Assembly: GCA_017623255.1 (NCBI GenBank) | Contig: JAGAPL010000076.1 | Span: 3,252-67,251 of the forward strand | DNA length: 64,000 bases | Direction of reading: 5' to 3' | Source of the DNA: Clostridia bacterium | GTDB taxonomy: Bacteria; Bacillota; Clostridia; Oscillospirales; CAG-272 | Part shown: piece after piece, positions 1-64,000 of the stretch | Position numbering within the stretch: position 1 is the stretch's first letter | Layout: each line of letters begins with the position of its first letter | Made by a program: the position numbers and the translations under genes | The notes under the pieces: generated by a model | Database searches by the model: none | The model's input: only the letters and a program-made list of their open reading frames with translations | What the model was told of the DNA's origin: nothing

Positions 1-912
1 ATTGTTGCCTATATAAGCCCAACCGACAACCTTTTCTCCGCTTTTATAATACACCCAGTTATTGTTTTCCTGGAACCAGCCATCCTTATGGATTGAATTG
101 TAAGTTGCTGTATAAGATGCATCAGCCTCAACGGTTACAATTTCTTTATCCCATCCTGCAAAAGTATATGTATATAGTTCATCTGCAGGTTTAGTGGGAT
201 AGGAAGGTACGCTCACAGTATCACCGTAATGATAATCTGTTTTCTTTGAAAGCTCTGTGCCATCCCAGTTGTTAAACACAACTGTGTAGTTGATATAAAA
301 TTCGTCAAATACAGCAGTGTAGGTTGTATTCCCTGTAACTGCTACAACCTCTTTATCCCATCCTGCAAAGGTGTATGTATATTTTTTATCAGCAGGTCTT
401 GTAGGATTGGAAGGTATAGTTACAGTATCACCGTAATGATAATCTGTTTTCTTTGAAAGCTCTGTGCCATCCCAGTTATTAAACACAACTGTGTAATTAA
501 TATAAGTTGCTCTAAATACGGCAGTGTAGGTTATATCACCTGTAACTGCAGTAACTTCTTTGTCCCAACCTGCAAAAGTGTATGTATATTTTTTATCAGC
601 AGGTTTTGTAGGATTGGATGGTACTGTTACAGTATCACCGTAACGGTAATCGATCTTCTTTGAAAGTTCAGTTCCATCCCAGTTCTTAAATATAACGGTG
701 TAGTTAATATAATCAGAACCTGTTACATAATCGGAATCTGTTATATAATCAGAACCTGTTATATAGTCGGATCCTGTTGTATAATCAGATCCGGTTACAT
801 AGTAAGGTGAGACTTTGTAATCAGCCAAAGCACCAACATTGGGTGCAAAACAGGAAACAACAAAGACTGTCGCCAGAACTAAAGAAAAAACACGTTTGTT
901 AATTCTGTTCAT
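1..912 (-). CDS. secreted cell-surface repeat protein, N-terminal part only (C-terminus runs off the window start)
   Basis: ATG at 912-910 is preceded by AGGAGG (complement of 921-926). The translation MNRINKRVFSLVLATVFVVSCFAPNVGALA is a signal peptide. It is followed by five xTGSDY hexapeptides and three 69-aa modules (INYTVVFNNWDGTELSKK...YTYTFAGWDKE...TYTAVF) that resemble Listeria-Bacteroides / InlB B-repeat type domains. The visible end (GWFQENNNWVYYKSGEKVVGW) looks like a cell-wall-binding repeat. It is absent from the ORF track because no stop codon lies in the window. Confidence 0.75.
   Translation of the reverse strand, partial: MNRINKRVFSLVLATVFVVSCFAPNVGALADYKVSPYYVTGSDYTTGSDYITGSDYITDSDYVTGSDYINYTVIFKNWDGTELSKKIDYRYGDTVTVPSNPTKPADKKYTYTFAGWDKEVTAVTGDITYTAVFRATYINYTVVFNNWDGTELSKKTDYHYGDTVTIPSNPTRPADKKYTYTFAGWDKEVVAVTGNTTYTAVFDEFYINYTVVFNNWDGTELSKKTDYHYGDTVSVPSYPTKPADELYTYTFAGWDKEIVTVEADASYTATYNSIHKDGWFQENNNWVYYKSGEKVVGWAYIGNN
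88..708 (-). repeat. three tandem 207-bp (69-codon) coding repeats inside the surface-protein gene
   Basis: The module starts (INYTV codons) fall at 708, 501 and 294 on the minus strand, exactly 207 bp apart. Strings such as ccatcccagtt and tcccatcctgcaaa recur once per unit. Confidence 0.85.
709..798 (-). repeat. five tandem 18-bp coding repeats (VTGSDY/TTGSDY/ITGSDY/ITDSDY/VTGSDY)
   Basis: Direct reading of the reverse complement gives in-frame units at 781-798, 763-780, 745-762, 727-744 and 709-726. Confidence 0.9.
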
Positions 913-1025
913 TATATATTCCTCCTTAAAATTATATAATTATCAAATACTATTTTTGGTAATTGCTCCTATTGTACTCCGTTGGAGCAATAAAATCAAG
1001 TACTTATATCAAGAATAGCAATATT

Positions 1026-2642
1026 TTATAAAAATGTGCGACAATGATAAGAAACATTCAAATCCTTTGATTTTTGTAAAAGGGCAATGCATATCCAGAA
1101 AAACGGAGCGCATATTACTATGCTGATATTGAAAAACGCTTGAATCAAATAGCATAAAGTAACGGCAAAAAATATAAGTGTGAATTCATTTTTTAAAAGC
1201 GTTTTAAATGATTTTAAAGCGACAGAAATCAGAAAGGCAAGGTATAAAATCAAACCAATCAAACCGTTTGTAAAAAATATACTTAAATACTCATTATGCG
1301 GATTATCCAAAACAAGTGATGAGCTGTTGTAGTTGCCGTTTGAGCATTCCATAAAAACCGTTGCATAGCTTCCCAGTCCTGTGCCGAAAACAGGTGATTT
1401 AAGGGCAATTTTAAAGCTCTCAACCCAAATTCCTATACGCCCTGTACCCGAATTCATTGTGATTTTTCCATGTAACAAATCTGCAATTTCTGAAAGTAAA
1501 TTCTTTGTAAAGCCTGAATCAGAGTCTGCAAAGCTGTAATTGTAAATACAAATCAAAATAATTGATACCACAATTATTTCAGCCACCACTACGATATACC
1601 AAAGATTGACCCGTATGATTTTCTCAGGATTTTTCTTCAACTGTATAAAGCCAACTGCCAAAAGTATCAAACCAAGAATAAGTGAAATCCAAAACAGAAA
1701 TGAAAATGAAAGAGAAACGTTTGTCTTTTGTGCTTGTTGGATATATTCCAAATTTATTAACGCACGCAATGAACAAGCAAAAACGATTGAAAACATTAAA
1801 AACAGTGATTTATATAACAGAACGCCTTTTTTAAGTAAAACAGGAAGCAGAATGAAAAACAGCGTTATGTATGCAATATTTCCCGAGTTCACTTCAATCA
1901 AAAATACCGAATAAGTATTTAAGAAAACAGAAAACAGAATCAGTGCCGACAATAATCGGGAAGTATTTAAGAACAAATAAGTGAGATTGATCAGCGGTAA
2001 GGTTATGCAAAATACGCATGAAAGCAAATCAATATTACCAATCGTTGAAGCGAACATATAAATACCGCCAACGCCGCCATCAGGGAATAGCCAAAAAGGA
2101 TTATATCCAAAACTTTGGATAATAGTTATAATTGACATCACACAAACGCTGATTGTCACTAAATATAGATGCACCTTTTTAAAACTACCATATTTGCTAA
2201 TGAGTAAAAATATCAAAACGTATAAAGACAATGTCAAAAAGCCGTCATACCTGCCGTATCCAAATATAAAGGACGACATTCCGCTTGGGTTTTCAATATT
2301 TTTATACGGGGATAGTAAATAGGATATTACCGAAAATAACAGAAAACATAACAGAAAAAACTCCGCCTTGTTTTCACCAATATTCAATGAAATTCTCGGT
2401 TTATACCCATCAAGCAAAAGTCCGCAAAAGGAATATAAAACACTTGCAAAAAATAAAAGTGTAAAAACAAGAAACAAAACATATTTAGTGCGCGTTAAAT
2501 TGGAGTAGTTTATGATAAATAAGGGGAAAACGAAGAACATTGACATTAAATAGATTTGTGATATAAAACTAAAATCTTTTTTCATCAGTTTTTCGTATGA
2601 TTTATTTTCTGAGACAGATCCAATCTTCTTAATAATAAGCAC
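1026..2642 (-). CDS. O-antigen ligase / Wzy-like polytopic membrane protein
   Basis: This 538-aa ORF is very hydrophobic with more than 10 predicted TM segments. The C-terminal third carries NPHNEYLSIFFTNGLIGLILYLAFL, which is typical of the Wzy_C / O-antigen ligase domain. Confidence 0.6.
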   Translation of the reverse strand: MLIIKKIGSVSENKSYEKLMKKDFSFISQIYLMSMFFVFPLFIINYSNLTRTKYVLFLVFTLLFFASVLYSFCGLLLDGYKPRISLNIGENKAEFFLLCFLLFSVISYLLSPYKNIENPSGMSSFIFGYGRYDGFLTLSLYVLIFLLISKYGSFKKVHLYLVTISVCVMSIITIIQSFGYNPFWLFPDGGVGGIYMFASTIGNIDLLSCVFCITLPLINLTYLFLNTSRLLSALILFSVFLNTYSVFLIEVNSGNIAYITLFFILLPVLLKKGVLLYKSLFLMFSIVFACSLRALINLEYIQQAQKTNVSLSFSFLFWISLILGLILLAVGFIQLKKNPEKIIRVNLWYIVVVAEIIVVSIILICIYNYSFADSDSGFTKNLLSEIADLLHGKITMNSGTGRIGIWVESFKIALKSPVFGTGLGSYATVFMECSNGNYNSSSLVLDNPHNEYLSIFFTNGLIGLILYLAFLISVALKSFKTLLKNEFTLIFFAVTLCYLIQAFFNISIVICAPFFWICIALLQKSKDLNVSYHCRTFL

Positions 2643-2903
2643 CTCCCCTAAAAAATATACTTCTTTCCATATTTATTATACTACTGTAAGCTATATGTTT
2701 CAAGCAATCTAAGGCTTTTTTATGATTAATTATATCTTCTTATATCTTTAAACGACAGAAGCTGCAATAAAATATTTTGTGCGTAAACGACCTCGTTACG
2801 CTGACAGTCAACATATTGTGAGGCTACTTTAAATTGCAAACTATATACGCATATTTTTTTAACAAAAACAAACACTAACCATATTAAACTTGGAGGGTGA
2901 AGT

Positions 2904-4202
2904 ATGGAATCTGTTTGGGAGAAGGATGTGCCGAAAGTTTGCTTTGATAAAATGGATGGCAAAAAAAGCACTGATGTACTGATAATCGGCGGAGGAATTG
3001 CGGGGATTTTATGCGCACATAAGCTAAAAAGCACCGGTGTTGCTTGTATGCTTGTGGAGGCTGCAGAAATATGTAACGGTATAACCAAAAACACCACGGC
3101 AAAGATCACTCTTGGTCATGGACTGATTTACGATAAACTGATTAAACGATTTGGGGAAGAAAAAGCTCGTATTTATCTTCAGTCACAGATCAGGGCGGGG
3201 GAAGAATATGCGCAGCTTTGTGAGAATATTGATTGCGATTATGAAAATAAGGATTCCTATGTCTATTCTCTTGATAACCGCAAAAAGATTGAAAAGGAAT
3301 TGGATGCTTTGAATCTTCTGGGCATAAGAGCAGAGTTTTCTGATGCAAGTGAACTACCTATAGAAGTTGCAGGTGCGGTGTGTGTGAGAAATCAAGCGCA
3401 GTTTCATCCTTTAAAATTTCTATATACAATCGCCAAAAATCTGCCCATATATGAACACACGAAGGTTTTGGAGCTTATGCCAAATAAGGCAATCACCAAT
3501 CGTGGTGAGATAACCTATAAAAAGCTCATCATTGCAACTCATTTTCCTATTTTGAATAAACACGGCAGCTATTTTTTGAAGCTATATCAGCATCGTTCTT
3601 ATGTAATTGCTCTGAAAGGTGCAGATAATGTGGCCGGAATGTATGTAGATGAATCGGATATAGGTCTTTCCTTCAGAAGCTATGGTGATTTGTTGCTTCT
3701 TGGTGGCGGTGGTCATAGAACGGGAAAGCAGGGAGGATGCTGGCAAGAGCTGGAAAAATTCGCAAGAGAGCATTACAAAGGCGCACAAATAGCTGAAAAA
3801 TGGGCAACGCAGGATTGTATGACGTTGGATGACGTTCCGTATATAGGACAGTATTCCAAGAGTACTCCCGAGGTTTTCGTTGCAACAGGATTTAACAAAT
3901 GGGGAATGACGAATGCTATGGTTGCGGCAAATATCCTATGTGACCTTATGCAAGGAAAGCCAAATCCTCACTCCGAGGTGTTCTCTCCATCACGAACAAT
4001 CCTTCGGCCGCAGCTTGCAATAAATGCAATAGAATCAACATTGGGACTTATCACTCCCACTGCGCCAAGATGTCCTCACCTTGGCTGCGCCCTAAAATAT
4101 AACCGTGCCGAGCACTCCTGGGATTGCCCCTGCCACGGCTCCCGATTTACAGAAGACGGTGAGCTTATTGACAATCCTGCAACGGATGATAAGCAAATGT
4201 AA
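2904..4202 (+). CDS. FAD-dependent oxidoreductase fused to a C-terminal Rieske [2Fe-2S] domain (B. subtilis YhfW-like)
   Basis: The RBS GGAGGGTG lies upstream. The N-terminus has the dinucleotide fold VLIIGGGIAGILCA, and the C-terminus has the Rieske motif CPHLGC...(17 aa)...CPCHGSRF. Confidence 0.8.
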   Translation: MESVWEKDVPKVCFDKMDGKKSTDVLIIGGGIAGILCAHKLKSTGVACMLVEAAEICNGITKNTTAKITLGHGLIYDKLIKRFGEEKARIYLQSQIRAGEEYAQLCENIDCDYENKDSYVYSLDNRKKIEKELDALNLLGIRAEFSDASELPIEVAGAVCVRNQAQFHPLKFLYTIAKNLPIYEHTKVLELMPNKAITNRGEITYKKLIIATHFPILNKHGSYFLKLYQHRSYVIALKGADNVAGMYVDESDIGLSFRSYGDLLLLGGGGHRTGKQGGCWQELEKFAREHYKGAQIAEKWATQDCMTLDDVPYIGQYSKSTPEVFVATGFNKWGMTNAMVAANILCDLMQGKPNPHSEVFSPSRTILRPQLAINAIESTLGLITPTAPRCPHLGCALKYNRAEHSWDCPCHGSRFTEDGELIDNPATDDKQM

Positions 4203-4338
4203 TTTGTTGAGCAAGGAGGTTTAGGGTATATATTAGTGACTAAAGAATAGGAGTACAGTGCTTGTTATCTTCATTTTATTCTGCTATAATAAATCTACGG
4301 TATGATATAAAAACAAAATGAAAGACAGTAGTTAATCT

Positions 4339-4692
4339 ATGGCAACCATTGAACAAACACTAACAAGGCTGAAACAGTCCGATTTCAGAGCAAAATTCCA
4401 CTTATCAAAAAAGGATAAGGAATATATATCCCAAAAAGGAATGGATAAAATAAGATCTCACGCTGAGGACTTTATACGTACCCGTCTTGCACCTAAAAAT
4501 CCTGAAAACGATGGTAAGCAAACTCCCATGCGCGGACATCCGGTTTTTGTTGCACAGCACGCTTGTGCCTGCTGCTGCAGAGGGTGCCTTAATAAGTGGT
4601 ATAAAGTACCATTGGGCACAGCACTAACGGAAAAGCAACAGGAGAAAATAGTAAATTTACTTATGGCGTGGATTGAGAGTGAAATAAACTGA
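4339..4692 (+). CDS. DUF4186 family protein
   Basis: This 117-aa ORF carries the segment MRGHPVFVAQHACACCCRGCLNKWYKVP, which is characteristic of DUF4186. Confidence 0.65.
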   Translation: MATIEQTLTRLKQSDFRAKFHLSKKDKEYISQKGMDKIRSHAEDFIRTRLAPKNPENDGKQTPMRGHPVFVAQHACACCCRGCLNKWYKVPLGTALTEKQQEKIVNLLMAWIESEIN

Positions 4693-4815
4693 ATCTTTCT
4701 ACTTAAAGGAAAGATAGAAAATTAGAAGGGGAAGGTTTAATGCCTTCCCTGATTGCGTTTGTACTCCAATCTGTCTGTTTCCAAAAAATACCCATCACAA
4801 TGTTTCTCAAATCTA

Positions 4816-4844
4816 TTGAAAAAAGTGTGAAAATGAGTTACAAT
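4816..4844 (+). promoter_or_regulatory. sigma-A type promoter of the OPT transporter leader
   Basis: TTGAAA (4816-4821), a 17-nt spacer, then TACAAT (4839-4844). Confidence 0.5.
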
Positions 4845-4928
4845 TTACTCTGTTGTGTTACAGTACTAAAACAACTGTAAATGACTGAATACGAATAAAA
4901 TTAAATAAATAACCGACAATAATTATGA

Positions 4929-4970
4929 ACAGTTAGAGAGCTATCCATCCTCTGACTGTTTTTATTTTTA
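4929..4970 (+). terminator. intrinsic-terminator-like hairpin inside the 5' leader, 30 nt before the OPT start codon
   Basis: A 10-bp stem pairs acagttagag (4929-4938) with ctctgactgt (4950-4959, one G-U pair). It is followed by tttttatttttat. Confidence 0.5.
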
Positions 4971-5000
4971 TGATAAAATTTAATAGAAAGGCAAAACTCA

Positions 5001-6923
5001 ATGGAGAAAAATCAAAAAAAATTCAGCCCGTACATTCCGGCAGAGAAGGTTACTCCTGAAATAACAGTCACTTCCATCGTTATGGGGATTATTCTTTCCG
5101 TGATATTCGGCGCGGCAAATGCATATCTGGGGCTTAGAGTTGGTATGACTGTATCAGCTTCTATCCCCGCGGCAGTTCTTGCAATGGGCGTTATCCGTGT
5201 TATAATGCGCAAAAACTCCGTTCTTGAAAGCAACATAGTTCAAACCATAGGTTCTGCAGGAGAATCTCTTGCGGCAGGCTCTATATTCACTCTTCCCGCG
5301 TTGTTTTTGTGGGCAGCAAGCGGAACAATGGAAAAGCCCGGTCTTGTTGAAATAACATTTATAGCTCTTCTCGGAGGACTTTTGGGAGTGTTTTTTATGG
5401 TCCCTCTCCGCAATGCGTTAATTGTTAAGGAGCATGGTGTTCTTCCTTATCCCGAAGGACAGGCCTGCGCAGAAGTGCTTCTTGCAGGTGAAGAGAAGGG
5501 TGCAAATGCGTCAACAGTATTTGCAGGGATGGGATTGGCAGCTCTGTTCAAGTTTATAATCGACGGGCTCAAAGCTGTTCCCGGTGAGATATCATTTAGA
5601 ATTCATGGCGCAGGCTATAAAGGTGAAATCGGAACGCAGATATATCCTGCCGTTATGAGCGTAGGATATATTTGCGGCCCTCGAATTTCATCGTATATGT
5701 TTGCAGGCGGAGTTCTCAGCTGGCTTGTTATCATTCCACTTATCGTTTTCTTTGGTGAATCAATGGTTCTATATCCGGGCACAGAACCCATAGGCACTAT
5801 CTTTGCTGAAGTTGGCGCAAGCGGCATCTGGAGCAGCTATATTCGTTATATAGGTGCAGGAGCATTGGCGGCAGGCGGTATTATAAGTCTGATAAAAAGC
5901 TTGCCACTTATTATCAAAACCTTTATCGGCGCAATGAAAAGTATGGTAAATGCAGGTAATGCAGGTAATTACAGAACTTCGCGTGATATCAGTATGAAGG
6001 TTGTGCTTATAGCCATTGCAATTCTCACAATTCTTGTATGGCTTGTTCCTGCAATTCCCGTTAGTTTCATAGGTGCTGTGATAGTGGTTATTTTTGGATT
6101 TTTCTTTGCTACAGTATCATCACGAATGGTTGGTATCGTTGGAAGCTCCAATAACCCTGTTTCAGGTATGGCGATTGCAACTCTGCTTATCGCAACCCTT
6201 ATTCTTAAATTCACAGGCTCCACAGGTGCACATGGAATGAGAAGCGCTATTGCAATTGGCTCTATTATTTGCATAGTGGCTGCTATTTCAGGAGATACCT
6301 CTCAGGACCTTAAAACAGGATTTCTTCTTGGTGCAACACCTAAAAAACAACAGATAGCCGAGATAGTAGGCGTGGTCGTGGCGGCATTTGCTATTGGCGG
6401 AACGCTTTATTTGCTTGACTCAGCTTGGGGATTTGGCTCACAGGAGCTTGCCGCGCCGCAGGCAACACTTATGAAGATGATTGTTGAAGGCGTTATGGAA
6501 GGCAATCTTCCTTGGACTTTGGTGTTTATAGGAGTGTTTACCGCTATAGTCGTCGAAATCGTAGGAATTCCCGTGCTGCCTTTTGCTATAGGCATCTATC
6601 TTCCCGTTCATCTTAATGTATGTATTATGATCGGCGGTCTTGTTCGCCTTGCATTTAATAAGATGAAAAAGGATGAGGAGGAAAAGAGAGCTACAGTGAG
6701 TGACGGTATTCTTTTCTGCTCAGGTATGATTGCAGGCGAAGGACTTGTCGGTATTCTTCTGGCGCTTCTTGCAGTATTCGGGGTAGATAAGCTCATTGAT
6801 ATTTCAGGTATTCTTAATTTGCCCGAATCAATTTCAACTGTTCTCAGCCTTGTAGTTTTTGCGCTCATTATCCTTAGCCTTCTTATGTTCTCGGTTTTCA
6901 GAAAGCGTAAAAAGAACGGATGA
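5001..6923 (+). CDS. OPT-family oligopeptide (or metal-chelate) transporter
   Basis: The 640-aa polytopic membrane protein has an N-terminal layout (FSPYIPAEKVTPEITVTSIVMGIILSVIFGAANAYLGLRVGMTVSASIPAAV) and overall size typical of bacterial OPT transporters. Confidence 0.85.
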   Translation: MEKNQKKFSPYIPAEKVTPEITVTSIVMGIILSVIFGAANAYLGLRVGMTVSASIPAAVLAMGVIRVIMRKNSVLESNIVQTIGSAGESLAAGSIFTLPALFLWAASGTMEKPGLVEITFIALLGGLLGVFFMVPLRNALIVKEHGVLPYPEGQACAEVLLAGEEKGANASTVFAGMGLAALFKFIIDGLKAVPGEISFRIHGAGYKGEIGTQIYPAVMSVGYICGPRISSYMFAGGVLSWLVIIPLIVFFGESMVLYPGTEPIGTIFAEVGASGIWSSYIRYIGAGALAAGGIISLIKSLPLIIKTFIGAMKSMVNAGNAGNYRTSRDISMKVVLIAIAILTILVWLVPAIPVSFIGAVIVVIFGFFFATVSSRMVGIVGSSNNPVSGMAIATLLIATLILKFTGSTGAHGMRSAIAIGSIICIVAAISGDTSQDLKTGFLLGATPKKQQIAEIVGVVVAAFAIGGTLYLLDSAWGFGSQELAAPQATLMKMIVEGVMEGNLPWTLVFIGVFTAIVVEIVGIPVLPFAIGIYLPVHLNVCIMIGGLVRLAFNKMKKDEEEKRATVSDGILFCSGMIAGEGLVGILLALLAVFGVDKLIDISGILNLPESISTVLSLVVFALIILSLLMFSVFRKRKKNG

Positions 6924-7270
6924 AGAAAAAAGAAGTTATATCAAAAAACTATTTGGAGAGAATCCCCGTAAGGGCCGAACGGATTCAGTGGGATACAGAT
7001 GAAAATGGAATGGTAACTCTCCATATAGAGAATAAAGGAATAGTGAAAAAACTCACTCAGATACTTTTGTATAAGCCAAAGGTGTCGCATATTCATTTTG
7101 ATGAAACAGGAAGCTTTATTTGGCTCATAATAGACGGTGAAAAAAACATAATATCTATCGGTAATGAAGTTGAAGCGCATTTTGGAGATGAAGCTAATCC
7201 TCTGTATGAGCGCCTTGCAAAGTATTTCCGGGTTCTTGATAGTTACGGATTTGTTGAGTGGAAAAACTAA
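6920..7270 (+). CDS. PqqD-family (RRE-like) protein, translationally coupled to the OPT transporter
   Basis: Its ATG (6920-6922) overlaps the OPT stop TGA (6921-6923). The C-terminal half ETGSFIWLIIDGEKNIISIGNEVEAHFGDEANPLYERLAKYFRVLDSYGFVEW fits the PqqD winged-helix pattern. Confidence 0.6.
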   Translation: MKKKEVISKNYLERIPVRAERIQWDTDENGMVTLHIENKGIVKKLTQILLYKPKVSHIHFDETGSFIWLIIDGEKNIISIGNEVEAHFGDEANPLYERLAKYFRVLDSYGFVEWKN

Positions 7271-7272
7271 AC

Positions 7273-7309
7273 AAAAAAACTTGCTGACTTTTAAGTCAGC
7301 AAGTTTTTT
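7273..7309. terminator. bidirectional intrinsic terminator between the PqqD-like and DtxR-family genes
   Basis: A perfect 10-bp stem pairs cttgctgact (7280-7289) with agtcagcaag (7294-7303). It is flanked by an A-run on one side and a T-run on the other. Confidence 0.8.
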
Positions 7310-7673
7310 ATATTTCAGATAAATAATTCTTCAGTGCTTCAAAAGATGTGTCGCTGATTGCGTGCTCCATTTTGCATGCATCTTCCTCAGCTGTTTTTCT
7401 GTCAACACCTATTTTTATGAGCAATTCTGTTATAACTCGGTGTCGCTCGTTGATTTTGGATGCTATCTCAAGTCCTAATTCAGTCAGGTGAAGGTGACCT
7501 TCCTCGTCAACTGTCACATAACCGCCGTTCTTAAGCAGACCGATGGCGCGGCTGACACTCGGCTTGGAATATCCCATATATTCGCCTACATCAACAGATC
7601 TCACGGCATTCAATTGCTTTGAGAGAACATATATTGTTTCAAGATACATTTCGCCCGATTCCTGCAGGTGCAT
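7308..7673 (-). CDS. DtxR/MntR-family metal-dependent transcriptional repressor (no SH3 domain)
   Basis: MHLQESGEMYLETIYVLS...VRSVDVGEYMGYSKPSVSRAIGLLKNGGYV is a DtxR-type wHTH. I chose the start at 7673 because AGGAGGAT lies 7 nt upstream; the 7715 start in the ORF track has no RBS. Confidence 0.8.
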   Translation of the reverse strand: MHLQESGEMYLETIYVLSKQLNAVRSVDVGEYMGYSKPSVSRAIGLLKNGGYVTVDEEGHLHLTELGLEIASKINERHRVITELLIKIGVDRKTAEEDACKMEHAISDTSFEALKNYLSEI

Positions 7674-7766
7674 ATATGTTATCCTCCTTTTGTAATAGTT
7701 TTTATATTTTAGCATATAATTTTAACTTTTTCAAGAGTAATTTCGCATTATTAGCCAATGATTTGC

Positions 7767-7795
7767 TTGACAAAAAAACTGTGGGGTAATACAAT
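7767..7795 (+). promoter_or_regulatory. consensus sigma-A promoter upstream of the azlD-like and chrA genes
   Basis: TTGACA (7767-7772), a 17-nt spacer, then TACAAT (7790-7795). Confidence 0.55.
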
Positions 7796-7843
7796 ATCCT
7801 CACAAGATTTGCAGCCTTCTGGATTTTTCCAAACGGAAGGGAA

Positions 7844-8074
7844 GTGCCAAAATATGTTCAATATCTTGGCAAAGCATTGCCACTCGCAGTGTTTGCAATG
7901 CTGGTAGTGTATTGTCTGAAAAACGTGGATGTATTTTCATCTTCCCATGGCCTTCCTGAACTTGTTGCAGTCATAGTGGTGGTGCTGCTTCACCTGAAAT
8001 GGCGTCAAATGCTTGTTTCAATAGCAGGAGGCACTATTTGTTATATGCTGCTTGTGCAGTTGGTTTTTGTATGA
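7844..8074 (+). CDS. AzlD-family small membrane protein, N-terminally truncated relative to the family and without an azlC partner (possible gene remnant)
   Basis: The GTG start follows GGAAGGGAA. The in-frame region back to 7790 ([39 protein letters not shown]...[21 protein letters not shown]) matches the middle and C-terminal parts of AzlD. The first TM helix and a start codon are missing, and a stop codon lies at 7787-7789. Confidence 0.45.
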
Positions 8075-8631
8075 GAGGTTTTATGAGAAAATTGTTTGAA
8101 TTATTTGCGGTATTCTTTAGAATAGGAGCATTCACATTTGGGGGAGGATATGCGATGATTCCTCTTATTCAGAAAGAAACAGTTGAGAATAAAAAATGGA
8201 TAACCGACGATGATATTCTTGAAATAGTTGCTATTGCCGAGTCCACTCCGGGCCCTATAGCGATCAATGCAGCAACATTCGTTGGATATAAAGTTGCAGG
8301 ATTCTGGGGAGCTTTTTTTGCAACTATCGGTATGGTTGTGCCATCATTTGCAATTATTTTGCTCATATCGTATGTTCTGCGCCGTTTTAATAATATAAAG
8401 GCGGTACAGTATGCATTCAACGGAATAAGAGCCGGAGTTCTTGCTCTGCTTATAAAAGCACTGTTCACAATGTATAAAAAGGTTGGTAAGAACGCATTAT
8501 CATATATTGTCATGGCTTTTGCTTTTGTGTTCACAGCCATTGTAAAAATTAAGATCATATATGTAATTATCCTGTGCGCAGTTTTTGGACTTGTAGTTTC
8601 CTATATTGCTGAAAGGAGAAGTGCAAAATGA
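8071..8631 (+). CDS. chromate transporter family protein (short-chain CHR, first of a pair)
   Basis: It carries [21 protein letters not shown]...[10 protein letters not shown]. The ATG at 8071 overlaps the upstream stop (ATGA); ATG 8083 is an alternative start. Confidence 0.8.
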
Positions 8632-9188
8632 TATACCTTGAACTGTTTCTCACTTTTCTGAAAATAGGGGCTTTTACATTCGGTGGAGGATATGCGATGC
8701 TGCCGCTGATTCAGGCAGAGGTTATCGCTCACGGATGGATGCAACAGGAGGCAATCATTGATTTTATTGCTGTAAGTGAAAGCACGCCGGGACCGTTTGC
8801 CGTAAATATGGCAACATATATAGGTTCAGAAACAGGTGGCATATTTGGCTCAGTTTGCGCAACAATTGGAGTGGTACTGCCATCGTTTGTTATAATACTT
8901 ATCGTAGCAAAATGTTTTGAAAAATTCAAGCAGAACAAGGTGGTTAAAGGCTGTATGTCAGGGCTTAAGCCTGCGGTTGTAGGGCTTATCGGATCTGCCG
9001 TTATAACAGTGGCGGCAACGGTCTTTGTTCCCTCAGGCTTTTCTTTTAATATTTTTACAAACATAAGCTTTTATGTTTCTCTTGTCATATTTGCTTTGTC
9101 ATTGGTGGCTGCTTTTAAAAAGGTTCACCCCATCATTATCATAAGCCTTTCGGCTGTTGCGGGAATTTTATGCGGATATCTGGTATAA
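8628..9188 (+). CDS. chromate transporter family protein (short-chain CHR, second of a pair)
   Basis: It carries [21 protein letters not shown]...ESTPGPFAVN. The start overlaps the previous stop (ATGA at 8628-8631). Confidence 0.8.
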   Translation: MIYLELFLTFLKIGAFTFGGGYAMLPLIQAEVIAHGWMQQEAIIDFIAVSESTPGPFAVNMATYIGSETGGIFGSVCATIGVVLPSFVIILIVAKCFEKFKQNKVVKGCMSGLKPAVVGLIGSAVITVAATVFVPSGFSFNIFTNISFYVSLVIFALSLVAAFKKVHPIIIISLSAVAGILCGYLV

Positions 9189-9196
9189 GAATAAAT

Positions 9197-9229
9197 AAGC
9201 CTTCCTTTTGGAAGGCTTATTTGTTTTAT
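9197..9229. terminator. bidirectional terminator between chrA and the Cys-rich gene
   Basis: A 9-bp stem pairs aagccttcc (9197-9205) with ggaaggctt (9210-9218) around a tttt loop. A T-rich tail follows. Confidence 0.75.
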
Positions 9230-10080
9230 CCGCAGCCGCAACCGCAGGAGCCGGAGCTATTTATAGTGGTGTTGTGCTTTGTCATAGTGCTTATAGCGGG
9301 AGGGCAAAATTCAGAAATGGGGAATTTCATGCTATGGAACAGCTTGCAGGGGTCGTTATCCTTTGCTTCCACACATTCCTTTTCGGGCACACAGTATTCA
9401 ACTGCGTTTATGAGATACTGAGCAGGGCGTTCAATTCTGACAACTGAGAAAAGGCCCAGTGTAACAACCAATTTGTCCCCCTCACCGTCGCAAATATCGT
9501 CGCTGAGGCATTCGCACACGTTTTTTGGAATATCATCGCAGCAGCTGCAGCAGCATTTGCATCTGTGAGGCTCAACAACACAGGAGTCAAGAATTATGGG
9601 TTCAACTGTTTCAAGCACGGCGATGGGGAGGTTGGTGGATTTTGAGCATCCGTTTGTTCCGTGGTGTGAAGGGCAGAAGCCTGAGCAGCCCGTTGTGCTC
9701 TTGAAAACACTCACGTTTCCTTCGCTGCCGAAAAGAATAACCTTTTTTTCAACAACGCTGATTCCTTCAAATTCTCTTATGTTTCCGGGAGAAACGCAGG
9801 CTTCTCCGATGATGCGGATATAAAGCTTTATTGTAAGCTGATAGAATCCGCGGTTAAAGGGTACGGGATCAATATCAATATAGGCCCAAATTATTCTGGC
9901 TGCTTTGGCGCGGATAGCAGCGCCGCGCTGCAATAATTCCTCGCCGCAGTTTGTCAGGAAAACGCGAACATTTTCAAAACAGTCTTTATCGCGGCAGGAG
10001 TCGAGCACGCGGTATGTATCCAAGCACACCATTTCACGCGAAGACGGGCACTGTCTGTTTTCAGACATGGAGTATACCAT
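9226..10080 (-). CDS. orphan cysteine-rich protein (26 Cys in 284 aa); possible spore-coat/exosporium-type protein
   Basis: This long ORF has clean flanks. It contains CLDTYRVLDSCRDKDC near the N-terminus, HRCKCCCSCCDD and CECLSDDIC in the middle, and a C-terminal GSCGCGCG tail. The start is ambiguous (ATG 10080 or 10068), and I recall no family match. Confidence 0.55.
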   Translation of the reverse strand: MVYSMSENRQCPSSREMVCLDTYRVLDSCRDKDCFENVRVFLTNCGEELLQRGAAIRAKAARIIWAYIDIDPVPFNRGFYQLTIKLYIRIIGEACVSPGNIREFEGISVVEKKVILFGSEGNVSVFKSTTGCSGFCPSHHGTNGCSKSTNLPIAVLETVEPIILDSCVVEPHRCKCCCSCCDDIPKNVCECLSDDICDGEGDKLVVTLGLFSVVRIERPAQYLINAVEYCVPEKECVEAKDNDPCKLFHSMKFPISEFCPPAISTMTKHNTTINSSGSCGCGCG

Positions 10081-10165
10081 TCCTTTCTGAGCATTTTTAA
10101 CTGCTTTTAGACAGCCTATTGCTGCCTACGGTATTATTGTATGCAAGGAAAAGCGGTTTTGATAT

Positions 10166-10537
10166 TTATTCTTCGTAAAAAATGTAATCAGGGAAGCTTT
10201 CTGCAAGCATTCTAAACCCACCCGTTATGGCAGAAAAACATTTGTCTGCCTCAGAACCACCTTCGCAAATGAAACGGATATTGGCATAACCCGAATGTAT
10301 GTCACTTATAAGATTTGAAACAAGTCCGTTTTTTTCGGCTTCTGTAAGATAGTAATGCAAAGTCAGGATAAGAATTGAAATGGCAGAGCAGAGAATATCA
10401 TTTCCTCTCTTTGCAAATCCCGTGTGCCCTGAACATTCAAGAATATGTTCATCGTAATAGGTATTATGCGTTATATATGTCAATGGAATTTCCTTTCGTT
10501 TTTCGAAGTTGGTGTAAAACCTCTTCCTTGCCTTCAA
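10166..10537 (-). CDS. phage-type Prp-like cysteine protease (DUF464 family)
   Basis: ECSGHTGFAKRGNDILCSAISIL matches the His/Cys catalytic signature GHAG...G.DIVCAAVS of Prp. It sits directly after a portal gene, as in Firmicute phage head modules. The 5' end overlaps the portal gene by 74 nt, so the true start may be a downstream non-ATG codon. Confidence 0.6.
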   Translation of the reverse strand: MKARKRFYTNFEKRKEIPLTYITHNTYYDEHILECSGHTGFAKRGNDILCSAISILILTLHYYLTEAEKNGLVSNLISDIHSGYANIRFICEGGSEADKCFSAITGGFRMLAESFPDYIFYEE

Positions 10538-12023
10538 AATCCATCATTGAAAGACAAATTTTTGCAGCTTCTGAATTTTCTTCCCTGAACATACCAAGCT
10601 CATATAGCTTGCAGGCAAGCTCATTTTCAACAGCTTTTGAAAAAGCAGTTTTTTTATGTGCGTATACCTTAATATCATAAACCGGAGATTTCAGAACATT
10701 GTTTTGTATTGAAATAAAATCAATACCGTCATTTCCTGTTATACGATAGCAGTGGGGCAGAGTATAAAACTGACGTATCAGTTCAATTATCAGTTTACAT
10801 ATTTCCTCAAAAGAGCGATAAGAGGCAGAAATCATATCTCTTGTCGTTTTACTTCCTGCCTCCTGAAGCGCGGCGATAGCACTGGCTGCTGTAACTCCAC
10901 CCGTAACAGTACCCTGTGAGAAATCTCTGTTTCCGGATGTTTCCTTAAGCTCGTCTATCTTGTGCTGAAGGATGGAAACATAAACTGCAGGCAGAGTGGG
11001 AACATCAATTGGCATAATGGCAGAGTTGGGATCCCCTGAGCCGGAATAGTGAACAAATGGCTTGTCCCAGTCGGCAAACTCTTTTTCATTGAGCGGTCCG
11101 TCAGCACGAACAAAAAATCTTCGCCCCGATGCCATTTTTGCGTTCTTTACAATAGACGATCCCAGTGCGTCTATCTCACTTTGTGTACCCTTCATGGCAT
11201 CAATTATTCCAAATCCGCAGGGACTTGCTTTTACAGGATACAGAGAGTCAAATACAAAAGGATATTTGCCGTGATCGTAAAATCCGCGCTCCTTGTATAA
11301 AGGATCATTTTCCGAGGCATAAAGCAGTATACCGTTAACAAATTTGCAGTAATGAACTATTGTTTTTGTACCGATCCTCTTTTTGTAGTACCAGTCAATG
11401 ACAGCGGATTTATCGCTTGTGTCAATAGCGTCATCATATATGTATCTGGCTGTGTCTATAGAAGGCGAGGAAAGACTGTCTGTTGTTGCAGGATAACGAG
11501 AGGATAGCGTCTCATTGTCCCATAGAGCTACGTGGAAAACATTTTTTGAATTCTGAATGTTCGTGATGCCCGGCTCCCAAAATAGATTGAGGATGTCAAT
11601 ATTGTGAATATCAATGCTTCCGAGACCGAAATCAAGTGAGGGATTCCAAAAAACGCCGTAACACCCCGTTCCGTTTTTTAGCTTGTCAAACCAGCACTGA
11701 GAATAAACGCTTTCAAAGTTTGTTTCTTCAAGAATACAAGGAATCACCTGATCAAGCAACTTGGCTGTGTCTGTGTCTTTCTTCTCTCTGGGAAGGCAGG
11801 CGCAGGTAGGTATATTATCCATAGCATCAGCGTGCTTGTTTATCACAGAATTAAAAAGCCAGGCGGAAGGTGTTGTGTCTTTTTTCGTTTGGTGTCGAAT
11901 TCTCCACCATTCTTCATTTTCAATAAGTCTTGCTTCAAGATTAGCTTTTGCAGCCTTATATTGCTGCAGTATTTCAGTTGCGCGAAGTATCGAGGCATCG
12001 CTGATAATATTTTTTTCTTTCAT
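10464..12023 (-). CDS. phage portal protein
   Basis: The 519-aa ORF lies immediately downstream of the terminase large subunit. Its size, acidic C-terminus and overall character are typical of SPP1-type portals. Confidence 0.75.
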   Translation of the reverse strand: MKEKNIISDASILRATEILQQYKAAKANLEARLIENEEWWRIRHQTKKDTTPSAWLFNSVINKHADAMDNIPTCACLPREKKDTDTAKLLDQVIPCILEETNFESVYSQCWFDKLKNGTGCYGVFWNPSLDFGLGSIDIHNIDILNLFWEPGITNIQNSKNVFHVALWDNETLSSRYPATTDSLSSPSIDTARYIYDDAIDTSDKSAVIDWYYKKRIGTKTIVHYCKFVNGILLYASENDPLYKERGFYDHGKYPFVFDSLYPVKASPCGFGIIDAMKGTQSEIDALGSSIVKNAKMASGRRFFVRADGPLNEKEFADWDKPFVHYSGSGDPNSAIMPIDVPTLPAVYVSILQHKIDELKETSGNRDFSQGTVTGGVTAASAIAALQEAGSKTTRDMISASYRSFEEICKLIIELIRQFYTLPHCYRITGNDGIDFISIQNNVLKSPVYDIKVYAHKKTAFSKAVENELACKLYELGMFREENSEAAKICLSMMDFEGKEEVLHQLRKTKGNSIDIYNA

Positions 12024-12034
12024 TGATTACTCCT

Positions 12035-13402
12035 TTAATATGAAAATTGTGAATATCGTTTGTTTGTCGTGCTCAGCGGGTCAATATCTGGTAAGGATAT
12101 TTGTTCACTGATATTAGGTTTTATCGGTCTTGACATACAGAAGTATCGGAAGGAATCAGCAAAATGATCTTCTTGGCTTGTGTCAAGATCCTCAGGGGAA
12201 TGTTCGCTGTAATTAAGCAGTGGTAAAGTGCGGATTGCGTGGCGGCAGGTGTTAAAAAAATAAACCATCGGTTTTCCGTCGTTATCAAAGCTGAGTCTGT
12301 AATGGCATTGCATCCAGCCCGGTATACGCTTGTTGTCGCCGGGTTGAAAATATACGAAATTCCTGTCAGCAGATTCGATAATAGCCTCTCCTCTTGAAGC
12401 ATCCCAAATAGAAGGATCGGCAACTCCGAAAATTTGCTTTCCGGCAAGCCATCTGTGTTCATTTTCCAATCTCTTTATTTCGGAAAAAATCTTGTCAGGC
12501 GGCCATTTTATACCTTCGTTAGCCTCTGTGCAGCCATATAGCTGCAAGATGAGATAGGCTCTGCCATCGTAGTCAATTGCCCACCAATCGCAAGAAAAAG
12601 GCTTGGAATAGCCGAAGTCAAAGCTTCTGTAAATTCTCCAGTCACGAGGTATTTCAAAAGGCTCAATAACGTGTGTCCAAATCCGATCTTTGTAATGATT
12701 GGGATCATTTCGAAATTCTTCAAAAAACTGTCCCTCAAAAATATTCCAATCTCCTTCAAGCCATGCTTTTCGAAGCTTACCCGGCAGGGCTTCAAGCTTT
12801 TTAACGTACTCAGGATCTTTTTCAAGAAGCGCATTGTTATCACCCACAAGGCTCTTGATAAAAACGTAGTCATTGTTGCTTTGAGGGGTGTCAATAAAAA
12901 GTTCTTTGACCCAGTTGTGCCCAACACCGCCCGGATTACAGGTCAAATAAACTCTTTTTGGAAAATTGTTTACTCCACGCACGCATGCGCGTATACGATC
13001 GAACATTTCGCGTGTAAATTGAGTTGCTTCATCAATAAAAACAACGTCAGCTTCAGTTCCTTGAAATTTGTCTAAATCTCGTACGTTTCTGCAAGAGGCA
13101 AATTTCACACTTGATCCGTTAAGATAGACAAGTTCCTTTTTTGATTCTGAATAGGTTGCAACAGAAGCGCAAATCCTGCACATTTCATTTATATGGTTTG
13201 CGCGCAATTCGGGATAAGTTTTTCTGATTATAAGAATCTTTATTCCGGGATATTTAAGCGCTAAAAGCAAAGCTTTTGTGCGCACCGCCCAGCTTTTTCC
13301 TCCTCCTCTTGCACCGCCGAATGCTGTGTAAGTTGCGTCGGATAATAAAAAAAGTTTTTGCTTGTCTGACGGCGGCGAAAGCTTCAGCTCTATGTTGCCC
13401 AT
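12035..13402 (-). CDS. phage terminase large subunit
   Basis: The Walker A motif FGGARGGGKSW is followed by the KILIIRKTYPEL and VVFIDEATQF ATPase motifs. The C-terminal half is nuclease-like. Confidence 0.85.
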   Translation of the reverse strand: MGNIELKLSPPSDKQKLFLLSDATYTAFGGARGGGKSWAVRTKALLLALKYPGIKILIIRKTYPELRANHINEMCRICASVATYSESKKELVYLNGSSVKFASCRNVRDLDKFQGTEADVVFIDEATQFTREMFDRIRACVRGVNNFPKRVYLTCNPGGVGHNWVKELFIDTPQSNNDYVFIKSLVGDNNALLEKDPEYVKKLEALPGKLRKAWLEGDWNIFEGQFFEEFRNDPNHYKDRIWTHVIEPFEIPRDWRIYRSFDFGYSKPFSCDWWAIDYDGRAYLILQLYGCTEANEGIKWPPDKIFSEIKRLENEHRWLAGKQIFGVADPSIWDASRGEAIIESADRNFVYFQPGDNKRIPGWMQCHYRLSFDNDGKPMVYFFNTCRHAIRTLPLLNYSEHSPEDLDTSQEDHFADSFRYFCMSRPIKPNISEQISLPDIDPLSTTNKRYSQFSY

Positions 13403-13686
13403 TTTTCTTCCTCCTCTCCAAAACTGATGCTGATTTTTGTTTCATTGGAGTTTTGAGGCTTTTCGTCCTTTTCCAAAGCTTTGATAACTGCGGCAAGTTC
13501 TTTGGCGGCCACTGTCAACTCTTTGAGCTGCTTGATATCGCATTCATCGTAGCGTTTCATAGTTGTTGCCTCGCTTGATATTATATCTGCAATAACGGAT
13601 ATGGCAGATTGCAGTTTTTCATCAGTTGTTTTCTTTTTTGCTGCTATATAGCATTCATCTCCTTTCTGACAGAAAATATGATACAT
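13390..13686 (-). CDS. hypothetical phage protein, possibly the C-terminal fragment of a small terminase subunit
   Basis: It overlaps the terL start by 13 nt, as terS genes often do. No usable RBS precedes ATG 13686, and the frame is open without a start codon back to a stop at 13735-13737. Confidence 0.3.
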   Translation of the reverse strand: MYHIFCQKGDECYIAAKKKTTDEKLQSAISVIADIISSEATTMKRYDECDIKQLKELTVAAKELAAVIKALEKDEKPQNSNETKISISFGEEEEKWAT

Positions 13687-13796
13687 AAATTTGATATTGA
13701 TTTCTCCCCATCCGGAGCGCTGAATATAACACAGTCAAAATAAAATGAATATAATGTAGAAGGGAAAAAGAGTAAAAAACGAAAGGAGAGGACTAT

Positions 13797-14024
13797 ATGT
13801 GTATAGCAACTGTAAGGAATATGACAGGTGCAATGAAGATAAGAGATGCACTTGTCAGGAGCGGAATAAAAGCAGAAATAGTGTCTGTTGATGCATCACT
13901 GACCCGACGCGGATGTGCTTATGGGGTAAGTTTTCCTTGCGAAAAAGAAGCTCAGGTGAAACGTATCCTGGCATCAAAAAGAATGGAATACGGAGTGCTT
14001 ATTGGCGGAAGGAACGGCTATTGA
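13797..14024 (+). CDS. DUF3343 (putative S/Se carrier-like) protein
   Basis: The 75-aa protein has the pattern ATVRNMTGAMKIRDALVRSGIKAEIVSVDASLTRRGCAYGV typical of DUF3343. It sits next to a class V aminotransferase-fold desulfurase, which is the usual context. Confidence 0.65.
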   Translation: MCIATVRNMTGAMKIRDALVRSGIKAEIVSVDASLTRRGCAYGVSFPCEKEAQVKRILASKRMEYGVLIGGRNGY

Positions 14025-14025
14025 G

Positions 14026-15146
14026 ATGAGGGAGCTTATATACCTTGATAATGCTGCTACAACTATGAAAAAGCCGCAGTCTGTAAAGACAGCCGTAATA
14101 AAATGGTGTCGGTGCGGAAATGCCGGCAGAGGCAGCCACAGAGCTGCTCTGGCGGCTGCTGAAAAGATCTATGAATGTCGTGAGCTTGCAGCAAGACTAT
14201 TCGGTGCAAAAGCAGAAAATGTAGTGTTCACAAATAATGCAACAACGGCTTTGAATATGGCAATCAAAGGTTTTATACCCGATAACAGCCATATAATAAC
14301 AAGTGATTTTGAGCATAACAGCGTGCGTCGTCCTGTTTTGAAGCTTTGCAGGGACAACGGTTGCCGAAGAGATGTGTTTGTCAGCGAAAGGCAGGATATG
14401 ATACTTCGTAATGTTGAAAAGATGATAAACAATGAAACATCCGCCTTGGTTTGCTTACACCGATCGAATATAACGGGCAGGACTATGCCCATAAAAAAGA
14501 TTGGTGAATTGTGCAGAAGAAAAGGAATAGCCTTTATAGTAGATGCTTCGCAAAGTGCGGGAAATGCGGATATTGATATAGAAAGGGATCATATTGATAT
14601 TCTCTGCTTAGCAGGTCATAAAGGACTGTACGGCCCTCAGGGAACGGGGCTTCTTATTATGCGTGATGGAGTAAATATAAAACCTTTACTTGAAGGTGGA
14701 AGCGGAACAGATTCAAAGAAGAAGATATGCCTGATTACTATCCTGACAGGCTTGAAGCCGGCACTTTATCTGCTATGGCGATAGCAGGCCTGGGCGAAGG
14801 AATAAGATTCGTGTTGAGAACCGGCCCGAAGAATATTCACAAAAGAGAAAGAGAGCTGTTCGTGAGGTGCAGAAATGCACTGGATAATAAGAAAATAAGG
14901 ATATACGACGATAATTGTGAAGGGGCAAATCTCCTTTTTAATATAAGAGGAAAAACTGCCGCAGAGGTTTCGGCTGCTCTTGATAGAAAGGGAATATGCA
15001 CTCGTCCGGGGCTTCATTGTGCACCTGACGCACATTATTCTTTGGGAACTCAGCAAGATGGTGCGGTGAGGGCAAGCTTCAGTTGTTTCACAACTGAAAA
15101 GGAAATAGACATTTTTGCAAGAGAAGTAATAAATCTTACAAAATAA
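14026..15146 (+). pseudogene. cysteine desulfurase family protein (class V PLP enzyme) interrupted by a -1 nt frameshift
   Basis: The N-terminal part (LIYLDNAATT...LAGHKGLYGPQGTGLL...LLEGGSGTDS) runs in one frame to a stop at 14782-14784. The continuation (EEDMPDYYPDRLEAGTL...HCAP) lies in the other frame from about 14718. The two frames join if the run aaa at 14715-14717 is read as aaaa. Confidence 0.7.
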
Positions 15147-15150
15147 ACAA

Positions 15151-15176
15151 AAGCCTTTCTCACGTGAGAAAGGCTT
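15151..15176 (+). terminator. hairpin after the desulfurase gene
   Basis: The near-perfect palindrome aagcctttctcac/gtgagaaaggctt is present. The T-tail is weak. Confidence 0.45.
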
Positions 15177-15182
15177 CATCTG

Positions 15183-15211
15183 TTGACAAAAAATGCGGGT
15201 TGTGATATACT
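15183..15211 (+). promoter_or_regulatory. sigma-A promoter of the MarR/reductase/AcnX operon
   Basis: TTGACA (15183-15188), a 17-nt spacer, then TATACT (15206-15211). Confidence 0.55.
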
Positions 15212-15244
15212 CAAGTGTTGTAACAACAACAAGTGAGGAGAGTT

Positions 15245-15682
15245 ATGGAAGAAAGATTTAAAACGTTTACCTTGCTTATGAACGGCATAAACAGAAGCAT
15301 TCACAAATTGAAAACAGCAGCAATGGCCGAGTATCAATTGAAGAGCTCCCATGTTTCCTGTTTGTACTATCTGTATAAGAAAGAAATGACCGCAAAAGAG
15401 CTTTGCGATATTTGTGATGAAGATAAAGCAAATATTTCACGCGCAGTCAAATATCTTGAAGGAAACGGATTTCTTGAATGTAAATCAAAAGCTCAGAAAA
15501 AGTATCAAACTCCCATTTGTTTAACGGAAAAGGGAAGAGATGTTGCAGGCAGGTTAGTTGCCAAAATAGATAGCGTGCTCAGCGCAGCAGGAAACGGCGT
15601 TAGTGAAGAAAACAGAATAATAATGTATCAAAGCCTTGCGGTGATAGCGAAAAATCTCGAAGAACTTTGTGAAAAAAATTAA
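15245..15682 (+). CDS. MarR-family transcriptional regulator
   Basis: The ATG at 15245 follows GAGGAGAG. The wHTH segment reads MTAKELCDICDEDKANISRAVKYLEGNGFLE. Confidence 0.8.
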   Translation: MEERFKTFTLLMNGINRSIHKLKTAAMAEYQLKSSHVSCLYYLYKKEMTAKELCDICDEDKANISRAVKYLEGNGFLECKSKAQKKYQTPICLTEKGRDVAGRLVAKIDSVLSAAGNGVSEENRIIMYQSLAVIAKNLEELCEKN

Positions 15683-15706
15683 TTTTATATAAAGGAAACA
15701 GACGTT

Positions 15707-17776
15707 ATGGAAAAGATGGACCCCAAGTACGAAGCCCTGTTTACTCCTTGGAAAATAGGCAACGTAGAGATCAAAAACAGAATAGTTATGTGTCCTATGG
15801 GAGGAACCTCACTTTTTGGCTGGTTTGAGTTGGGCGGTTGTCATTTTGACCGCGAAGCTGCTAAGTTGTTTATTGAAAGAGCGAACAACAACGTTGGACT
15901 TATTATTCCCGGAATCGCACCCCTGCGTGATACGTTCTGGGGTAAATGGCTTTGGCAGAACCCCAAAATGTTTGAGGAACTTAAAGAGTTTATGGATGAG
16001 ATCCATAAGACAGGCGCAAAGCTGTTCGTTCAGCTCACAGCAGGTATGGGTCGCTCATGGGCTATCACCGAGCTTGTGGCGCCGCTTCATAAAAATAAAT
16101 TTACACGTGCAATTATAAAGCCTATTATTGATACATCACATGAATTGGCTTCACCCAGCCCTCAGCCTTCCCGTTGGGCGCACGATATCCAGTGCCCTGA
16201 GATGACAGTTGAGCAGATTCATGAAATTATCGAAGCATTTGCAAAAACAGCTAAGCTTTGCCGCGATGCAGGTGTAGACGGTGTTGAAGTTCATGCGGTT
16301 CACGAAGGTTATCTTCTTGACCAGTTTGCAATAGAGTTCTTCAATAAGCGAACTGACGAATATGGCGGAAGCTTTGAAAACCGCTATCGTTTTGCAGCCG
16401 AAGTAGTTCGTGCTATTAAAGAAGCTTGTGGTGAAGATTATCCTGTTTCTCTGCGTTATTCTGTTGAGTCCAAAATGAAGGGCTTCTGCGAGGGTGCAAT
16501 GCCCGGTGAGGAATACACAGAAGTGGGCAGAAATATGGAAGAATCTGAAAAGGCTGCTAAATATCTGCAGGATGCAGGATACGATATGCTCAACGCAGAT
16601 AACGGTACATACGATTCATGGTATTGGGCTCATCCCCCTATGTATATGCCTGAAAACTGTAACCTTGACGATGTGGCTCATATCAAGCAGTTCGTTGATA
16701 TTCCCGTAGTATGTGCAGGTAGAATGGACGCAGAGGTTGGCGCTAAAGCCGTTGCAGACGGCAGAATTGACGCGGTTGGTGTAGCTAGACAGTTCCTTGT
16801 TGACCCCCAGTGGATCACTAAGATGATCGAGGACAGACTTGAAGATATCAAGCCCTGTATCTGCTGCCATTCAGGCTGCTTCAATTTCTCATCTTCTAAG
16901 GGACATGCTAATACTCAGGATCTTACCGACACTATGGGACTTGCGCGTTGCGCGCTTAATCCTGAAACAATGCAGTCCAAGAAGTATAAGATAACACCTG
17001 CTAAAAAGCAGAAGAATATTGCAGTTATCGGCGGCGGTATCGGTGGTATGGAAGCTGCTATCGTTTGCGCAAAGCGCGGACATAATGTAACTCTTTATGA
17101 AAAGAGCGGTAAGCTTGGCGGCGTGTTTATAGCAGCAGCAGCTCCTTCCTTTAAAGAAAAGGACAGAGCGCTCATTGCTTGGTATATCCGTGAGGTTGCA
17201 AAGCATCCTATCACAGTTAAGATGAACACAGAAATCAAGGATATTAAAGAGCTTGATGCAGATGAGATCATCATTGCAACAGGCGCGGTTGCTAAGAAAA
17301 TACCCGTTAAGGGCGCAGAAGGAGCAATTGAAGCAGTTGATTATCTGCTCGGTAATGCTCAGGTTGGCGAAAACGTAACTGTTATCGGCGGCGGACTCAC
17401 AGGTTGCGAAATTGCTTATGATCTTTATCTCCAGGGCAAAAAGCCTACTATCGTTGAGATGCAGGATGACCTTGTAACAACTCCCGGTATCTGCCTTGCA
17501 AACACAAGCTATCTCCGTGATTTCTTCAAAACAAATAAAGTGCCCGTTCATCTTGAAACAAAGCTTTCAGAAATCACAGACAGTGGTGTCAAGTTGGTAG
17601 ATAAGGACGGAAAAGCATTTGAAATTGCAGCAGATTCAGTTATTATGTCTGTTGGATATAACCCCGCTCCTGTTGCACCCAAGCAGAAGCATGTTCACGT
17701 TATCGGTGATGCTGATAAGGTTGGTAACCTCAGAACAGTTATCTGGGGAGCTTGGGACGTTGCTATGAAACTTTGA
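15707..17776 (+). CDS. 2-enoate reductase / 2,4-dienoyl-CoA reductase family flavoenzyme (OYE-type FMN barrel + Fe-S + FAD/NAD(P) domain)
   Basis: The protein has KNRIVMCPMGG and VEVHAVHEGYLLDQFAIEFFNKRTDEYGGSFENRYRF (an OYE barrel). It also has CICCHSGC...C (Fe-S motif) and the dinucleotide folds IAVIGGGIGGME and VTVIGGGLTGCE. It is 689 aa long. Confidence 0.8.
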   Translation: MEKMDPKYEALFTPWKIGNVEIKNRIVMCPMGGTSLFGWFELGGCHFDREAAKLFIERANNNVGLIIPGIAPLRDTFWGKWLWQNPKMFEELKEFMDEIHKTGAKLFVQLTAGMGRSWAITELVAPLHKNKFTRAIIKPIIDTSHELASPSPQPSRWAHDIQCPEMTVEQIHEIIEAFAKTAKLCRDAGVDGVEVHAVHEGYLLDQFAIEFFNKRTDEYGGSFENRYRFAAEVVRAIKEACGEDYPVSLRYSVESKMKGFCEGAMPGEEYTEVGRNMEESEKAAKYLQDAGYDMLNADNGTYDSWYWAHPPMYMPENCNLDDVAHIKQFVDIPVVCAGRMDAEVGAKAVADGRIDAVGVARQFLVDPQWITKMIEDRLEDIKPCICCHSGCFNFSSSKGHANTQDLTDTMGLARCALNPETMQSKKYKITPAKKQKNIAVIGGGIGGMEAAIVCAKRGHNVTLYEKSGKLGGVFIAAAAPSFKEKDRALIAWYIREVAKHPITVKMNTEIKDIKELDADEIIIATGAVAKKIPVKGAEGAIEAVDYLLGNAQVGENVTVIGGGLTGCEIAYDLYLQGKKPTIVEMQDDLVTTPGICLANTSYLRDFFKTNKVPVHLETKLSEITDSGVKLVDKDGKAFEIAADSVIMSVGYNPAPVAPKQKHVHVIGDADKVGNLRTVIWGAWDVAMKL

Positions 17777-17794
17777 TGAAAGGACTTTAATAAA

Positions 17795-19078
17795 ATGGCT
17801 ATGATCTTAAATGATGAACAGCAGGCGATACTTAACGGCTCCAAAGGCGAAACAATGGCAAAGGTTATGAAAACTCTTGTTATGTATGGCGAAACCTTTG
17901 GTGCAGAGCGCCTTGTTCCCGTAACAAGCAAATATAATCATCTTGTAACATCATTCGGACTCAAGGTAATGAGCCCCGTGTATGACCTTATGGCGCAGAT
18001 CCTGGACGCAGGCGTGTCCTCTTCACAGAAATTCTCTGTGGACCCCCGTCCTCTTGATAAGAACGTTCCTGCAAACTTCCTTCAGAATCTTGTTTTCAAT
18101 AAGTTTATGTATACAAAGCAGGATTTCTATGAAGGACAGCTTGAAAAGCTTGGCCTTATGAACGAAGATGCATTCTCTTGCACTTGCTATATGGACGAAG
18201 TTGGAAATAAGCCTCAGAAGGGTGAGATACTCAGCTGGGCTGAATCCTCAGCAGTAGTTTATGCAAACTCCGTTCTTGGAGCAAGATGTAACCGCAACTC
18301 AGGTATTATCGACCTGATGGGTTCTATCGTTGGTTATGTTCCCGAGTTTGGTCTTCTCACAGATGAAGGAAGAAAAGCAACATGGGTTGTTAAGATTGAA
18401 ACAACCAAAAAGCCTGAGGCTCAGCTCCTCGGCTCTGCCATCGGTATGAAGGTTATGGAAGACGTTCCTTATGTTGTTGGCCTTGATAAGTGGATAGGTA
18501 ATGAGCTTGATGACAGCGCTTGCACATATCTTAAGGATTTCGGCGCAGCAACAGCTTCAAACGGCGCAGTAGGTCTTTATCATATAGCAAACCTCACACC
18601 TGAAGCAGTAGAGCTTGGCGAAAGCCTTATAGCTGAAGGCGCAAAGGAATACGTTGTAACAGATGCCGAGCTTGAAAGAGTAAAGAATGAGTACCCTGTA
18701 ATCTGGAAGAATAAGGACGCAACTCCCAAGCTTTGCTTTATGGGATGCCCCCATATGTCTCTCCAGCAGCTTAAGGATTGGACAGATAAGGTTGAAGCAG
18801 GTCTCAAGGAAGCAGGCAACAAAAAGGTTCTTATTCCCACAGTATTCACAGCAGCACCCGGAGTGCTTAAAGAGTTTGAAAAAACACCCTATGCAGCAAG
18901 ACTTAAGGCAACAGGTGTTATCACATCATATATTTGTCCCCTTATGTATATGAACAATCCTCTTTGCAAGAAGATGCCCGTTATAACATCTTCCAATAAG
19001 CTTCGTACATATACAACAGCACGTTATTATACAGATGATGAAATTCTTATGCAGATCACAAAAGGAGGTAAAAACTGA
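17795..19078 (+). CDS. aconitase X, catalytic (large) subunit (DUF521)
   Basis: The N-terminus MILNDEQQAILNGSKGETMAKVMKTLVMYGETFGAERLVPV and the 427-aa size match the DUF521/AcnX catalytic domain. Confidence 0.75.
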   Translation: MAMILNDEQQAILNGSKGETMAKVMKTLVMYGETFGAERLVPVTSKYNHLVTSFGLKVMSPVYDLMAQILDAGVSSSQKFSVDPRPLDKNVPANFLQNLVFNKFMYTKQDFYEGQLEKLGLMNEDAFSCTCYMDEVGNKPQKGEILSWAESSAVVYANSVLGARCNRNSGIIDLMGSIVGYVPEFGLLTDEGRKATWVVKIETTKKPEAQLLGSAIGMKVMEDVPYVVGLDKWIGNELDDSACTYLKDFGAATASNGAVGLYHIANLTPEAVELGESLIAEGAKEYVVTDAELERVKNEYPVIWKNKDATPKLCFMGCPHMSLQQLKDWTDKVEAGLKEAGNKKVLIPTVFTAAPGVLKEFEKTPYAARLKATGVITSYICPLMYMNNPLCKKMPVITSSNKLRTYTTARYYTDDEILMQITKGGKN

Positions 19079-19521
19079 TGAAAACATTTCAGGGAAGAGT
19101 AGTAGCACCCGGACAGGTAACAGCAAAAGCGCTTGTATCTCACGGTGGTCTTAACACACTTGCATCCTTCCAGAATGCGCTCCAGTTTGGAGATAAGCAG
19201 GCAAAATGCGGAGATCAGAATAACCCCGATCTGTATGGAAAGCCTATGGTAGGCACAGCACTTTGCCTCCCTCAGACAATCGGCTCAACAACAGGCGGTC
19301 TCGTGCTTTATTGCGCGGCTGCTATGGGCCGTCAGCCTGCATGTATGCTTTTCTCAAAGCCTATCGACTCTCTTGCAGCAGCAGGTGCCATCCTTGCTGA
19401 TGTTTGGGTAGATAGTGTAACAATGCCCGTTGTAGATAGCCTTGGTGAAGAATTCCTTGATTATGTTAAGGACGGAATGACAATCACAGTTAAAGAAAAC
19501 GGCATTGTTGAAGTAGACTAA
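19078..19521 (+). CDS. aconitase X, swivel (small) subunit (DUF126)
   Basis: MKTFQGRVVAPGQVTAKALVSHGGLNTLASF is a typical DUF126 start. Its ATG shares one nucleotide with the upstream TGA (tgatg at 19076-19080), and AAAGGAGG lies upstream. Confidence 0.75.
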   Translation: MKTFQGRVVAPGQVTAKALVSHGGLNTLASFQNALQFGDKQAKCGDQNNPDLYGKPMVGTALCLPQTIGSTTGGLVLYCAAAMGRQPACMLFSKPIDSLAAAGAILADVWVDSVTMPVVDSLGEEFLDYVKDGMTITVKENGIVEVD

Positions 19522-19537
19522 ATCAAATCTCCATAAT

Positions 19538-19590
19538 AAAAAGCACGCTCATTGAACCAATTTGGTACGGAGTGTGCTTTTTGTTTGTAT
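19538..19590. terminator. bidirectional terminator between the AcnX operon and ispE
   Basis: The stem pairs aaagcacgctc (19540-19550) with gagtgtgcttt (19570-19580), with an inner accaa/ttggt pairing. It is flanked by an A-run and a T-run. Confidence 0.75.
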
Positions 19591-19596
19591 TGTTTT

Positions 19597-20460
19597 TTAT
19601 CTTGCCGTGCAAACAAAGCTTTTTGCGCCCATATCGTAGAGATAGTGGTGAGCGTAGTCTGCCTTTTCCGTGTCATCAAAGATGCCGAAAACAGCAGGTC
19701 CACTACCGCTCATAAGAGAGGTAAGCGCGCCGTAGTCAAGGAGCTTTCCTCGATAAAGGGATGCTTCTTTGTGTTCTCCAAGGATAACACTTTCAAACGT
19801 GTTGAAAACGGAGAGGGAAAGCGCGCTGAGATCGTCCATTTCAATTGCGGAAATAACTCTCTGGATATCAGAGAAGGGACGCGCCAGCATTTCTCCGAAA
19901 TTCTCGTCAAGCTTTCTGTAAGCGGCAGGAGTTGAAACGCCTTCACCGCCTCTTGCAATAACAACAGTGAAGGGGGTCATAGGCTCTATCTTAGTCATTA
20001 TTTCACCAACACCGCGGCAAAGAGCGCATCCGCCTTCCATACAGAAAGGAACGTCAGCTCCAAGCTTTGCGCCAAGCATAAGAAGCTCTTCTTTTGTAAG
20101 CGGCTTGTCGTAAAGCTGGTTGAGCGCTTTAAGCGTCGCACCTGCATCCGTACTTCCGCCTGCGAGACCGCTTGAAACGGGAATACGCTTTTCTATGTGT
20201 ATCTTTGCCCCACCTTTAATTCCTGTGTGGTCATAAAAAAGGCGAGCTGCTTTGTGAGCAAGATTTTTTTCATCAAGAGGAACCGTGTCTTCGCTTGCAC
20301 TGAGTGTGATGCCTTCATTTTGAAGAGTAACGTCTACAATGTCACAAAGAGAAACGGATTGCATAATGCTTTCGATTTCGTGATATCCGTCAGGGCGTTT
20401 GCCCAGAACGTCAAGATAAAGATTGATTTTTGCAGGGGCTTCAAGAGTTATATTGTTCAT
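19597..20460 (-). CDS. ispE: 4-(cytidine 5'-diphospho)-2-C-methyl-D-erythritol kinase
   Basis: It has the N-terminus APAKINLYLDVLGKRPDGYHEIESIMQ and the GHMP kinase motif PVSSGLAGGSTDA. Confidence 0.9.
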   Translation of the reverse strand: MNNITLEAPAKINLYLDVLGKRPDGYHEIESIMQSVSLCDIVDVTLQNEGITLSASEDTVPLDEKNLAHKAARLFYDHTGIKGGAKIHIEKRIPVSSGLAGGSTDAGATLKALNQLYDKPLTKEELLMLGAKLGADVPFCMEGGCALCRGVGEIMTKIEPMTPFTVVIARGGEGVSTPAAYRKLDENFGEMLARPFSDIQRVISAIEMDDLSALSLSVFNTFESVILGEHKEASLYRGKLLDYGALTSLMSGSGPAVFGIFDDTEKADYAHHYLYDMGAKSFVCTAR

Positions 20461-20461
20461 A

Positions 20462-21619
20462 TCAGTGCACCAACCTAATCAGGAAATTTTGTTTAACGTC
20501 AACTGCAACAAGAGGGCAAAGCTCCTGACAGCAATAACAAAGAATACATTTGTTTCTGTTAATTTTAGCTTGCTTTTTACCATTTTTCTCTACAAGTTCA
20601 ATGGTGTGCATAGGGCAGGAGCGAACACATTCTCCGCAGCCTACGCACTTATTCTTGTTTATATAAGGCTTAGGACTGAAATAGTTTGCCAATTTGCCGT
20701 CAAAAAGATTGGGCAGCTGATTTAAAAATGTTTTTCTCTGTGCATCAGGTGCCATAACATCACTTATAACAAGATCATCAATCTTATCGCCAACAATTTC
20801 CAACTGGTCGGCTGAAGCAGGACAAAGTCCTCTTTCTTTTGCCAAAGTAACCATAGGGGCTGTTCCTTCGAAACCAAGGATTTTTTCTGCCGCAAGGTCA
20901 AGACAATAAGGTGAAAGAGAAGTGAGCACAACATCGAATTTTCTTGGGGTGCCGCCTGTAGGTCCGTTGCCTTCCATGCCGAGGATGCCGTCACAAACGT
21001 TGATAAGCGTCTTTGATTTTCTCAGCATTTCTGAAAGATCGCAAAGCATACTGCGAAAATCCTTTTGATCGCTGTAAGCTGCGTGCATTTCAAATTTTTC
21101 AACACCGGGCACAACGCCGAAATAGTTCTTCTGTGCGCAGGAAATTTTTGTGAGTGAGTGGGTTTTCAGCTTGCAAACGTTCAGAATAACATCAGCTTCT
21201 GCAATAGGTGATATAACGTTAAAGCGCTTGCAGGTAACTCCTTCGGGAAACATCATTATTTGAGCATCTGTGGAATAATTGAGGGAGGCTCCGCAGCTTT
21301 CGTCAATGCCGCAAACTGAGTAGTGGTTTTTGATTGTGGCAGTCGTGTAAGGTCCGCCCGCGCTTTCTGCCACAATAAGAGTAGTGTTTTCTGCTCCGAA
21401 CATCTTTAAAGCGGCTATTGCGCTTTGCAGAAAAACAGGATGGGTTGTTGCAGCAGCTTCCGGCTTTTTGGAGATAACAAGATTTGGTTTGATTGCTATT
21501 TTCTTGTTCTCAAGCATATCGCGGGTAACACCTGCAGCCAGCATCTGTTTATAGAGCAGTTCGGTCAGATTTTCATCGTATTTTGTGTATTTGTTAATTG
21601 CAACAGTGTAGTTTTTCAA
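20462..21619 (-). CDS. DUF362 domain protein with C-terminal 2x[4Fe-4S] ferredoxin domain
   Basis: The core IAIKPNLV...THP is typical of DUF362. The C-terminus has CVGCGECVRSCP and CILCYCCQELCP. The start is TTG at 21619 after GAGGT, and the stop lies 1 nt before the ispE start. Confidence 0.7.
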   Translation of the reverse strand: MKNYTVAINKYTKYDENLTELLYKQMLAAGVTRDMLENKKIAIKPNLVISKKPEAAATTHPVFLQSAIAALKMFGAENTTLIVAESAGGPYTTATIKNHYSVCGIDESCGASLNYSTDAQIMMFPEGVTCKRFNVISPIAEADVILNVCKLKTHSLTKISCAQKNYFGVVPGVEKFEMHAAYSDQKDFRSMLCDLSEMLRKSKTLINVCDGILGMEGNGPTGGTPRKFDVVLTSLSPYCLDLAAEKILGFEGTAPMVTLAKERGLCPASADQLEIVGDKIDDLVISDVMAPDAQRKTFLNQLPNLFDGKLANYFSPKPYINKNKCVGCGECVRSCPMHTIELVEKNGKKQAKINRNKCILCYCCQELCPLVAVDVKQNFLIRLVH

Positions 21620-21639
21620 ATTGATACCTCGTTGGGTTT

Positions 21640-21715
21640 GTAGGGCGGCTTGCTCTCAAGCCGCTGTTATAGATATGATCCAAACAAGCGACGGCTTGAG
21701 GGCAAGCCGCCCTAC
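21640..21715. repeat. nested palindromic element (24-bp stem; each arm is itself a 7-bp hairpin)
   Basis: Positions 21640-21663 (gtagggcggcttgctctcaagccg) pair with 21692-21715 (cggcttgagggcaagccgccctac), with one G-T position. Each arm contains cggcttg-N4-caagccg. No T-tract follows on the transcribed (minus) strand. Confidence 0.8.
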
Positions 21716-21727
21716 GATTATTTTTAT

Positions 21728-23263
21728 TCAGTCTTCAACAACGTAGTGAGCACCGATGCTTTCTTTTCTTGCAATTGCTGCTTCAAAAACGAGCTCGGCT
21801 GTCACAGTCATATTGCAAACCTCATAAGCTTCCTTGCAGTTAAGCTCAATACTGTCATATTTAGCCTTAAGGATGCGAATAATATCAAGACCTTTCTTAA
21901 GTCCTGAGGGTTTGCGGACAGCATTAGCGTAGTCAGTCATTGCTTTGCGGATAGTGTTGCAGTCAAGTCCGATCTCAGCAGTGGTTGAAATGCTGTGATA
22001 ATCTTTATGTTCAATTGTGGGCAGGTCAAGCTGAGCGCGCTTTGCAGCGTTGATATGTCGTGCGGCGCGTCGACCGAAAACGAGGCATTCAAGCACAGAA
22101 TTGCTGGCAAGTCTGTTAGCTCCGTGAATACCGGTGCAAGCAGCTTCTCCGCAACTGTAAAGACCTTCAACATTGGTCATGCCGTCAAGGTCGGTTTTGA
22201 TTCCGCCCATCATATAGTGTTGAGCGGGACGAACAGGAATGCTTTGCTCGGGAACGTTGATTCCTGCTTTTCTGCATTCTTCAAAAATAGTGGGGAATCG
22301 CTTTGAAAAGAATTCCTCGCTCATGGAAGAAACGTCAAGAAAAGCATTTGTTTCGTTTCTGCGAGTGATCTCATTGAGAATGTGGCGTGTAACAATATCT
22401 CTGGGAGCAAGATCCTTGAGCTTGTGCTTATCTGCCATAAAAGCCTCTCCGTCAGCGTTGCGGAGTATGCCGCCTTCGCCGCGAACTGCTTCGGATATAA
22501 GGAAAAGTCTGTCGCTGGACTTAGGTGAATAAAGGGTGGTTGGATGGAACTGAACCATTTCCATATTCTCAGCTTTTGCTCCTGCGCGAACTGCACAAGC
22601 AAGGCCGTCACCTACAGCACCGTTGGGGTTGGTGGTATATTTATAAAGATATCCGATTCCGCCTGTTGCGAGGATAATAGAAGGAGCTTTGAGAACTTCG
22701 GTTTTTTCTCCGCGGACTATAGCGCCGCAAACCTTGTCGTCATTTGTGAGGATATCAATAAGATATGTGTTGAAGAAAATATCAATGTTTTCTTTGGTCA
22801 TCGCGATCTGTCCAAGGCGCTTGGTCGTTTCGCGTCCCGTTGCATCGCCACCGCAATGAACTATACGGCGGCATGAGTGTCCGCCCTCGCGTGTTATCTG
22901 GAGCTCACCTTCAGGATTTGTATCAAAGGGAACGTTGAGCATACAAAGCTCGCCTATATTTTCGGGTCCCTCTTCAACGAGAACGCGAACTGCTTCCTCG
23001 TCGCAAAGGCCTGCGCCTGCTGTGAGAGTGTCTTCAACGTGAGAATCAAAATTGTCCGTGGGTGAAATAACAGCCGCTATTCCTCCCTGCGCGTAGTATG
23101 AGCTGCCTGATGTAAGGTCAACTTTTGTAACTAGGGCAACCTTAAGAGCAGGATCAATGTGAAGAGCAGAGTAAAGTCCTGCTATTCCACTGCCGATAAT
23201 AACAACGTCGTATTCCTTCTTGGGAAGAAGTGAAAGATCTCCATTGAATAAATATCTACGCAT
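21728..23263 (-). CDS. nadB: L-aspartate oxidase
   Basis: It has YDVVIIGSGIAGLYSAL, the flavoprotein motifs typical of the succinate dehydrogenase/fumarate reductase family, and a 511-aa length. It sits next to nadC. Confidence 0.9.
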   Translation of the reverse strand: MRRYLFNGDLSLLPKKEYDVVIIGSGIAGLYSALHIDPALKVALVTKVDLTSGSSYYAQGGIAAVISPTDNFDSHVEDTLTAGAGLCDEEAVRVLVEEGPENIGELCMLNVPFDTNPEGELQITREGGHSCRRIVHCGGDATGRETTKRLGQIAMTKENIDIFFNTYLIDILTNDDKVCGAIVRGEKTEVLKAPSIILATGGIGYLYKYTTNPNGAVGDGLACAVRAGAKAENMEMVQFHPTTLYSPKSSDRLFLISEAVRGEGGILRNADGEAFMADKHKLKDLAPRDIVTRHILNEITRRNETNAFLDVSSMSEEFFSKRFPTIFEECRKAGINVPEQSIPVRPAQHYMMGGIKTDLDGMTNVEGLYSCGEAACTGIHGANRLASNSVLECLVFGRRAARHINAAKRAQLDLPTIEHKDYHSISTTAEIGLDCNTIRKAMTDYANAVRKPSGLKKGLDIIRILKAKYDSIELNCKEAYEVCNMTVTAELVFEAAIARKESIGAHYVVED

Positions 23264-23289
23264 TAAAAATCAAGTCCCTTCCAAATAGC

Positions 23290-24135
23290 TTAAATAAGCT
23301 TGAATTTCAAACTGATGTCAAGAGCCTTAACTGAATGAGTGAGAGCTCCTATGCTTATAAAATCAACTCCTGTTGAAGCAACTTCATAAAGATCGCGCTC
23401 GCCCATGTTGCCGGAAGCCTCTGTTATAGCTCTGCCGCCTACGATCTCTACAGCCTTTGCCATATCTTCGCAGCTCATATTGTCAAGCATAATGATATCA
23501 GCGCCGGCATCAAGCGCCTCGCGCAGCATGTCAAAGTCTTCAACCTCAACTTCGATCTTAACTGTGTGAGGAACTCTTTTCTTTGCAGCGGAAACAGCGT
23601 TTGTTATAGAACCTGCTGCAACGATATGGTTGTCTTTAATGAGAACGCCGTCAGAGAGATTGAAACGATGGTTCGTACCGCCGCCGCAACGAACAGCGTA
23701 TTTCTCAAGATATCTGAGACCGAGAGTTGTTTTTCTTGTGTCAACTATTTTTGCATTAGTGCCTTCAACCTTTTTAACAGCTTCATTGGTCATGGTTGCT
23801 ATAGAGGACATATGCTGCAAAAGGTTAAGACCAACTCGCTCTCCTGTGAGAACACAGTGAGCATTTCCCGTAACTTCGGCGAGAATATCGCCTTTTTTAA
23901 AATGTTCTCCTTCGGGAACATTGATCTTCAATTCAATTGAGGGATCCAGAAGATCAAAAACTGCACGAACAATATCCCAACCGCAGATAACGCCGTCTTC
24001 TTTAGCGATATATCTGCCGTAGGCTGTAGCAGTTGCGGGAACTGTGGATTCAGTTGTGATGTCGCCGTTGCCTGCATCTTCAGTAAGAGCTGTACGAAGC
24101 AGGGCGTCAACTGCGGGAACAGAAGTTATTTTCAT
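23290..24135 (-). CDS. nadC: nicotinate-nucleotide diphosphorylase (carboxylating)
   Basis: The 281-aa protein has the ERVGLNLLQHMSSIATMT, DTRKTTLGLR and MLDNM motifs of QPRTase. Confidence 0.9.
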   Translation of the reverse strand: MKITSVPAVDALLRTALTEDAGNGDITTESTVPATATAYGRYIAKEDGVICGWDIVRAVFDLLDPSIELKINVPEGEHFKKGDILAEVTGNAHCVLTGERVGLNLLQHMSSIATMTNEAVKKVEGTNAKIVDTRKTTLGLRYLEKYAVRCGGGTNHRFNLSDGVLIKDNHIVAAGSITNAVSAAKKRVPHTVKIEVEVEDFDMLREALDAGADIIMLDNMSCEDMAKAVEIVGGRAITEASGNMGERDLYEVASTGVDFISIGALTHSVKALDISLKFKLI

Positions 24136-24176
24136 AGTATTTGACCTACCTTCATAAATTTAATAATACTGAGTTA

Positions 24177-24205
24177 AGTATATCACATAACACAGTTCTA
24201 TGCAA
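24177..24205 (-). promoter_or_regulatory. sigma-A promoter of nadC-nadB
   Basis: On the minus strand: TTGCAT (24205-24200), a 17-nt spacer, then TATACT (24182-24177). Confidence 0.45.
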
Positions 24206-24306
24206 TAAAATTTACAAAAATATAATACTAAAAATCCATATTCTGATTGACTTTGTGATATATTCGTCATAAAATAGGTAAAGATAAGACGAAGGGAGCA
24301 TTGGTA

Positions 24307-25185
24307 ATGAAAAAAATGCTTTTTCTTATAAATCCCGTGTCGGGCAAATTAGTTCTTAATGACAGCCTTATGGAAGTTATTGAAGTGTTTGCAAACGGTG
24401 ATTATGAAATAAACGTAAGGCTAACGAAAAATAAAGACGATATGATTGAAACTGCCAAAAATGCAGATCAGTATGATATAGTAGTATGCTGCGGAGGAGA
24501 TGGCACTCTTAACATAGTTGCAGGAGCCGTGTATGAAAAAGGTGCAGATACACTTATCGGCTATATCCCCGGCGGAACAACAAACGATTTTGCCAATTCA
24601 AGAAGAATAGACACAGTAGCTGTGGGCGCAGCAAAACAGATAGTTGAGGGAAAGATAAGAGACACAGATCTTGGCCTTCTCAATGGTTTACCGTTTGTGT
24701 ATGTAGCAGCGTTTGGTATGTTTTCCGACGTTTCATATATGACAAGCCGCGAGCTTAAACAAAACCTCGGCCATGCAGCATATTTGCTTGAAGGACTGAA
24801 ATCTATAGGAACGGCAAAGCCTTATAATGCGAGAATAATATACGACGGTGGTATTATAGAAGGCGATTTTATATACGGAATGGTAAGCAATTCCCGCAGA
24901 GTGGGCGGCTTTGAAATGCCTATTATGCAAAATGTCCTTTATGACGACGGCGAAATGGAAATGCTCATTGTTCGTCACCCCAAATCAGCGGCAGATATTC
25001 AAAAAATTATTAACTCTCTCGTAACTCAAACCCCTGATGACTCAATGGTTTATATGTTTAAAACCACAAAAGCACATATTGAAAGCATAGAGGATATTCC
25101 GTGGTCTCTTGACGGAGAGTATGGCGGATCATATGCAGATGCAGTCATAGAGGTCAAAGAAGCGGCAGTTAAAATGATATTTTAA
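24307..25185 (+). CDS. diacylglycerol kinase family lipid kinase (YegS/DagK type)
   Basis: It has LINPVSG and VVCCGGDGTLN. The ATG at 24307 lies 8 nt after GGGAG. Confidence 0.8.
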   Translation: MKKMLFLINPVSGKLVLNDSLMEVIEVFANGDYEINVRLTKNKDDMIETAKNADQYDIVVCCGGDGTLNIVAGAVYEKGADTLIGYIPGGTTNDFANSRRIDTVAVGAAKQIVEGKIRDTDLGLLNGLPFVYVAAFGMFSDVSYMTSRELKQNLGHAAYLLEGLKSIGTAKPYNARIIYDGGIIEGDFIYGMVSNSRRVGGFEMPIMQNVLYDDGEMEMLIVRHPKSAADIQKIINSLVTQTPDDSMVYMFKTTKAHIESIEDIPWSLDGEYGGSYADAVIEVKEAAVKMIF

Positions 25186-25224
25186 ACAAAAAGCCTTTTC
25201 TGTATAGCGGAGAAGGCTTTTCTG

Positions 25225-25253
25225 TTGACTTTGAAGGTAAAAAAGGGTACAAT
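25225..25253 (+). promoter_or_regulatory. sigma-A promoter of polA
   Basis: TTGACT (25225-25230), a 17-nt spacer, then TACAAT (25248-25253). Confidence 0.5.
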
Positions 25254-25281
25254 GTAGTTAAGTAAAAATTGAGGTTGAAGT

Positions 25282-27768
25282 ATGAAAAAATTACTTATTG
25301 TAGATGGCAACAGTATTCTTAACAGAGCGTTTTACGGAATTCGCCCTTTGACCACCAAAGAAGGTATTCCTACAAATGCAGTGTATGGTTTTGTCAATAT
25401 TCTCAAAAAGCATATAGATGCATTGTCTCCCGATTATCTTGCCTGCGCCTTTGATATGAAAGCGCCCACTTTCCGTCATAAAATGTATGATGGCTATAAG
25501 GCAAACAGAAAAGGTATGCCTGATGAGCTGGCAGAGCAGCTTCCCATTGCAAAAGACGCGGCAAAGTATATGGGCTTCAAAGTGCTCACCTGTGAGGGCT
25601 GGGAGGCAGATGATATCCTTGGCACACTTGCATGGATGGGAGATAAAGAAACTGATGTTCATTCGTACATTCTCACAGGAGACAGAGATTCTCTCCAGCT
25701 TATAACAGAAACAACAAGCGTCGTGCTTGTAAAAACAAAAGAAGATATAGTGTACACTCCCGAGTTGTTTTCTCAGGAGTACGGAATCACTCCCGAACAG
25801 TTTGTTTATGTAAAAGCACTTATGGGTGACACATCCGATAATATTCCCGGAGTTATGGGCATAGGTGAAAAAACAGCGCTGAAGCTGATTTCGTCCGCAG
25901 GAGATCTTAACGGATTGTATGCTGATGAAAACCTCGGCGGCGCGGGAAAATCTGCCAAGGGAAAGCTCCTTGCAGGCAAGGACAGCGCATATATGTCATA
26001 TGATCTGGCAAAAATAAGCAGAGAAGCGCCTGTTGGTATTGAGTTGGGCGAGCTTGAAGCAGCTCCTGATAACAAAGCTTTGTCAGAATTGTTTGTGCGC
26101 CTTGAGTTTTCTGCGCTTCTGAAGAGATTTGGGTTGGAAGAAGAAAACACACCTTCTCCCGAATTTGAAATGCCCCGGCTGAGTGAAGCGGATATAGAGG
26201 CTCTTGGTGATGAAGTTGCTGTGGCTGTAAATGGTGAAAAGATTATCGCAACAGACGGAAAGATCCGAATTTGTGTTGATATAGAAGCAGCAAGACCGGT
26301 TCTTGAAAAAGGCGTTATCTGTCACGACTATAAAAAGCTGTGCATAGCTTGCGCTCCTCACGGTATCGAACCTAAATGTGTTTTTGATACAATGACCGCA
26401 GCATATCTGCTTTCTCCCGGTGAAAGCTCTTATCCTGTTTCCAAGCTTGCTCTCAGGTATTTGTCGGCAACTGCAAATGAGGAAGGAGAAGAATGGTTTT
26501 GTCATCTTATGTATCCAATTATTTTGGATGAGTTAGAAAAAGAAGGAATGACAAAGCTGCTTTATGAAATAGAAATTCCTCTTTCTCCCGTGCTTGCGTC
26601 AATGGAGGTCCTGGGATTCCGTCTTGATTCGGATGGACTTCACGGCTATATGGAAAGTCTTAAAGCGCTTATGCACGAAACAGAGCAAAGAATATATATG
26701 CTTGCAGGAAAAGAATTCAACCTTAATTCTCCCAAGCAGCTTGGTGAAGTGCTTTTTGAAGAAATGGGACTTCCTGCACTGAAAAAGACAAAAACGGGAT
26801 ATGCAACCGATGCAGAAACTCTCTCAAAACTGAAAGCAGGCAATCCTATAGTTGAAGATATACTTTTCTACCGTCAGGTAGCAAAACTGGTAGGTACCTA
26901 CGGAGATAATCTCATAGCATTGTGCGATGAAAACGGCAGAATACACACAAGCTTCAATCAGACAGGAACCGCAACGGGAAGACTTTCTTCTGTGGATCCA
27001 AATCTGCAGAATATACCTGTAAAAACTGAGCTTGGCCGAGAGCTTCGCAAATTCTTTGTGGCAGAAAACAGTGATTATGTGCTTCTTGATGCTGACTATT
27101 CTCAGATAGAGCTTCGCTTGCTTGCGGAGATATCAGGAGATGAAACTATGAGAGAAGCGTTCATTTCAGGAGAGGATATTCACGCGTCAACAGCATCAAA
27201 AGTATTCAGAGTTCCCCTTGAAGCTGTAACAAAACAGCTTCGCTCAAGAGCAAAAGCCGTAAACTTTGGCATAGTTTACGGAATAGGAGATTTTTCTCTT
27301 GCTCAGGATATTGGCGTTTCGAGAAAGGCTGCGCGAGAGTATATAGATAACTATCTTGCAACCTATACAAAGGTCGATCAGTATCTCAACAAAACGAAGG
27401 CAGAAGCGAGAGAAATGGGATATACTGTAACGATGTTCGGCCGTCGCCGTCCTATTCCCGAGCTTAGTGCAAAGAATAAAAATCTTCAGGCGTTTGGCGA
27501 GAGAGTAGCTATGAACAGTCCTATTCAGGGCAGCGCTGCCGATATTATCAAAATTGCAATGATAAATGTCTATAACGCACTTAGAACGGCTGGTATTGAT
27601 GCAAAGCTGATCCTTCAGGTGCATGATGAACTGATTATTGAATGTCATAAGGATTGCGTTGCAAAAGCATCGGAAATTCTCAGAGAATGTATGGAGAATG
27701 CAGTTGAAACAACTGTTCCCCTGACGGCAGAAGTTTCAGTGGGGTCTAATTGGCTTGATGCAAAGTGA
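25282..27768 (+). CDS. polA: DNA polymerase I
   Basis: The 5' nuclease N-terminus reads LLIVDGNSILNRAFYG. The polymerase motifs are DYSQIELRLLA, RSRAKAVNFGIVYG and QVHDELI. Confidence 0.95.
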   Translation: MKKLLIVDGNSILNRAFYGIRPLTTKEGIPTNAVYGFVNILKKHIDALSPDYLACAFDMKAPTFRHKMYDGYKANRKGMPDELAEQLPIAKDAAKYMGFKVLTCEGWEADDILGTLAWMGDKETDVHSYILTGDRDSLQLITETTSVVLVKTKEDIVYTPELFSQEYGITPEQFVYVKALMGDTSDNIPGVMGIGEKTALKLISSAGDLNGLYADENLGGAGKSAKGKLLAGKDSAYMSYDLAKISREAPVGIELGELEAAPDNKALSELFVRLEFSALLKRFGLEEENTPSPEFEMPRLSEADIEALGDEVAVAVNGEKIIATDGKIRICVDIEAARPVLEKGVICHDYKKLCIACAPHGIEPKCVFDTMTAAYLLSPGESSYPVSKLALRYLSATANEEGEEWFCHLMYPIILDELEKEGMTKLLYEIEIPLSPVLASMEVLGFRLDSDGLHGYMESLKALMHETEQRIYMLAGKEFNLNSPKQLGEVLFEEMGLPALKKTKTGYATDAETLSKLKAGNPIVEDILFYRQVAKLVGTYGDNLIALCDENGRIHTSFNQTGTATGRLSSVDPNLQNIPVKTELGRELRKFFVAENSDYVLLDADYSQIELRLLAEISGDETMREAFISGEDIHASTASKVFRVPLEAVTKQLRSRAKAVNFGIVYGIGDFSLAQDIGVSRKAAREYIDNYLATYTKVDQYLNKTKAEAREMGYTVTMFGRRRPIPELSAKNKNLQAFGERVAMNSPIQGSAADIIKIAMINVYNALRTAGIDAKLILQVHDELIIECHKDCVAKASEILRECMENAVETTVPLTAEVSVGSNWLDAK

Positions 27769-27775
27769 TGGTTTT

Positions 27776-27817
27776 GAAGAGCTTTTTGATAGGTGACTGT
27801 CGAAAAGCTCTTTTTTA
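27776..27817 (+). terminator. polA intrinsic terminator
   Basis: The stem pairs aagagctttt (27777-27786) with aaaagctctt (27803-27812). A T-run follows. Confidence 0.7.
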
Positions 27818-28056
27818 GACTGTTGCAGATAATTCGCTTGGATTTTTGCACTGTTGTTGATATTATTATAGATGTCAAAAATCACCCAAATAAGTGATAA
27901 AAAACTTGGTTTGGTTGTGCAAGATGCAGAAAATTCGATTTGTAGCATAAAGGTTTCGTAAAACAACTTTCATAATTCGATAAAATATGATACAATTGAG
28001 CATAAGTATTTCTATATAAAAATCTATATTATTTTTTCTTTTGTACGGAGGAGAAT

Positions 28057-29178
28057 ATGGAGCGCTTAAACGGTGAGCTTGGCATTATCGCCATGAAGGG
28101 TTGCGAACAGTTCGTAGATGTAGTAGATGCATATCTCAAGCAGTGGAGACGTCACGATGACGACCAGGATTTCGTTATGAACGCTGATTGCATCAGATTT
28201 GGTTCCGGTGAAGGCAAGGCAATGCTTCACGATTCGGCAAGAGGCCATGATATTTATATCATTTCTGATTGTTTCAACTATGGCGTTGAGTATAAGATGC
28301 AGGGCAGAATGGTTCCCATGAGTCCTGACGATCATTTTGCTGATCTTAAGAGAGTAATTGCTTCTATCGCAGGTAAAGCAACAAGAATTTCTGTTATTAT
28401 GCCTATGCTTTATGAAGGCAGACAGCATAAGAGAACAAGCAGAGAAAGTCTTGACTGTGCGCTTGCGCTTCAGGAGCTTGTAAATATGGGTGTATCCAAT
28501 ATTATCACATTTGATGCTCATGACCCCAGAGTTCAGAATGCTATCCCCCTAAGCGGATTTGATAATATCCGTCCTTCATATCAGATGCTCAAGGCACTTG
28601 TTCGCGCAGTACCCGATGTTCGCTTTGATAAGGAAAGTATGGTGTTCATCTCTCCCGATGAAGGCGCAATGGGCAGAAGTATGTATTATGCATCTCTTCT
28701 CGGCGTTGACCTTGGTATGTTCTACAAGAGAAGAAATTATGCAGTGGTTATCGACGGTAAGAACCCCATCGAAGCCCACGAATACCTTGGAAGAAGCGTT
28801 GAAGGCAAGGACGTTATCGTTGTAGACGATATGATTTCTTCCGGTGACTCTATCCTTGATGTATCCGCTCAGCTTAAGGCCAAGGGCGCCCGCAGAGTAT
28901 TCCTCTTCGTAACATTCGGTCTCTTTGTTTCCGGCCCCGGCGTGTTTGACCGCGCTTATGAGCAGGGACTCTTTGATAAGGTGTTCACAACAAACCTCAC
29001 ATATACAGACCCTGAAATTCTTGCTCGTCCTTGGCATGAATCTGTTAATATGTGCAAGTATGTGGCATATATTATTGACACACTCAATCACGATTCTTCT
29101 ATTTCCACTCTGCTCAATCCCGTTCAGAAGATCCATAATCTTCTTGACGCGCAGAATGCAAAGTTTACTAATAACTGA
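28057..29178 (+). CDS. prs: ribose-phosphate pyrophosphokinase-like protein (long, divergent form)
   Basis: It has the PRPP-binding loop DVIVVDDMISSGDSI and the segment RISVIMPMLYEGRQHKR. At 373 aa it is longer than the canonical Prs. Confidence 0.7.
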   Translation: MERLNGELGIIAMKGCEQFVDVVDAYLKQWRRHDDDQDFVMNADCIRFGSGEGKAMLHDSARGHDIYIISDCFNYGVEYKMQGRMVPMSPDDHFADLKRVIASIAGKATRISVIMPMLYEGRQHKRTSRESLDCALALQELVNMGVSNIITFDAHDPRVQNAIPLSGFDNIRPSYQMLKALVRAVPDVRFDKESMVFISPDEGAMGRSMYYASLLGVDLGMFYKRRNYAVVIDGKNPIEAHEYLGRSVEGKDVIVVDDMISSGDSILDVSAQLKAKGARRVFLFVTFGLFVSGPGVFDRAYEQGLFDKVFTTNLTYTDPEILARPWHESVNMCKYVAYIIDTLNHDSSISTLLNPVQKIHNLLDAQNAKFTNN

Positions 29179-29185
29179 CCATAAG

Positions 29186-29224
29186 GTCGAAAAAGGATGA
29201 AGCGCGGCTTTGTCCTTTTTCGAC
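29186..29224 (+). terminator. hairpin after prs
   Basis: A 12-bp stem pairs gtcgaaaaagga with tcctttttcgac. The T-tail is weak. Confidence 0.45.
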
Positions 29225-29269
29225 GTTTATATCCTTACACGAAAAAAGTGAAAAGAAAGGGAAAAATCA

Positions 29270-30988
29270 ATGCTTGATTTCAAAAATCAGCTTTCAATGC
29301 TTGCAGCAGCTGCAGCTGAGGAAAAGTTTCCCGGTTGTGATCTAACAGCTGAAGCAGTTTTTGAAATGCTTGAATATCCTCCCGACACAACTATGGGAGA
29401 CGTGGCTCTGCCTTGCTTTAAGCTCAGCCGCACACTCCGTAAGGCTCCTCCTATGATAGCGAAAGAGCTTTGCGAAGCAATTTCAGGCAAGGGCGAGGGG
29501 GTTATCTCCTCTGTCACAGCCGACGGCGGATATCTTAACTTTAAGATATCCAATAATTATCTTGTGAATAACGTTCTTCTCGCAGTGGAAGAGAAGGGCG
29601 ATATGTACGGTTCAAACGGTATGGGTGAAGGCAAAACAGTTGTTCTTGACTATTCTTCTCCAAATATATCCAAACCATTCCACATAGGCCACCTTGGTAC
29701 AACTGTTATAGGACATTCTCTCAAGCTTCTTCATGAGTTTGAAGGCTATAAGTGTGTTGGCATCAACCATCTTGGTGACTGGGGTACCCAGAATGGTAAG
29801 CAGATCGTTGCATTCAAAAGGTGGGGCGATCGTGAAAAGGTTGAAAGAGAAGGAATTGACGCGCTGGTTGAGCTTTATGTAAAATTCCATGCAGAAGCAG
29901 AGCTTGATCCTTCGCTTAACGATGAGGCGAGAGCCGAGTTTAAAAAGCTTGAAGAGCATGATCCTGAAAATATTGCTCTGTGGAAATGGTTTATAGACGT
30001 TAGTTTCAAGGAATATGAAGTAACTTATAATCAGCTTGGTATATCCTTTGACAGCTATAACGGTGAAAGCTTCTACACGGATAAGATGGCAGAGCAGATC
30101 GACAAAATGAAGGATATGGGCCTTCTCAAGCTTGATGACGGTGCATCTATCGTTGACCTTGAAGAGTATGGAATGCCTCCTTGTCTTATCCTCAAGCGTG
30201 ATGGCACCACTCTTTATCCCACACGAGATATTGCAGCTGCAGTTTACAGAAAGCGCACTTACGATTTTGATAAGTGCATCTATGTAACAAGTAACGGCCA
30301 GAGTCTCCACTTTGCTCAGTGGTTCAAGGTTGTGGAAATGATGGGATATGATTGGTCAGATAAGCTTATCCATATTCCTTACGGTACTGTTAGTATCGGC
30401 GGCGAAAAGCTTGCAACCAGAACGGGTAACGTAATTCTTCTTAAGGACCTGTTCCGTCAGGCAATAGAGAAGGTTACAGAGCTTATGGATGAAAAAAATC
30501 CCGATCTTCCCGATAAAGAAGCTGTTGCAGAAGCAGTAGGCGTTGGTGCTGTAGTGTTCCACTATCTCTATAATAACAGAACAAGAGATATCAACTTTAT
30601 TCTTGAAAACGCTCTCAGCTTTGAAGGTAGTACAGGCCCCTATGCACAGTATACCTATGCAAGAACCTGCAGCATCCTTGAAAAAGCAGGTGAGCTTGCC
30701 AAGGGCGATGTTGTTATCACAGCAGAGGAAGAGGCTGACGTTCTCAAAACTCTCAACCGTTTCCCCGAAAAAGTGCTTGAAGCTATCAGTGAATATGAGC
30801 CTTCTGTTGTCACAAGATATATCATTGATCTGTGCACAGCATTCAACCGCTTCTATCATAACTGCCCCATTATTTCAGCAGAAGATGAAGCAACACGTAA
30901 CACACGTCTCAGAATCACTGCCGCAGTTCAAACAGTTCTCGGCCGTGCACTCAGCCTCATTTGTATGAAGGCACCTAAGAAGATATAA
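29270..30988 (+). CDS. argS: arginine--tRNA ligase
   Basis: It has the HIGH-region SSPNISKPFHIGHLGTTVIG, a length of 572 aa, and a C-terminal anticodon-binding domain pattern. Confidence 0.95.
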   Translation: MLDFKNQLSMLAAAAAEEKFPGCDLTAEAVFEMLEYPPDTTMGDVALPCFKLSRTLRKAPPMIAKELCEAISGKGEGVISSVTADGGYLNFKISNNYLVNNVLLAVEEKGDMYGSNGMGEGKTVVLDYSSPNISKPFHIGHLGTTVIGHSLKLLHEFEGYKCVGINHLGDWGTQNGKQIVAFKRWGDREKVEREGIDALVELYVKFHAEAELDPSLNDEARAEFKKLEEHDPENIALWKWFIDVSFKEYEVTYNQLGISFDSYNGESFYTDKMAEQIDKMKDMGLLKLDDGASIVDLEEYGMPPCLILKRDGTTLYPTRDIAAAVYRKRTYDFDKCIYVTSNGQSLHFAQWFKVVEMMGYDWSDKLIHIPYGTVSIGGEKLATRTGNVILLKDLFRQAIEKVTELMDEKNPDLPDKEAVAEAVGVGAVVFHYLYNNRTRDINFILENALSFEGSTGPYAQYTYARTCSILEKAGELAKGDVVITAEEEADVLKTLNRFPEKVLEAISEYEPSVVTRYIIDLCTAFNRFYHNCPIISAEDEATRNTRLRITAAVQTVLGRALSLICMKAPKKI

Positions 30989-31030
30989 AAGCTTTCTCCT
31001 TTGGAGAAGATTATAAAAGAGGAGTTAAAT

Positions 31031-31762
31031 ATGTCCGGACATTCAAAATGGAATAACATTAAAAACAAAAAAGCGAAGACAGATGCCCAGAAGGGTAAGA
31101 TCTTCACAAAAATCGGTAAGGAAATAGCAATCGCTGTTCGTGACGGTGGCGCTGATCCCAATGCTAACGCTAAGCTTCGTGACCTTATTGCTAAGGCTAA
31201 GGCGAATAACGTTCCTAACGATAATATCGACCGCGCAATCAAAAAGGCAGCAGGCGGCGAAGTTGCAAACTACGAAGAAGTTGTATACGAAGGCTACGGT
31301 CCCTCCGGCGTTGCTGTTATAGTTGTTGCTGCAACTGATAACCGTAATCGTACAGGTGGTGAGGTTCGTCATTTTTTTGATAAGTACGGCGGAAATCTTG
31401 GTCAGATCGGTTGCGTATCCTTTATGTTTGATGATAAGGGTGTTATCGTTATCGAAAAGGATGATGCTATCGACGAAGATACACTTATGGAAGCATCCCT
31501 TGAAGCAGGCGCGGCAGATTTTGCCTCCGACGGTGACGTATACGAGATATTCACTGAAACATCTGATCTTTCAGCTGTAAGAGAAGCTCTTGAAGCAGCA
31601 GGCTACACAATTCTTTCTGCTGAAAATGATAAGATCCCTCAGAACTATATCACACTTGAATCTGAAGACGATATCAAGAATATGAACCTTCTTATTGAAC
31701 ATCTTGAGGATAACGACGACGTTCAGGATGTTTATCATAACTGGGAAAATTGCGATGAATGA
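31031..31762 (+). CDS. YebC/PmpR family DNA-binding transcriptional regulator
   Basis: The N-terminus [27 protein letters not shown] is typical. The ATG at 31031 follows GGAG. Confidence 0.9.
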
Positions 31763-32603
31763 GGTAGGTTTTCCCGGATTGGGACTTGGTCCCTTTACAA
31801 TTGACAGCACGGCATTTACAGTTTTCGGACACGAAATAAAGTGGTACGGAATTATAATCTGTGTAGGTATGATTCTTGCCTATTATTATGCATGGACCAG
31901 AGCAAAGTACGAAGGTATTAAGACTGATGACCTGATTGATCTTGCTTTGGCACTGATGATATTCGGTATTGCAGGCGCAAGAATATACTATATCATTTTT
32001 GAACTTGATAGCTATATTGCAACAGGTGGAACATTTTTCTCTAATTTGTGGAACACAATCAAAAATATGTTCTCCATCCATAATGGCGGACTTGCTATAT
32101 TTGGCGGTATTATTGCAGGATTTTTCACTGCGATGGTTGTGGCAAAAATCAAGAAGATTCGTTTTCCCATTCTTCTTGATGTACTTGCGCCCTCCGTTAT
32201 GATAGGCCAGCTTGTCGGCCGCTGGGGCAATTTTATGAACGGCGAAGCATACGGTGTTGAAACAACTCTTCCTTGGAGAATGAGTATAACCCAGGTGCTG
32301 TCAAGCGGATTTAAATCAGCAACTATAGAAGTTCATCCTACATTTTTGTACGAATCGCTGTGGAATCTCATAGGATTTGTTGTTATAGCAACACTTTATA
32401 AAAAGAAGAATTTCCACGGCCAGTGGCTTTGCTTCTATCTGGCGTGGTACGGTCTGGGAAGAGCGTTTATTGAAGGTCTGCGCACAGATAGCCTTATGGT
32501 AGGACCGTTCAGAGTATCTCAGCTTCTTGCGGCAGTGATATGTGTTGTAGGTATAGTTCTTCTTGTGCTTGGAACAGTAAAGGCAAAGAAAGAGGCAAAA
32601 TAA
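31755..32603 (+). CDS. lgt: prolipoprotein diacylglyceryl transferase
   Basis: It carries [13 protein letters not shown] and [12 protein letters not shown]. The ATG at 31755 overlaps the yebC stop. Confidence 0.9.
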
Positions 32604-33454
32604 TGGCTCATATAATTGATGGTAAAAAGATTGCCGCAGAAACAAGAGCGGATATTGCACAGCGAGTTGCAGCGTTTGAAAAAGAAAAGGGCTTTAAACC
32701 CGGCCTGGCTGTAATAATTGTCGGAGAAAATCCTGCTTCTCAGGTTTATGTCAGAAATAAAAAGAAAGCCTGTGAAGATGTTGGAATGTATTCTATCGTG
32801 ATCGAAATGCCCGAAGCAACAACCCAGGATGAACTTATGGACAAAATAGAGGAGTTGAAAAACGACACCGCAATTCACGGAATTCTCGTTCAGCTTCCTT
32901 TGCCCGCACATCTTGATGAGGATGCAGTTATTGCTGCTATCCATCCTGAAAAGGATGTTGATGCATTCCATGCTCAGAACACCGGTAAAATAATGATCGG
33001 AGATTTTGATTTTCTTCCTTGCACACCTGCCGGCGTTATGAAGATGCTTGAGTATGAGGGTGTGGAGATTGAAGGAAAAGAATGTGTGGTTGTAGGTAGA
33101 AGCAATATCGTAGGCAAACCTCAGGCGATGCTTCTTCTTCATAAAAACGGCACCGTAACAATCTGTCATTCCAAAACAAAGAATCTTGCAGAGGTAACAA
33201 AGCGTGCAGATATCCTTGTTGTAGCAGTAGGCAGAGCCGATTTTATAACAGGGGATATGATCAAACCCGGTGCAGTCGTAATTGATGTGGGTATGAACCG
33301 CGGTTCTGACGGAAAGCTCACAGGAGACGTTGATTTTGATACAGCCTCAAAGGTTGCAGGTATGATAACTCCCGTTCCCGGCGGTGTTGGACCTATGACT
33401 ATAACAATGCTTCTGGAGAACACATTAACAGCTGCAAAAAAATCTGCAAATTAA
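32603..33454 (+). CDS. folD: bifunctional methylenetetrahydrofolate dehydrogenase / methenyltetrahydrofolate cyclohydrolase
   Basis: It has [32 protein letters not shown] and [10 protein letters not shown]. Confidence 0.95.
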
Positions 33455-33466
33455 TAAAAATTATGC

Positions 33467-33495
33467 TTGACAAGCCATAAGTGGCGAGGTATAAT
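33467..33495 (+). promoter_or_regulatory. consensus sigma-A promoter of rplU-prp-rpmA
   Basis: TTGACA (33467-33472), a 17-nt spacer, then TATAAT (33490-33495). Confidence 0.65.
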
Positions 33496-33501
33496 ATAGA
33501 A

Positions 33502-33579
33502 TGCCGCGTGGTATGGGTAGAGTAATAGCGAAAGCTAACCCGATCCAGCGAGACGATATGAAAGAGAGGTGCTTTTCAA
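33502..33579 (+). promoter_or_regulatory. structured 5' leader, probably the Firmicute L21-leader autoregulatory element
   Basis: About 80 nt lie between the -10 box and the rplU ATG. The leader contains a gggt...tagc-GAAA-gcta-accc stem-loop. The position matches the known L21 leader, but I could not check the covariance model. Confidence 0.4.
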
Positions 33580-33891
33580 ATGTACGCAATTATCGAAACA
33601 GGCGGAAAGCAGTATAAGGTCGCTGAAGGCGACGTAATCTTCGTTGAGAAGATTGGCGCAGAAGAAGGCGCAGAAGTTAAGTTCGACAAGGTAATCCTTG
33701 TAGGCGATGAGAACGGTGTTAAGGTTGGCGCTCCCAACGTTGACGGTGCTGCAGTTAGCGGTAAGGTTCTCAAGAATGGCAAGGGCAAGAAGATCTATGT
33801 TATGACTTACAAGCCTAAGAAGAATGAGAAGAGAAAGCTCGGCCACAGACAGCCCTACACTAAGGTAGAGATCACAAAGATCGAGGCATAA
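33580..33891 (+). CDS. rplU: 50S ribosomal protein L21
   Basis: It starts [18 protein letters not shown] and is 103 aa long. Confidence 0.97.
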
Positions 33892-33892
33892 G

Positions 33893-34243
33893 GTGACTAA
33901 AATTAAATTCTTCCGCCGTGATGGACATTATTACGGGTTTGAAGAAACAGGTCACGCGGGATATGGCGAAGCAGGTGACGATGTTCTCTGCGCAGCGCTC
34001 TCCGCAATGACTATGCTTATTATCAATTCCATTGAAATCTCCTATGCTGCAAGCGTGCAGTATGAGGTAGACGAGGGAGCAACACGCATTTCAGTTAAAT
34101 GTATGGAGGCTCTTCCCGATTATTCAACGGACGAAAAGAAACAGTACGCGATTTCAGGACTGTTTCAGGGCTACTTTTTCCAGCTGAACGATCTTGTTGA
34201 GGAATATTATGATTTCCTTGAGGTCGAAGAGGTTGACGAGTAA
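33893..34243 (+). CDS. prp: ribosomal-processing cysteine protease Prp
   Basis: It starts at a GTG and carries [20 protein letters not shown]. It lies between rplU and rpmA. Confidence 0.9.
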
Positions 34244-34277
34244 GCTTTATCTTAAATTTTTCATGGAGGTAAAAACA

Positions 34278-34559
34278 ATGCTTAGAATTAGTCTTCAGTT
34301 TTTTGCACATAAGAAAGGTGTAGGTTCTACAAAGAACGGCCGTGACTCCGAATCCAAAAGACTTGGTGTTAAGAAGGCTGACGGTCAGGGTGTAATCGCT
34401 GGTAACATCATCGTTCGCCAGAGAGGTACACACATTCATCCCGGTAACAATGTAGGCCGTGGCTCCGACGATACACTGTTCGCTCTCATCGACGGAACAG
34501 TTAAGTTCGAGCGCATCGCAAAGGGCAGAAAGCAGGTTAGCGTTTACGCTGCTGAGTAA
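34278..34559 (+). CDS. rpmA: 50S ribosomal protein L27 (with Prp-cleaved N-terminal extension)
   Basis: The sequence is [30 protein letters not shown]. The ATG at 34278 follows GGAGG. Confidence 0.97.
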
Positions 34560-34578
34560 TTGCTCAAAAATTGCACAT

Positions 34579-34606
34579 AAGCCGTCCGAAAGGGCGGCTT
34601 TTTTGT
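34579..34606 (+). terminator. rpmA intrinsic terminator
   Basis: The hairpin is aagccgtcc-gaaa-gggcggctt, followed by tttttt. Confidence 0.85.
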
Positions 34607-34696
34607 TTAGACAAAATATTTATTTTTGTTGTAATAAGTATATTTCTGTGATATACTTATATAAATATGATATTATTGAGGTGGGGAGTGATATAT

Positions 34697-35938
34697 TTGA
34701 AAAGAATAGTATCTGTTGCTCTTATGGCGTTGATGCTCTTAACACTTGTGTCATGCACTTTGAGACCGATTGATGAGAATATACTTCCTGAAACAGAGCC
34801 TGCAAATGCAGAAACAAATGATAACTCTGAAAGTGAAAGTGAAACTGAAAGAGAAACCGAAACAGAACCTGTAACAGAGCCGGTGGAAGATGTTATAACA
34901 AAAGCATCTTTTGTTGGTTGCGGAGATAATATAATCTATTACGGAACTTACAGAGATGCAAAAAGTCAGGCTGTGTCAGGCGGTAGAGCATATAATTTCA
35001 GACCTATGTATTCTGAAGTTGAAAGTATAATTTCCTCAGCAGACCTTGCGTTTATAAACCAGGAAACAGTTATTTCTCATAGTAATGAGCCGCAGTCATA
35101 TCCAAATTTCAACAGTCCCGTTGATATTGCGGATGATCTTGTGGATGTTGGATTTGATATTATAAGCGTAGCCAATAATCATATGCTTGATCATGGAGCT
35201 CTTGGATTAAAGGAAACTTATGATAACTGGAAGGCTCGCAATGTAACACTTGTCGGTTGCCACGAAGAAAACGAAAGTGGAAAGTACGTAACTTATATAG
35301 AGAAAAATGGCATAAAGATAGGTATTGTTTCTTATACCTACGGTACAAATCTCGGGGAAGATCCTGCAAAGTATGGACTTTACGCATCATATCTGAAATA
35401 TGCAGATGTGGCAGGCGAGGTTTCTGAGGCAAGAGAAAATGCCGATTTTGTTATTGTAAGTGTCCATTGGGGACAGGAAGGCGCTATGACGCCCAGCGAA
35501 GAGCAGAAGAATTATGCTCAGATAATGGCGGATAATGGAGCTGACGTTATAATCGGTCATCATCCCCACGTGCTTCAGCCAATAGAGTGGATCGTGGGAA
35601 CAAGCGGTAATAAATCATTGTGTGTGTATTCTCTCGGCAATTTTTTGCATGAACAGGATTGGGAATATAATGTTCCAGGTGGAATGATAACGTTTGATAT
35701 TCAGAAGATTAATGAGGAAAGAGCAACTGTTGAGAATATTCAGTTTATTCCCACAGTTTGTCACTATCCCAAAAGTTTTTACGGCAACAAAATTTATCTT
35801 CTTGAAAACTACACGGCAGATCTTGCAAATGCCCACGCAGTCAGAACGTATTATAAACACAACATATCGCTGGAAGGTCTTATATCAATAGTAAAGAAAA
35901 CCATAAGTTCGGAATTTTTACCTGAAAGTTTTAAATAA
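34697..35938 (+). CDS. CapA-family (metallophosphatase-fold) lipoprotein
   Basis: The TTG start lies 8 nt after GAGGTGGGGAG. The lipobox is LLTLVSC, followed by an acidic linker rich in ETE repeats. It also has FVGCGDN, SVANNHMLDHG and GHHPHVLQ. Confidence 0.7.
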   Translation: MKRIVSVALMALMLLTLVSCTLRPIDENILPETEPANAETNDNSESESETERETETEPVTEPVEDVITKASFVGCGDNIIYYGTYRDAKSQAVSGGRAYNFRPMYSEVESIISSADLAFINQETVISHSNEPQSYPNFNSPVDIADDLVDVGFDIISVANNHMLDHGALGLKETYDNWKARNVTLVGCHEENESGKYVTYIEKNGIKIGIVSYTYGTNLGEDPAKYGLYASYLKYADVAGEVSEARENADFVIVSVHWGQEGAMTPSEEQKNYAQIMADNGADVIIGHHPHVLQPIEWIVGTSGNKSLCVYSLGNFLHEQDWEYNVPGGMITFDIQKINEERATVENIQFIPTVCHYPKSFYGNKIYLLENYTADLANAHAVRTYYKHNISLEGLISIVKKTISSEFLPESFK

Positions 35939-35955
35939 GTAAATAAGGTGATAAT

Positions 35956-37092
35956 ATGATCAAAAACGTATCAGTAGTACTGCCCTCATATAAACCTGAT
36001 GAAAAGTTAGAAGCAACCGTAAAGGGCTTTATTGACTCCGGTTTTGAGGATATCATCGTGATTGACGATGGCGGCGGAGAAGAATATAAGGCGATTTTTG
36101 AGAGAGTTGCGCAGTATCCTCAGTGCACAGTGCTCACTCACGAAGTCAATCGAGGTAAAGGCGCTGCACTAAAAACCGCATTTAAATGGTATAGTGAAAA
36201 CCGTGATGGCATAGGGGTAGTAACAGCTGACGGCGATGGTCAGCACACCCCTGAGGATACATATAATATAGCTGTAGCTATGGAAAAAAGCGGCAATATA
36301 GTGCTTGGAGTACGTGATTTTTCACAGCCCGATGTACCTGAGAGAAGTAAAAAGGGAAATACAATAACATCAAATGTGTTTAAAATTTTTGTGGGAATGA
36401 AAATATCTGATACCCAAACAGGTCTCAGAGGCATACCTGCAAAGTATCTTCCTAAAATGTGCGAAATATATGGCGACCGTTATGAATATGAAACCAATAT
36501 GCTTCTGTATATGAAGCGATGGGATTTTCCTTTTGAAGAAGTTAAGATACGAACAGTGTATATCAACGAGAACGAAACTTCCCATTTTCGTCCCGTGAGA
36601 GATTCTATGAGGATCTACTCTCTCATAATTAAGTTTCTTGTAACGGGAATGTTTGTGAAATTCCTTGGAAGCTCTGTTATAAGCTTTGTTCTTGATTACG
36701 GATTGAACGTAGTTCTTCAATTATTTTTAAGGGCCGTCAGTCCCGAAGTGATTGCAACGGCAGCTTCTTATATCGGAGCGCGAATCGTATCTTCCTTTGC
36801 AAATTATTCAATGAACAGAAGAATATTCCAAAGCAACAGCGGCATGAAAAAGACAATATTCCGCTATTATGCGCTTGCCGTATTTATAATGATTGCAGGA
36901 AGCGCTGCTGTAACAATATTTTCAGCCATGGCAAACGGATTGCCGATAATCAGTTCAATGTTTGCGGATATGGGCGAAAATGAAGTGAAAACTATTGTTT
37001 CAACATCAATAAAACTGCCCGTTGATATGCTTTTGTTCCTTATAAGCTATAATGTTCAGAAAAAATATGTGTTCAGAAAGGACGAGCAGTGA
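35956..37092 (+). CDS. family-2 glycosyltransferase fused to a GtrA-like membrane domain
   Basis: The GT2 N-terminus has VVLPSYKPDEKL, VIDDGGG and TADGDGQH. The C-terminal part of about 130 aa has 4 TM helices and is GtrA-like. Confidence 0.75.
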   Translation: MIKNVSVVLPSYKPDEKLEATVKGFIDSGFEDIIVIDDGGGEEYKAIFERVAQYPQCTVLTHEVNRGKGAALKTAFKWYSENRDGIGVVTADGDGQHTPEDTYNIAVAMEKSGNIVLGVRDFSQPDVPERSKKGNTITSNVFKIFVGMKISDTQTGLRGIPAKYLPKMCEIYGDRYEYETNMLLYMKRWDFPFEEVKIRTVYINENETSHFRPVRDSMRIYSLIIKFLVTGMFVKFLGSSVISFVLDYGLNVVLQLFLRAVSPEVIATAASYIGARIVSSFANYSMNRRIFQSNSGMKKTIFRYYALAVFIMIAGSAAVTIFSAMANGLPIISSMFADMGENEVKTIVSTSIKLPVDMLLFLISYNVQKKYVFRKDEQ

Positions 37093-38264
37093 TGAACGAA
37101 GAGGTAAATGTGCCTTGCAATGATGAAACAGAGCTTGTAACAGCGGCTGATCCACCTCCGATAAAAGAAAAGAAGAAAAGAAATGTTGGTAAGTATATTT
37201 TCAGAATCTTTTTCTCTTTATTCACAGCCATTGCAATTTGTGTATATGCATTGTTATCCCTATGCTATACAATAGCAACAGGACCGAGCGAAACTGCAAG
37301 AGATCGTGCGGTGCTTTCGGCATTACAAGCCAGTGCAACTAAATGGGTGCCGGGATTATTTCTTGATGACGCAACCGTTAAGTATATCAGCGAAAAAAGT
37401 GAAGTCGTTGTAGAAGATGTGGTTCCTCTCAGTGAGTATGATAAGAAAACTGATGAAGAGATCAAAGCGGAAGAGGATAAATGGGCAAATGCTAAGGATG
37501 GTATAATCTACGAAACAGTAGCTAAATCCACATTTAAAGCCTATGTAGTCCTTGTGCGCGATCCTTCCAGAGTTTTCACAGGAGTATCTTCTTCGGATTA
37601 TGCAAATGCCACGGAAGGAATAACAGTGTTTAAAGCGGCAGAAAAATATAATGCGCTTGTAGCTATAAATGGCGGTGAGTTTGCCGATACGGGCGGAACC
37701 GGAACGGGTTATGCTCCCGTCGGCCTTACATATTCAAACGGTGAATGCGTCTGGAACGACGGTGCAAGAAGAACCTTTGTAGGATTCACAAAGGATAATA
37801 AGCTTATTGCAAGCGAGAATATGACGAAGGAAAAAGCAGATGCACTCGGCATGCGTGACGGTGTAAGCTTTTTAACGGGAAACACTCTTATCAGCTGCGA
37901 AAATGATACGGTAACAAGGTACTATGCTGATGGAAATAACGGTGCGGCCCAAAGAACTGCAATAGGCCAGAGCGCAGATGGAACCGTTATTCTTGTTGTA
38001 ACTGACGGACGCAGCGCCAGCAGTATCGGTGCAACACATAACGATATGATAGATCTTATGGTATCTTATGGAGCAGTTTCCGCAGGTATGCTTGATGGAG
38101 GCTCATCCTCCGTTATGTACTACAGAGATTTCCATGAAAAGCTGGGCATTGATTATGAAACGCTCAGTGAATATGGAAAGAAAGGTCTTGTCAATAATTA
38201 TGTAGCATTCACATCTCCCAGAAGATGTCCCACCTATTTCATAGTTTCGGGGGTGGATGAATGA
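37089..38264 (+). CDS. phosphodiester glycosidase (NAGPA-domain) family protein, membrane anchored
   Basis: It has one N-terminal TM helix and the segments AINGGEF and GQSADGTVILVVTDGR...GMLDGGSSSVM. The start (GTG 37089 or ATG 37092) overlaps the upstream stop. Confidence 0.65.
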   Translation: MMNEEVNVPCNDETELVTAADPPPIKEKKKRNVGKYIFRIFFSLFTAIAICVYALLSLCYTIATGPSETARDRAVLSALQASATKWVPGLFLDDATVKYISEKSEVVVEDVVPLSEYDKKTDEEIKAEEDKWANAKDGIIYETVAKSTFKAYVVLVRDPSRVFTGVSSSDYANATEGITVFKAAEKYNALVAINGGEFADTGGTGTGYAPVGLTYSNGECVWNDGARRTFVGFTKDNKLIASENMTKEKADALGMRDGVSFLTGNTLISCENDTVTRYYADGNNGAAQRTAIGQSADGTVILVVTDGRSASSIGATHNDMIDLMVSYGAVSAGMLDGGSSSVMYYRDFHEKLGIDYETLSEYGKKGLVNNYVAFTSPRRCPTYFIVSGVDE

Positions 38265-39334
38265 AAAAACGTAAATTTTCTGTGTTCTGGTGCATATATG
38301 CAGTTCTTGTAATTGCGGCAATTGTGGTGATACACCTGGCACTTGGACAAGTTGAAACTTTTCTTGCGCAATATGAGGCTTCTCAGCCCAAGAACGCAGC
38401 AAAAGCTGTTTTTGATGAAAACTTTGCGAATTTTGATGCGCTCAGCTATCTTGATAAGTTTGATGATGAAATATTTGGCCTTGAAACAAAAGAAAACGTT
38501 GCTAAGTATCTTAGTGAGAAAACAAGTGGTGCAGAGTTTTCATATTATAGTATTTCATCTGCTGAAAGCGGTACGTATAAATACGCTGTTCGAGCAGGTG
38601 CAGTGAAGATTGCAGAGTTTTACCTTTATGAAAGTATGGGAGAAAACGGATTCCCTGTATACACGGCAGGAGATTTCAGTGTTTATTTTGCCGCAAATGA
38701 AGATGTAGGAGTAACTGTTCCTAAAGGATCAACAGTTGAACTTAACGGCTTTCAGCTTGATGACAGTTATATCGTAGAAAACGATATCCCCGATCCGCAT
38801 AACGAATACCTGCCTGAAGGCGTAGAAGGTAAGTTTTACACTAAGTATAAAGCGGGAGGATTTGTGACGACTCCATATATCAAGGTTACAAATTCAAACG
38901 GCGAATTAGCGTTGATCGAATCAGAGGAGGGATATGCAACAGCTCCCGTATATAGTGACACGCTGAAGTCTGCTTATAGTGAGTATGTGCTTTCCGCGTT
39001 GCAGAATTACGCCACTTATATTCAGGGAAGATATAGCAATGGCGGCGTAACTCTTGATATGGTAACAAAGTTTTTTGATCCCAAATCTGAAGTTTATGCA
39101 ACAGTTAAAAAAGTTTCAAACAAATATGTAAATTCTTATGACTCATATGAGTTTAAAAATGAATTGGCAGACGAATTCATACAGTATGACGATAACACAT
39201 TTTCATGCAGAGTGTCATTTGATCAGGTTTTACACCGCAGCGGAGCAGAGGATTATGTGGATCATATAGACTACACCCTTTATCTTCGCAAGTTGGGCGA
39301 TAAATTTTTGATTTTTGATATGCAGCATGAATAA
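38261..39334 (+). CDS. hypothetical membrane-anchored protein
   Basis: The ATG overlaps the upstream TGA (ATGA). It has a single N-terminal TM helix (FSVFWCIYAVLVIAAIVVI) and no family that I recognise. Confidence 0.5.
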   Translation: MKKRKFSVFWCIYAVLVIAAIVVIHLALGQVETFLAQYEASQPKNAAKAVFDENFANFDALSYLDKFDDEIFGLETKENVAKYLSEKTSGAEFSYYSISSAESGTYKYAVRAGAVKIAEFYLYESMGENGFPVYTAGDFSVYFAANEDVGVTVPKGSTVELNGFQLDDSYIVENDIPDPHNEYLPEGVEGKFYTKYKAGGFVTTPYIKVTNSNGELALIESEEGYATAPVYSDTLKSAYSEYVLSALQNYATYIQGRYSNGGVTLDMVTKFFDPKSEVYATVKKVSNKYVNSYDSYEFKNELADEFIQYDDNTFSCRVSFDQVLHRSGAEDYVDHIDYTLYLRKLGDKFLIFDMQHE

Positions 39335-39345
39335 AGGAGAGAGAT

Positions 39346-39924
39346 ATGGTTCCTTATTTTCCTGATTTTATCCAGAATGCCGATGTGGCAATACTTAATT
39401 GGATACACAATTTCTTTTCCTGCCTTTTTCTTGACGTAGTGATGCCTGTGATAACTGCACTTGGCAATAAAGGACTGTTTATGATCCTTGTGGCAGTAGT
39501 TATGGTATGCTTCAAAAAAACAAGAAAAACAGGCATTGCAATGGGTATAGCGCTGGTTTTGGGCCTTGCTCTCGGAAACGGACTTCTCAAAAATCTGTTT
39601 GCAAGAGTTCGTCCATATGAGCTTGAAGGTGCCCTTGTGACAGATCTTCTCATAAAAGCACCTCACGATCATTCATTCCCCTCAGGACATACTCTTGCCT
39701 CTTTTGAGTTTGCTTCGGTTATGGCGATCTGCTATAAGTCGCTTCCCGGAAAGAAAGTGACGGCAATAATTTCAGTTGTTCTTGCAGCGCTGATAGCATT
39801 TTCGAGATTGTATTTGTATGTTCATTTTCCTTCAGACGTTCTTGGTGGCGCAATCCTCGGAACATTCTTCGGGTTCTGCGGTGTATGGATAGTGGATGCA
39901 GTTGAAAAGAAGATAAAAAAGTGA
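39346..39924 (+). CDS. PAP2-family phosphatase (undecaprenyl-diphosphatase-like)
   Basis: It has the KxxxxxxRP (KNLFARVRPYE), PSGH (FPSGHT) and SRxxxxxHxxxD (SRLYLYVHFPSD) motifs. Confidence 0.85.
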   Translation: MVPYFPDFIQNADVAILNWIHNFFSCLFLDVVMPVITALGNKGLFMILVAVVMVCFKKTRKTGIAMGIALVLGLALGNGLLKNLFARVRPYELEGALVTDLLIKAPHDHSFPSGHTLASFEFASVMAICYKSLPGKKVTAIISVVLAALIAFSRLYLYVHFPSDVLGGAILGTFFGFCGVWIVDAVEKKIKK

Positions 39925-39925
39925 T

Positions 39926-39957
39926 AAAAAAGAACCGGATATCCGGTTCTTTTTTTA
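39926..39957. terminator. bidirectional terminator between the PAP2 gene and tatD
   Basis: The perfect palindrome agaaccggat/atccggttct is flanked by A5 and T7 runs. Confidence 0.85.
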
Positions 39958-40743
39958 TAGCTCAATATTGAACAGTCTCATGGAGTTTTCGATAGTAGCC
40001 TTTGCGAGAGTTTCTTCATCCTCACCTCTGGCTGCGGACATTGCTGCAAGAGTGTGAACCATAAGACCTGAATGATTGATCTTTCCTCGATGAGGCACGG
40101 GTGCAAGGTAGGGGCAATCTGTTTCTATCAGAATTCTGTCAAGTGGAACAACTCGGCATGCAGCGCGAACATTTTCAGCATTCTTGTAGGAAACAGGACC
40201 TGCAAAAGAAATGTACCAGCCTCTACGAACATAATCCTTTGCCATCTCAGCGCTACCGCTGTAGCAATGCATAACTCCTTTAACGTCGGGATGCGCACGC
40301 AGCATATCAAAGATATCACCGTGAGCCTCTCTGTCGTGAATTATAACGGGTATCTTTTTTTCTTCTGCAATGCAAAGCTGCATTTCAAAAACTTCCTTCT
40401 GGATATCACGGGGAGTGTCCCAATGGTAGTCAAGTCCTATTTCTCCCAGCGCAACAACTTTTTTGTGTGAGAGCAGGGAGGCGATGTTGTCAACTACAGA
40501 AGAAAGCTCGCTTCTTTCAAAATTAGCTGCGTCCTCCGGATGAAGACCTACAGCAGCAAAGCCTTTGTCGTATTTTTCGGCGATTTTAATGGCTTTTTTG
40601 CAGTTTTCAGGCTGAGTTCCAACACATACAAAGCCACAAACTCCCGCGTTAAAAGCGTCTTTTATAGCGCCATCTGTACCGTCGGGATATTCTTCGTCAA
40701 ATCTATGGTCGTTATAATGTGAGTGTGAGTCAAATAATTTCAT
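39955..40743 (-). CDS. TatD-family metal-dependent hydrolase
   Basis: It has FDSHSHY, GEIGLDYHW, VIIHDREAH and ILIETDCPYL. Confidence 0.9.
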   Translation of the reverse strand: MKLFDSHSHYNDHRFDEEYPDGTDGAIKDAFNAGVCGFVCVGTQPENCKKAIKIAEKYDKGFAAVGLHPEDAANFERSELSSVVDNIASLLSHKKVVALGEIGLDYHWDTPRDIQKEVFEMQLCIAEEKKIPVIIHDREAHGDIFDMLRAHPDVKGVMHCYSGSAEMAKDYVRRGWYISFAGPVSYKNAENVRAACRVVPLDRILIETDCPYLAPVPHRGKINHSGLMVHTLAAMSAARGEDEETLAKATIENSMRLFNIEL

Positions 40744-40799
40744 AATACACCTAAAGCTTAAGGGGACTTGTTAAGTCCCCTTAGAAATTTCTGTTGTTT

Positions 40800-42755
40800 T
40801 TATCTGATTCTTTCTCCGAGAGGAGTTTCAGGATCAAGGAATACAACGCGGATCGTTTCTTCTCCGCTTGCAAGGATCATACCGTTTGATTCAATTCCGC
40901 AAAGGGTTGCAGGGCGGAGATTGCAAACGAGAATGATCTTTTTCCCGATGAGCGCTTCGGGCTCATAGTATTTAGCAATACCGGAAACGACCTGACGCTT
41001 TTCATATCCAAGATCAACTTCAAGCTTCAGAAGCTTCTTAGCCTTCTTAATCTTTTCGCATGCAACGATCTGAGCACTTCTGAGTTCAACACCCATAAAG
41101 TCCTCAATGCCGATAAGAGCGCATCCTTCGGGTTTTTCAGAAGCCTTAGCGGCAGCTTCTGCAGCCTTCTGTTTTGCTTCCATCTCAGCATTAAGCTGTT
41201 CAAGCAGTTTTGCTTCGTCAATTCTTGAGAAGAGCATTGCAGCTTCTCCAAGTGTTTTGCCGGATTCAAGCGCTCCGAATGTTTCGATTGAAGCATAGTC
41301 GTTCTTGTCTGTTGCAATCTGAGCGAAAATGGATTCGCAAGTTGCAGGAATTGCAGGAGTGAGAAGAACGGCAGCGATTCTGATTGTTTCAAGCAGATTG
41401 TAAATAACGGTACCAAGGCGGGCTTTGTTTGCCTCGTCCTTTGCAAGAACCCAGGGAGTTGTTTCGTCGATATACTTGTTAGCGCGGCGAAGCATTGTAT
41501 AAACGGTGTCGATTGCATCTGCAATGTGGTAGTTGTCCATATTTGTCTTAAAGCTGTTTATGGCCTTTGTAATTGCTTCTTTGAGCTCACAATCAGTACC
41601 TTCATCGCCTGCGCTTGCAGGGATAACGCCGCCAAAGTATTTCTTAGTCATAGCGTGTGTACGTGAAACAAGGTTGCCGAGATTGTTTGCAAGATCGTTA
41701 TTGTAACGAGTGATAACGGATTCGTATGTGATGGAGCCGTCTGTAGCGTAGGGCATTTCGGAAAGCGCGTAGTGACGAACACCGTCAACGCCGAAATGTT
41801 TAGCCATTTCATCAGCGTAAATAACGTTTCCTCTGGATTTGCTCATCTTGTCCTGCCCGAAGTTGAACCAAGGATGTCCGAACACCTTTTTGGGAAGAGG
41901 TTCGCCAAGAGCCATAAGGATGATGGGCCAGTAGATAGTATGGAAACGGAGAATGTCCTTGCCGATGATGTGAACATCTGCAGGCCAATATTTCTTGTAG
42001 CTTTCAGGCTGATCAGCATGGTCAGGATCAAATCCAAGCGCTGTGATATAGTTTGAAAGCGCATCTATCCAAACGTAGATAACGTGGCCGTCGTCAAAGC
42101 TTACGGGAACACCCCATTTGAAAGAAGAACGGGAAACGCAAAGGTCCTGAAGGCCGCCCTCGCACTTGAGGAAGTTGTTGACCATTTCCTTTTTGCGGGA
42201 TTCGGGTTCGATGAACTCGGGATTGTTATCAATATGCTCAAGAAGCTTGTCTGCGTACTTGCTCATCTTGAAAAAGTAAGCCTCTTCCTTTGCTCTTTCA
42301 ACGGGTCTGCCGCAGTCTGGACATTTTCCGTCAGTTGCCTGTGTGTCTGTGAAGAAGGACTCGCAGGGAGTGCAGTACCAGCCTTCGTAAGAGCTTTTGT
42401 AAATGTCACCCTTGTCATAAAGCTTTTTGAAAATGTTTTTAACTGCGGTTTCGTGATAATCATCTGTTGTGCGGATGAACTTATCATAGCTTGTATTCAT
42501 CAGGTCCCAAACGCCCTTGATCTCACCGGCAATGTTGTCAACATATTCCTTGGGAGAAATGCCTGCGTCTGCAGCCTTATTTTCAATTTTCTGGCCGTGC
42601 TCGTCTGTGCCTGTCAAAAAGAAAACATCATATCCGCGCTGTCTCTTGTAGCGCGCGATACAGTCTGTCATGATAACCTCATATGTGTTGCCGAAATGAG
42701 GCTTCTGAGAAGCGTAGGCGATGGCCGTTGTTATATAAAACTTTTCTTTTTCCAT
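40800..42755 (-). CDS. metG: methionine--tRNA ligase (with C-terminal tRNA-binding domain)
   Basis: It has FYITTAIAYASQKPHFGNTYE, KMSKSRGN, a zinc knuckle CTPCESF...CPDCG, and a C-terminal EMAP-like domain. The ATG at 42755 lies 6 nt after AGGTG. Confidence 0.95.
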   Translation of the reverse strand: MEKEKFYITTAIAYASQKPHFGNTYEVIMTDCIARYKRQRGYDVFFLTGTDEHGQKIENKAADAGISPKEYVDNIAGEIKGVWDLMNTSYDKFIRTTDDYHETAVKNIFKKLYDKGDIYKSSYEGWYCTPCESFFTDTQATDGKCPDCGRPVERAKEEAYFFKMSKYADKLLEHIDNNPEFIEPESRKKEMVNNFLKCEGGLQDLCVSRSSFKWGVPVSFDDGHVIYVWIDALSNYITALGFDPDHADQPESYKKYWPADVHIIGKDILRFHTIYWPIILMALGEPLPKKVFGHPWFNFGQDKMSKSRGNVIYADEMAKHFGVDGVRHYALSEMPYATDGSITYESVITRYNNDLANNLGNLVSRTHAMTKKYFGGVIPASAGDEGTDCELKEAITKAINSFKTNMDNYHIADAIDTVYTMLRRANKYIDETTPWVLAKDEANKARLGTVIYNLLETIRIAAVLLTPAIPATCESIFAQIATDKNDYASIETFGALESGKTLGEAAMLFSRIDEAKLLEQLNAEMEAKQKAAEAAAKASEKPEGCALIGIEDFMGVELRSAQIVACEKIKKAKKLLKLEVDLGYEKRQVVSGIAKYYEPEALIGKKIILVCNLRPATLCGIESNGMILASGEETIRVVFLDPETPLGERIR

Positions 42756-42788
42756 TGTAAACACCTCTGTATAGGAACGTTACTAATT

Positions 42789-42817
42789 ATTATATACCAA
42801 ATGCTGATAATTTTCAA
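42789..42817 (-). promoter_or_regulatory. sigma-A promoter of metG
   Basis: On the minus strand: TTGAAA (42817-42812), a 17-nt spacer, then TATAAT (42794-42789). Confidence 0.55.
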
Positions 42818-42833
42818 TACAAATGGCAAATTT

Positions 42834-43715
42834 TTACTTGATAAGCAATTTGTAAAAAGCTCCTTTAGACATACCCCTGTCTTTAGCTGCAGCTTTGATG
42901 GCGTCCATGTGAGCCATTCCTCCTGACTCATACATTGCAACATGGGCTTCGGGGTCTTCGGGAAACTCATCCTTGCTTTCTTCCTTGATGCCGCCTTCAA
43001 CAACGAGAACATATTCGCCGCGGGGATCCTTCTGTTCATAAAGAGCAACAGCGCTCAAAAGTGTTGTGCGTATTATCTCCTCGTTGAGCTTTGTCAGCTC
43101 GCGGCAAAGCGTGATTTTTCTCTCACCCATATATTTAAGCATATCGGATAATGTTTGCTTAAGCTTGTGAGGAGCCTCGTAAAAGATCATGGTTCTTTCT
43201 TCGCTTGCAAGCTTTTCAAGCAATGCTTTTCGCTCACCCTTATTGGTTGTAACAAAGCCCTCAAAAGCGAATCTTCCGGTTGTAAGAGCCGAAAGGGTAA
43301 GGGCTGTAACGGCTGCGCAACACCCGGGAATACATGTTACTGGAACTCCAACTTCAGCGCAAAGACGAACGATATCTTCTCCGGGGTCGCTTATGGCGGG
43401 CATACCTGCATCAGTTATAAGCGCGCAGGATTCTCCTGCCTGAAGGCGAGAAACGATATATTCTCCGCGTTCACGTTTGTTGTGTTCAAAGTAACTCACA
43501 AAAGGCTTTTTAATGCCGTATCGTGATAAGAGCAGACCGGAGTTTCTGGTATCTTCTGCAGCAACAAAATCCACTTCGGAAAGCACTTTTTTTGCTCTCT
43601 CACTTATATCTGAAAGGTTTCCGATGGGGGTTGCAACAAGATAGAGCATACCGCCTATAACCTTGTTTTTTTCATCGCTTGTTGCAGGTGTGTCAAAATG
43701 CTTAATATTTTCCAT
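42834..43715 (-). CDS. rsmI: 16S rRNA (cytidine1402-2'-O)-methyltransferase
   Basis: It has GMLYLVATPIGNLSDIS and LITDAGMPAISDPG. Confidence 0.9.
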   Translation of the reverse strand: MENIKHFDTPATSDEKNKVIGGMLYLVATPIGNLSDISERAKKVLSEVDFVAAEDTRNSGLLLSRYGIKKPFVSYFEHNKRERGEYIVSRLQAGESCALITDAGMPAISDPGEDIVRLCAEVGVPVTCIPGCCAAVTALTLSALTTGRFAFEGFVTTNKGERKALLEKLASEERTMIFYEAPHKLKQTLSDMLKYMGERKITLCRELTKLNEEIIRTTLLSAVALYEQKDPRGEYVLVVEGGIKEESKDEFPEDPEAHVAMYESGGMAHMDAIKAAAKDRGMSKGAFYKLLIK

Positions 43716-43724
43716 TATATATCC

Positions 43725-44483
43725 TTAAAATAAAAAATCGAGTGAAGAGGTTTCATAAACCAAATCCATATCTTCTGTATAATCTCTTGAGCCGTCCTTA
43801 TATGTAAAAAGAGGACGTGAGAGTTTAACGGACGGCGCGGCTCCTTTTTTGCTTTCAATAAGCACCAGACTTGGCTTGGATTTCGTATCAGGGTAAACCG
43901 TTACTATACGTTTTGGCTCAAGCGTATTTTCCTTTAAGGCGTGTATAAGCTCGGCGAGTCTGTCGGGACGGTAAACGGTGTAGAAAAGTCCTCCGTGACG
44001 AAGAACTCTGTTTGCTGCAGCGCAAAAATCATATATAGTGCCGTTCATTTCGCGGCGGGCAATATTCATTTCATCAGTTTTATTGGCAAAACCTTCCGTC
44101 GCTTTGAGATAAGGCGGGTTCGAAATAACTGTATCGATCCAACCCTCAGTATCATCGGGAGTAACGTTGCGGATATCCTTGCAAATAACCGTTACTTTGT
44201 CAGAAAAATTGTTCAGAGCGGCGTTTCTCTCGGTAAGATGAGCAAATTTTTCCTGAACTTCAAAGTCATAGAATTTATCTGCTTTATTTTTAGATAAACA
44301 GAGAAGAGAAGCAACTCCTGTGCCGCTGCCGAAATCGGCTGCAGTTTTAACTCTGCTTTTCATAAAAGCAGCTAAAAGAAAAGCATCGGTTCCGAAGGTG
44401 AGCCCGTCTTTCTTTTGAATGAGCGAAAGGTTTTCGTTTATTTCATCAAGCCTTTCATCAGGCTGAAGATTCACATTGATCAT
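43725..44483 (-). CDS. SAM-dependent methyltransferase, YabB / tRNA1(Val) m6A37 methyltransferase-like
   Basis: It has DFGSGTGVASL and VISNPPYLKA. I chose the start at 44483 because it follows AAAGAGGAA; the ORF-track start at 44516 lies inside the ferredoxin terminator hairpin. Confidence 0.75.
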   Translation of the reverse strand: MINVNLQPDERLDEINENLSLIQKKDGLTFGTDAFLLAAFMKSRVKTAADFGSGTGVASLLCLSKNKADKFYDFEVQEKFAHLTERNAALNNFSDKVTVICKDIRNVTPDDTEGWIDTVISNPPYLKATEGFANKTDEMNIARREMNGTIYDFCAAANRVLRHGGLFYTVYRPDRLAELIHALKENTLEPKRIVTVYPDTKSKPSLVLIESKKGAAPSVKLSRPLFTYKDGSRDYTEDMDLVYETSSLDFLF

Positions 44484-44502
44484 ATATTCCTCTTTAAAGT
44501 TA

Positions 44503-44531
44503 TTAAGCCGGAGCATAGCGCTCCGGCTTAA
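44503..44531 (-). terminator. hairpin after the ferredoxin gene
   Basis: A 12-bp stem pairs ttaagccggagc (44503-44514) with gctccggcttaa (44520-44531). The U-tail is weak. Confidence 0.5.
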
Positions 44532-44550
44532 TTTAACTTATGTTATTTGA

Positions 44551-44721
44551 TTACTCAGCCTTGGGAGCTTCAACAGGGCAAGCAGATGCGCAAGCACCGC
44601 AGTCCAGACACTCGTCAGCGTTGATCTCAAACTTGCCGTCGCCTTCAGTGATAGCACCAACAGGGCATTCAGCAGCGCAAGCACCGCAAGCGATGCATTC
44701 ATCGGAAATTACATATGCCAT
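44551..44721 (-). CDS. fdx: clostridial-type 2x[4Fe-4S] ferredoxin (56 aa)
   Basis: My own translation of the minus strand is MAYVISDECIACGACAAECPVGAITEGDGKFEINADECLDCGACASACPVEAPKAE. GGAGGT lies upstream. It is below the ORF-track size cut-off. Confidence 0.9.
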   Translation of the reverse strand: MAYVISDECIACGACAAECPVGAITEGDGKFEINADECLDCGACASACPVEAPKAE

Positions 44722-44829
44722 TGTAAAATACCTCCGTTTATTTTGTTTAAAAGATTATAGCACAATTAATATGCTTTGAAAAGAGTTTTTTTAAAAAAAC
44801 ACAAATTTTCAGCGAAAATAACTAAAAAA

Positions 44830-45786
44830 TCAGTTCTCGTCTGTGATTTCCGCTACCTGAGTTTTATCATTTTTAGCTTTTTTTTGCAGAACTGTCAGTT
44901 GATCTCTGTGGAAACTTTTAATGATTTCTCCGTTTTTATCGGGAATAACAACTTTGCATATACCTGTGAGAGGAGCTATCTCACGTACGAATCCGATTCC
45001 GTCGGGAGTTTTAACTTTGCTGTCAACGGGAGGAGTTCTTTTAAGTTCTTCTTCGTACACGTCGCTTTCGTACCTGAGGCAGCACATCAATCTTCCGCAG
45101 GTCCCTGATATTTTTGCGGAGTTGAGGCTAAGATTCTGTTCTTTTGCCATTTTGATAGAAACCTGAACAAAGTCGGAAAGGAATGTGGCGCAGCAGAAGG
45201 GACGACCGCAAACGCCGATGCCACCCATCATTTTTGCTTCATCTCTTATTCCTATCTGACGGAGCTCAATTCTTGTGTGGAAAACGGCTGCAAGGTCTTT
45301 AACGAGCTCTCTGAAATCAACTCTGCCTTCTGCTGAAAAATAGAAAAGAAGTTTGCTGTTATCAAAAGTATATTCAGCTTCGATCAGCTTCATTTCAAGC
45401 TTATGTTTTGCAATCATCTGAAGGCAAGTATCAAAAGCCTGCTTTTCCAGCTGTTTATTTGATTCATAACGCTGGATATCATCGTTTGTAGCAACTCTTT
45501 CAACCTCGCGCAAAGGGGGAACAATTTCAGAGGATGGAACGATTTTGTTTTCGCAAGCAACAAATCCAAATTCGATTCCTCTGGATGTGCGAACAATAAC
45601 CTTGTCATCAAGCTGAAATTTCATTCCTTCGGGTGAAAAATAGTAGGTTTTACCGGCGGGCTTGAACTTTACGCCGATAACCTCAAATTCAGAAGGCATT
45701 TCAATTTCTTCAACTTCTGTATTTATATTGTTTTGGTTTTCCATTTGAGTATATCCTTTTCTCGTAATTATCTGTTTTCTTTCCAT
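44830..45786 (-). CDS. ricT: PSP1-domain protein RicT/YaaT (stage 0 sporulation family)
   Basis: It has VIGVKFKPAGKTYYFSP and the Cys cluster GVCGRPFCCATF...GTCGRLMCCLRYE. The start is uncertain (45786 overlapping holB, or 45744). Confidence 0.8.
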   Translation of the reverse strand: MERKQIITRKGYTQMENQNNINTEVEEIEMPSEFEVIGVKFKPAGKTYYFSPEGMKFQLDDKVIVRTSRGIEFGFVACENKIVPSSEIVPPLREVERVATNDDIQRYESNKQLEKQAFDTCLQMIAKHKLEMKLIEAEYTFDNSKLLFYFSAEGRVDFRELVKDLAAVFHTRIELRQIGIRDEAKMMGGIGVCGRPFCCATFLSDFVQVSIKMAKEQNLSLNSAKISGTCGRLMCCLRYESDVYEEELKRTPPVDSKVKTPDGIGFVREIAPLTGICKVVIPDKNGEIIKSFHRDQLTVLQKKAKNDKTQVAEITDEN

Positions 45787-46799
45787 GCGTTAGCCGCAAG
45801 CGTGCAAAAAACCGTACTTATAGAAGCATTTTTTCTGCATATATCGTCTTGGGCTGCTTCAAGAAGTCTGTAAACACCAAGCAATCTCGGAAGAGTTGTT
45901 TTTACAGCTTCAGCGTGCGCCTTTTCTGTGTCAGTATAAAAAAGCGTACTGTGATTTCCGTTTTTGAGGGCAATATAATCTCTGACGGCGGACATTGCGT
46001 AGAACAAAATATCCTCGCATTCTGTTCTTTTGCTGTCAATAGTTCTGCAGAAGTTGACAGCTTCGGCAGATCCTGCAAAAATCAGCGCATAAACAAGCTG
46101 TTCTGCTATTTCTCTGTATTTGAGAACGGGGGAGGATTCTGATTTGCTGCACAACAAAATAGCGCTTCCAAGCGATCCTGATGCTGCAGATGCAGCGGTC
46201 TGAAGCTTGTTTTCATCTCTTTCAGAAATAGTTCCTTCGCTCCTCATTTTATGGAGTGTTTCAAGAATAAAAGGCGCAGAAAGCATTTCCGTTTTTAGAG
46301 TATGTGCGCGGCTGCGAATAGTTTCAAGCAAAGCGCCCGAATCAGTAGTCAGTAAAATAAAAACGACGTGAGCAGGAGGCTCTTCCAATGATAATAAAAG
46401 GGAGTTCTGAGCCTGAGCTGTCATTTTGTCAGCTTCTTCAATTATGTATATTTTATAGTCGCCGTCATCGGGGAGATAGCCAATGCCTGAAAGCATATTT
46501 CGTATAACGTCAACCTGAAAGGTAGCATTATTTCCGCGGTTAACGAACTGAACATCGGTTGAATAACCGGCAGCTATTTTTGCACATGAAGGGCAAATGC
46601 CGCAAGGAAGATCAAAACCATCCTTGCCTTTGTTGTGACATAGTATTGCCATAGCGATCTGAAGAGCGGCTGTATGCTTTCCGCTTCCGTCGGGGCCGTC
46701 TATAATATATGCGTGAGAGTGCTTGCTGTTGCGTATATCTGCTCCGCAAAGGTTTTTGATCGCATTGTTGCCAAGGAGCTTCGGGAAAATATTATTCAT
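45768..46799 (-). CDS. holB: DNA polymerase III subunit delta'
   Basis: It has HAYIIDGPDGSGKHT, a zinc module CGICPSC, and LLLSLEEPP. The ATG at 46799 lies 5 nt after AAGGAG. Confidence 0.85.
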   Translation of the reverse strand: MNNIFPKLLGNNAIKNLCGADIRNSKHSHAYIIDGPDGSGKHTAALQIAMAILCHNKGKDGFDLPCGICPSCAKIAAGYSTDVQFVNRGNNATFQVDVIRNMLSGIGYLPDDGDYKIYIIEEADKMTAQAQNSLLLSLEEPPAHVVFILLTTDSGALLETIRSRAHTLKTEMLSAPFILETLHKMRSEGTISERDENKLQTAASAASGSLGSAILLCSKSESSPVLKYREIAEQLVYALIFAGSAEAVNFCRTIDSKRTECEDILFYAMSAVRDYIALKNGNHSTLFYTDTEKAHAEAVKTTLPRLLGVYRLLEAAQDDICRKNASISTVFCTLAANAWKENR

Positions 46800-46960
46800 A
46801 AAAACTCCTTTCAAAAAATACAGTACATTTCATTATATCAAATTATTTTAAGATTGTCAAACAAAACATATATAAGAATATCATCCTCAATATAACTTGT
46901 TTTTTTGATTATAGTTGAGGAAAAATAATTATGCTTCCGTTGAATAATCAGGTGGAACGA

Positions 46961-47533
46961 ATGCGGAAATATTTTAAAATTGTAAGTGGAGTAGTTTTGT
47001 TTTTGCAAATGATAGCTTTGTTTTACGGTATAAATACGATTTACTCTTATGCCGAAAATATAGAGAACAGTACAAATGTATTTTTGACATCGACAAATCA
47101 AAAATTGACAGGTGTAAAATATAATGAAAAAGTGCAAAATTCCGCAAAGAAAGCAGCCGAGAATATTTTAGGCAACGGGATAAAATTCAAAGCTTCTGAA
47201 TTTTGCGGTGAAGAGAATAAAATTGTCTGCTATACAAAGAACGTTTATATGGAGCTTAATATTAACAGTATGCAGCCACAGTTTATTGTTTATGAGTGCA
47301 GCATAGGAAATGCAAGTAAATCTAATGTGGAATGTGAAACTGCAGTTGAGAGATTTGTATTCAGAAATATGCCACGCAAAGCAAAAGCAAAGGATGCTGA
47401 AATTCACTGCGACAGTTTCAATGATAAAACAGCGGAATATCATTTGAATTTTGCAAACGGAACTGTTTGGGCAGTTGTGAGACGAGATACAGGCACCGTT
47501 ATTTATTATGATGCAAGCGAGTTGTTTTTATAA
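46961..47533 (+). CDS. hypothetical secreted/membrane-anchored protein
   Basis: The ATG at 46961 lies 5 nt after AGGTGG. It has an N-terminal TM or signal segment (IVSGVVLFLQMIALFYGI). I recognise no family. Confidence 0.45.
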   Translation: MRKYFKIVSGVVLFLQMIALFYGINTIYSYAENIENSTNVFLTSTNQKLTGVKYNEKVQNSAKKAAENILGNGIKFKASEFCGEENKIVCYTKNVYMELNINSMQPQFIVYECSIGNASKSNVECETAVERFVFRNMPRKAKAKDAEIHCDSFNDKTAEYHLNFANGTVWAVVRRDTGTVIYYDASELFL

Positions 47534-47639
47534 AGATATTAATTATATGTATATTTATCTTATAAAGCTTGAAAAAAGGCAAAAAGTATGGTATCATTAA
47601 TAAGATGGCATATTATGCAGAAATGTTTTGGAGGTAAGT

Positions 47640-48749
47640 ATGAAAATAGGTATTCTTGGTTTTGGCAGTATGGGCAAAACACACGCGTATTCTATATCAA
47701 ACCTGAAATATTTCTATTCACCGCTAAACTTTTCAGCAGAAGTCAAAGGCATTTGCACCAGAAATATAGCAAGAGCTGAAGCTCTTTGCGAGCAGTATGG
47801 TGTGGGCAAAGCTTATGCTGATGAGGATGAAATGATAAACGATCCTGAAATTGATGTCATAGATATATGCACACCAAACATCGCTCATTATGAAACCTTA
47901 AAAAAAGCAATAAAAGCAGGAAAACACATTTATTGTGAAAAGCCGCTTTGCACAACTGCAGCTGAAGCTCTTGAAATTGCCGAACTTGCAAAAGAAAAGA
48001 ATATAACCTGCGCTGTCGTTTTTAACACGAGATTTTTATTGCCGGTTATTCGGGCAAAGGAACTTGTTGAGGCAGGAAAGATTGGGGATGTACTTTCTTT
48101 CAGAGGAGCATTTCTACACAGCAGCTCTGCTGACCCCAATAAGCCTGCAGGCTGGAAACAGAATAAAGATATATGTGGAGGCGGAGTCCTTTTTGATCTT
48201 GGCTCTCATATAATTGATTTGATCTATCATCTTTGCGGAGAATTTGAAGCAGTTACCGGAATGTCCCAGATTGCATATAAAACAAGAGCGGGTATGGACG
48301 GAAATAATTGGGAAACCAACGCCGACGAAGCTTTTTATATGACGGCGCGCCTGAAAAACGGTGCTTGCGGAACAATTTCGGTAGGCAAAATAATGCATGG
48401 AACAAACGATGATCACTCGTTTGAAATTTACGGAACAAAGGGAAGCCTTAAGTTCGATCTTATGGATCCCAATTTCCTTTGGTTTTATGATGCAACAGCT
48501 CCGGAAAACGTCAGAGGCTATACAAAGGTTGAGTGCTGCGGAAGATATGCGGCGCCGGGCGGAGTTTTCCCGGGAGTTAAAGCACCTATAGGTTGGTTGA
48601 GAGGCCATGTGGGCAGTATGTATAATTTTCTATCTGCCGTAGCTGATGGTAAAAAAACGAATCCTTCGTTTGACGATGCCGCGCACGTGCAAGCAGTTAT
48701 GGAGGCAGCTTATCGCTCTGCTGAAACGGGAAAGCTGGAAAACGTATGA
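47640..48749 (+). CDS. Gfo/Idh/MocA family oxidoreductase
   Basis: The Rossmann start is MKIGILGFGSMGKTHA, and CEKP is also present. The ATG lies 5 nt after GGAGG. Confidence 0.8.
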   Translation: MKIGILGFGSMGKTHAYSISNLKYFYSPLNFSAEVKGICTRNIARAEALCEQYGVGKAYADEDEMINDPEIDVIDICTPNIAHYETLKKAIKAGKHIYCEKPLCTTAAEALEIAELAKEKNITCAVVFNTRFLLPVIRAKELVEAGKIGDVLSFRGAFLHSSSADPNKPAGWKQNKDICGGGVLFDLGSHIIDLIYHLCGEFEAVTGMSQIAYKTRAGMDGNNWETNADEAFYMTARLKNGACGTISVGKIMHGTNDDHSFEIYGTKGSLKFDLMDPNFLWFYDATAPENVRGYTKVECCGRYAAPGGVFPGVKAPIGWLRGHVGSMYNFLSAVADGKKTNPSFDDAAHVQAVMEAAYRSAETGKLENV

Positions 48750-49369
48750 TCATTGATGGACTCAAAGTCATAGGTATATGTGGCAGAAGCGGTTCGGGCA
48801 AGGGATATGTCAGCCGTATGTTTTCCTTGTTCGGAATTCCTTCAGTTGATACTGATGCCGTGTATAAAGGTATAATTTCCGGAGGGGCAAGAACAGAATG
48901 TGTGGGTGAGCTTGTTTCCGTTTTCGGTTCCTCCATTGTAGACGATGAAGGGAATCTTATGAAGCGAAAGCTGGCAAACATAGTTTTTGCCGATGGTGCT
49001 TCAGATAAGCTTGCGATTCTTAATCAGATCACCCATAAGTACATACTTGCTGAAACGCTCAGACTTCTCAGTGAATACAGAAAAATGGGCAAAAAAGCCG
49101 CAATAATAGATGCTCCCGTTCTCTTTGAAAGCGGATTTGATTATTATTGTGATATAAAGCTTTGCGTAACAGCCCCCGAGGATATTCTTGTGGAGAGAAT
49201 CTGTGATCGTGATGGTATATCAGCTGTTGAAGCAAAAATGCGACTTGATAAACAGATGCCTGTAAGCCGTCTTCGCCAACTTTGTGACGCAGAGATAGTA
49301 AACAACGGCAAAACTGATATTATCGCGCAGATAAAGGGAATAATTGAGCAATTTGATCTTGATAAATAA
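48746..49369 (+). CDS. coaE: dephospho-CoA kinase
   Basis: It has the P-loop IGICGRSGSGKG and the segment DAPVLFESG. The start overlaps the upstream stop (ATGA). Confidence 0.85.
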   Translation: MIIDGLKVIGICGRSGSGKGYVSRMFSLFGIPSVDTDAVYKGIISGGARTECVGELVSVFGSSIVDDEGNLMKRKLANIVFADGASDKLAILNQITHKYILAETLRLLSEYRKMGKKAAIIDAPVLFESGFDYYCDIKLCVTAPEDILVERICDRDGISAVEAKMRLDKQMPVSRLRQLCDAEIVNNGKTDIIAQIKGIIEQFDLDK

Positions 49370-49390
49370 GTTTATGCAAGGAGATTTCTT

Positions 49391-49966
49391 ATGAAATATA
49401 AGGAAGCGCTGATGCGCAGTGTGGTTATTATAACTATATTGGTATTGTCAGTCATTTGCGGACTTTTGTTTCAGTTTTTTTATGATAAATATGAGCGAAA
49501 TGCGTATCCAAAGGAATATGAGGAGTATGTAGAAAAATATGCGTCTCAGTATGGTGTTCCGGAATCAATAGTGTACGCAGTTATAAAAACCGAAAGCGGA
49601 TATGATTCAGGAGCTGTTTCCAAAGCAGGAGCAGTTGGTCTGATGCAGATGATGCCTGATACATTCAATTGGCTTACAACGCTCACAAAGGAAAATCTTG
49701 ATAAAGGTCTTTTGTATGATCCTGAAACAAACATAAAATACGGAACATACTATCTATCGTATCTCTATCTTAAATACGGAAGTTGGGACACAGTTTATGC
49801 TGCCTATAACGCAGGCGAAGGCAATGTAGATGATTGGCTTGGTGATGCGCTTGAAGCAGACGGCGCCAAAAAGCTTGGCGATGTTCCGTTTAAGGAAACA
49901 GAAAACTATATCAAAAAAGTAAACAAAGCAGCTGAAATATATGACAGACTGTATTATAAAGCATAA
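49391..49966 (+). CDS. lytic transglycosylase (SLT domain), membrane anchored
   Basis: It has one N-terminal TM helix and the segments VIKTESGYDSGAVSKAGAVGLMQMMP and AAYNAGEGNV. Confidence 0.8.
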   Translation: MKYKEALMRSVVIITILVLSVICGLLFQFFYDKYERNAYPKEYEEYVEKYASQYGVPESIVYAVIKTESGYDSGAVSKAGAVGLMQMMPDTFNWLTTLTKENLDKGLLYDPETNIKYGTYYLSYLYLKYGSWDTVYAAYNAGEGNVDDWLGDALEADGAKKLGDVPFKETENYIKKVNKAAEIYDRLYYKA

Positions 49967-49984
49967 TTAACGGAGGTTAATAAA

Positions 49985-51400
49985 ATGGAAATGGAAAACA
50001 AAACAAAGGGTGAACTGCTTCGTGAAGAACTTTTTTACACAAAAAAGAATATTTTTGAAGTAAGAACATTAGAACAGCTTGAAGAGGCAAGAGAATATGC
50101 AAAGGGATATGCAGAATATCTTGATAACTCTAAAACAGAGAGAGAAGCAGTTGATACAACAATAAAGATGCTCAAAGAAAGAGGATACGCAGAGTATTCT
50201 CTTGGTGATAAAGTTGTTCCCGGAGGAAAGTACTATCTCAACAATCGCGGCAAGGAAATCTTTGCTTTCAGAATGGGTAGCGAAAGCCTTAACGAAGGTA
50301 TGCGTATCAGCGCAGCCCATATTGATAGTCCCCGACTTGACCTGAAGCAGCATCCTCTTTTTGAGGACGGCGGTTTCGGCTACCTTAAAACACATTATTA
50401 TGGTGGTATCAGAAAGTATCAGTGGCCCACAGTTCAGCTCGCTCTCCACGGAGTTGTAACAAAGCGCGGCGGTGAAACAGTTGAGATCAATATCGGTGAA
50501 GATGCAGGCGATCCTGTATTTGTTATTACAGATCTTCTTCCTCATCTCAGCGGTGATCAGAACAAAAAGCCTCTTGCAACAGCTTTCTCAGGAGAAGGCC
50601 TTAACCTTCTTGTTGGTTCCACACCTTTTTATGAGGATGACGGCACAGTAACAAAGGTTGATGAAAAGGTAAAACTCAATATTATGGCAATGCTTAACGA
50701 GAAGTACGGAATTGTTGAAAGCGATTTCGTATGTGCTGAACTTTGCGCAGTTCCTGCAGGCAAAAGCGTTGATGTAGGCCTTGACAGATGGCTTCTCGGC
50801 GGTTATGGACACGATGATAAAGTTTGTGCATATCCTGCCCTCACAGCTCTCTGGGCAACAGACGATAGTGTACATACAGTAGTTTGCGTTCTCGCTGATA
50901 AGGAAGAAACAGGTAGTGATGGCCCCACAGGTATGCAGAGCTGGATTCTTTCCGATCTGATTGATGAACTTTGTGCTGTTACAGGGGCTGACTCCAATAT
51001 CTGCCGTTCCAAGTCAATGTGTCTCTCTGCGGACGTAAGCGCAGGCTACGATCCTCTTTATTCTGAAGTGTTTGAAAAGCGTAACTCCGCAATCGTAAAC
51101 TGCGGTGTAGTTATGAATAAGTACACAGGCGCAGGCGGAAAGTATTCCACAAACGATGCAACAGCAGAATTTGTTGGCAAGGTAAGAGATATGTTTGGTG
51201 AGGATGTTCTCTGGCAGACAGCAGAGCTTGGTAAGATCGACGTTGGCGGCGGCGGAACAGTTGCGAAGTATATCTCCAACTGTAACATTGACACAGTGGA
51301 CGTAGGAGTTCCCGTGCTTTCCATGCACGCTCCCTTTGAAGTTATTTCCAAGGGTGACCTTTACGAAACACATAAGGCATTTGTTGCTTTCTGCAAATGA
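49985..51400 (+). CDS. M18-family aminopeptidase
   Basis: The 471-aa protein has AAHIDSPRLDLK, GHDDKVCAY and SMHAPFE, which are typical of M18 aminopeptidases. Confidence 0.75.
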   Translation: MEMENKTKGELLREELFYTKKNIFEVRTLEQLEEAREYAKGYAEYLDNSKTEREAVDTTIKMLKERGYAEYSLGDKVVPGGKYYLNNRGKEIFAFRMGSESLNEGMRISAAHIDSPRLDLKQHPLFEDGGFGYLKTHYYGGIRKYQWPTVQLALHGVVTKRGGETVEINIGEDAGDPVFVITDLLPHLSGDQNKKPLATAFSGEGLNLLVGSTPFYEDDGTVTKVDEKVKLNIMAMLNEKYGIVESDFVCAELCAVPAGKSVDVGLDRWLLGGYGHDDKVCAYPALTALWATDDSVHTVVCVLADKEETGSDGPTGMQSWILSDLIDELCAVTGADSNICRSKSMCLSADVSAGYDPLYSEVFEKRNSAIVNCGVVMNKYTGAGGKYSTNDATAEFVGKVRDMFGEDVLWQTAELGKIDVGGGGTVAKYISNCNIDTVDVGVPVLSMHAPFEVISKGDLYETHKAFVAFCK

Positions 51401-51409
51401 GGATAACTA

Positions 51410-52483
51410 ATGTTAAACAAACTCAAAGAAGTTAAAGAAAAATTTTTATCTATAGAGTCGCGTCTTGCGCTGCCCGAAACTGCTTCTGATAATGAACTCT
51501 ATAAAAAGCTTATGCGCGAATACAAGCATCTCTCACCTATAGTTGAGAAATATGCTGAGTATGAAAAAACTTTGGCTGATGTTGAAGGCGCTCGCGAAAT
51601 AATGGAGGAAGAAACAGATAGCGAAATGCGTGAAATGGCAGCTGAAGAGTATTATAGCGGCAAAGATGAGCTCGTTCGCATTGAAGAAGAACTGAAGGTT
51701 CTGTTGCTGCCTAAAGATCCCAACGATGATAAAAACGTAGTTGTTGAGATCAGAGCGGGAGCAGGCGGTGACGAAGCGGCACTTTTTGCAGGGGTTCTTT
51801 ATCGTATGTATTCAATGTACGCAGAGAGCAAGCGTTGGAAAACTGAACTTATCTCTGCCAATGAAACTGGCCTTGGCGGTTTCAGAGAAATCTCCTTTAT
51901 GATAGACGGTGAGGGCGCATATTCGCGACTGAAATATGAATCCGGAGTTCATCGTGTTCAGCGTGTCCCCGAAACAGAATCCTCAGGCAGAATCCATACT
52001 TCCACAGCAACAGTAGCAGTCCTTCCCGAAGCTGAAGACGTTGAGGTTGAGATCAATCAGAGCGATCTTGAAATCGAAACCTGTAAGTCAAGCGGCGCAG
52101 GTGGACAGCACATTAATAAAACCGAGTCTGCTATCAGAATCATTCATAAACCCACGGGCATCGTAGTTGAGTGCCAGGATGAGCGTAGTCAGCTGAAGAA
52201 CAAGGATAAGGCTATGAAGCTGCTTCGTGCAAAACTCTTTGATATGAAGCAGAGAGAGCAGGCGGATAAGATTGCAAGCGAGCGTCGCTCTCAGGTTGGA
52301 ACCGGCGACCGCAGTGAGCGTATAAGAACCTATAATTTCCGTGAAAACAGAGTATCCGACCACAGAATAGGGCTGACGGTATACACTCTTGATGCCTTTG
52401 TGAACGGTGATATAGACGGTGTTATAGATGCTCTTGCAACAGCTGACACTGCTGAAAAGCTTAAGGGTCAGTCGAATTCATAA
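51410..52483 (+). CDS. prfA: peptide chain release factor 1
   Basis: It has the PET tripeptide (RVPETESSGRIHTST) in the position of the PxT codon-recognition motif, and GGQHINKTESAIRI (GGQ). Confidence 0.95.
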   Translation: MLNKLKEVKEKFLSIESRLALPETASDNELYKKLMREYKHLSPIVEKYAEYEKTLADVEGAREIMEEETDSEMREMAAEEYYSGKDELVRIEEELKVLLLPKDPNDDKNVVVEIRAGAGGDEAALFAGVLYRMYSMYAESKRWKTELISANETGLGGFREISFMIDGEGAYSRLKYESGVHRVQRVPETESSGRIHTSTATVAVLPEAEDVEVEINQSDLEIETCKSSGAGGQHINKTESAIRIIHKPTGIVVECQDERSQLKNKDKAMKLLRAKLFDMKQREQADKIASERRSQVGTGDRSERIRTYNFRENRVSDHRIGLTVYTLDAFVNGDIDGVIDALATADTAEKLKGQSNS

Positions 52484-52529
52484 ATATGCTTAGTTATGGG
52501 GCGGAGTTTTCTCCGCCCACATATTAAAG

Positions 52530-53603
52530 GTGAAAAAATTGAAAACAGAATTAGTGATTCCATCTGCTGCGGTATATGAAAGGGCAGGGAAAATACTCCG
52601 TCAAGGCGGACTTGTTGCGTTTCCCACGGAAACCGTTTACGGTCTCGGCGGAAATGCTCTTGACCCAGATGCCGCAACAAAAATATTTGCGGCTAAAGGC
52701 AGACCGAGCGATAATCCGCTCATAGTTCATATATCCTCCCCTGAAGATGCGGAGAATATTGCATATACAAATGAAACATATTATAAACTTGCAAAAGCGT
52801 TTATGCCGGGTCCCCTCACTGTTGTTCTTCCCAAAAAGGATATAGTGCCCGATTCAGTAACGGGTGGTATAAAAACGGTGGCGGTTCGTTGTCCGTCTCA
52901 TCCCGTAGCAAGAGAACTTATAAGAGTAGCAAAAGTGCCTATAGCGGCACCTTCCGCCAATCTTTCAGGATCTCCATCTCCAACGACTGCGGATTATGTT
53001 ATGCGTGATATGGGTGGCAGAATTGAAATGATAATTGACGGTGGACAGTCGGAAATAGGTGTGGAGAGCACGGTGGTTTCGCTCACAGGTGAGGTGTGTA
53101 CAGTGCTTCGCCCCGGTGATATCATTCCTCGAGAGCTGTATGAAGTTGTTGGCGAAGTCGCTGTAGCAGAGGCAGTAAAAGTGCCTTCGGCTGCAGGCGA
53201 CAATCCCGAATCTCCGGGGATGAAATATAAGCACTATGCTCCCGAAACGCAGCTTATTCTTCTCAGTGGCGAAAGAGAAGACATTATAAGCTATGTAAAT
53301 AATGAAAAAAGAAAAAAAGCAGTGCTTTCGTATTCTGAGGACACTGAAAAATATACAGATGCATATGTAATTGACATAGGCAGCGTAGATGATCCAAAAA
53401 AACAGATGCATAATCTTTTCAAAGCTCTTCGCGATGTTGAAAAGGCAGATGCGGATATCATCTATGCAAATCTCCCTCCCGAAAATGATGATTATCTTGC
53501 GCTCTATAACAGGATGATCCGTGCGTGCGGTGGGGAGGTTGTACCTTGCCTTCCTTTTGAGGAAGGGGGACTGCTTGCGGTGGATGAGGAGTCTACTTTT
53601 TAG
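52530..53603 (+). CDS. L-threonylcarbamoyladenylate synthase (Sua5/YwlC type, with C-terminal Sua5 domain)
   Basis: It has GGLVAFPTETVYGLG, KGRPSDNPLIVH and PSANLSG. The start may instead be TTG at 52539, 6 nt after AAAGGTG. Confidence 0.85.
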   Translation: MKKLKTELVIPSAAVYERAGKILRQGGLVAFPTETVYGLGGNALDPDAATKIFAAKGRPSDNPLIVHISSPEDAENIAYTNETYYKLAKAFMPGPLTVVLPKKDIVPDSVTGGIKTVAVRCPSHPVARELIRVAKVPIAAPSANLSGSPSPTTADYVMRDMGGRIEMIIDGGQSEIGVESTVVSLTGEVCTVLRPGDIIPRELYEVVGEVAVAEAVKVPSAAGDNPESPGMKYKHYAPETQLILLSGEREDIISYVNNEKRKKAVLSYSEDTEKYTDAYVIDIGSVDDPKKQMHNLFKALRDVEKADADIIYANLPPENDDYLALYNRMIRACGGEVVPCLPFEEGGLLAVDEESTF

Positions 53604-53700
53604 TTTTATAAGTTTAGCTAAGCCAAGACGCCTCATTAGTCTCGTAAACTCGACAGCTTCCAACCGGGGAAGCCAAATATTTTAAGGAACGGTAAAGTAA

Positions 53701-55935
53701 ATGGCAAGAAAAAAAAAGGTAGAGAAGGTAGAATTACCCCATGCACCTGCTGTGAATCAGCCTATCACGGAAACGATCGAAAAAAACTATATGCCCTATG
53801 CGATGAGTGTTATAGTTTCAAGAGCAATTCCTGAGATTGACGGCTTTAAACCCTCCCACCGTAAATTGCTTTATACTATGTATAAAATGGGATTGCTTGG
53901 CGGCGGAAGAACAAAAAGCGCCAACATTGTAGGACAAACTATGCGTCTCAATCCCCACGGTGATGCTTCTATATACGAAACAATGGTGAGACTCACTCGC
54001 GGTAACGAGAGCCTGCTCCATCCTTTTATAGATTCCAAGGGCTCTTTTGGTAAGCAGTACAGTAGAGATATGGCGTATGCGGCATCCCGTTATACAGAGG
54101 CTCGTCTTGATCCTATATGTGCCGAGCTTTTTGACGGAATAGATAAAAATGCGGTTGATCTCGTTCCTAACTACGATAATACGACAACAGAGCCAACCTT
54201 GTTGCCCACTACATTCCCTAACGTTCTTGTAACACCTAATATGGGTATAGCAGTTGGTATGGCGTCGCAGATATGCTCATTTAACTTGGGTGAAGTTTGC
54301 GATGGCACTATTGCGCTGCTAAAAAATCCCAAGATAACAACAGATAAAATGCTGGACCTGATCAAAGCTCCCGATTTTGCAGGCGGTGCAATGCTTATTT
54401 ATGATAGGGAACAGCTTAAAACTATATATGAAACGGGAAGAGGAAGTGTTCGTCTCCGTTCCAGATATAGCTACGATAAGGAAAACAACTGTATTGATAT
54501 TCTTCAGATTCCTTATTCAACATCCATTGAAGTTATCATCAAAAAGATAGTTGACCTTATAAAAGAAGGTAAGCTGAAGGAAGTCACAGATATCCGAGAC
54601 GAAATTGGTCTTGAAGGATTCAGATTAACGATAGACCTTCGCCGCGGAGTTGATCCCGATGCTCTTATGGCAAAGCTCTATAAGCTCACAACCTTGCAGG
54701 ACGATTTCTCCTGTAACTTTAACGTGCTTATAGATTCTTCTCCCCGTCAGCTTGGCGTAGTTGATATTCTCAGAGAGTGGATCTGTTTCAGAATGAATTG
54801 CCTCTCAAGAGAGTTGACATTTGACCTTGGTAAGAAAAAGGACAAGCTGCACCTTCTCAAAGCACTCAGCAAGATTTTGCTTGATATAGATAAAGCTATA
54901 AAGATCATCCGCGAAACAGAAAAAGAAGCAGATGTTATCCCTAACCTTATGACAGGCTTTGATATAGATAAAGTTCAGGCTGAATATGTGGCTGAAATCA
55001 AGCTTCGCCATCTCAACCACGAATATCTTATCAACAGAGTTAAAGAAATTGAAAATCTTCGCGCTGAAATTAAGGAAATTGAGGCTATTCTTGCTGACGA
55101 GATCAAGCTTAAGGGCGTTATAGCAGAACAGCTTAAAGCAATCAAGAAAAAATATGCTAAGCCAAGAAAAACTCAGCTTATTTTTGCTGATGATATTATT
55201 GAGGCTCCAAAAACTGAAGAAATTGAAAATTATAATTGCCGAATCGTTCTCACACGTGACGGATATTTCAAAAAGGTTACTCATCAGTCACTAAGAGGCA
55301 ACGACGAGCATAGACTAAAGGATGGAGACGAGATAATCTGCAGCGAGGATGCTCAGAATATTGATGATCTGTTTATCGTCACTGACAGATGTCACACATA
55401 TAAGGTGAAGCTCTCAATGTTTGATCCTGTGAAAGCGTCTCTCATGGGTGACTACCTTCCCGCAAAGCTTGATTTTGAAGACGGTGAAAAACCGATTCTT
55501 ATCAAAGCAATAAATGATAGCTTTAAAGCAGAGCACCATATCATCTATATTTTTGAAAACGGTAAGGGTGTCAGAATCCCTGTTTCAGCATATGAAACGA
55601 AATCAAACCGTAAAAAACTCACAAATGCATATAGTGCAGCATCACCCATCGTTGCAGCATTGTATGAAAGCGAAACCTGCGAGATCCTTATGGGTAGTGA
55701 TGCAGGGCGAGGAATACTTATCAAATCCTCTCTCATCCCTGAGAAAACAACGAGAACGGCAGGTGGCGTAACATTGTTCACCATTAAGAAAAACCAAAAG
55801 GTAATTCTTGCGGTAAACGGTGAAAGACTTGAAAAATATGAGGGTGCATCAAAATGCAGAAAGATCAAGATCCCTGCAACAGGTAACCCTCTCACAATTC
55901 CTGATCTTGCGGAAATGCAGATAGGTATAGAATAA
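53701..55935 (+). CDS. parC: type IIA topoisomerase subunit A (ParC-like; no partner B subunit in window)
   Basis: It has YMPYAMSVIVSRAIPEIDGFKPSHRKLLY, the active-site region AASRYTEARL, and a 744-aa length. Confidence 0.75.
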   Translation: MARKKKVEKVELPHAPAVNQPITETIEKNYMPYAMSVIVSRAIPEIDGFKPSHRKLLYTMYKMGLLGGGRTKSANIVGQTMRLNPHGDASIYETMVRLTRGNESLLHPFIDSKGSFGKQYSRDMAYAASRYTEARLDPICAELFDGIDKNAVDLVPNYDNTTTEPTLLPTTFPNVLVTPNMGIAVGMASQICSFNLGEVCDGTIALLKNPKITTDKMLDLIKAPDFAGGAMLIYDREQLKTIYETGRGSVRLRSRYSYDKENNCIDILQIPYSTSIEVIIKKIVDLIKEGKLKEVTDIRDEIGLEGFRLTIDLRRGVDPDALMAKLYKLTTLQDDFSCNFNVLIDSSPRQLGVVDILREWICFRMNCLSRELTFDLGKKKDKLHLLKALSKILLDIDKAIKIIRETEKEADVIPNLMTGFDIDKVQAEYVAEIKLRHLNHEYLINRVKEIENLRAEIKEIEAILADEIKLKGVIAEQLKAIKKKYAKPRKTQLIFADDIIEAPKTEEIENYNCRIVLTRDGYFKKVTHQSLRGNDEHRLKDGDEIICSEDAQNIDDLFIVTDRCHTYKVKLSMFDPVKASLMGDYLPAKLDFEDGEKPILIKAINDSFKAEHHIIYIFENGKGVRIPVSAYETKSNRKKLTNAYSAASPIVAALYESETCEILMGSDAGRGILIKSSLIPEKTTRTAGGVTLFTIKKNQKVILAVNGERLEKYEGASKCRKIKIPATGNPLTIPDLAEMQIGIE

Positions 55936-55964
55936 TCCTGTATAGAAAGGTAAGTGAAGTTGAA

Positions 55965-56072
55965 ATGCAGAAAAAATCAGTTAAAACAATAGTGCGTGTT
56001 ATTGCTGTTGTATTGGTAGCTTTGATGGTGCTCAGCTGCGCTTCTGTAGTGATTCCGTTTCTGTTTGGCTGA
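55965..56072 (+). CDS. possible 35-aa single-TM peptide
   Basis: My own translation is MQKKSVKTIVRVIAVVLVALMVLSCASVVIPFLFG. The RBS is weak, so coding status is uncertain. Confidence 0.25.
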   Translation: MQKKSVKTIVRVIAVVLVALMVLSCASVVIPFLFG

Positions 56073-56105
56073 TTTTCAATATCCTCATATGGAATTTGAT
56101 TTTCA

Positions 56106-57290
56106 GTGAATTATCAAAAAACTAAAACAGCGTGCTATCTTGGTTATGTAACCCATGCTGTAGCAGTAAACCTGGCTCCGCTTCTGTTCGCTTGTTTTCA
56201 GCGTACATATGAGGTGAAGCTGGGTTTTCTTGCTTTTTTAACCCTTATAACCTTCACTGTGCAGATTTTGGTGGATCTGTCAGCTGTAAAGTTTATTGAA
56301 AAGGTGAGTTTCAGAACTCTTGCAGTAACCAGTCAGTATCTGTGTGCTATAGGACTTGTTTTGCTTGGTATTTTGCCCGATATGATAATGCCCGAGGTAG
56401 CATTTCTTATAGCTTCGGCTTTTTATTCCGTTGGCAGCGGAATGGCAGAAGTTGTACTTTCTCCGTTGATTGAAGCAATTCCGGAAGAGGAAGGGAAGGG
56501 CTCGTCACTGTCGCTTCTTCATTCATTCTATTCGTGGGGGCATGTGCTTGTTATTGTAGTAACAACGTTGCTTTTGAAAATAATGGGAGATGACTTGTGG
56601 TTTTTGATACCGATTATCTGGTCGTCAATTCCACTGAGTTGTGCTGTAAAATTCAGTCGAGTACCAATTCCTGATATGATCTGCCACGAAGAAGGGAAAG
56701 GTGTTGGAGGTCTGTTCAAGTGTAAATTGTTTATTCTGTTCTTTGTGCTGATGATATCTTCAGGTGCATCAGAACAAATAATGGCGCAATGGTCCTCTTA
56801 TTATGCTGAAATAGCTTTAGGTGTTCCCAAAATAGCCGGTGATCTGATCGGACCGCTTATATTTGCAATAACCATGGCTCTCGGCAGAACCTTCTATGGT
56901 GTGTTTGGCAGTAAGCTTGAATTGCGAAAAGCACTCACCGCTTTTTCTGCCTTGACAGCAATATGCTTTATTATAGCTGCTTTGGCTCCTGTGCCAATAG
57001 TGTGTCTGCTTGCTATGGGAATTTCGGGTGTCGGGATAAGCCTGCTGTGGCCGGGAGTACTGTCTCTTTCAAAAGATAAGTATAGTGGTGGAGGAGCGTC
57101 AATGTTTGCTTTTTTGGCTTTCAGCGGAGATATCGGATGCTCACTTGGACCATTTATGTGCGGCGGCGTTTCCGAATTGATTGAGAGCTCAAATTCACTT
57201 AGAATAGGTATTTTATCCGGAGTAGTATTCCCAATCATAATGATTATAGGTTTAAATGCGATAAAAAAAAGAAAGGAAGCCTCAATTTGA
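56106..57290 (+). CDS. MFS transporter
   Basis: The 394-aa protein has about 12 TM segments arranged as two six-helix halves. It starts at a GTG. Confidence 0.75.
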   Translation: MNYQKTKTACYLGYVTHAVAVNLAPLLFACFQRTYEVKLGFLAFLTLITFTVQILVDLSAVKFIEKVSFRTLAVTSQYLCAIGLVLLGILPDMIMPEVAFLIASAFYSVGSGMAEVVLSPLIEAIPEEEGKGSSLSLLHSFYSWGHVLVIVVTTLLLKIMGDDLWFLIPIIWSSIPLSCAVKFSRVPIPDMICHEEGKGVGGLFKCKLFILFFVLMISSGASEQIMAQWSSYYAEIALGVPKIAGDLIGPLIFAITMALGRTFYGVFGSKLELRKALTAFSALTAICFIIAALAPVPIVCLLAMGISGVGISLLWPGVLSLSKDKYSGGGASMFAFLAFSGDIGCSLGPFMCGGVSELIESSNSLRIGILSGVVFPIIMIIGLNAIKKRKEASI

Positions 57291-57303
57291 GGCTTCCTTT
57301 CTT
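57272..57303. terminator. terminator hairpin at the MFS gene end
   Basis: A 13-bp stem pairs aaaggaagcctca with tgaggcttccttt and encloses the stop codon. Confidence 0.7.
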
Positions 57304-57342
57304 GGCATATGTATTTGGTATTCTATGAAAAGAATTTGGAAA

Positions 57343-57495
57343 TCATTTTTTGTGGCAGCTTTCGCTGAATGCACAGCCGTTGCAACCACAGGAGCAGGAG
57401 GATTTTCCTTGCTTCTTTTTTATTATTTCATTTACAATGATTGCAATAAATATAATTGCAATCACTGATGCGATAATTATTGTAGGAGCGTTCAT
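57343..57495 (-). CDS. FeoB-associated Cys-rich membrane protein (50 aa)
   Basis: My own translation is MNAPTIIIASVIAIIFIAIIVNEIIKKKQGKSSCSCGCNGCAFSESCHKK. GGAGGT lies 5 nt upstream, and the gene lies 17 nt after the feoB stop. It is below the ORF-track size cut-off. Confidence 0.85.
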   Translation of the reverse strand: MNAPTIIIASVIAIIFIAIIVNEIIKKKQGKSSCSCGCNGCAFSESCHKK

Positions 57496-57512
57496 AACGA
57501 CCTCCGTAGGAT

Positions 57513-59660
57513 TTACTTTTTGTTGAATTTATTGGGGCGAACAAGAAGCCAGATGAGAGCAGCAAGCACAATAAATGCGATTGCTGTGGCTACTGTAAAT
57601 GCGCCGCCTGAAATAAGTGTACCGATCTGGAACACGATAAGGGAAATTGCATATGCAAATACGCACATATAAGCAATTGCGCCAACGGACCATTTCCAGT
57701 TGTTCATTTCGCGCTTGATTGCACCCATAGCTGCAAAGCAGGGAGCGCAGAGAAGGTTGAATATCATAAATGAGAAACCTGCAAGCTTATTACCTGCAAA
57801 AATTTCATAACCAACGAGAGCAAGCTTTGCAGATTCACCGGCTTCAACAAGCTCGAATGCAAGGTCTGCGTCGGCCATAGATGTGAGTGAACCGAATACG
57901 CCAACAACTTCTTCTTTAGCAACCAGACCGAGAATTGTAGCAACAGCAGCCTGCCATGTGCCGAATCCGAGGGGCTTGAAAATAGTTGCAATTGCCGATC
58001 CTATGATATTGAGCACCGATGTTTCATCACCAGTTATAAAGTGAAGTCCACCTTCAAAAGAAATACTGTTGAAAATCCAAATTAGTATGCTGGCAGCAAG
58101 AATAACAGTGCCGGCGCGCTTTATAAAGGACCAACCTCTGTCCCATGTGGTTCTGAACACATTGCTTGCAACGGGAGCGTGGTATGCAGGAAGTTCCATA
58201 ACAAAGGGAGCGGGGTCACCTGCAAAAAGCTTTGTTTTCTTGAGAATTATTCCTGAAACAACAACTGCGCCAATACCAATAAAATAAGCAGCAGTTGCAA
58301 CCCAAGCGCTGCCGCCGAAGAGGGCGCCCGCAATAAGACCAACTATAGGCATTTTAGCGCTGCAGGGAATAAATCCTGTTGTCATAATTGTAATTTTACG
58401 GTCGCGATCCTGTTCAATTGTTCGGCTCGCCATAATTCCGGGAACACCGCAGCCGCTGGCAATTAGCATAGGGATAAAGCTTTTTCCTGAAAGACCAAAC
58501 TTGCGGAAAAGTCTGTCCATAATGAACGCAACTCTTGACATATAACCGCAGTCTTCAAGGAGAGAGAGCATAATAAATAGGATGAGCATCTGAGGAACGA
58601 AGCCAAGAACTGCGCCAACACCGCTGAGAATTCCGTCAGCAATAAGACTTGTGAGCCAATCAGCGCATCCTGCATTTACAAGAAGATCTGTAGCGCCGGG
58701 AATTATCCATTCTCCGAAAAGAACGTCGTTCATAAAGCCAACAGTCCAGTCGCCGATCGTTCCGATAGAGATTGTATAAACAAACCACATAATTGCCGCA
58801 AAAATAGGAAGGGCAAGTATTCTGTTAGTAAGAATTTTGTCTATTTTATCAGAGGTTGAGAGCTTACCAGCATTTTTCTTAACATAGCACTGGTGAACAA
58901 TATTTGTTACATAAACATAACGTTCATTGGTGATGATAGCCTCAGCGTCATCATCAAGTTCTTCTTCTACTGCAACAATATCAGCTTCTATATGTTCAAG
59001 CTTGGACTTTTCAAGTGAAAAGTCTTCAAGCAGCTTATAATCGCGCTCGAATATTTTGATAGCATACCATCTTTGCTGCTCTTCGGGAAGGCTGTGAACC
59101 GTTGCTTCTTCAATATGAGCTATAGCATGTTCAACAGTTCCTGAGAAGATATGACGTGGAATTACCTTGCCGATTTTTGCTGCTTCAATTGCTGCTTCAG
59201 CTGCTTCAATAATGCCGTCGCCTTTCAGCGCAGATATTTCAACGATTTTACAACTGATTTTTTTGCTAAGCTTTTCGATATCTATTATATCACCGTTTCT
59301 TCTTACAACGTCCATCATGTTAATAGCAATAACAACAGGTATACCAAGCTCCATAAGCTGTGTTGTAAGGTAAAGGTTTCTTTCAAGGTTGGTACCGTCA
59401 ACTATGTTCAGTATTGCATCGGGACGTTCACCTATGAGATAATTTCTCGCAACAACTTCCTCAAGAGTGTAAGGAGAAAGGGAATAGATGCCGGGAAGAT
59501 CTGTAATTGTAACGTTATCGTATTTTTTGACTTTTCCTTCTTTTTTTTCAACGGTAACTCCGGGCCAGTTACCAACGTACTGGTTAGCACCTGTCAGTGC
59601 ATTAAACATAGTAGTCTTACCGCTGTTAGGATTTCCGGCAAGAGCAATAGTAATATTCAT
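57513..59660 (-). CDS. feoB: ferrous iron transporter B
   Basis: The G-domain reads IALAGNPNSGKTTMFNALTG...DLPGIYSL. It is followed by a polytopic membrane domain, for a total of 715 aa. Confidence 0.97.
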   Translation of the reverse strand: MNITIALAGNPNSGKTTMFNALTGANQYVGNWPGVTVEKKEGKVKKYDNVTITDLPGIYSLSPYTLEEVVARNYLIGERPDAILNIVDGTNLERNLYLTTQLMELGIPVVIAINMMDVVRRNGDIIDIEKLSKKISCKIVEISALKGDGIIEAAEAAIEAAKIGKVIPRHIFSGTVEHAIAHIEEATVHSLPEEQQRWYAIKIFERDYKLLEDFSLEKSKLEHIEADIVAVEEELDDDAEAIITNERYVYVTNIVHQCYVKKNAGKLSTSDKIDKILTNRILALPIFAAIMWFVYTISIGTIGDWTVGFMNDVLFGEWIIPGATDLLVNAGCADWLTSLIADGILSGVGAVLGFVPQMLILFIMLSLLEDCGYMSRVAFIMDRLFRKFGLSGKSFIPMLIASGCGVPGIMASRTIEQDRDRKITIMTTGFIPCSAKMPIVGLIAGALFGGSAWVATAAYFIGIGAVVVSGIILKKTKLFAGDPAPFVMELPAYHAPVASNVFRTTWDRGWSFIKRAGTVILAASILIWIFNSISFEGGLHFITGDETSVLNIIGSAIATIFKPLGFGTWQAAVATILGLVAKEEVVGVFGSLTSMADADLAFELVEAGESAKLALVGYEIFAGNKLAGFSFMIFNLLCAPCFAAMGAIKREMNNWKWSVGAIAYMCVFAYAISLIVFQIGTLISGGAFTVATAIAFIVLAALIWLLVRPNKFNKK

Positions 59661-59677
59661 CGTGATGTCTCCTTGTC

Positions 59678-59697
59678 GTTAGCAAATGCTAACTGTA
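59678..59697. promoter_or_regulatory. palindromic operator copy 3 (GTTAGC-AAAT-GCTAAC), just upstream of the feoB RBS
   Basis: The 20-nt string gttagcaaatgctaactgta is identical to the one at 59980-59999. Confidence 0.6.
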
Positions 59698-59728
59698 TGT
59701 TATAAAAACAAAATAATTTCAGGTTGGA

Positions 59729-59950
59729 TTATTCAACCTCTATCATCTCGGCATCAGCTTTTCTGATTGAAAGCTCATATCCGCGAACAGTTATTTCAAG
59801 AGGATCTCCAAGGGGGGCAACTTTTCGAATGCAGAGGTCAACTCCCTTTGTGATACCCATATCCATGATTCTGCGCTTAACTGCGCCTTCTCCATGTAGT
59901 TTTATAACTTTAACAAATTTTCCTATTTTGGCATCTTTAAGTGTGTTCAT
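59729..59950 (-). CDS. feoA: FeoA family protein
   Basis: It starts MNTLKDAKIGKFVKVIKLHGEG and has GITKGVDLCIRKVAPLGDPLEI. The ATG at 59950 lies 7 nt after AAGGAG. Confidence 0.9.
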   Translation of the reverse strand: MNTLKDAKIGKFVKVIKLHGEGAVKRRIMDMGITKGVDLCIRKVAPLGDPLEITVRGYELSIRKADAEMIEVE

Positions 59951-59979
59951 ATGAATCTCCTTCAACATATAAACGTTGG

Positions 59980-59999
59980 GTTAGCAAATGCTAACTGTA
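59980..59999. promoter_or_regulatory. palindromic operator copy 1 in the feoA leader
   Basis: The string gttagcaaatgctaactgta contains a perfect 6-4-6 inverted repeat. Confidence 0.6.
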
Positions 60000-60012
60000 C
60001 TTAATTTTTTAA

Positions 60013-60030
60013 GGTTAGCCTTTGCTAACC
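60013..60030. promoter_or_regulatory. palindromic operator copy 2, abutting the feoA -10 box
   Basis: The string ggttagcctttgctaacc is a perfect 7-4-7 inverted repeat. It lies 6 nt downstream of the -10 hexamer. Confidence 0.6.
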
Positions 60031-60036
60031 ACAACT

Positions 60037-60065
60037 ATAATACTACCATATTTATCCTTTGTCAA
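60037..60065 (-). promoter_or_regulatory. sigma-A promoter of feoA-feoB
   Basis: On the minus strand: TTGACA (60065-60060), a 17-nt spacer, then TATTAT (60042-60037). Confidence 0.6.
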
Positions 60066-60148
60066 GTATTTTTTTAGATTTTTTTTATTTTGTCAAAATT
60101 GAACTATTTTCGTTTACAAATGTAAAATCCTGTGGTATACTTTTTTCT

Positions 60149-60943
60149 ATGAAAAAGGGTATATTTATATATTTTGGTTTTGAAATGGAAATGCGAGCCC
60201 GCATTGATCTTATAAAAAAAGCAGGCTTTGATTCTATAATGGTCTGGGCAGCAGATGAAGATATTGCTCACACAGTATCATATGCCAGGGAGCATGGTAT
60301 TTATGTTTCCAACGCCCATCTGCCTTTCAAAAATATCAACTGCATATGGGAAGAAGGAGATGCAGGGGATATAATGGCGGATGAGTTTTGCCATCTTTTA
60401 AAAGTTTGCGGTGAGCTTGATATTCCTGCAGCTGTTTACCACGTGTCAAGTTCCTTTACGCCCCCACCATATAATATGAAGGGAATAGATCGTATCAGAA
60501 AGGTAGTAAGCGCCGCTGAAGAATACGGGGTTGATATTGCATTTGAAAATCTGCGCAGGATAGACTATTTGCAGTACGTTTATGATAACGTTACCTCAGA
60601 GAGAGCAAAGTTTTGCTTTGATTGCGGTCATCATAATTATCTTTGCCCCGAGCTGGATCTGTTTGAAATGTTCGGTGATAAGCTTGTTGCGGTCCATCTG
60701 CACGATAATTTTGGTGACTATGATTGGCATATGTTGCCCTTTGATGCAAAGGTTGATTATGAAAGGGTAGCAAAAGGTCTTGCATCTGTTGGGTATGATG
60801 GTCCTGTTTCTCTTGAGGTTCATCAGGACGTTCACGAGATGTATAAGGATTACACACCGGAGCAGTTCGTGTTTGAAGCATATGATAGAGCTCTCAAGCT
60901 GGAAGAAATGATCGTAAAGGAAAAATATCCTCAATCTTATTGA
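60149..60943 (+). CDS. sugar phosphate isomerase/epimerase (xylose isomerase-like TIM barrel)
   Basis: It has AFENL and VHLHDN, which are the metal-ligand motifs of the AP-endonuclease-2/TIM barrel family. I chose the start at ATG 60149 (MKKGIFIYFGF). Confidence 0.7.
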   Translation: MKKGIFIYFGFEMEMRARIDLIKKAGFDSIMVWAADEDIAHTVSYAREHGIYVSNAHLPFKNINCIWEEGDAGDIMADEFCHLLKVCGELDIPAAVYHVSSSFTPPPYNMKGIDRIRKVVSAAEEYGVDIAFENLRRIDYLQYVYDNVTSERAKFCFDCGHHNYLCPELDLFEMFGDKLVAVHLHDNFGDYDWHMLPFDAKVDYERVAKGLASVGYDGPVSLEVHQDVHEMYKDYTPEQFVFEAYDRALKLEEMIVKEKYPQSY

Positions 60944-60968
60944 CAAGTGTTCGAATATGTGGTAGTAT
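60940..60968 (+). promoter_or_regulatory. sigma-A promoter of the SCIFF precursor gene
   Basis: TTGACA (60940-60945), a 17-nt spacer, then TAGTAT (60963-60968). Confidence 0.55.
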
Positions 60969-61000
60969 TTATTAGAACATTTTTTGTGGAGGTTACCATA

Positions 61001-61150
61001 ATGGAACGTATTAAGACCATCGAAACCCGCAATCTGTGTGACAGCGCGAAGAATGGCGGATGCGGCGAATGCCAGACTTCCTGCCAGTCTGCTTGCAAGA
61101 CAAGCTGCGGCATTGCTAACCAGCAGTGTGAAAACACAGAAAGCAAGTAA
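61001..61150 (+). CDS. scfA: SCIFF ranthipeptide precursor (49 aa)
   Basis: The sequence is MERIKTIETRNLCDSAKNGGCGECQTSCQSACKTSCGIANQQCENTESK. The core GGCGECQTSCQSACKTSC is the SCIFF signature. The ATG at 61001 follows GTGGAGGT. Confidence 0.9.
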   Translation: MERIKTIETRNLCDSAKNGGCGECQTSCQSACKTSCGIANQQCENTESK

Positions 61151-61162
61151 TTTGTTCGATAT

Positions 61163-61190
61163 AAATGCCGCCGAATCGGCGGCATTTTTT
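61163..61190 (+). terminator. intrinsic terminator between the SCIFF precursor and its maturase
   Basis: An 11-bp stem pairs aaatgccgccg with cggcggcattt around an aat loop. It is followed by tttttt. Confidence 0.85.
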
Positions 61191-61210
61191 CATATAGATT
61201 GGAGTTTTTT

Positions 61211-62593
61211 ATGATACATCAGTATAAACTGGGCGGCTATAATATTGTTCTTGACGTTTGCTCAGGCGCAGTTCACGTTGTTGATGAAGTTGCCTATGAT
61301 ATAATCGGCATGTTTGAAACCAATAGCAAAGAAGCTATTGTCAAAGCAATGGCTGAAAAATATGCCGATCGCGATGATGTAACAATTCCGGAATTAGAGG
61401 ATTGTTATGATCAGGTAGTTGCGCTTAAAGAAAGCGGAAAGCTTTTTGCGCCTGATAATTTTGAGTCAATGGCAGGGCATCTGAAGGCTAAAACTGCAGG
61501 CGTTGTAAAAGCGCTTTGTCTTCATATTGCTCACACGTGCAATCTCAATTGTGAATATTGCTTTGCAAGTCAGGGAAAATATCACGGCGAAAGAGCTGTA
61601 ATGAGCTTTGAGGTAGGTAAACAGGCACTTGATTTTCTTATAGCAAATTCGGGCACTCGCCGCAATCTTGAAGTGGACTTTTTCGGCGGAGAGCCGCTTA
61701 TGAATTTTGAAGTTGTTAAACAGCTTGTTGAATATGCAAGAAGTATTGAAAAGCAGCATAATAAAAACTTCAGATTTACTCTTACTACCAACGGACTTCT
61801 CATAGATGACGACGTTATAGATTTTGCAAACCGTGAAATGAGCAACGTGGTTCTCAGTCTTGACGGACGCAAAGAAATTCACGACCGCTACAGAGTTGAC
61901 TATGCAGGCAACGGAAGCTGGGATAGAATAGTTCCAAAATTCCAGCGTCTCGTAGAAGCAAGAGGCGGCAAGGATTATTATATGCGTGGCACCTTCACTC
62001 ATGCAAATCCTGATTTTCTCAATGATATAAAGCAGATGCTTGATCTTGGATTTAACGAGCTCAGTATGGAGCCCGTTGTATGTGCTGACGGTGATCCTTC
62101 ACAGTTGACTGAAGAAGATCTCGCTGTAGTAATGGATCAGTATGAAAAACTTGCTGAACTTATGCTTGAAAAGGATAAAGAGGGCAAACCATTTACCTTC
62201 TATCACTATATGATCGATCTGACCGGTGGACCTTGTATATATAAGAGAATTTCAGGTTGCGGTTCAGGAACGGAATATATGGCTGTAACACCTTGGGGTG
62301 ATCTTTATCCCTGCCATCAGTTTGTGGGTGAAGAAAAGTTCAAGCTTGGTGATATCTGGCAGGGTGTGACCAATAAAGAAACACAGGCAGAGTTTGCGGC
62401 ATGTAACGTTTATGCACATCCTGAGTGTAAGGATTGTTGGGCGCGTCTCTATTGCTCCGGCGGATGCGCGGCAAATGCTTATCATTCAACAGGAAGCGTA
62501 ACAGGCGTGTATGAGGATGGATGCAAGCTTTTCCGCAAGAGAATGGAATGTGCTATCATGGTAGCCGTTGCAAGACAGCTTGGAAATAACTGA
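61211..62593 (+). CDS. scfB: radical SAM/SPASM thioether-forming SCIFF maturase
   Basis: It has CNLNCEYC (CxxxCxxC) and the C-terminal SPASM cysteines CGSGTEYMAVTPWGDLYPC...CKDCWARLYCSGGC. It lies directly after scfA. Confidence 0.9.
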   Translation: MIHQYKLGGYNIVLDVCSGAVHVVDEVAYDIIGMFETNSKEAIVKAMAEKYADRDDVTIPELEDCYDQVVALKESGKLFAPDNFESMAGHLKAKTAGVVKALCLHIAHTCNLNCEYCFASQGKYHGERAVMSFEVGKQALDFLIANSGTRRNLEVDFFGGEPLMNFEVVKQLVEYARSIEKQHNKNFRFTLTTNGLLIDDDVIDFANREMSNVVLSLDGRKEIHDRYRVDYAGNGSWDRIVPKFQRLVEARGGKDYYMRGTFTHANPDFLNDIKQMLDLGFNELSMEPVVCADGDPSQLTEEDLAVVMDQYEKLAELMLEKDKEGKPFTFYHYMIDLTGGPCIYKRISGCGSGTEYMAVTPWGDLYPCHQFVGEEKFKLGDIWQGVTNKETQAEFAACNVYAHPECKDCWARLYCSGGCAANAYHSTGSVTGVYEDGCKLFRKRMECAIMVAVARQLGNN

Positions 62594-63924
62594 TGAAAAC
62601 GCCTATATATGATTTTGTGCGCCGCTACGCAGATAGCGGCGCTATGCGTTTGCATATGCCCGGTCATAAAGGGGCAGGGGATATTGAGAGATACGATATA
62701 ACTGAAATAAACGGTGCAGATAGCTTGTATGAAGCTGAAGGAATAATTGCAGAAAGTGAAAAAAATGCAAGTGAAATTTTCGATTGCAGCACTTTCTATT
62801 CAACCGAAGGCTCTTCTCATTGCATACGTGCCATGCTCTACCTTGCAGGTTTGCGCGCGGCAGAGCAAGGAAAAAAACTGAAAGTTCTTGCGCTCAGAAA
62901 TGCCCACAAAACCTTTCTGAGCGCAGCAGCGCTGTTGGATTTTCAAGTCTGTTGGGTATATCCCGATGAATCTGAAAGTTATCTTTCATGTAGCATAACT
63001 GCCGAAAAGCTTGGGGCAGAACTTGATAAATATGGTTATGCCGTAACAGCAGTTTATGTAACAAGTCCTGATTATCTTGGAAATATAGCCGATATAAAGG
63101 CTATTGCTGAAGTATGCCGCAAGTATGGAGTTTTGTTGTTAGTAGATAACGCGCACGGAGCATATTTACGCTTTTTATCTCCATCACTTCATCCAATAGA
63201 TCTTGGAGCTGATATTTGCTGCGATTCTGCTCACAAGACCCTACCCGTACTAACAGGTGGAGCATATTTGCATGTTGCGGATAATAAACTTGTAAAATAT
63301 GCAAAAAATGCTTTGGCATTGTTTGGTTCAACAAGTCCTTCATATCTGATATTGCAATCTCTGGATAAAGCTAATGAATATTTGGCTGCTGATTATCCTG
63401 AGCGATTGAAAAAGCTGTGCGTTGAAATTAATCAGTTGAAAGAAGACTTGCATAAAAAGGGATACACTGTTGTAGGTAACGAACTGACGAAAGTAACCAT
63501 TGCTGCAAAAACTTATGGTTACACGGGAATTGAACTTGCGGATATTTTGCGCCAAAAAGGAATTGAATGTGAATTTGCTGATCCTGATTATCTTGTGCTA
63601 ATGCTGACACCTGAGATATCAGAAGCAATTCCTTATATTAAAGAAGTGCTTGTAAATATTGGAAAAAAAGAACCTATTCTTGTTTCTCCGCCTTCATTTG
63701 CCAATGCTGAGGCAGTTGTGAGTGTTCGTGAGGCTATGCTTTCTCCAAGCGAAACTGTTGACGTAGGTGATAGCATCGACAGAATTTTAGCCGCTGCAAC
63801 AGTAGGTTGCCCCCCTGCAGTTCCCATCGTCGTAAGCGGCGAAAAAATAAATAGCCGTTGTATTGAATGCTTTGAGTATTACGGTATTAAAAAATGTGTA
63901 GTTATGAAAAAAAGTCCATTTTAA
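62593..63924 (+). CDS. Orn/Lys/Arg decarboxylase family PLP enzyme (B. subtilis YaaO-like)
   Basis: It has MRLHMPGHKG and CCDSAHKTLPVLTGG (the PLP lysine). The ATG shares one nucleotide with the scfB stop codon (tgatg at 62591-62595). Confidence 0.75.
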   Translation: MKTPIYDFVRRYADSGAMRLHMPGHKGAGDIERYDITEINGADSLYEAEGIIAESEKNASEIFDCSTFYSTEGSSHCIRAMLYLAGLRAAEQGKKLKVLALRNAHKTFLSAAALLDFQVCWVYPDESESYLSCSITAEKLGAELDKYGYAVTAVYVTSPDYLGNIADIKAIAEVCRKYGVLLLVDNAHGAYLRFLSPSLHPIDLGADICCDSAHKTLPVLTGGAYLHVADNKLVKYAKNALALFGSTSPSYLILQSLDKANEYLAADYPERLKKLCVEINQLKEDLHKKGYTVVGNELTKVTIAAKTYGYTGIELADILRQKGIECEFADPDYLVLMLTPEISEAIPYIKEVLVNIGKKEPILVSPPSFANAEAVVSVREAMLSPSETVDVGDSIDRILAAATVGCPPAVPIVVSGEKINSRCIECFEYYGIKKCVVMKKSPF

Positions 63925-63938
63925 ATGGACTTTTTTTT
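63907..63938 (+). terminator. intrinsic terminator at the end of the scfA-scfB-decarboxylase unit
   Basis: The stem aaaaaagtccatt/aatggactttttttt encloses the stop codon. Confidence 0.75.
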
Positions 63939-64000
63939 CATTTTGCTAAGTATTGCAAATATTAATTTTACAAGAGAAGAAATGGCGATGATTCCCATTG

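Follow-up and report, generated by a model that had tools for sequence, protein, structure and literature searches.

A stand-alone RRE-fold protein paired with an OPT-type transporter in Clostridia: a candidate peptide-binding partner outside RiPP biosynthesis

The window (the whole stretch of 64,000 nucleotides that was analysed) carries on its forward strand a gene for a 116-aa stand-alone RRE-fold protein of the PqqD superfamily (6920..7270), which directly follows and overlaps the gene of a 640-aa OPT-family transporter (5001..6923). This pairing is no local accident. Its retention across gut Clostridia points to a helper subunit for peptide uptake, and we give an even chance to the reading that the small protein is an RRE fold at work outside RiPP biosynthesis, namely as the dedicated partner, in the cytoplasm, of an OPT-type importer of oligopeptides.

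The upstream ORF (5001-6923) encodes a transporter of the long type (630-690 aa). It matched PF03169 with an E-value of 1.7e-92 (311.5 bits, cut-off 25.8) and TIGR00733 with an E-value of 4e-119 (398.7 bits, cut-off 182.5), and it thus belongs to the OPT family by full-length profile. The only solved relative is barley YS1 (7WSR/7WST), for which the fold match had an E-value of 8.6e-15. The small gene begins before the OPT gene ends: its start codon and the OPT stop codon share the ATGA at 6920..6923 on the forward strand. The first-pass annotation had described the 116-aa ORF as beginning inside the OPT stop codon, and we reproduced both the overlap and the ORF coordinates. Judged by its sequence, the small gene is translationally coupled to the OPT gene via this overlap.

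The flanking regions hold several further signals. A consensus scan gave TTGAAA-17-TACAAT as a promoter-like site upstream of the two genes of the operon (4816..4844, forward strand); it counts as a candidate, because such sites were no commoner in the region than in shuffles. A hairpin with a T-run lies in the 5' leader on the same strand (4927..4968), 39 nt before the OPT start. It is kept in the closest relative (L002) and is not general among related loci. No Rfam family matched it, and no known RNA elements were found in the leader of the window or in those of 12 related loci. Hairpins at most 160 nt upstream were encountered in 19/74 loci, most of them 80-140 nt away. We rejected a leader terminator as a shared feature, as most upstream hairpins resemble terminators of the preceding gene. 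For a CodY box upstream with at most 4 mismatches we observed 54% versus 26%, a mild enrichment against a weak shuffle control. On the downstream side a 16-bp hairpin flanked by T/A runs (7274..7309) forms a bidirectional intrinsic terminator, which ends the small gene on one strand and the convergent gene of the DtxR type on the other.

The Pfam family PqqD (PF05402) matched residues 53-112 of the small protein with 31.7 bits (cut-off 23.4). Full-length relatives of 114-126 aa with the same precomputed domain make up 1227 protein clusters, and because these align across the whole length we regard the gene at 6920-7270 as real. In the AlphaFold model (pLDDT 87.7) the protein folds as a winged helix, with three helices and a sheet of three strands. 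Leader-bound RREs were its best structural matches, with TbiB1 at Z 11.1, lasso B1 at Z 9.9 and PqqD (5SXY) at Z 8.7. For TbiB1 (5v1u) VIA-align superposed 84 residues with an rmsd of 2.5 A, which corresponds to 84/84 residues of TbiB1, and Foldseek reported a target-normalised TM-score of 0.81. The earlier observation that the C-terminal part fits the PqqD pattern is borne out by the profile match above cut-off and by the RRE fold of the model. The N-terminal ~45 aa had been described as an extra segment, and this holds for ~13 N-terminal residues only: the TbiB1 RRE is matched in full by residues 16-115, and therefore residues ~14-40 give strands beta1 and beta2. According to the model, what is truly added to the RRE core is ~13 residues at the N-terminus plus a basic helix (residues 41-54).

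The N-terminal addition carries the family-specific motif N-[YF]-L-x-x-[IV]-P (residues 10-16; 6947..6967, forward strand), of which N10, Y11, L12 and P16 were invariant in alignment A1. The motif lies outside the Pfam PqqD model and is retained in distant and in OPT-unlinked members. The basic helix (7040..7081, forward strand) is inserted between the RRE strands beta2 and beta3; it spans residues 41-50 in the model, with a pLDDT of ~65 when the protein is folded alone, and falls within the part that is not aligned with TbiB1 (84/100 residues align). Its mean net charge over 134 family members was +4.3 (sd 0.9). Alignment A1, with 20 sequences from several families, contained 31 invariant columns. 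The groove residues S56, H59, D61, R98, L99 and F103 were strongly conserved. Such conservation suits one fixed ligand better than diverse cargo peptides and speaks against cargo capture.

A winged-helix protein with a basic helix might also regulate its operon by binding DNA or RNA, perhaps upon peptide import. The RRE fold is related to the winged helix-turn-helix, RRE searches have DNA-binding regulators as their main false positives (PMC7470986), and the model aligned weakly with the winged helices of PerR and RPC62 (Z 4-5). We nevertheless consider a regulator very unlikely. The segments with helix alpha1 and alpha2 (residues 55-73 and 74-93) are acidic with a net charge of ~-2 each, the pI of the whole protein ranges from 5.6 to 9.7, and no conserved operator was found upstream. 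The stop-start coupling to a membrane permease, moreover, leads to near-equal protein amounts, which is unusual for a regulator.

The structural matches to leader-bound RREs also speak for a classical role in which the small protein presents a precursor to RiPP enzymes encoded elsewhere and the OPT protein serves as exporter or immunity protein, and all characterised PqqD-like RREs act in RiPP or PQQ pathways (PMC7470986). The gene content makes such a role highly improbable here. The OPT gene and the small gene were common to 80 related loci and no other gene was. RiPP genes (radical-SAM enzyme, cyclase, YcaO enzyme, protease, precursor) were not conserved in these 80 loci, and none lies near the small gene in the window, where the neighbours are unrelated to RiPP biosynthesis; the first-pass annotation had likewise seen no RiPP enzyme nearby. 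Genes of the pqq set (pqqA/B/C/E) were absent from the vicinity both in the 80 related loci and in the window. A RiPP biosynthetic RRE is encoded together with a precursor peptide and a modifying enzyme, and this small gene is not. It is also the sole PqqD match in this genome, which is 71% complete. The NCBIfam equivalogs for PqqD and ScmD scored far under their cut-offs, with 17.5 bits against 46 (TIGR03859) and 17.6 against 101 (NF002535) for PqqD proper. Finally, the OPT members characterised so far are importers (PMC3061005).

Metallophore uptake had been kept open on account of the gene that converges on the pair: the OPT protein would be a YSL-like metal-chelate importer under DtxR/MntR control and the small protein would handle the chelate. 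The adjoining gene (7308..7715, reverse strand) probably encodes a DtxR/MntR-type metalloregulator, with both Pfam domains (PF02742 and PF01325) above their cut-offs and the MntR equivalog at 84.6 bits against a cut-off of 153. Prokaryotic OPTs lie on the YSL side of the family tree (PMC3061005), and barley YS1 as the only solved relative points the same way. The wider comparison did not bear this reading out and we consider it very unlikely. The regulator lies outside the conserved module: it adjoins the pair in 1/80 loci (the closest relative only), is found within 4 kb in 2 more, and is convergent, with the terminator standing between it and the pair. The recurrent neighbours are PepD-type dipeptidases (TIGR01893, 473 bits), which lie directly upstream and co-oriented in 8/80 loci, and genome context favours peptides for this OPT subcluster (PMC3061005). 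In one locus (G012) a dipeptidase takes the place of the small gene. For the upstream OPT protein the context thus speaks for peptides, with proton-coupled oligopeptide import as its putative function.

Family members that are not linked to an OPT gene are rare. Two of them (G348 and G707) lie behind a complete oppBCDFA operon and one (G245) behind a TldD/PmbA pair, the Opp and TldD contexts each representing one lineage. In three genomes the small protein was present and an OPT was not found, so the OPT is not strictly required. These genomes and the few members away from OPT indicate that the activity of the small protein is probably linked to peptides rather than solely to the OPT protein.

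The pairing itself is strongly conserved. An OPT gene lay directly upstream on the same strand in 80/80 of the best related loci. Across an even sample of 300 Clostridia genomes, 71/78 long-type OPT loci were followed by the small gene and 71/75 small genes lay behind an OPT, whereas the small gene accompanied 0/10 short-type OPT loci. Matches in other classes of the phylum were paired in 13/18 cases, with OPT identities of 28-56%. The spacing was between -23 and +17 nt in 127/143 pairs. The unpaired genes sit within paired clades of the OPT tree, a pattern that implies at least 4 changes. The distances of the OPT and the small protein correlated with r 0.88, a value that is confounded by shared descent. 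The two genes are co-operonic, coupled and co-inherited, as a working model of a transporter plus partner expects. The first-pass annotation had made its proposal of a transporter accessory depend on a PqqD profile match and on conserved adjacency to the OPT gene, and the proposal stands on both counts.

For a cytoplasmic partner of this kind three points are inferred: that it binds peptides, what its ligand is, and any docking. The two genes would be transcribed and translated as one coupled unit, so that the partner is made alongside the permease. The RRE groove, formed by strand beta3 and helix alpha3, most likely holds an extended peptide as an added beta-strand. The favoured ligand would be the oligopeptide cargo that leaves the transporter on the inside, which the partner would capture and pass on, for instance to dipeptidases. 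Candidate elements for keeping the protein on the inner side of the membrane or transporter are the N-[YF]-L-x-x-[IV]-P head and the basic helix 41-54.

The groove could also bind a fixed cytoplasmic segment of the OPT protein (a tail or loop) rather than cargo, in which case the small protein would be a regulatory or gating subunit that opens, closes or stabilises the transporter, like GlnK on AmtB. The tight coupling with ~91% adjacency, the strong conservation of the groove and of the protein along its full 116 aa with its invariant columns, the conserved charge of the inserted helix and the co-divergence of the two proteins are all consistent with gating. So is a rise in the pLDDT of the inserted helix from ~65 to 81-85 in a model of a read-through OPT-RRE fusion, though this rise may merely reflect the deeper alignment. 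We judge gating to be unlikely all the same. Members with all hallmark motifs occur unlinked from OPT behind the Opp ABC operon, and to these come the three genomes in which no OPT was found. The OPT N-terminal tail was considered as a partner-specific docking peptide and rejected, as unpaired OPTs share the same conserved motif.

The outcome of the search for natural fusions of the two proteins also speaks against gating, and for a partner that is a free protein. In 36/143 pairs the OPT gene and the small gene are in frame and one stop codon apart, and no natural OPT-RRE or other fused forms were found among proteins of 204-2000 aa and 414-1318 aa. One apparent fusion (L041) was a tblastn over-extension with a TAG stop present. 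A 477-aa ENA protein combines the domain with a cadherin-like one; it is the sole member of its cluster, and it may stem from a gene-call artefact. The read-through fusion was folded with a 150-row alignment and yielded confidence scores only, without inter-domain geometry, and is uninformative about the interface (pLDDT 84, pTM 0.76; linker residues 633-646 below 50 and disordered).

RREs are treated as a hallmark of RiPPs and as a class-independent handle for genome mining. If the small protein is indeed a peptide-binding partner of the OPT importer, a large conserved RRE family on nutrient transporters would systematically bring non-RiPP matches into such searches and would give the fold a new job. 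A broader reading, which we regard as rather doubtful, would make RRE-fold proteins an ancient cytoplasmic subunit that OPT-fold permeases have in general. The Clostridia two-gene module would then be a minimal importer of two components, whose beta-strand-capturing domain receives the cargo or gates it, and many 'orphan RRE' matches discarded in RiPP genome mining would be explained. Many gut anaerobes have bacterial OPT transporters; no member of this group has been characterised, and the only solved structure of the OPT family is that of a plant transporter for iron chelates. If such importers have a cytoplasmic partner of their own, this would alter how they are expressed, assayed and modelled, and it would bear on peptide harvest by abundant gut Clostridia.

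OPT subcluster 4B of Gomolplitinant and Saier (2011) consists of 631-649-aa proteins from gut Firmicutes (Ruminococcus, Eubacterium, Clostridium sp.), for which peptide uptake was predicted from gene context (PMC3061005). That study mentions a PqqD-like neighbour 0 times, and no member of the subcluster has been characterised. The accessory role had been put forward as one not known to be described, and no account of the OPT and PqqD-like pair was found in the literature searched.

Pairs of a transporter and a small soluble protein are known from other systems. In the E. coli pairs cstA-ybdD and btsT(yjiY)-yjiX the gene for a small soluble protein lies directly behind that of a transporter for peptides or pyruvate; such pairs are widespread, and the small protein has no firmly assigned role. 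They differ from the OPT pair in that the transporters are CstA proteins and the small proteins are DUF466 proteins with no RRE fold. GlnK is a small cytoplasmic protein that shares one operon with the secondary transporter AmtB and acts on its inner face. It has a PII fold, a known ligand logic and a proven complex with AmtB, and it is the model for a gating subunit; its fold is unrelated to that of the 116-aa protein, and the pair described here is known from genes and predicted structure. Closest in structure are the discrete RREs (TbiB1, 5V1U/5V1V; PqqD, 5SXY/3G2B), which have the same fold and a similar size and stand alone like the 116-aa protein. In contrast to them, it comes without a linked precursor or modifying enzyme, adds to the shared fold an N-terminal motif and, between beta2 and beta3, a basic helix, and has a transporter as its partner gene.

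The small gene (6920-7270, + strand, 116 aa) directly follows an OPT transporter ORF of 640 aa (5001-6923, + strand; PF03169 with E 1.7e-92 and TIGR00733 with E 4e-119). Its ATG shares bases with the TGA of the transporter ORF, and the ATGA overlap described in the first-pass annotation was thus confirmed. The claimed PqqD match also stood: the small protein scored 31.7 bits against Pfam PqqD (cut-off 23.4) over residues 53-112, and it fell below every NCBIfam PqqD equivalog. The pair is preceded by a promoter-like site (4816-4844) and followed by a 16-bp hairpin with T-runs (7274-7309), past which a DtxR/MntR-type gene (7308-7715) converges on it. Just 3' of the promoter-like site we observed a perfect inverted repeat, TTACAGT-N9-ACTGTAA (4858-4880), which occurs once in the window with 0 occurrences expected by chance, is deleted in the closest related locus, L002, and may be an operator. 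A second hairpin, of 12 bp and with a T-run (4927-4968), lies 39 nt 5' of the OPT start; L002 shares it, though it is not generally conserved, and it matched no Rfam family and could act as a local attenuator.

The suggested association of OPT and PqqD-like genes held across genomes. For the best 80 related loci, taken from one-genome-per-species contigs of Lachnospiraceae, Oscillospiraceae, Acutalibacteraceae, Christensenellaceae, Ruminococcus and others, the adjacent upstream gene on the same strand was an OPT (60-84% identity) in 80/80 cases. Across 300 genomes sampled evenly from the class, 71 of 78 long-type OPT genes (630-690 aa) were followed by the small gene and 71 of 75 small genes of the family stood behind an OPT; none of the 10 short-type OPTs (540-585 aa) had one. 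Even sampling of 400 genomes of the phylum gave 18 matches in other classes, 13 of them paired, with identities down to 28% for the OPT and ∼26% for the small protein. The spacing was between -23 and +17 nt in 127 of the 143 measured pairs, where small-gene starts were picked by their position in the profile and single spacings are possibly off by a few codons. The deepest split of the OPT protein tree has paired genes on either side, and seven unpaired genes are nested among paired ones, requiring at least four changes; therefore the partner was apparently present in the ancestor of this OPT clade and was lost now and again. Between the two proteins, pairwise distances correlated with r 0.88, a value that shared descent alone could yield.

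Clustering all ORFs of the 80 loci left the OPT and the small gene as the sole shared genes. As had been stated, there are no RiPP enzymes among the window neighbours of the pair, which further include a Wzy-like protein, a DAO-Rieske oxidoreductase, a DUF4186 protein, an AzlD remnant, chromate-transporter halves and phage packaging genes. The small gene is also the only PqqD-family match in the source genome (1.6-Mb assembly, 71% complete). Judged from these sequences, a classical RiPP role appears excluded for practical purposes. The metallophore reading, which had been kept open on account of the DtxR-type gene, lost its support: across the 80 loci that gene adjoins the pair in the closest relative only and lies 3-4 kb off in two more. 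Next in frequency after the OPT and the small gene came GMP synthase in 11 loci, followed by a PepD-type dipeptidase in 8 (TIGR01893, 473 bits against a cut-off of 344). In all eight (L028, L029, L033, L050, L054, L057, L059 and L060; dipeptidase at ∼2270-4008) the order is pepD, OPT, RRE gene, with the dipeptidase directly upstream and co-oriented. The related locus L014 has a T-box leader (L014:6451-6696) ∼100 nt beyond the pair on its downstream side and, ∼1.2 kb before the OPT start, an AdoCbl-II riboswitch (L014:2779-2862), each belonging to a neighbouring gene.

We also found cases in which the pair is broken up. A PepD-type dipeptidase takes the small gene's place behind the OPT in genome G012, and in G126 both genes are present and unlinked. 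In genomes G348 and G707 the small gene is found behind a complete oppB-oppC-oppD-oppF-oppA operon. The G348 copy (L177:3108-3458, - strand; the G707 locus is L178) is full-length, lies 307 nt downstream of this ABC oligopeptide importer operon and coexists with a long-type OPT elsewhere in the genome. Going by gene order, the peptide importer associated with the small protein here works by another mechanism. One genus has it behind a wall-associated protein, with the OPT elsewhere. In G245 (96% complete, no OPT gene detected) a member (L091:2807-3184, - strand) comes right behind a TldD/PmbA metallopeptidase pair, and G194 and G310 likewise have the small gene and no detectable OPT. All unlinked members keep the hallmark motifs of the family.

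The AlphaFold model of the small protein, computed from an alignment of 20 relatives, reached a mean pLDDT of 87.7. Leader-bound lasso-peptide RREs occupied the top Foldseek ranks (TbiB1: target-normalised TM-score 0.81). VIA-align placed all 84 TbiB1 residues on model residues 16-115 (Z 11.1, rmsd 2.5 Å), so that a complete RRE would span residues ∼14-116; lasso B1 (Z 9.9), cyanobactin and lanthipeptide RRE domains and PqqD itself (Z 8.7) came next. The N-terminal ∼45 aa, previously taken for an extra segment, hold strands beta1 and beta2 of the RRE in this model. What is added to the RRE are ∼13 N-terminal residues with an invariant N-[YF]-L-x-x-[IV]-P motif and a helix (41-54) inserted between beta2 and beta3, with a mean net charge of +4.3 (sd 0.9) over 134 family members. 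The acidic segments 55-73 and 74-93, which hold helices alpha1 and alpha2, and the spread of the whole-protein pI across the family (5.6 to 9.7) argue against DNA binding. The OPT has, in its cytoplasmic N-terminal tail (window 5001-5070; the same region in ∼70 related loci), a near-invariant F-[KQ]-P-Y-[IV]-P-A motif, which occurs too in OPTs without the small-protein partner. It loosely resembles the N-terminal motif of the small protein, with an aromatic residue and then I/V-P, and either motif might be an RRE ligand.

The family comprises 1227 relatives of 114-126 aa with full-length matches, named, where at all, only 'PqqD family protein', and when 1.84 billion representatives were searched with a profile, 571 clusters matched at E ≤ 1e-10. 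We searched for OPT-small-protein fusions and found none; 36 of the 143 pairs are in frame with a single stop codon between the genes. The sole long protein with the domain, P0179 (ENA, 477 aa), has an RRE-like part (residues 4-117) and, after it, a cadherin-like beta-sandwich. This protein is alone in its cluster, comes from a contig of 6.4 kb and could result from faulty gene calling.

The best reading of the gene context is a functional partnership of the small protein with peptide import. The known activity of the RRE fold is the binding of extended peptide. This activity, the peptide importers and peptidases that recur as neighbours and the failure to find a fusion together suggest a free cytoplasmic protein that deals with peptides, and on the same grounds we favour a role in which it would capture imported oligopeptides, or hand them on, at the transporter's inner face. 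The main rival is a docked regulatory subunit with a fixed ligand, a reading consistent with the very strong conservation of the groove, the conserved basic insert helix and the near-stoichiometric coupling. To probe docking, we folded the natural read-through of the in-frame pair L052 (753 aa, 150-row alignment); the model had a pLDDT of 84, a pTM of 0.76 and a disordered linker, and it gave no inter-domain geometry by which to decide on docking. The pLDDT of the insert helix rose from ∼65 to 81-85 in this model.

In the literature searched there is no mention of PqqD together with the OPT family, of which barley YS1 is the sole solved structure. The two RRE-Finder papers (one of them PMC7470986) report many discrete RRE matches outside RiPP clusters and describe no transporter-linked RRE. 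The study of OPT evolution (Gomolplitinant and Saier 2011, PMC3061005) does not mention a PqqD-like neighbour; it assigns gut-Firmicutes OPTs of this size to subcluster 4B, for which it predicted peptide uptake from context.

Follow-up and report, generated by a model that had tools for sequence, protein, structure and literature searches.

A MarR-linked operon in Clostridia pairs a two-subunit aconitase X with a 2-enoate-reductase-type flavoenzyme and might encode a CoA-independent reductive removal of beta-hydroxyl groups

A locus within the 64,000-nucleotide stretch of DNA from a Clostridia bacterium that was analysed for the current report (the window) raises the question of why a two-subunit aconitase X (AcnX) should be encoded next to a flavoenzyme of the 2-enoate reductase type, and which reactions the two might carry out together. 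Within the aconitase superfamily, AcnX is the branch about which least is understood, and its two known activities are both 2,3-eliminations of water from 3-hydroxy-carboxylates (PMC8184944). The features of the locus are listed below in the order of their positions in the window.

15151..15176, either strand: perfect palindromic hairpin with 13-nt arms and a T-run on the - strand
15183..15211, + strand: sigma-70-type promoter, TTGACA-17-TATACT with extended -10 TG (11/12 positions match)
15216..15231, + strand: candidate MarR operator, palindrome TGTTGT-AACA-ACAACA, just downstream of the -10 box
15245..15682, + strand: MarR-family winged-helix regulator, 145 aa from ATG 15245 (Pfam MarR_2, HTH_27, HTH_34)
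15707..17776, + strand: 689-aa reductase of 2-enoate reductase / 2,4-dienoyl-CoA reductase architecture (Pfam, PDB relatives, motifs)
17795..19078, + strand: AcnX large subunit, 427 aa (Pfam PF04412, 307.8 bits, cutoff 31.5)
19078..19521, + strand: AcnX small (swivel) subunit, 147 aa (Pfam PF01989, 45 bits, cutoff 27)
about 19535..19586, either strand: bidirectional intrinsic terminator common to the operon and the convergent ispE, hairpin between an A-run and a T-run

The four genes of the ORF listing are separated by gaps of 24 nt (marR to reductase) and 18 nt (reductase to AcnX large subunit), and the stop codon of the large subunit has one base in common with the start codon of the small subunit (cTGATGa). 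The latter is predicted to be translationally coupled to the former through this TGATG overlap, downstream of the AAAGGAGGT ribosome-binding site. Among the 16 promoter-like sites of the scanned region this promoter ranks best; their number does not in itself stand out from shuffled sequence (11.8 expected), but similar TTGACA/TATAAT-like boxes stand again upstream of marR in orthologous loci. The terminator, on which ispE converges from 19597, has predicted folding energies of -23.9 kcal/mol on the + strand (z -4.6) and -16.8 kcal/mol on the - strand (z -3.1). Read as signals in the DNA, the tight spacing, translational coupling, promoter and terminator all count for expression as one unit, and the hairpin between the upstream cysteine-desulfurase gene and the operon probably acts as the upstream boundary or insulator of this unit. 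The initial annotation had placed the promoter, marR, the 689-aa reductase, the AcnX subunit pair, the gaps and the terminator where we also find them, and both its gene assignments and its description of a self-contained operon are borne out by the ORFs, Pfam matches, promoter and terminator. The base composition of the locus gave no sign of recent import into this genome.

The first gene encodes a predicted MarR-family repressor, with a winged-helix domain (MarR_2 match of 29.6 bits against a Pfam cutoff of 27) and a palindrome at its own promoter. The ORF listing puts its start at GTG 15233, but the ATG at 15245, which lies behind GAGGAGAG, is more likely to be the true start; from it the protein has 145 aa, the length also found at locus L001 (94% identical). 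In about 8-10 related loci an orthologue of marR lies upstream of the reductase. The palindrome belongs to a family motif, TGTTG-N6-CAACA, that recurs as a 16-bp palindrome in promoters of the module; in the window a longer imperfect repeat (15210-15237) extends to the ribosome-binding site. Upstream of the reductase start, 19 of 68 loci carry the motif, with 21 sites against ~1.5 expected from a background of 0.027 sites per kb (~14-fold enrichment). There is no adjacent marR at 13 of these 19 loci, and the motif is kept in each of the nine marR promoters examined (the window and eight related loci). We consider this motif a likely MarR operator, on which the regulator would sit until the substrate or a related acid causes it to leave.

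The reductase matches Oxidored_FMN (194 bits) and Pyr_redox_2 (113 bits) and exhibits the full OYE, 4Fe-4S and FAD/NAD(P)H architecture of its family, comprising an N-terminal OYE FMN barrel with His196, His199 and Tyr202, a four-Cys cluster motif (C384, C387, C391 and C415), a GxGxxG motif for FAD (442-447) and a GGGxxG motif for NAD(P)H (561-566) that is followed by a conserved Glu584. The four cysteines and the glycines G442/G444/G447 and G561-G563/G566 are at least 98% conserved among 93 reductase sequences. Among PDB structures the closest relatives are 6QKG, a 2-naphthoyl-CoA reductase (E 3e-57), and 1PS9, FadH (E 5e-54); among NCBIfam models BilR-long and BaiCD match best. Since the protein reaches only about half of the equivalog cutoffs of these two models (375/750 and 361/825 bits) and stays below every other one as well (mycofactocin OYE 276/793 bits), we treat it as a separate lineage. 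The substrate class of this reductase architecture is that of the 2-enoates (EC 1.3.1.31), but FadH, BaiCD and BilR, which act on CoA esters, steroids and tetrapyrroles, belong to the same family, so that a free acid as the substrate is only an assumption here. The three-module architecture and the cofactor motifs are the same as in the clostridial 2-enoate reductases, FadH, BaiCD and BilR; what also sets the window enzyme apart is its AcnX partner, and we know of no member of that group that has been described with one.

Both AcnX proteins pass the Pfam gathering scores and are encoded in tandem, and we regard the sequence match to 7CNR as decisive for the predicted fold. In the large subunit, Cys129, Cys318 and Cys381 are putative Fe-S ligands, and Glu150, Ser151, Ser152, Lys402 and Tyr406 are predicted to act in catalysis and in binding of the carboxylate and 3-OH groups; in the small subunit, the loop Gly69-Ser70-Thr71-Thr72 presents Ser70 as putative general base. 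Profile alignments map the large-subunit residues to C110/C283/C342, E129-S130 and K361 of the Thermococcus kodakarensis enzyme (TkAcnX or Tk, PDB 7CNR/7CNS) and to K530/Y534 of the At hydroxyproline enzyme, and the general catalytic set of the family (Fe-S Cys, small-subunit Ser, Glu/Ser, and the Lys and Tyr of K-x3-Y) is complete. C129, C318, C381, E150, S151, K402 and Y406 are at least 98% conserved in 173 large subunits, as are S70 and T71 in 156 small subunits. The position of the three Cys ligands at the Tk sites implies a [4Fe-4S] cluster, which is most likely what the two-subunit enzyme carries.

One candidate substrate is cis-3-hydroxy-L-proline, whose dehydration is the only characterised bacterial AcnX activity (PMC5144071, PMC8184944) and which figured, with pyrroline-2-carboxylate, in a variant proposed by the initial annotation. 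The window enzyme has the family and fold of the At hydroxyproline enzyme, with its catalytic Ser, Glu, Lys and Tyr and also the small-subunit Thr72, and the module occasionally has transporters for amino acids or peptides, or an M18 aminopeptidase, next to it. However, At Asp203, which binds the ring nitrogen and is essential (its alanine mutant is inactive), aligns to Val51 or, in an alternative alignment, Leu50; Cys510, the third Fe-S ligand of the proline enzymes and part of the At [2Fe-2S] cluster, is replaced by Leu383; and At Asn233 corresponds to Asp83. Residue mapping in the loop around positions 49-54 shifts by one between alignments, and At Ile206 thereby falls on Phe54 or Ser53 and is not directly mappable; nor is At Trp35, which the profile alignment to At does not extend to, and Tk Leu27, the published equivalent of At Trp35, falls at a variable Gln32 in the Tk profile alignment. 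Among the landmarks Asp203, Trp35, Ile206 and Thr72, only Thr72 is kept. The three-Cys pattern is that of type IIb and not of type I, with its C-x-C ligand pair (Cys508/Cys510), or of type IIa, which has only two Cys, and the NCBIfam equivalog NF051439 gives 135 bits against a cutoff of 700. The neighbours of ~170 loci contain no hydroxyproline catabolic cluster, with no lhp, hyp or prd genes recurring nearby; neither prd, grd nor hydroxyproline genes recur next to the module, and the link to Stickland metabolism that had been suggested finds no footing there. The hydroxyproline role was rejected on landmark residues and model scores and seems very improbable.

The other known activity, dehydration of mevalonate-5-phosphate in the modified mevalonate pathway, is suggested by the closest solved structure, the Thermococcus type IIb enzyme (profile E 4e-66), with which the window protein shares tandem-encoded subunits (as in Aeropyrum pernix PMDh), the three Cys at sites A, B and 1, the Glu-Ser, Lys and small-subunit Ser-Thr residues and, by prediction, the chemistry of 2,3-dehydration of a 3-hydroxy acid. 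It is the phosphate site that differs: Tk Asn79 is replaced by Asp83 (97% Asp), Tk Asn53 aligns to Lys57 or a gap, and in place of the Gly48-Val49-Ser50 phosphate loop there is a different loop with a family-invariant His49, in a register uncertain by one residue. With the DUF126 model PRK03955 (NF003046), whose cutoff is 163 bits, the small subunit scores only 42, and neither an anhydromevalonate-phosphate decarboxylase nor a UbiX partner was found in a search that covered the loci. The archaeal type IIb enzymes also lack the ene-reductase pairing, and the window enzyme is bacterial, outside a mevalonate-pathway context. The initial annotation had doubted a mevalonate role, and the phosphate-site residues and model scores bear this out. 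One of its arguments, that the MEP-pathway gene ispE adjoins the operon, loses its weight, since this adjacency is confined to the window and L001 while all other loci are flanked differently. A mevalonate-phosphate role, rejected on the same kinds of evidence as the hydroxyproline role, is extremely unlikely.

To judge from these residues, both cis-3-hydroxy-L-proline and mevalonate-5-phosphate can be set aside as substrates. Bacterial AcnX types IIc-f are described in papers of 2021 and 2023 as lacking a known function or cluster type, and because the general catalytic set is kept and the residues specific for the two characterised substrates are missing, the window enzyme appears to fall among the type IIc-f enzymes, taken together.

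The pairing with the reductase is conserved well beyond the window. In loci found with a 10-sequence alignment (a 26-sequence alignment was too divergent), a reductase gene adjoins AcnX in 48 of 54 fully evaluable loci with a large subunit at least 78% identical to that of the window, in 17/25 at 65-78%, in 7/11 at 50-65% and in 2/9 below 50%, and the pairing is still found at ~44% identity. The closest set comes from genomes of Oscillospiraceae, Acutalibacteraceae, Lachnospiraceae and Christensenellaceae with unrelated flanks, so the adjacency across Clostridia that the initial annotation proposed as a test is strongly upheld. The AcnX partners belong to three reductase lineages that are 28-36% identical to one another and lie upstream or downstream of AcnX; the two other lineages likewise score under every NCBIfam equivalog cutoff. 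Pairwise divergences of AcnX and reductase are correlated (r = 0.66, 3160 pairs). About one third of the AcnX relatives at 50-78% identity and 6/54 at 78% or more have no adjacent reductase, and AcnX must therefore have a solo use, or a partner encoded elsewhere, in those genomes. A reductase gene that precedes AcnX, as it does in most loci, carries no information on the order of the reactions.

Such AcnX genes without a reductase, together with the frequent involvement of MarR regulons in responses to stress or xenobiotics, might suggest co-localisation without a common substrate, in which the flavoenzyme is a redox or repair partner of an oxygen-labile AcnX cluster or both are stress genes co-regulated by MarR. 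An ene-reductase of 689 aa that has three cofactors and keeps its OYE active site intact would be an improbable cluster chaperone, however, and the independent recruitment of three reductase lineages speaks for a catalytic link; we therefore hold this explanation to be very unlikely.

The mechanism that we find best supported is the one at the core of the initial annotation, in which the dehydratase would make an activated C=C bond and the reductase would reduce the same bond; the product class of AcnX (2-enoates) is the substrate class of the reductase architecture. In this scheme the substrate would be a free 3-hydroxy-carboxylate. AcnX would hold its carboxylate through Ser151, Lys402, Tyr406 and small-subunit Thr71, and its 3-OH would be placed on the open iron and Glu150. 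The C2 proton would go to small-subunit Ser70, and loss of water would give the 2-enoate. The reductase would move electrons from NAD(P)H (probably NADH) through FAD and the cluster to FMN, which would reduce C2=C3 to yield a saturated acid and regenerate NAD+ as a fermentative electron sink. We give about an even chance to the proposal, as a whole, that the locus is a self-contained operon, repressed by MarR, whose enzymes remove the beta-hydroxyl from a carboxylic acid reductively, in two steps and without CoA. Candidate substrates include citrate-, citramalate- or malate-like hydroxy acids, small 3-hydroxy acids (3-hydroxybutyrate, 3-hydroxypropionate) and carnitine-like cationic hydroxy acids; a literature search on a tricarballylate/aconitate substrate gave nothing usable.

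AcnX might instead hydrate or isomerise an unsaturated (poly)carboxylate (aconitate- or oxalomesaconate-like), with the reductase acting at an earlier step, for instance on a dienoate, or in a branch. Reactions of the aconitase superfamily are reversible, and the hydration direction has been assayed (PMC10040528). AcnX is often alone, the usual reductase-first gene order could be read in the same sense, and a 47%-identical relative is encoded in a cluster for the cleavage of aromatic rings (LigB, aldehyde dehydrogenase, MFS, LysR) to which a hydratase on a tricarboxylic enoate would be suited. Reduction of an enoate with NAD(P)H as donor is, however, strongly favoured thermodynamically, and the recruitment of three ene-reductase lineages beside AcnX is most simply accounted for if the enoate formed by AcnX is what the reductase uses up. 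We regard the hydratase alternative as unlikely.

The immediate neighbours of the module were scanned with Pfam for further clues (55 upstream genes, 69 downstream genes and 147 ORFs around a distant clade). Recurrent hits were limited to MarR (8), M18 aminopeptidase (4, probably one lineage) and, with three each, GH2, an OPT transporter and a polar-amino-acid ABC transporter, and a TAXI-TRAP carboxylate transporter stood at one locus where the reductase would be; this enrichment is insufficient to name the substrate. The flanks of the module vary between genomes, with neither a CoA ligase or transferase gene nor a dedicated transporter conserved beside it. In high-GC loci the greedy ORF picker chose antisense shadow ORFs, and for this reason neighbours without a Pfam hit in those loci are no evidence of novel genes.

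The distant clade brings carnitine into consideration, itself a 3-hydroxy acid: AcnX could convert L-carnitine (or a related quaternary or cationic 3-hydroxy acid) to crotonobetaine and the reductase could form gamma-butyrobetaine, as a CoA-free alternative to CaiB/CaiD/CaiA. Pyrrolysine-type methyltransferase genes for dimethylamine and trimethylamine, with in-frame TAG, flank the module at locus L088, L097 has MtbB- and MttB-like ORFs and L094 a URO-D-type methyltransferase; Asp83, where known enzymes have Asn, and conserved aromatic residues would also fit. Because this methylamine methyltransferase link is confined to two or three of six loci of a clade 41-44% identical to the window protein, we rank the carnitine idea as a low-probability rival. 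Beside modules of the window type no BCCT or Opu transporter, MttB or bbu gene was seen, many of the carriers live in the guts of herbivores, and our literature search found no support for the carnitine idea.

In its logic, dehydration to an activated C=C bond followed by reduction as an electron sink, the preferred dehydrate-then-reduce scheme resembles CaiD/CaiA (carnitine) and BaiE with BaiCD/BaiH (bile acids). Those systems use crotonase- or SnoaL-type dehydratases on CoA esters or 3-oxo-steroids, whereas the dehydratase of the window is an Fe-S enzyme of the aconitase superfamily and its module is without a CoA-activating gene. The bil operon likewise combines a MarR regulator, BilQ, with an OYE-type reductase. 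For the AcnX and ene-reductase pair itself, the initial annotation knew of no described pathway, and our literature search found no paper describing one. More tentatively, and with somewhat less than even confidence, we suggest that the cassette represents a third, undescribed AcnX activity hard-wired to an ene-reductase, a CoA-independent "beta-hydroxy-acid dehydroxylase" module spread horizontally among ruminant and human gut Clostridia. The natural role of the clostridial 2-enoate-reductase-type enzymes has long been unclear; if the suggestion holds, they would gain a physiological upstream partner, and an orphan gut transformation, of a citrate/citramalate-like acid, 3-hydroxybutyrate or a carnitine-like compound, could be explained. 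The module might also reveal a CoA-free electron-sink reaction. It gives the type IIc-f enzymes a testable context, since the partner enzyme is fixed and NADH consumption would allow a simple coupled assay, and its regulator and candidate operator could be used to fish for the ligand. At least one carrier of the module, Mediterraneibacter agrestimuris DSM 111629 (locus L066), has been cultured. Because the module is so widespread, with at least several hundred genomes at species level that carry it and further occurrences in gut metagenomes of humans and ruminants, identification of the substrate would assign a function to a common gut gene set.

Four co-directional genes are found in the ORF listing of the window, and Pfam supports all four assignments; two of them encode the large (DUF521) and small (DUF126) subunits of aconitase X (AcnX), a family of Fe-S dehydratases:

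15233/15245-15682, co-directional with the operon: marR (ORF list, Pfam)
15707-17776, co-directional with the operon: reductase, 689 aa (ORF list, Pfam)
17795-19078, co-directional with the operon: AcnX large subunit, 427 aa (ORF list, Pfam)
19078-19521, co-directional with the operon: AcnX small subunit, 147 aa (ORF list, Pfam)

The ATG at 15245 is the more likely start of marR, yielding a protein of 145 aa that matches locus L001, a 94%-identical relative of the window locus. Intergenic gaps measure 24 nt (marR to reductase) and 18 nt (reductase to AcnX large), while the AcnX large stop and AcnX small start have one base in common (cTGATGa), preceded by a AAAGGAGGT ribosome-binding site. The upstream boundary carries a perfect palindrome at 15151-15176, and downstream a terminator hairpin at ~19535-19586, with an A-run and a T-run on its sides, faces the convergent ispE gene; its folding energy is -23.9 kcal/mol for the + strand (z -4.6) and -16.8 kcal/mol for the - strand (z -3.1). 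As a class, promoter-like sites are not over-represented in the scanned region (16 observed vs 11.8 expected); the top site, TTGACA-17-TATACT with an extended -10 TG at 15183-15211, is credible because of its position and because similar boxes recur 5' of marR in related loci. The self-contained four-gene operon with promoter and terminator that was described in the initial annotation is borne out.

Just 5' of the operon, at 10464-13402 on the - strand, lie ORFs for portal-like (519 aa) and terminase-large-like (455 aa) proteins, and the same block in L001 (378-3618) has Pfam matches to P22_portal, Terminase_6N/Terminase_3 and Prp peptidase; conserved prophage remains, or something akin to a gene-transfer agent, are possible readings of this block. 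An Aminotran_5 gene of the cysteine-desulfurase type (14002-15146), intact in L001 (4229-5344, 371 aa), is broken in the window into overlapping ORFs (14002-14784 and 14727-15146) by a frameshift or sequencing error. On the other side, directly downstream of ispE, a DUF362 protein with a C-terminal two-cluster ferredoxin domain is encoded at 20462-21619 (- strand), and the ispE-DUF362 pair is also found in L001.

Besides the window, about 8-10 related loci have a marR gene 5' of the module. Nine marR promoters, that of the window and those of eight related loci, were examined, and every one has the palindrome TGTTG-N6-CAACA, either just past the -10 box, as in the window (15216-15231), or overlapping the -35 box. 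Of 68 loci, 19 have it in the 800 bp before the reductase, 13 of them with no adjacent marR; the 21 sites compare with ~1.5 expected (density 0.027 per kb). This is good comparative evidence for TGTTG-N6-CAACA as a candidate operator.

The pairing of reductase and AcnX is widespread and tightly conserved. A scan with one genome per species returned at least 596 relatives, and in the best 80 of these (L002-L081) the AcnX large subunit is 78-93% identical to that of the window; they are MAGs labelled Oscillospiraceae, Acutalibacteraceae, Lachnospiraceae, Christensenellaceae, Mogibacterium and others. Among the 80, too, is Mediterraneibacter agrestimuris DSM 111629 (L066), a cultured organism. 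Metagenomes contributed 80 further, more diverse loci, many of them from the human gut. Among loci flanked on either side by 2.3 kb or more, the fraction with an OYE/Fe-S reductase directly beside AcnX drops as AcnX diverges:

Adjacent reductase by AcnX large-subunit identity to the window
78% or more: 48 of 54 loci
65-78%: 17 of 25 loci
50-65%: 7 of 11 loci
below 50%: 2 of 9 loci

The first of these counts affirms the adjacency among Clostridia relatives for which the initial annotation had proposed a check. In several loci the reductase is 3' of AcnX. The divergences of window-type reductases and their AcnX partners are correlated (r = 0.66). Mere co-localisation of the two seems to us very improbable. 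What counts most against a coupled model is the substantial minority of AcnX relatives that lack a neighbouring reductase. Outside the three genes for reductase and AcnX, the flanks are unrelated from genome to genome; since AcnX nonetheless retains 78-93% identity across family-level labels, this suggests that the three-gene cassette is horizontally mobile. The operon's own base composition and GC content show nothing unusual in the window.

The reductase has the complete OYE-FMN, four-Cys, FAD and NAD(P)H architecture, as judged from Pfam and motif conservation, and 2-enoates are the substrate class of this architecture. Its closest solved relatives are 2-naphthoyl-CoA reductase (E 3e-57) and E. 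coli 2,4-dienoyl-CoA reductase (E 5e-54), and its top NCBIfam models, long-form bilirubin reductase (375 of 750 bits) and BaiCD (361 of 825 bits), score at about half the curated cutoff; by these sequence comparisons it is a family member that matches no assigned equivalog. The Glu conserved at position 584, past the second Rossmann strand, may point to NADH as the donor. AcnX-linked reductases fall in three lineages, the second of which holds the same position beside AcnX pairs 55-72% identical to that of the window:

Lineages of AcnX-linked reductases (identity to the window reductase)
Window type: 54-93%
~757-aa type: 28-31%; L083 (3713-5986), L099, L104, L111, L124, L153, L160, L171, L172 and others
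662-aa type: 36%; L088, L093

All components come from known families. A full-text literature search found no paper on a link between AcnX and an ene-reductase or on the function of clostridial AcnX, nor any described pathway with this enzyme pair, in agreement with the initial annotation.

Among solved structures, the AcnX large subunit is nearest to 7CNR (E 6e-37 alone, 4e-66 with a profile), the archaeal type IIb phosphomevalonate dehydratase of Thermococcus kodakarensis (Tk); the Agrobacterium type I enzyme (At), which acts on cis-3-hydroxyproline, is more remote. With residue roles taken from Watanabe et al. 2021 (PMC8184944), the residues of the general catalytic machinery are found here, conserved to at least 98% among 173 large and 156 small subunits:

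Catalytic residues of the window AcnX and their counterparts
Cys129, Cys318, Cys381: Tk Cys110, Cys283, Cys342
Glu150, Ser151: Tk Glu129, Ser130
Lys402: Tk Lys361 / At Lys530
Tyr406: At Tyr534
Small-subunit Ser70, Thr71: Tk Ser62, Thr63

Cys131, two residues past the ligand Cys129 (C129-T-C131; ~18185-18187), is 94% conserved in the family and could be a fourth ligand or a disulfide partner. The known specificity residues sought by alignment are not conserved in the window AcnX. At Asp203, essential for binding the proline nitrogen, is replaced by Val51 (or Leu50) and At Cys510 by Leu383, replacements that speak against the hydroxyproline branch suggested in the initial annotation, a role we now consider highly doubtful. 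A role with mevalonate phosphate, the activity of the nearest structure, is more improbable still; the Tk phosphate loop and Asn53 have no match in the window AcnX alignments. Asp83 (Asp in 97% of the family) stands where both solved enzymes have Asn (Tk Asn79, At Asn233) and might serve as a weak clue to the substrate, and the small subunit is unlike both solved types around residues 22-45. The window AcnX fits the published description of bacterial types IIc-f, which are without the landmark residues of either activity (Watanabe et al. 2021, PMC8184944) and whose functions and cluster types are still unknown (Komeyama et al. 2023, PMC10040528).

In each of the two AcnX reactions characterised so far, a 3-hydroxy-carboxylate loses water from C2-C3 (PMC8184944). 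By alignment, the residues that carry out this dehydration are intact in the window AcnX. AcnX enzymes use free acids, and from a substrate without a heteroatom at C2 the dehydration would yield a 2-enoate. We propose that AcnX would dehydrate a 3-hydroxy acid to the 2-enoate, which the reductase would convert to the saturated acid, in a CoA-independent route that would regenerate NAD+. This sequence, which we regard as about evenly poised between right and wrong, is favoured because the module holds no CoA ligase or transferase, AcnX enzymes use free acids, the dehydration residues are intact, and a carboxylate transporter replaces the reductase immediately 5' of an 85%-identical AcnX pair (L012, 4870-7937), namely a TAXI-family TRAP system with a solute-binding protein and a fused 651-aa DctM-type membrane protein. 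Dehydration followed by reduction is a logic familiar from the Cai and Bai systems, and a carnitine-type substrate, which would be a special case of the proposed route, is improbable. A different order of reactions, or AcnX acting as a hydratase, is unlikely but deserves more weight. In L084 (1-13311) a 47%-identical AcnX pair lies among two LigB-type dioxygenases, an aldehyde dehydrogenase, MFS transporters, a LysR regulator and an FAD hydroxylase; from this context, AcnX of other subclasses may hydrate the products of ring fission. In that aromatic ring-cleavage cluster the substrate would be a citrate-like hydroxy-tricarboxylate, a weak clue for the window enzyme.

Pyrrolysine-type tri- and dimethylamine methyltransferase genes flanking the module in a distant clade (L088, L097) are a similarly weak clue to the substrate. 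In L088 the dimethylamine and trimethylamine methyltransferase genes lie on the two sides of the module (2584-3969 and 10189-13292), with in-frame TAG pyrrolysine codons at 3628-3630 and 12789-12791, and the locus also has an uninterrupted MttB gene above the NCBIfam cutoff and two sigma-54 activators.
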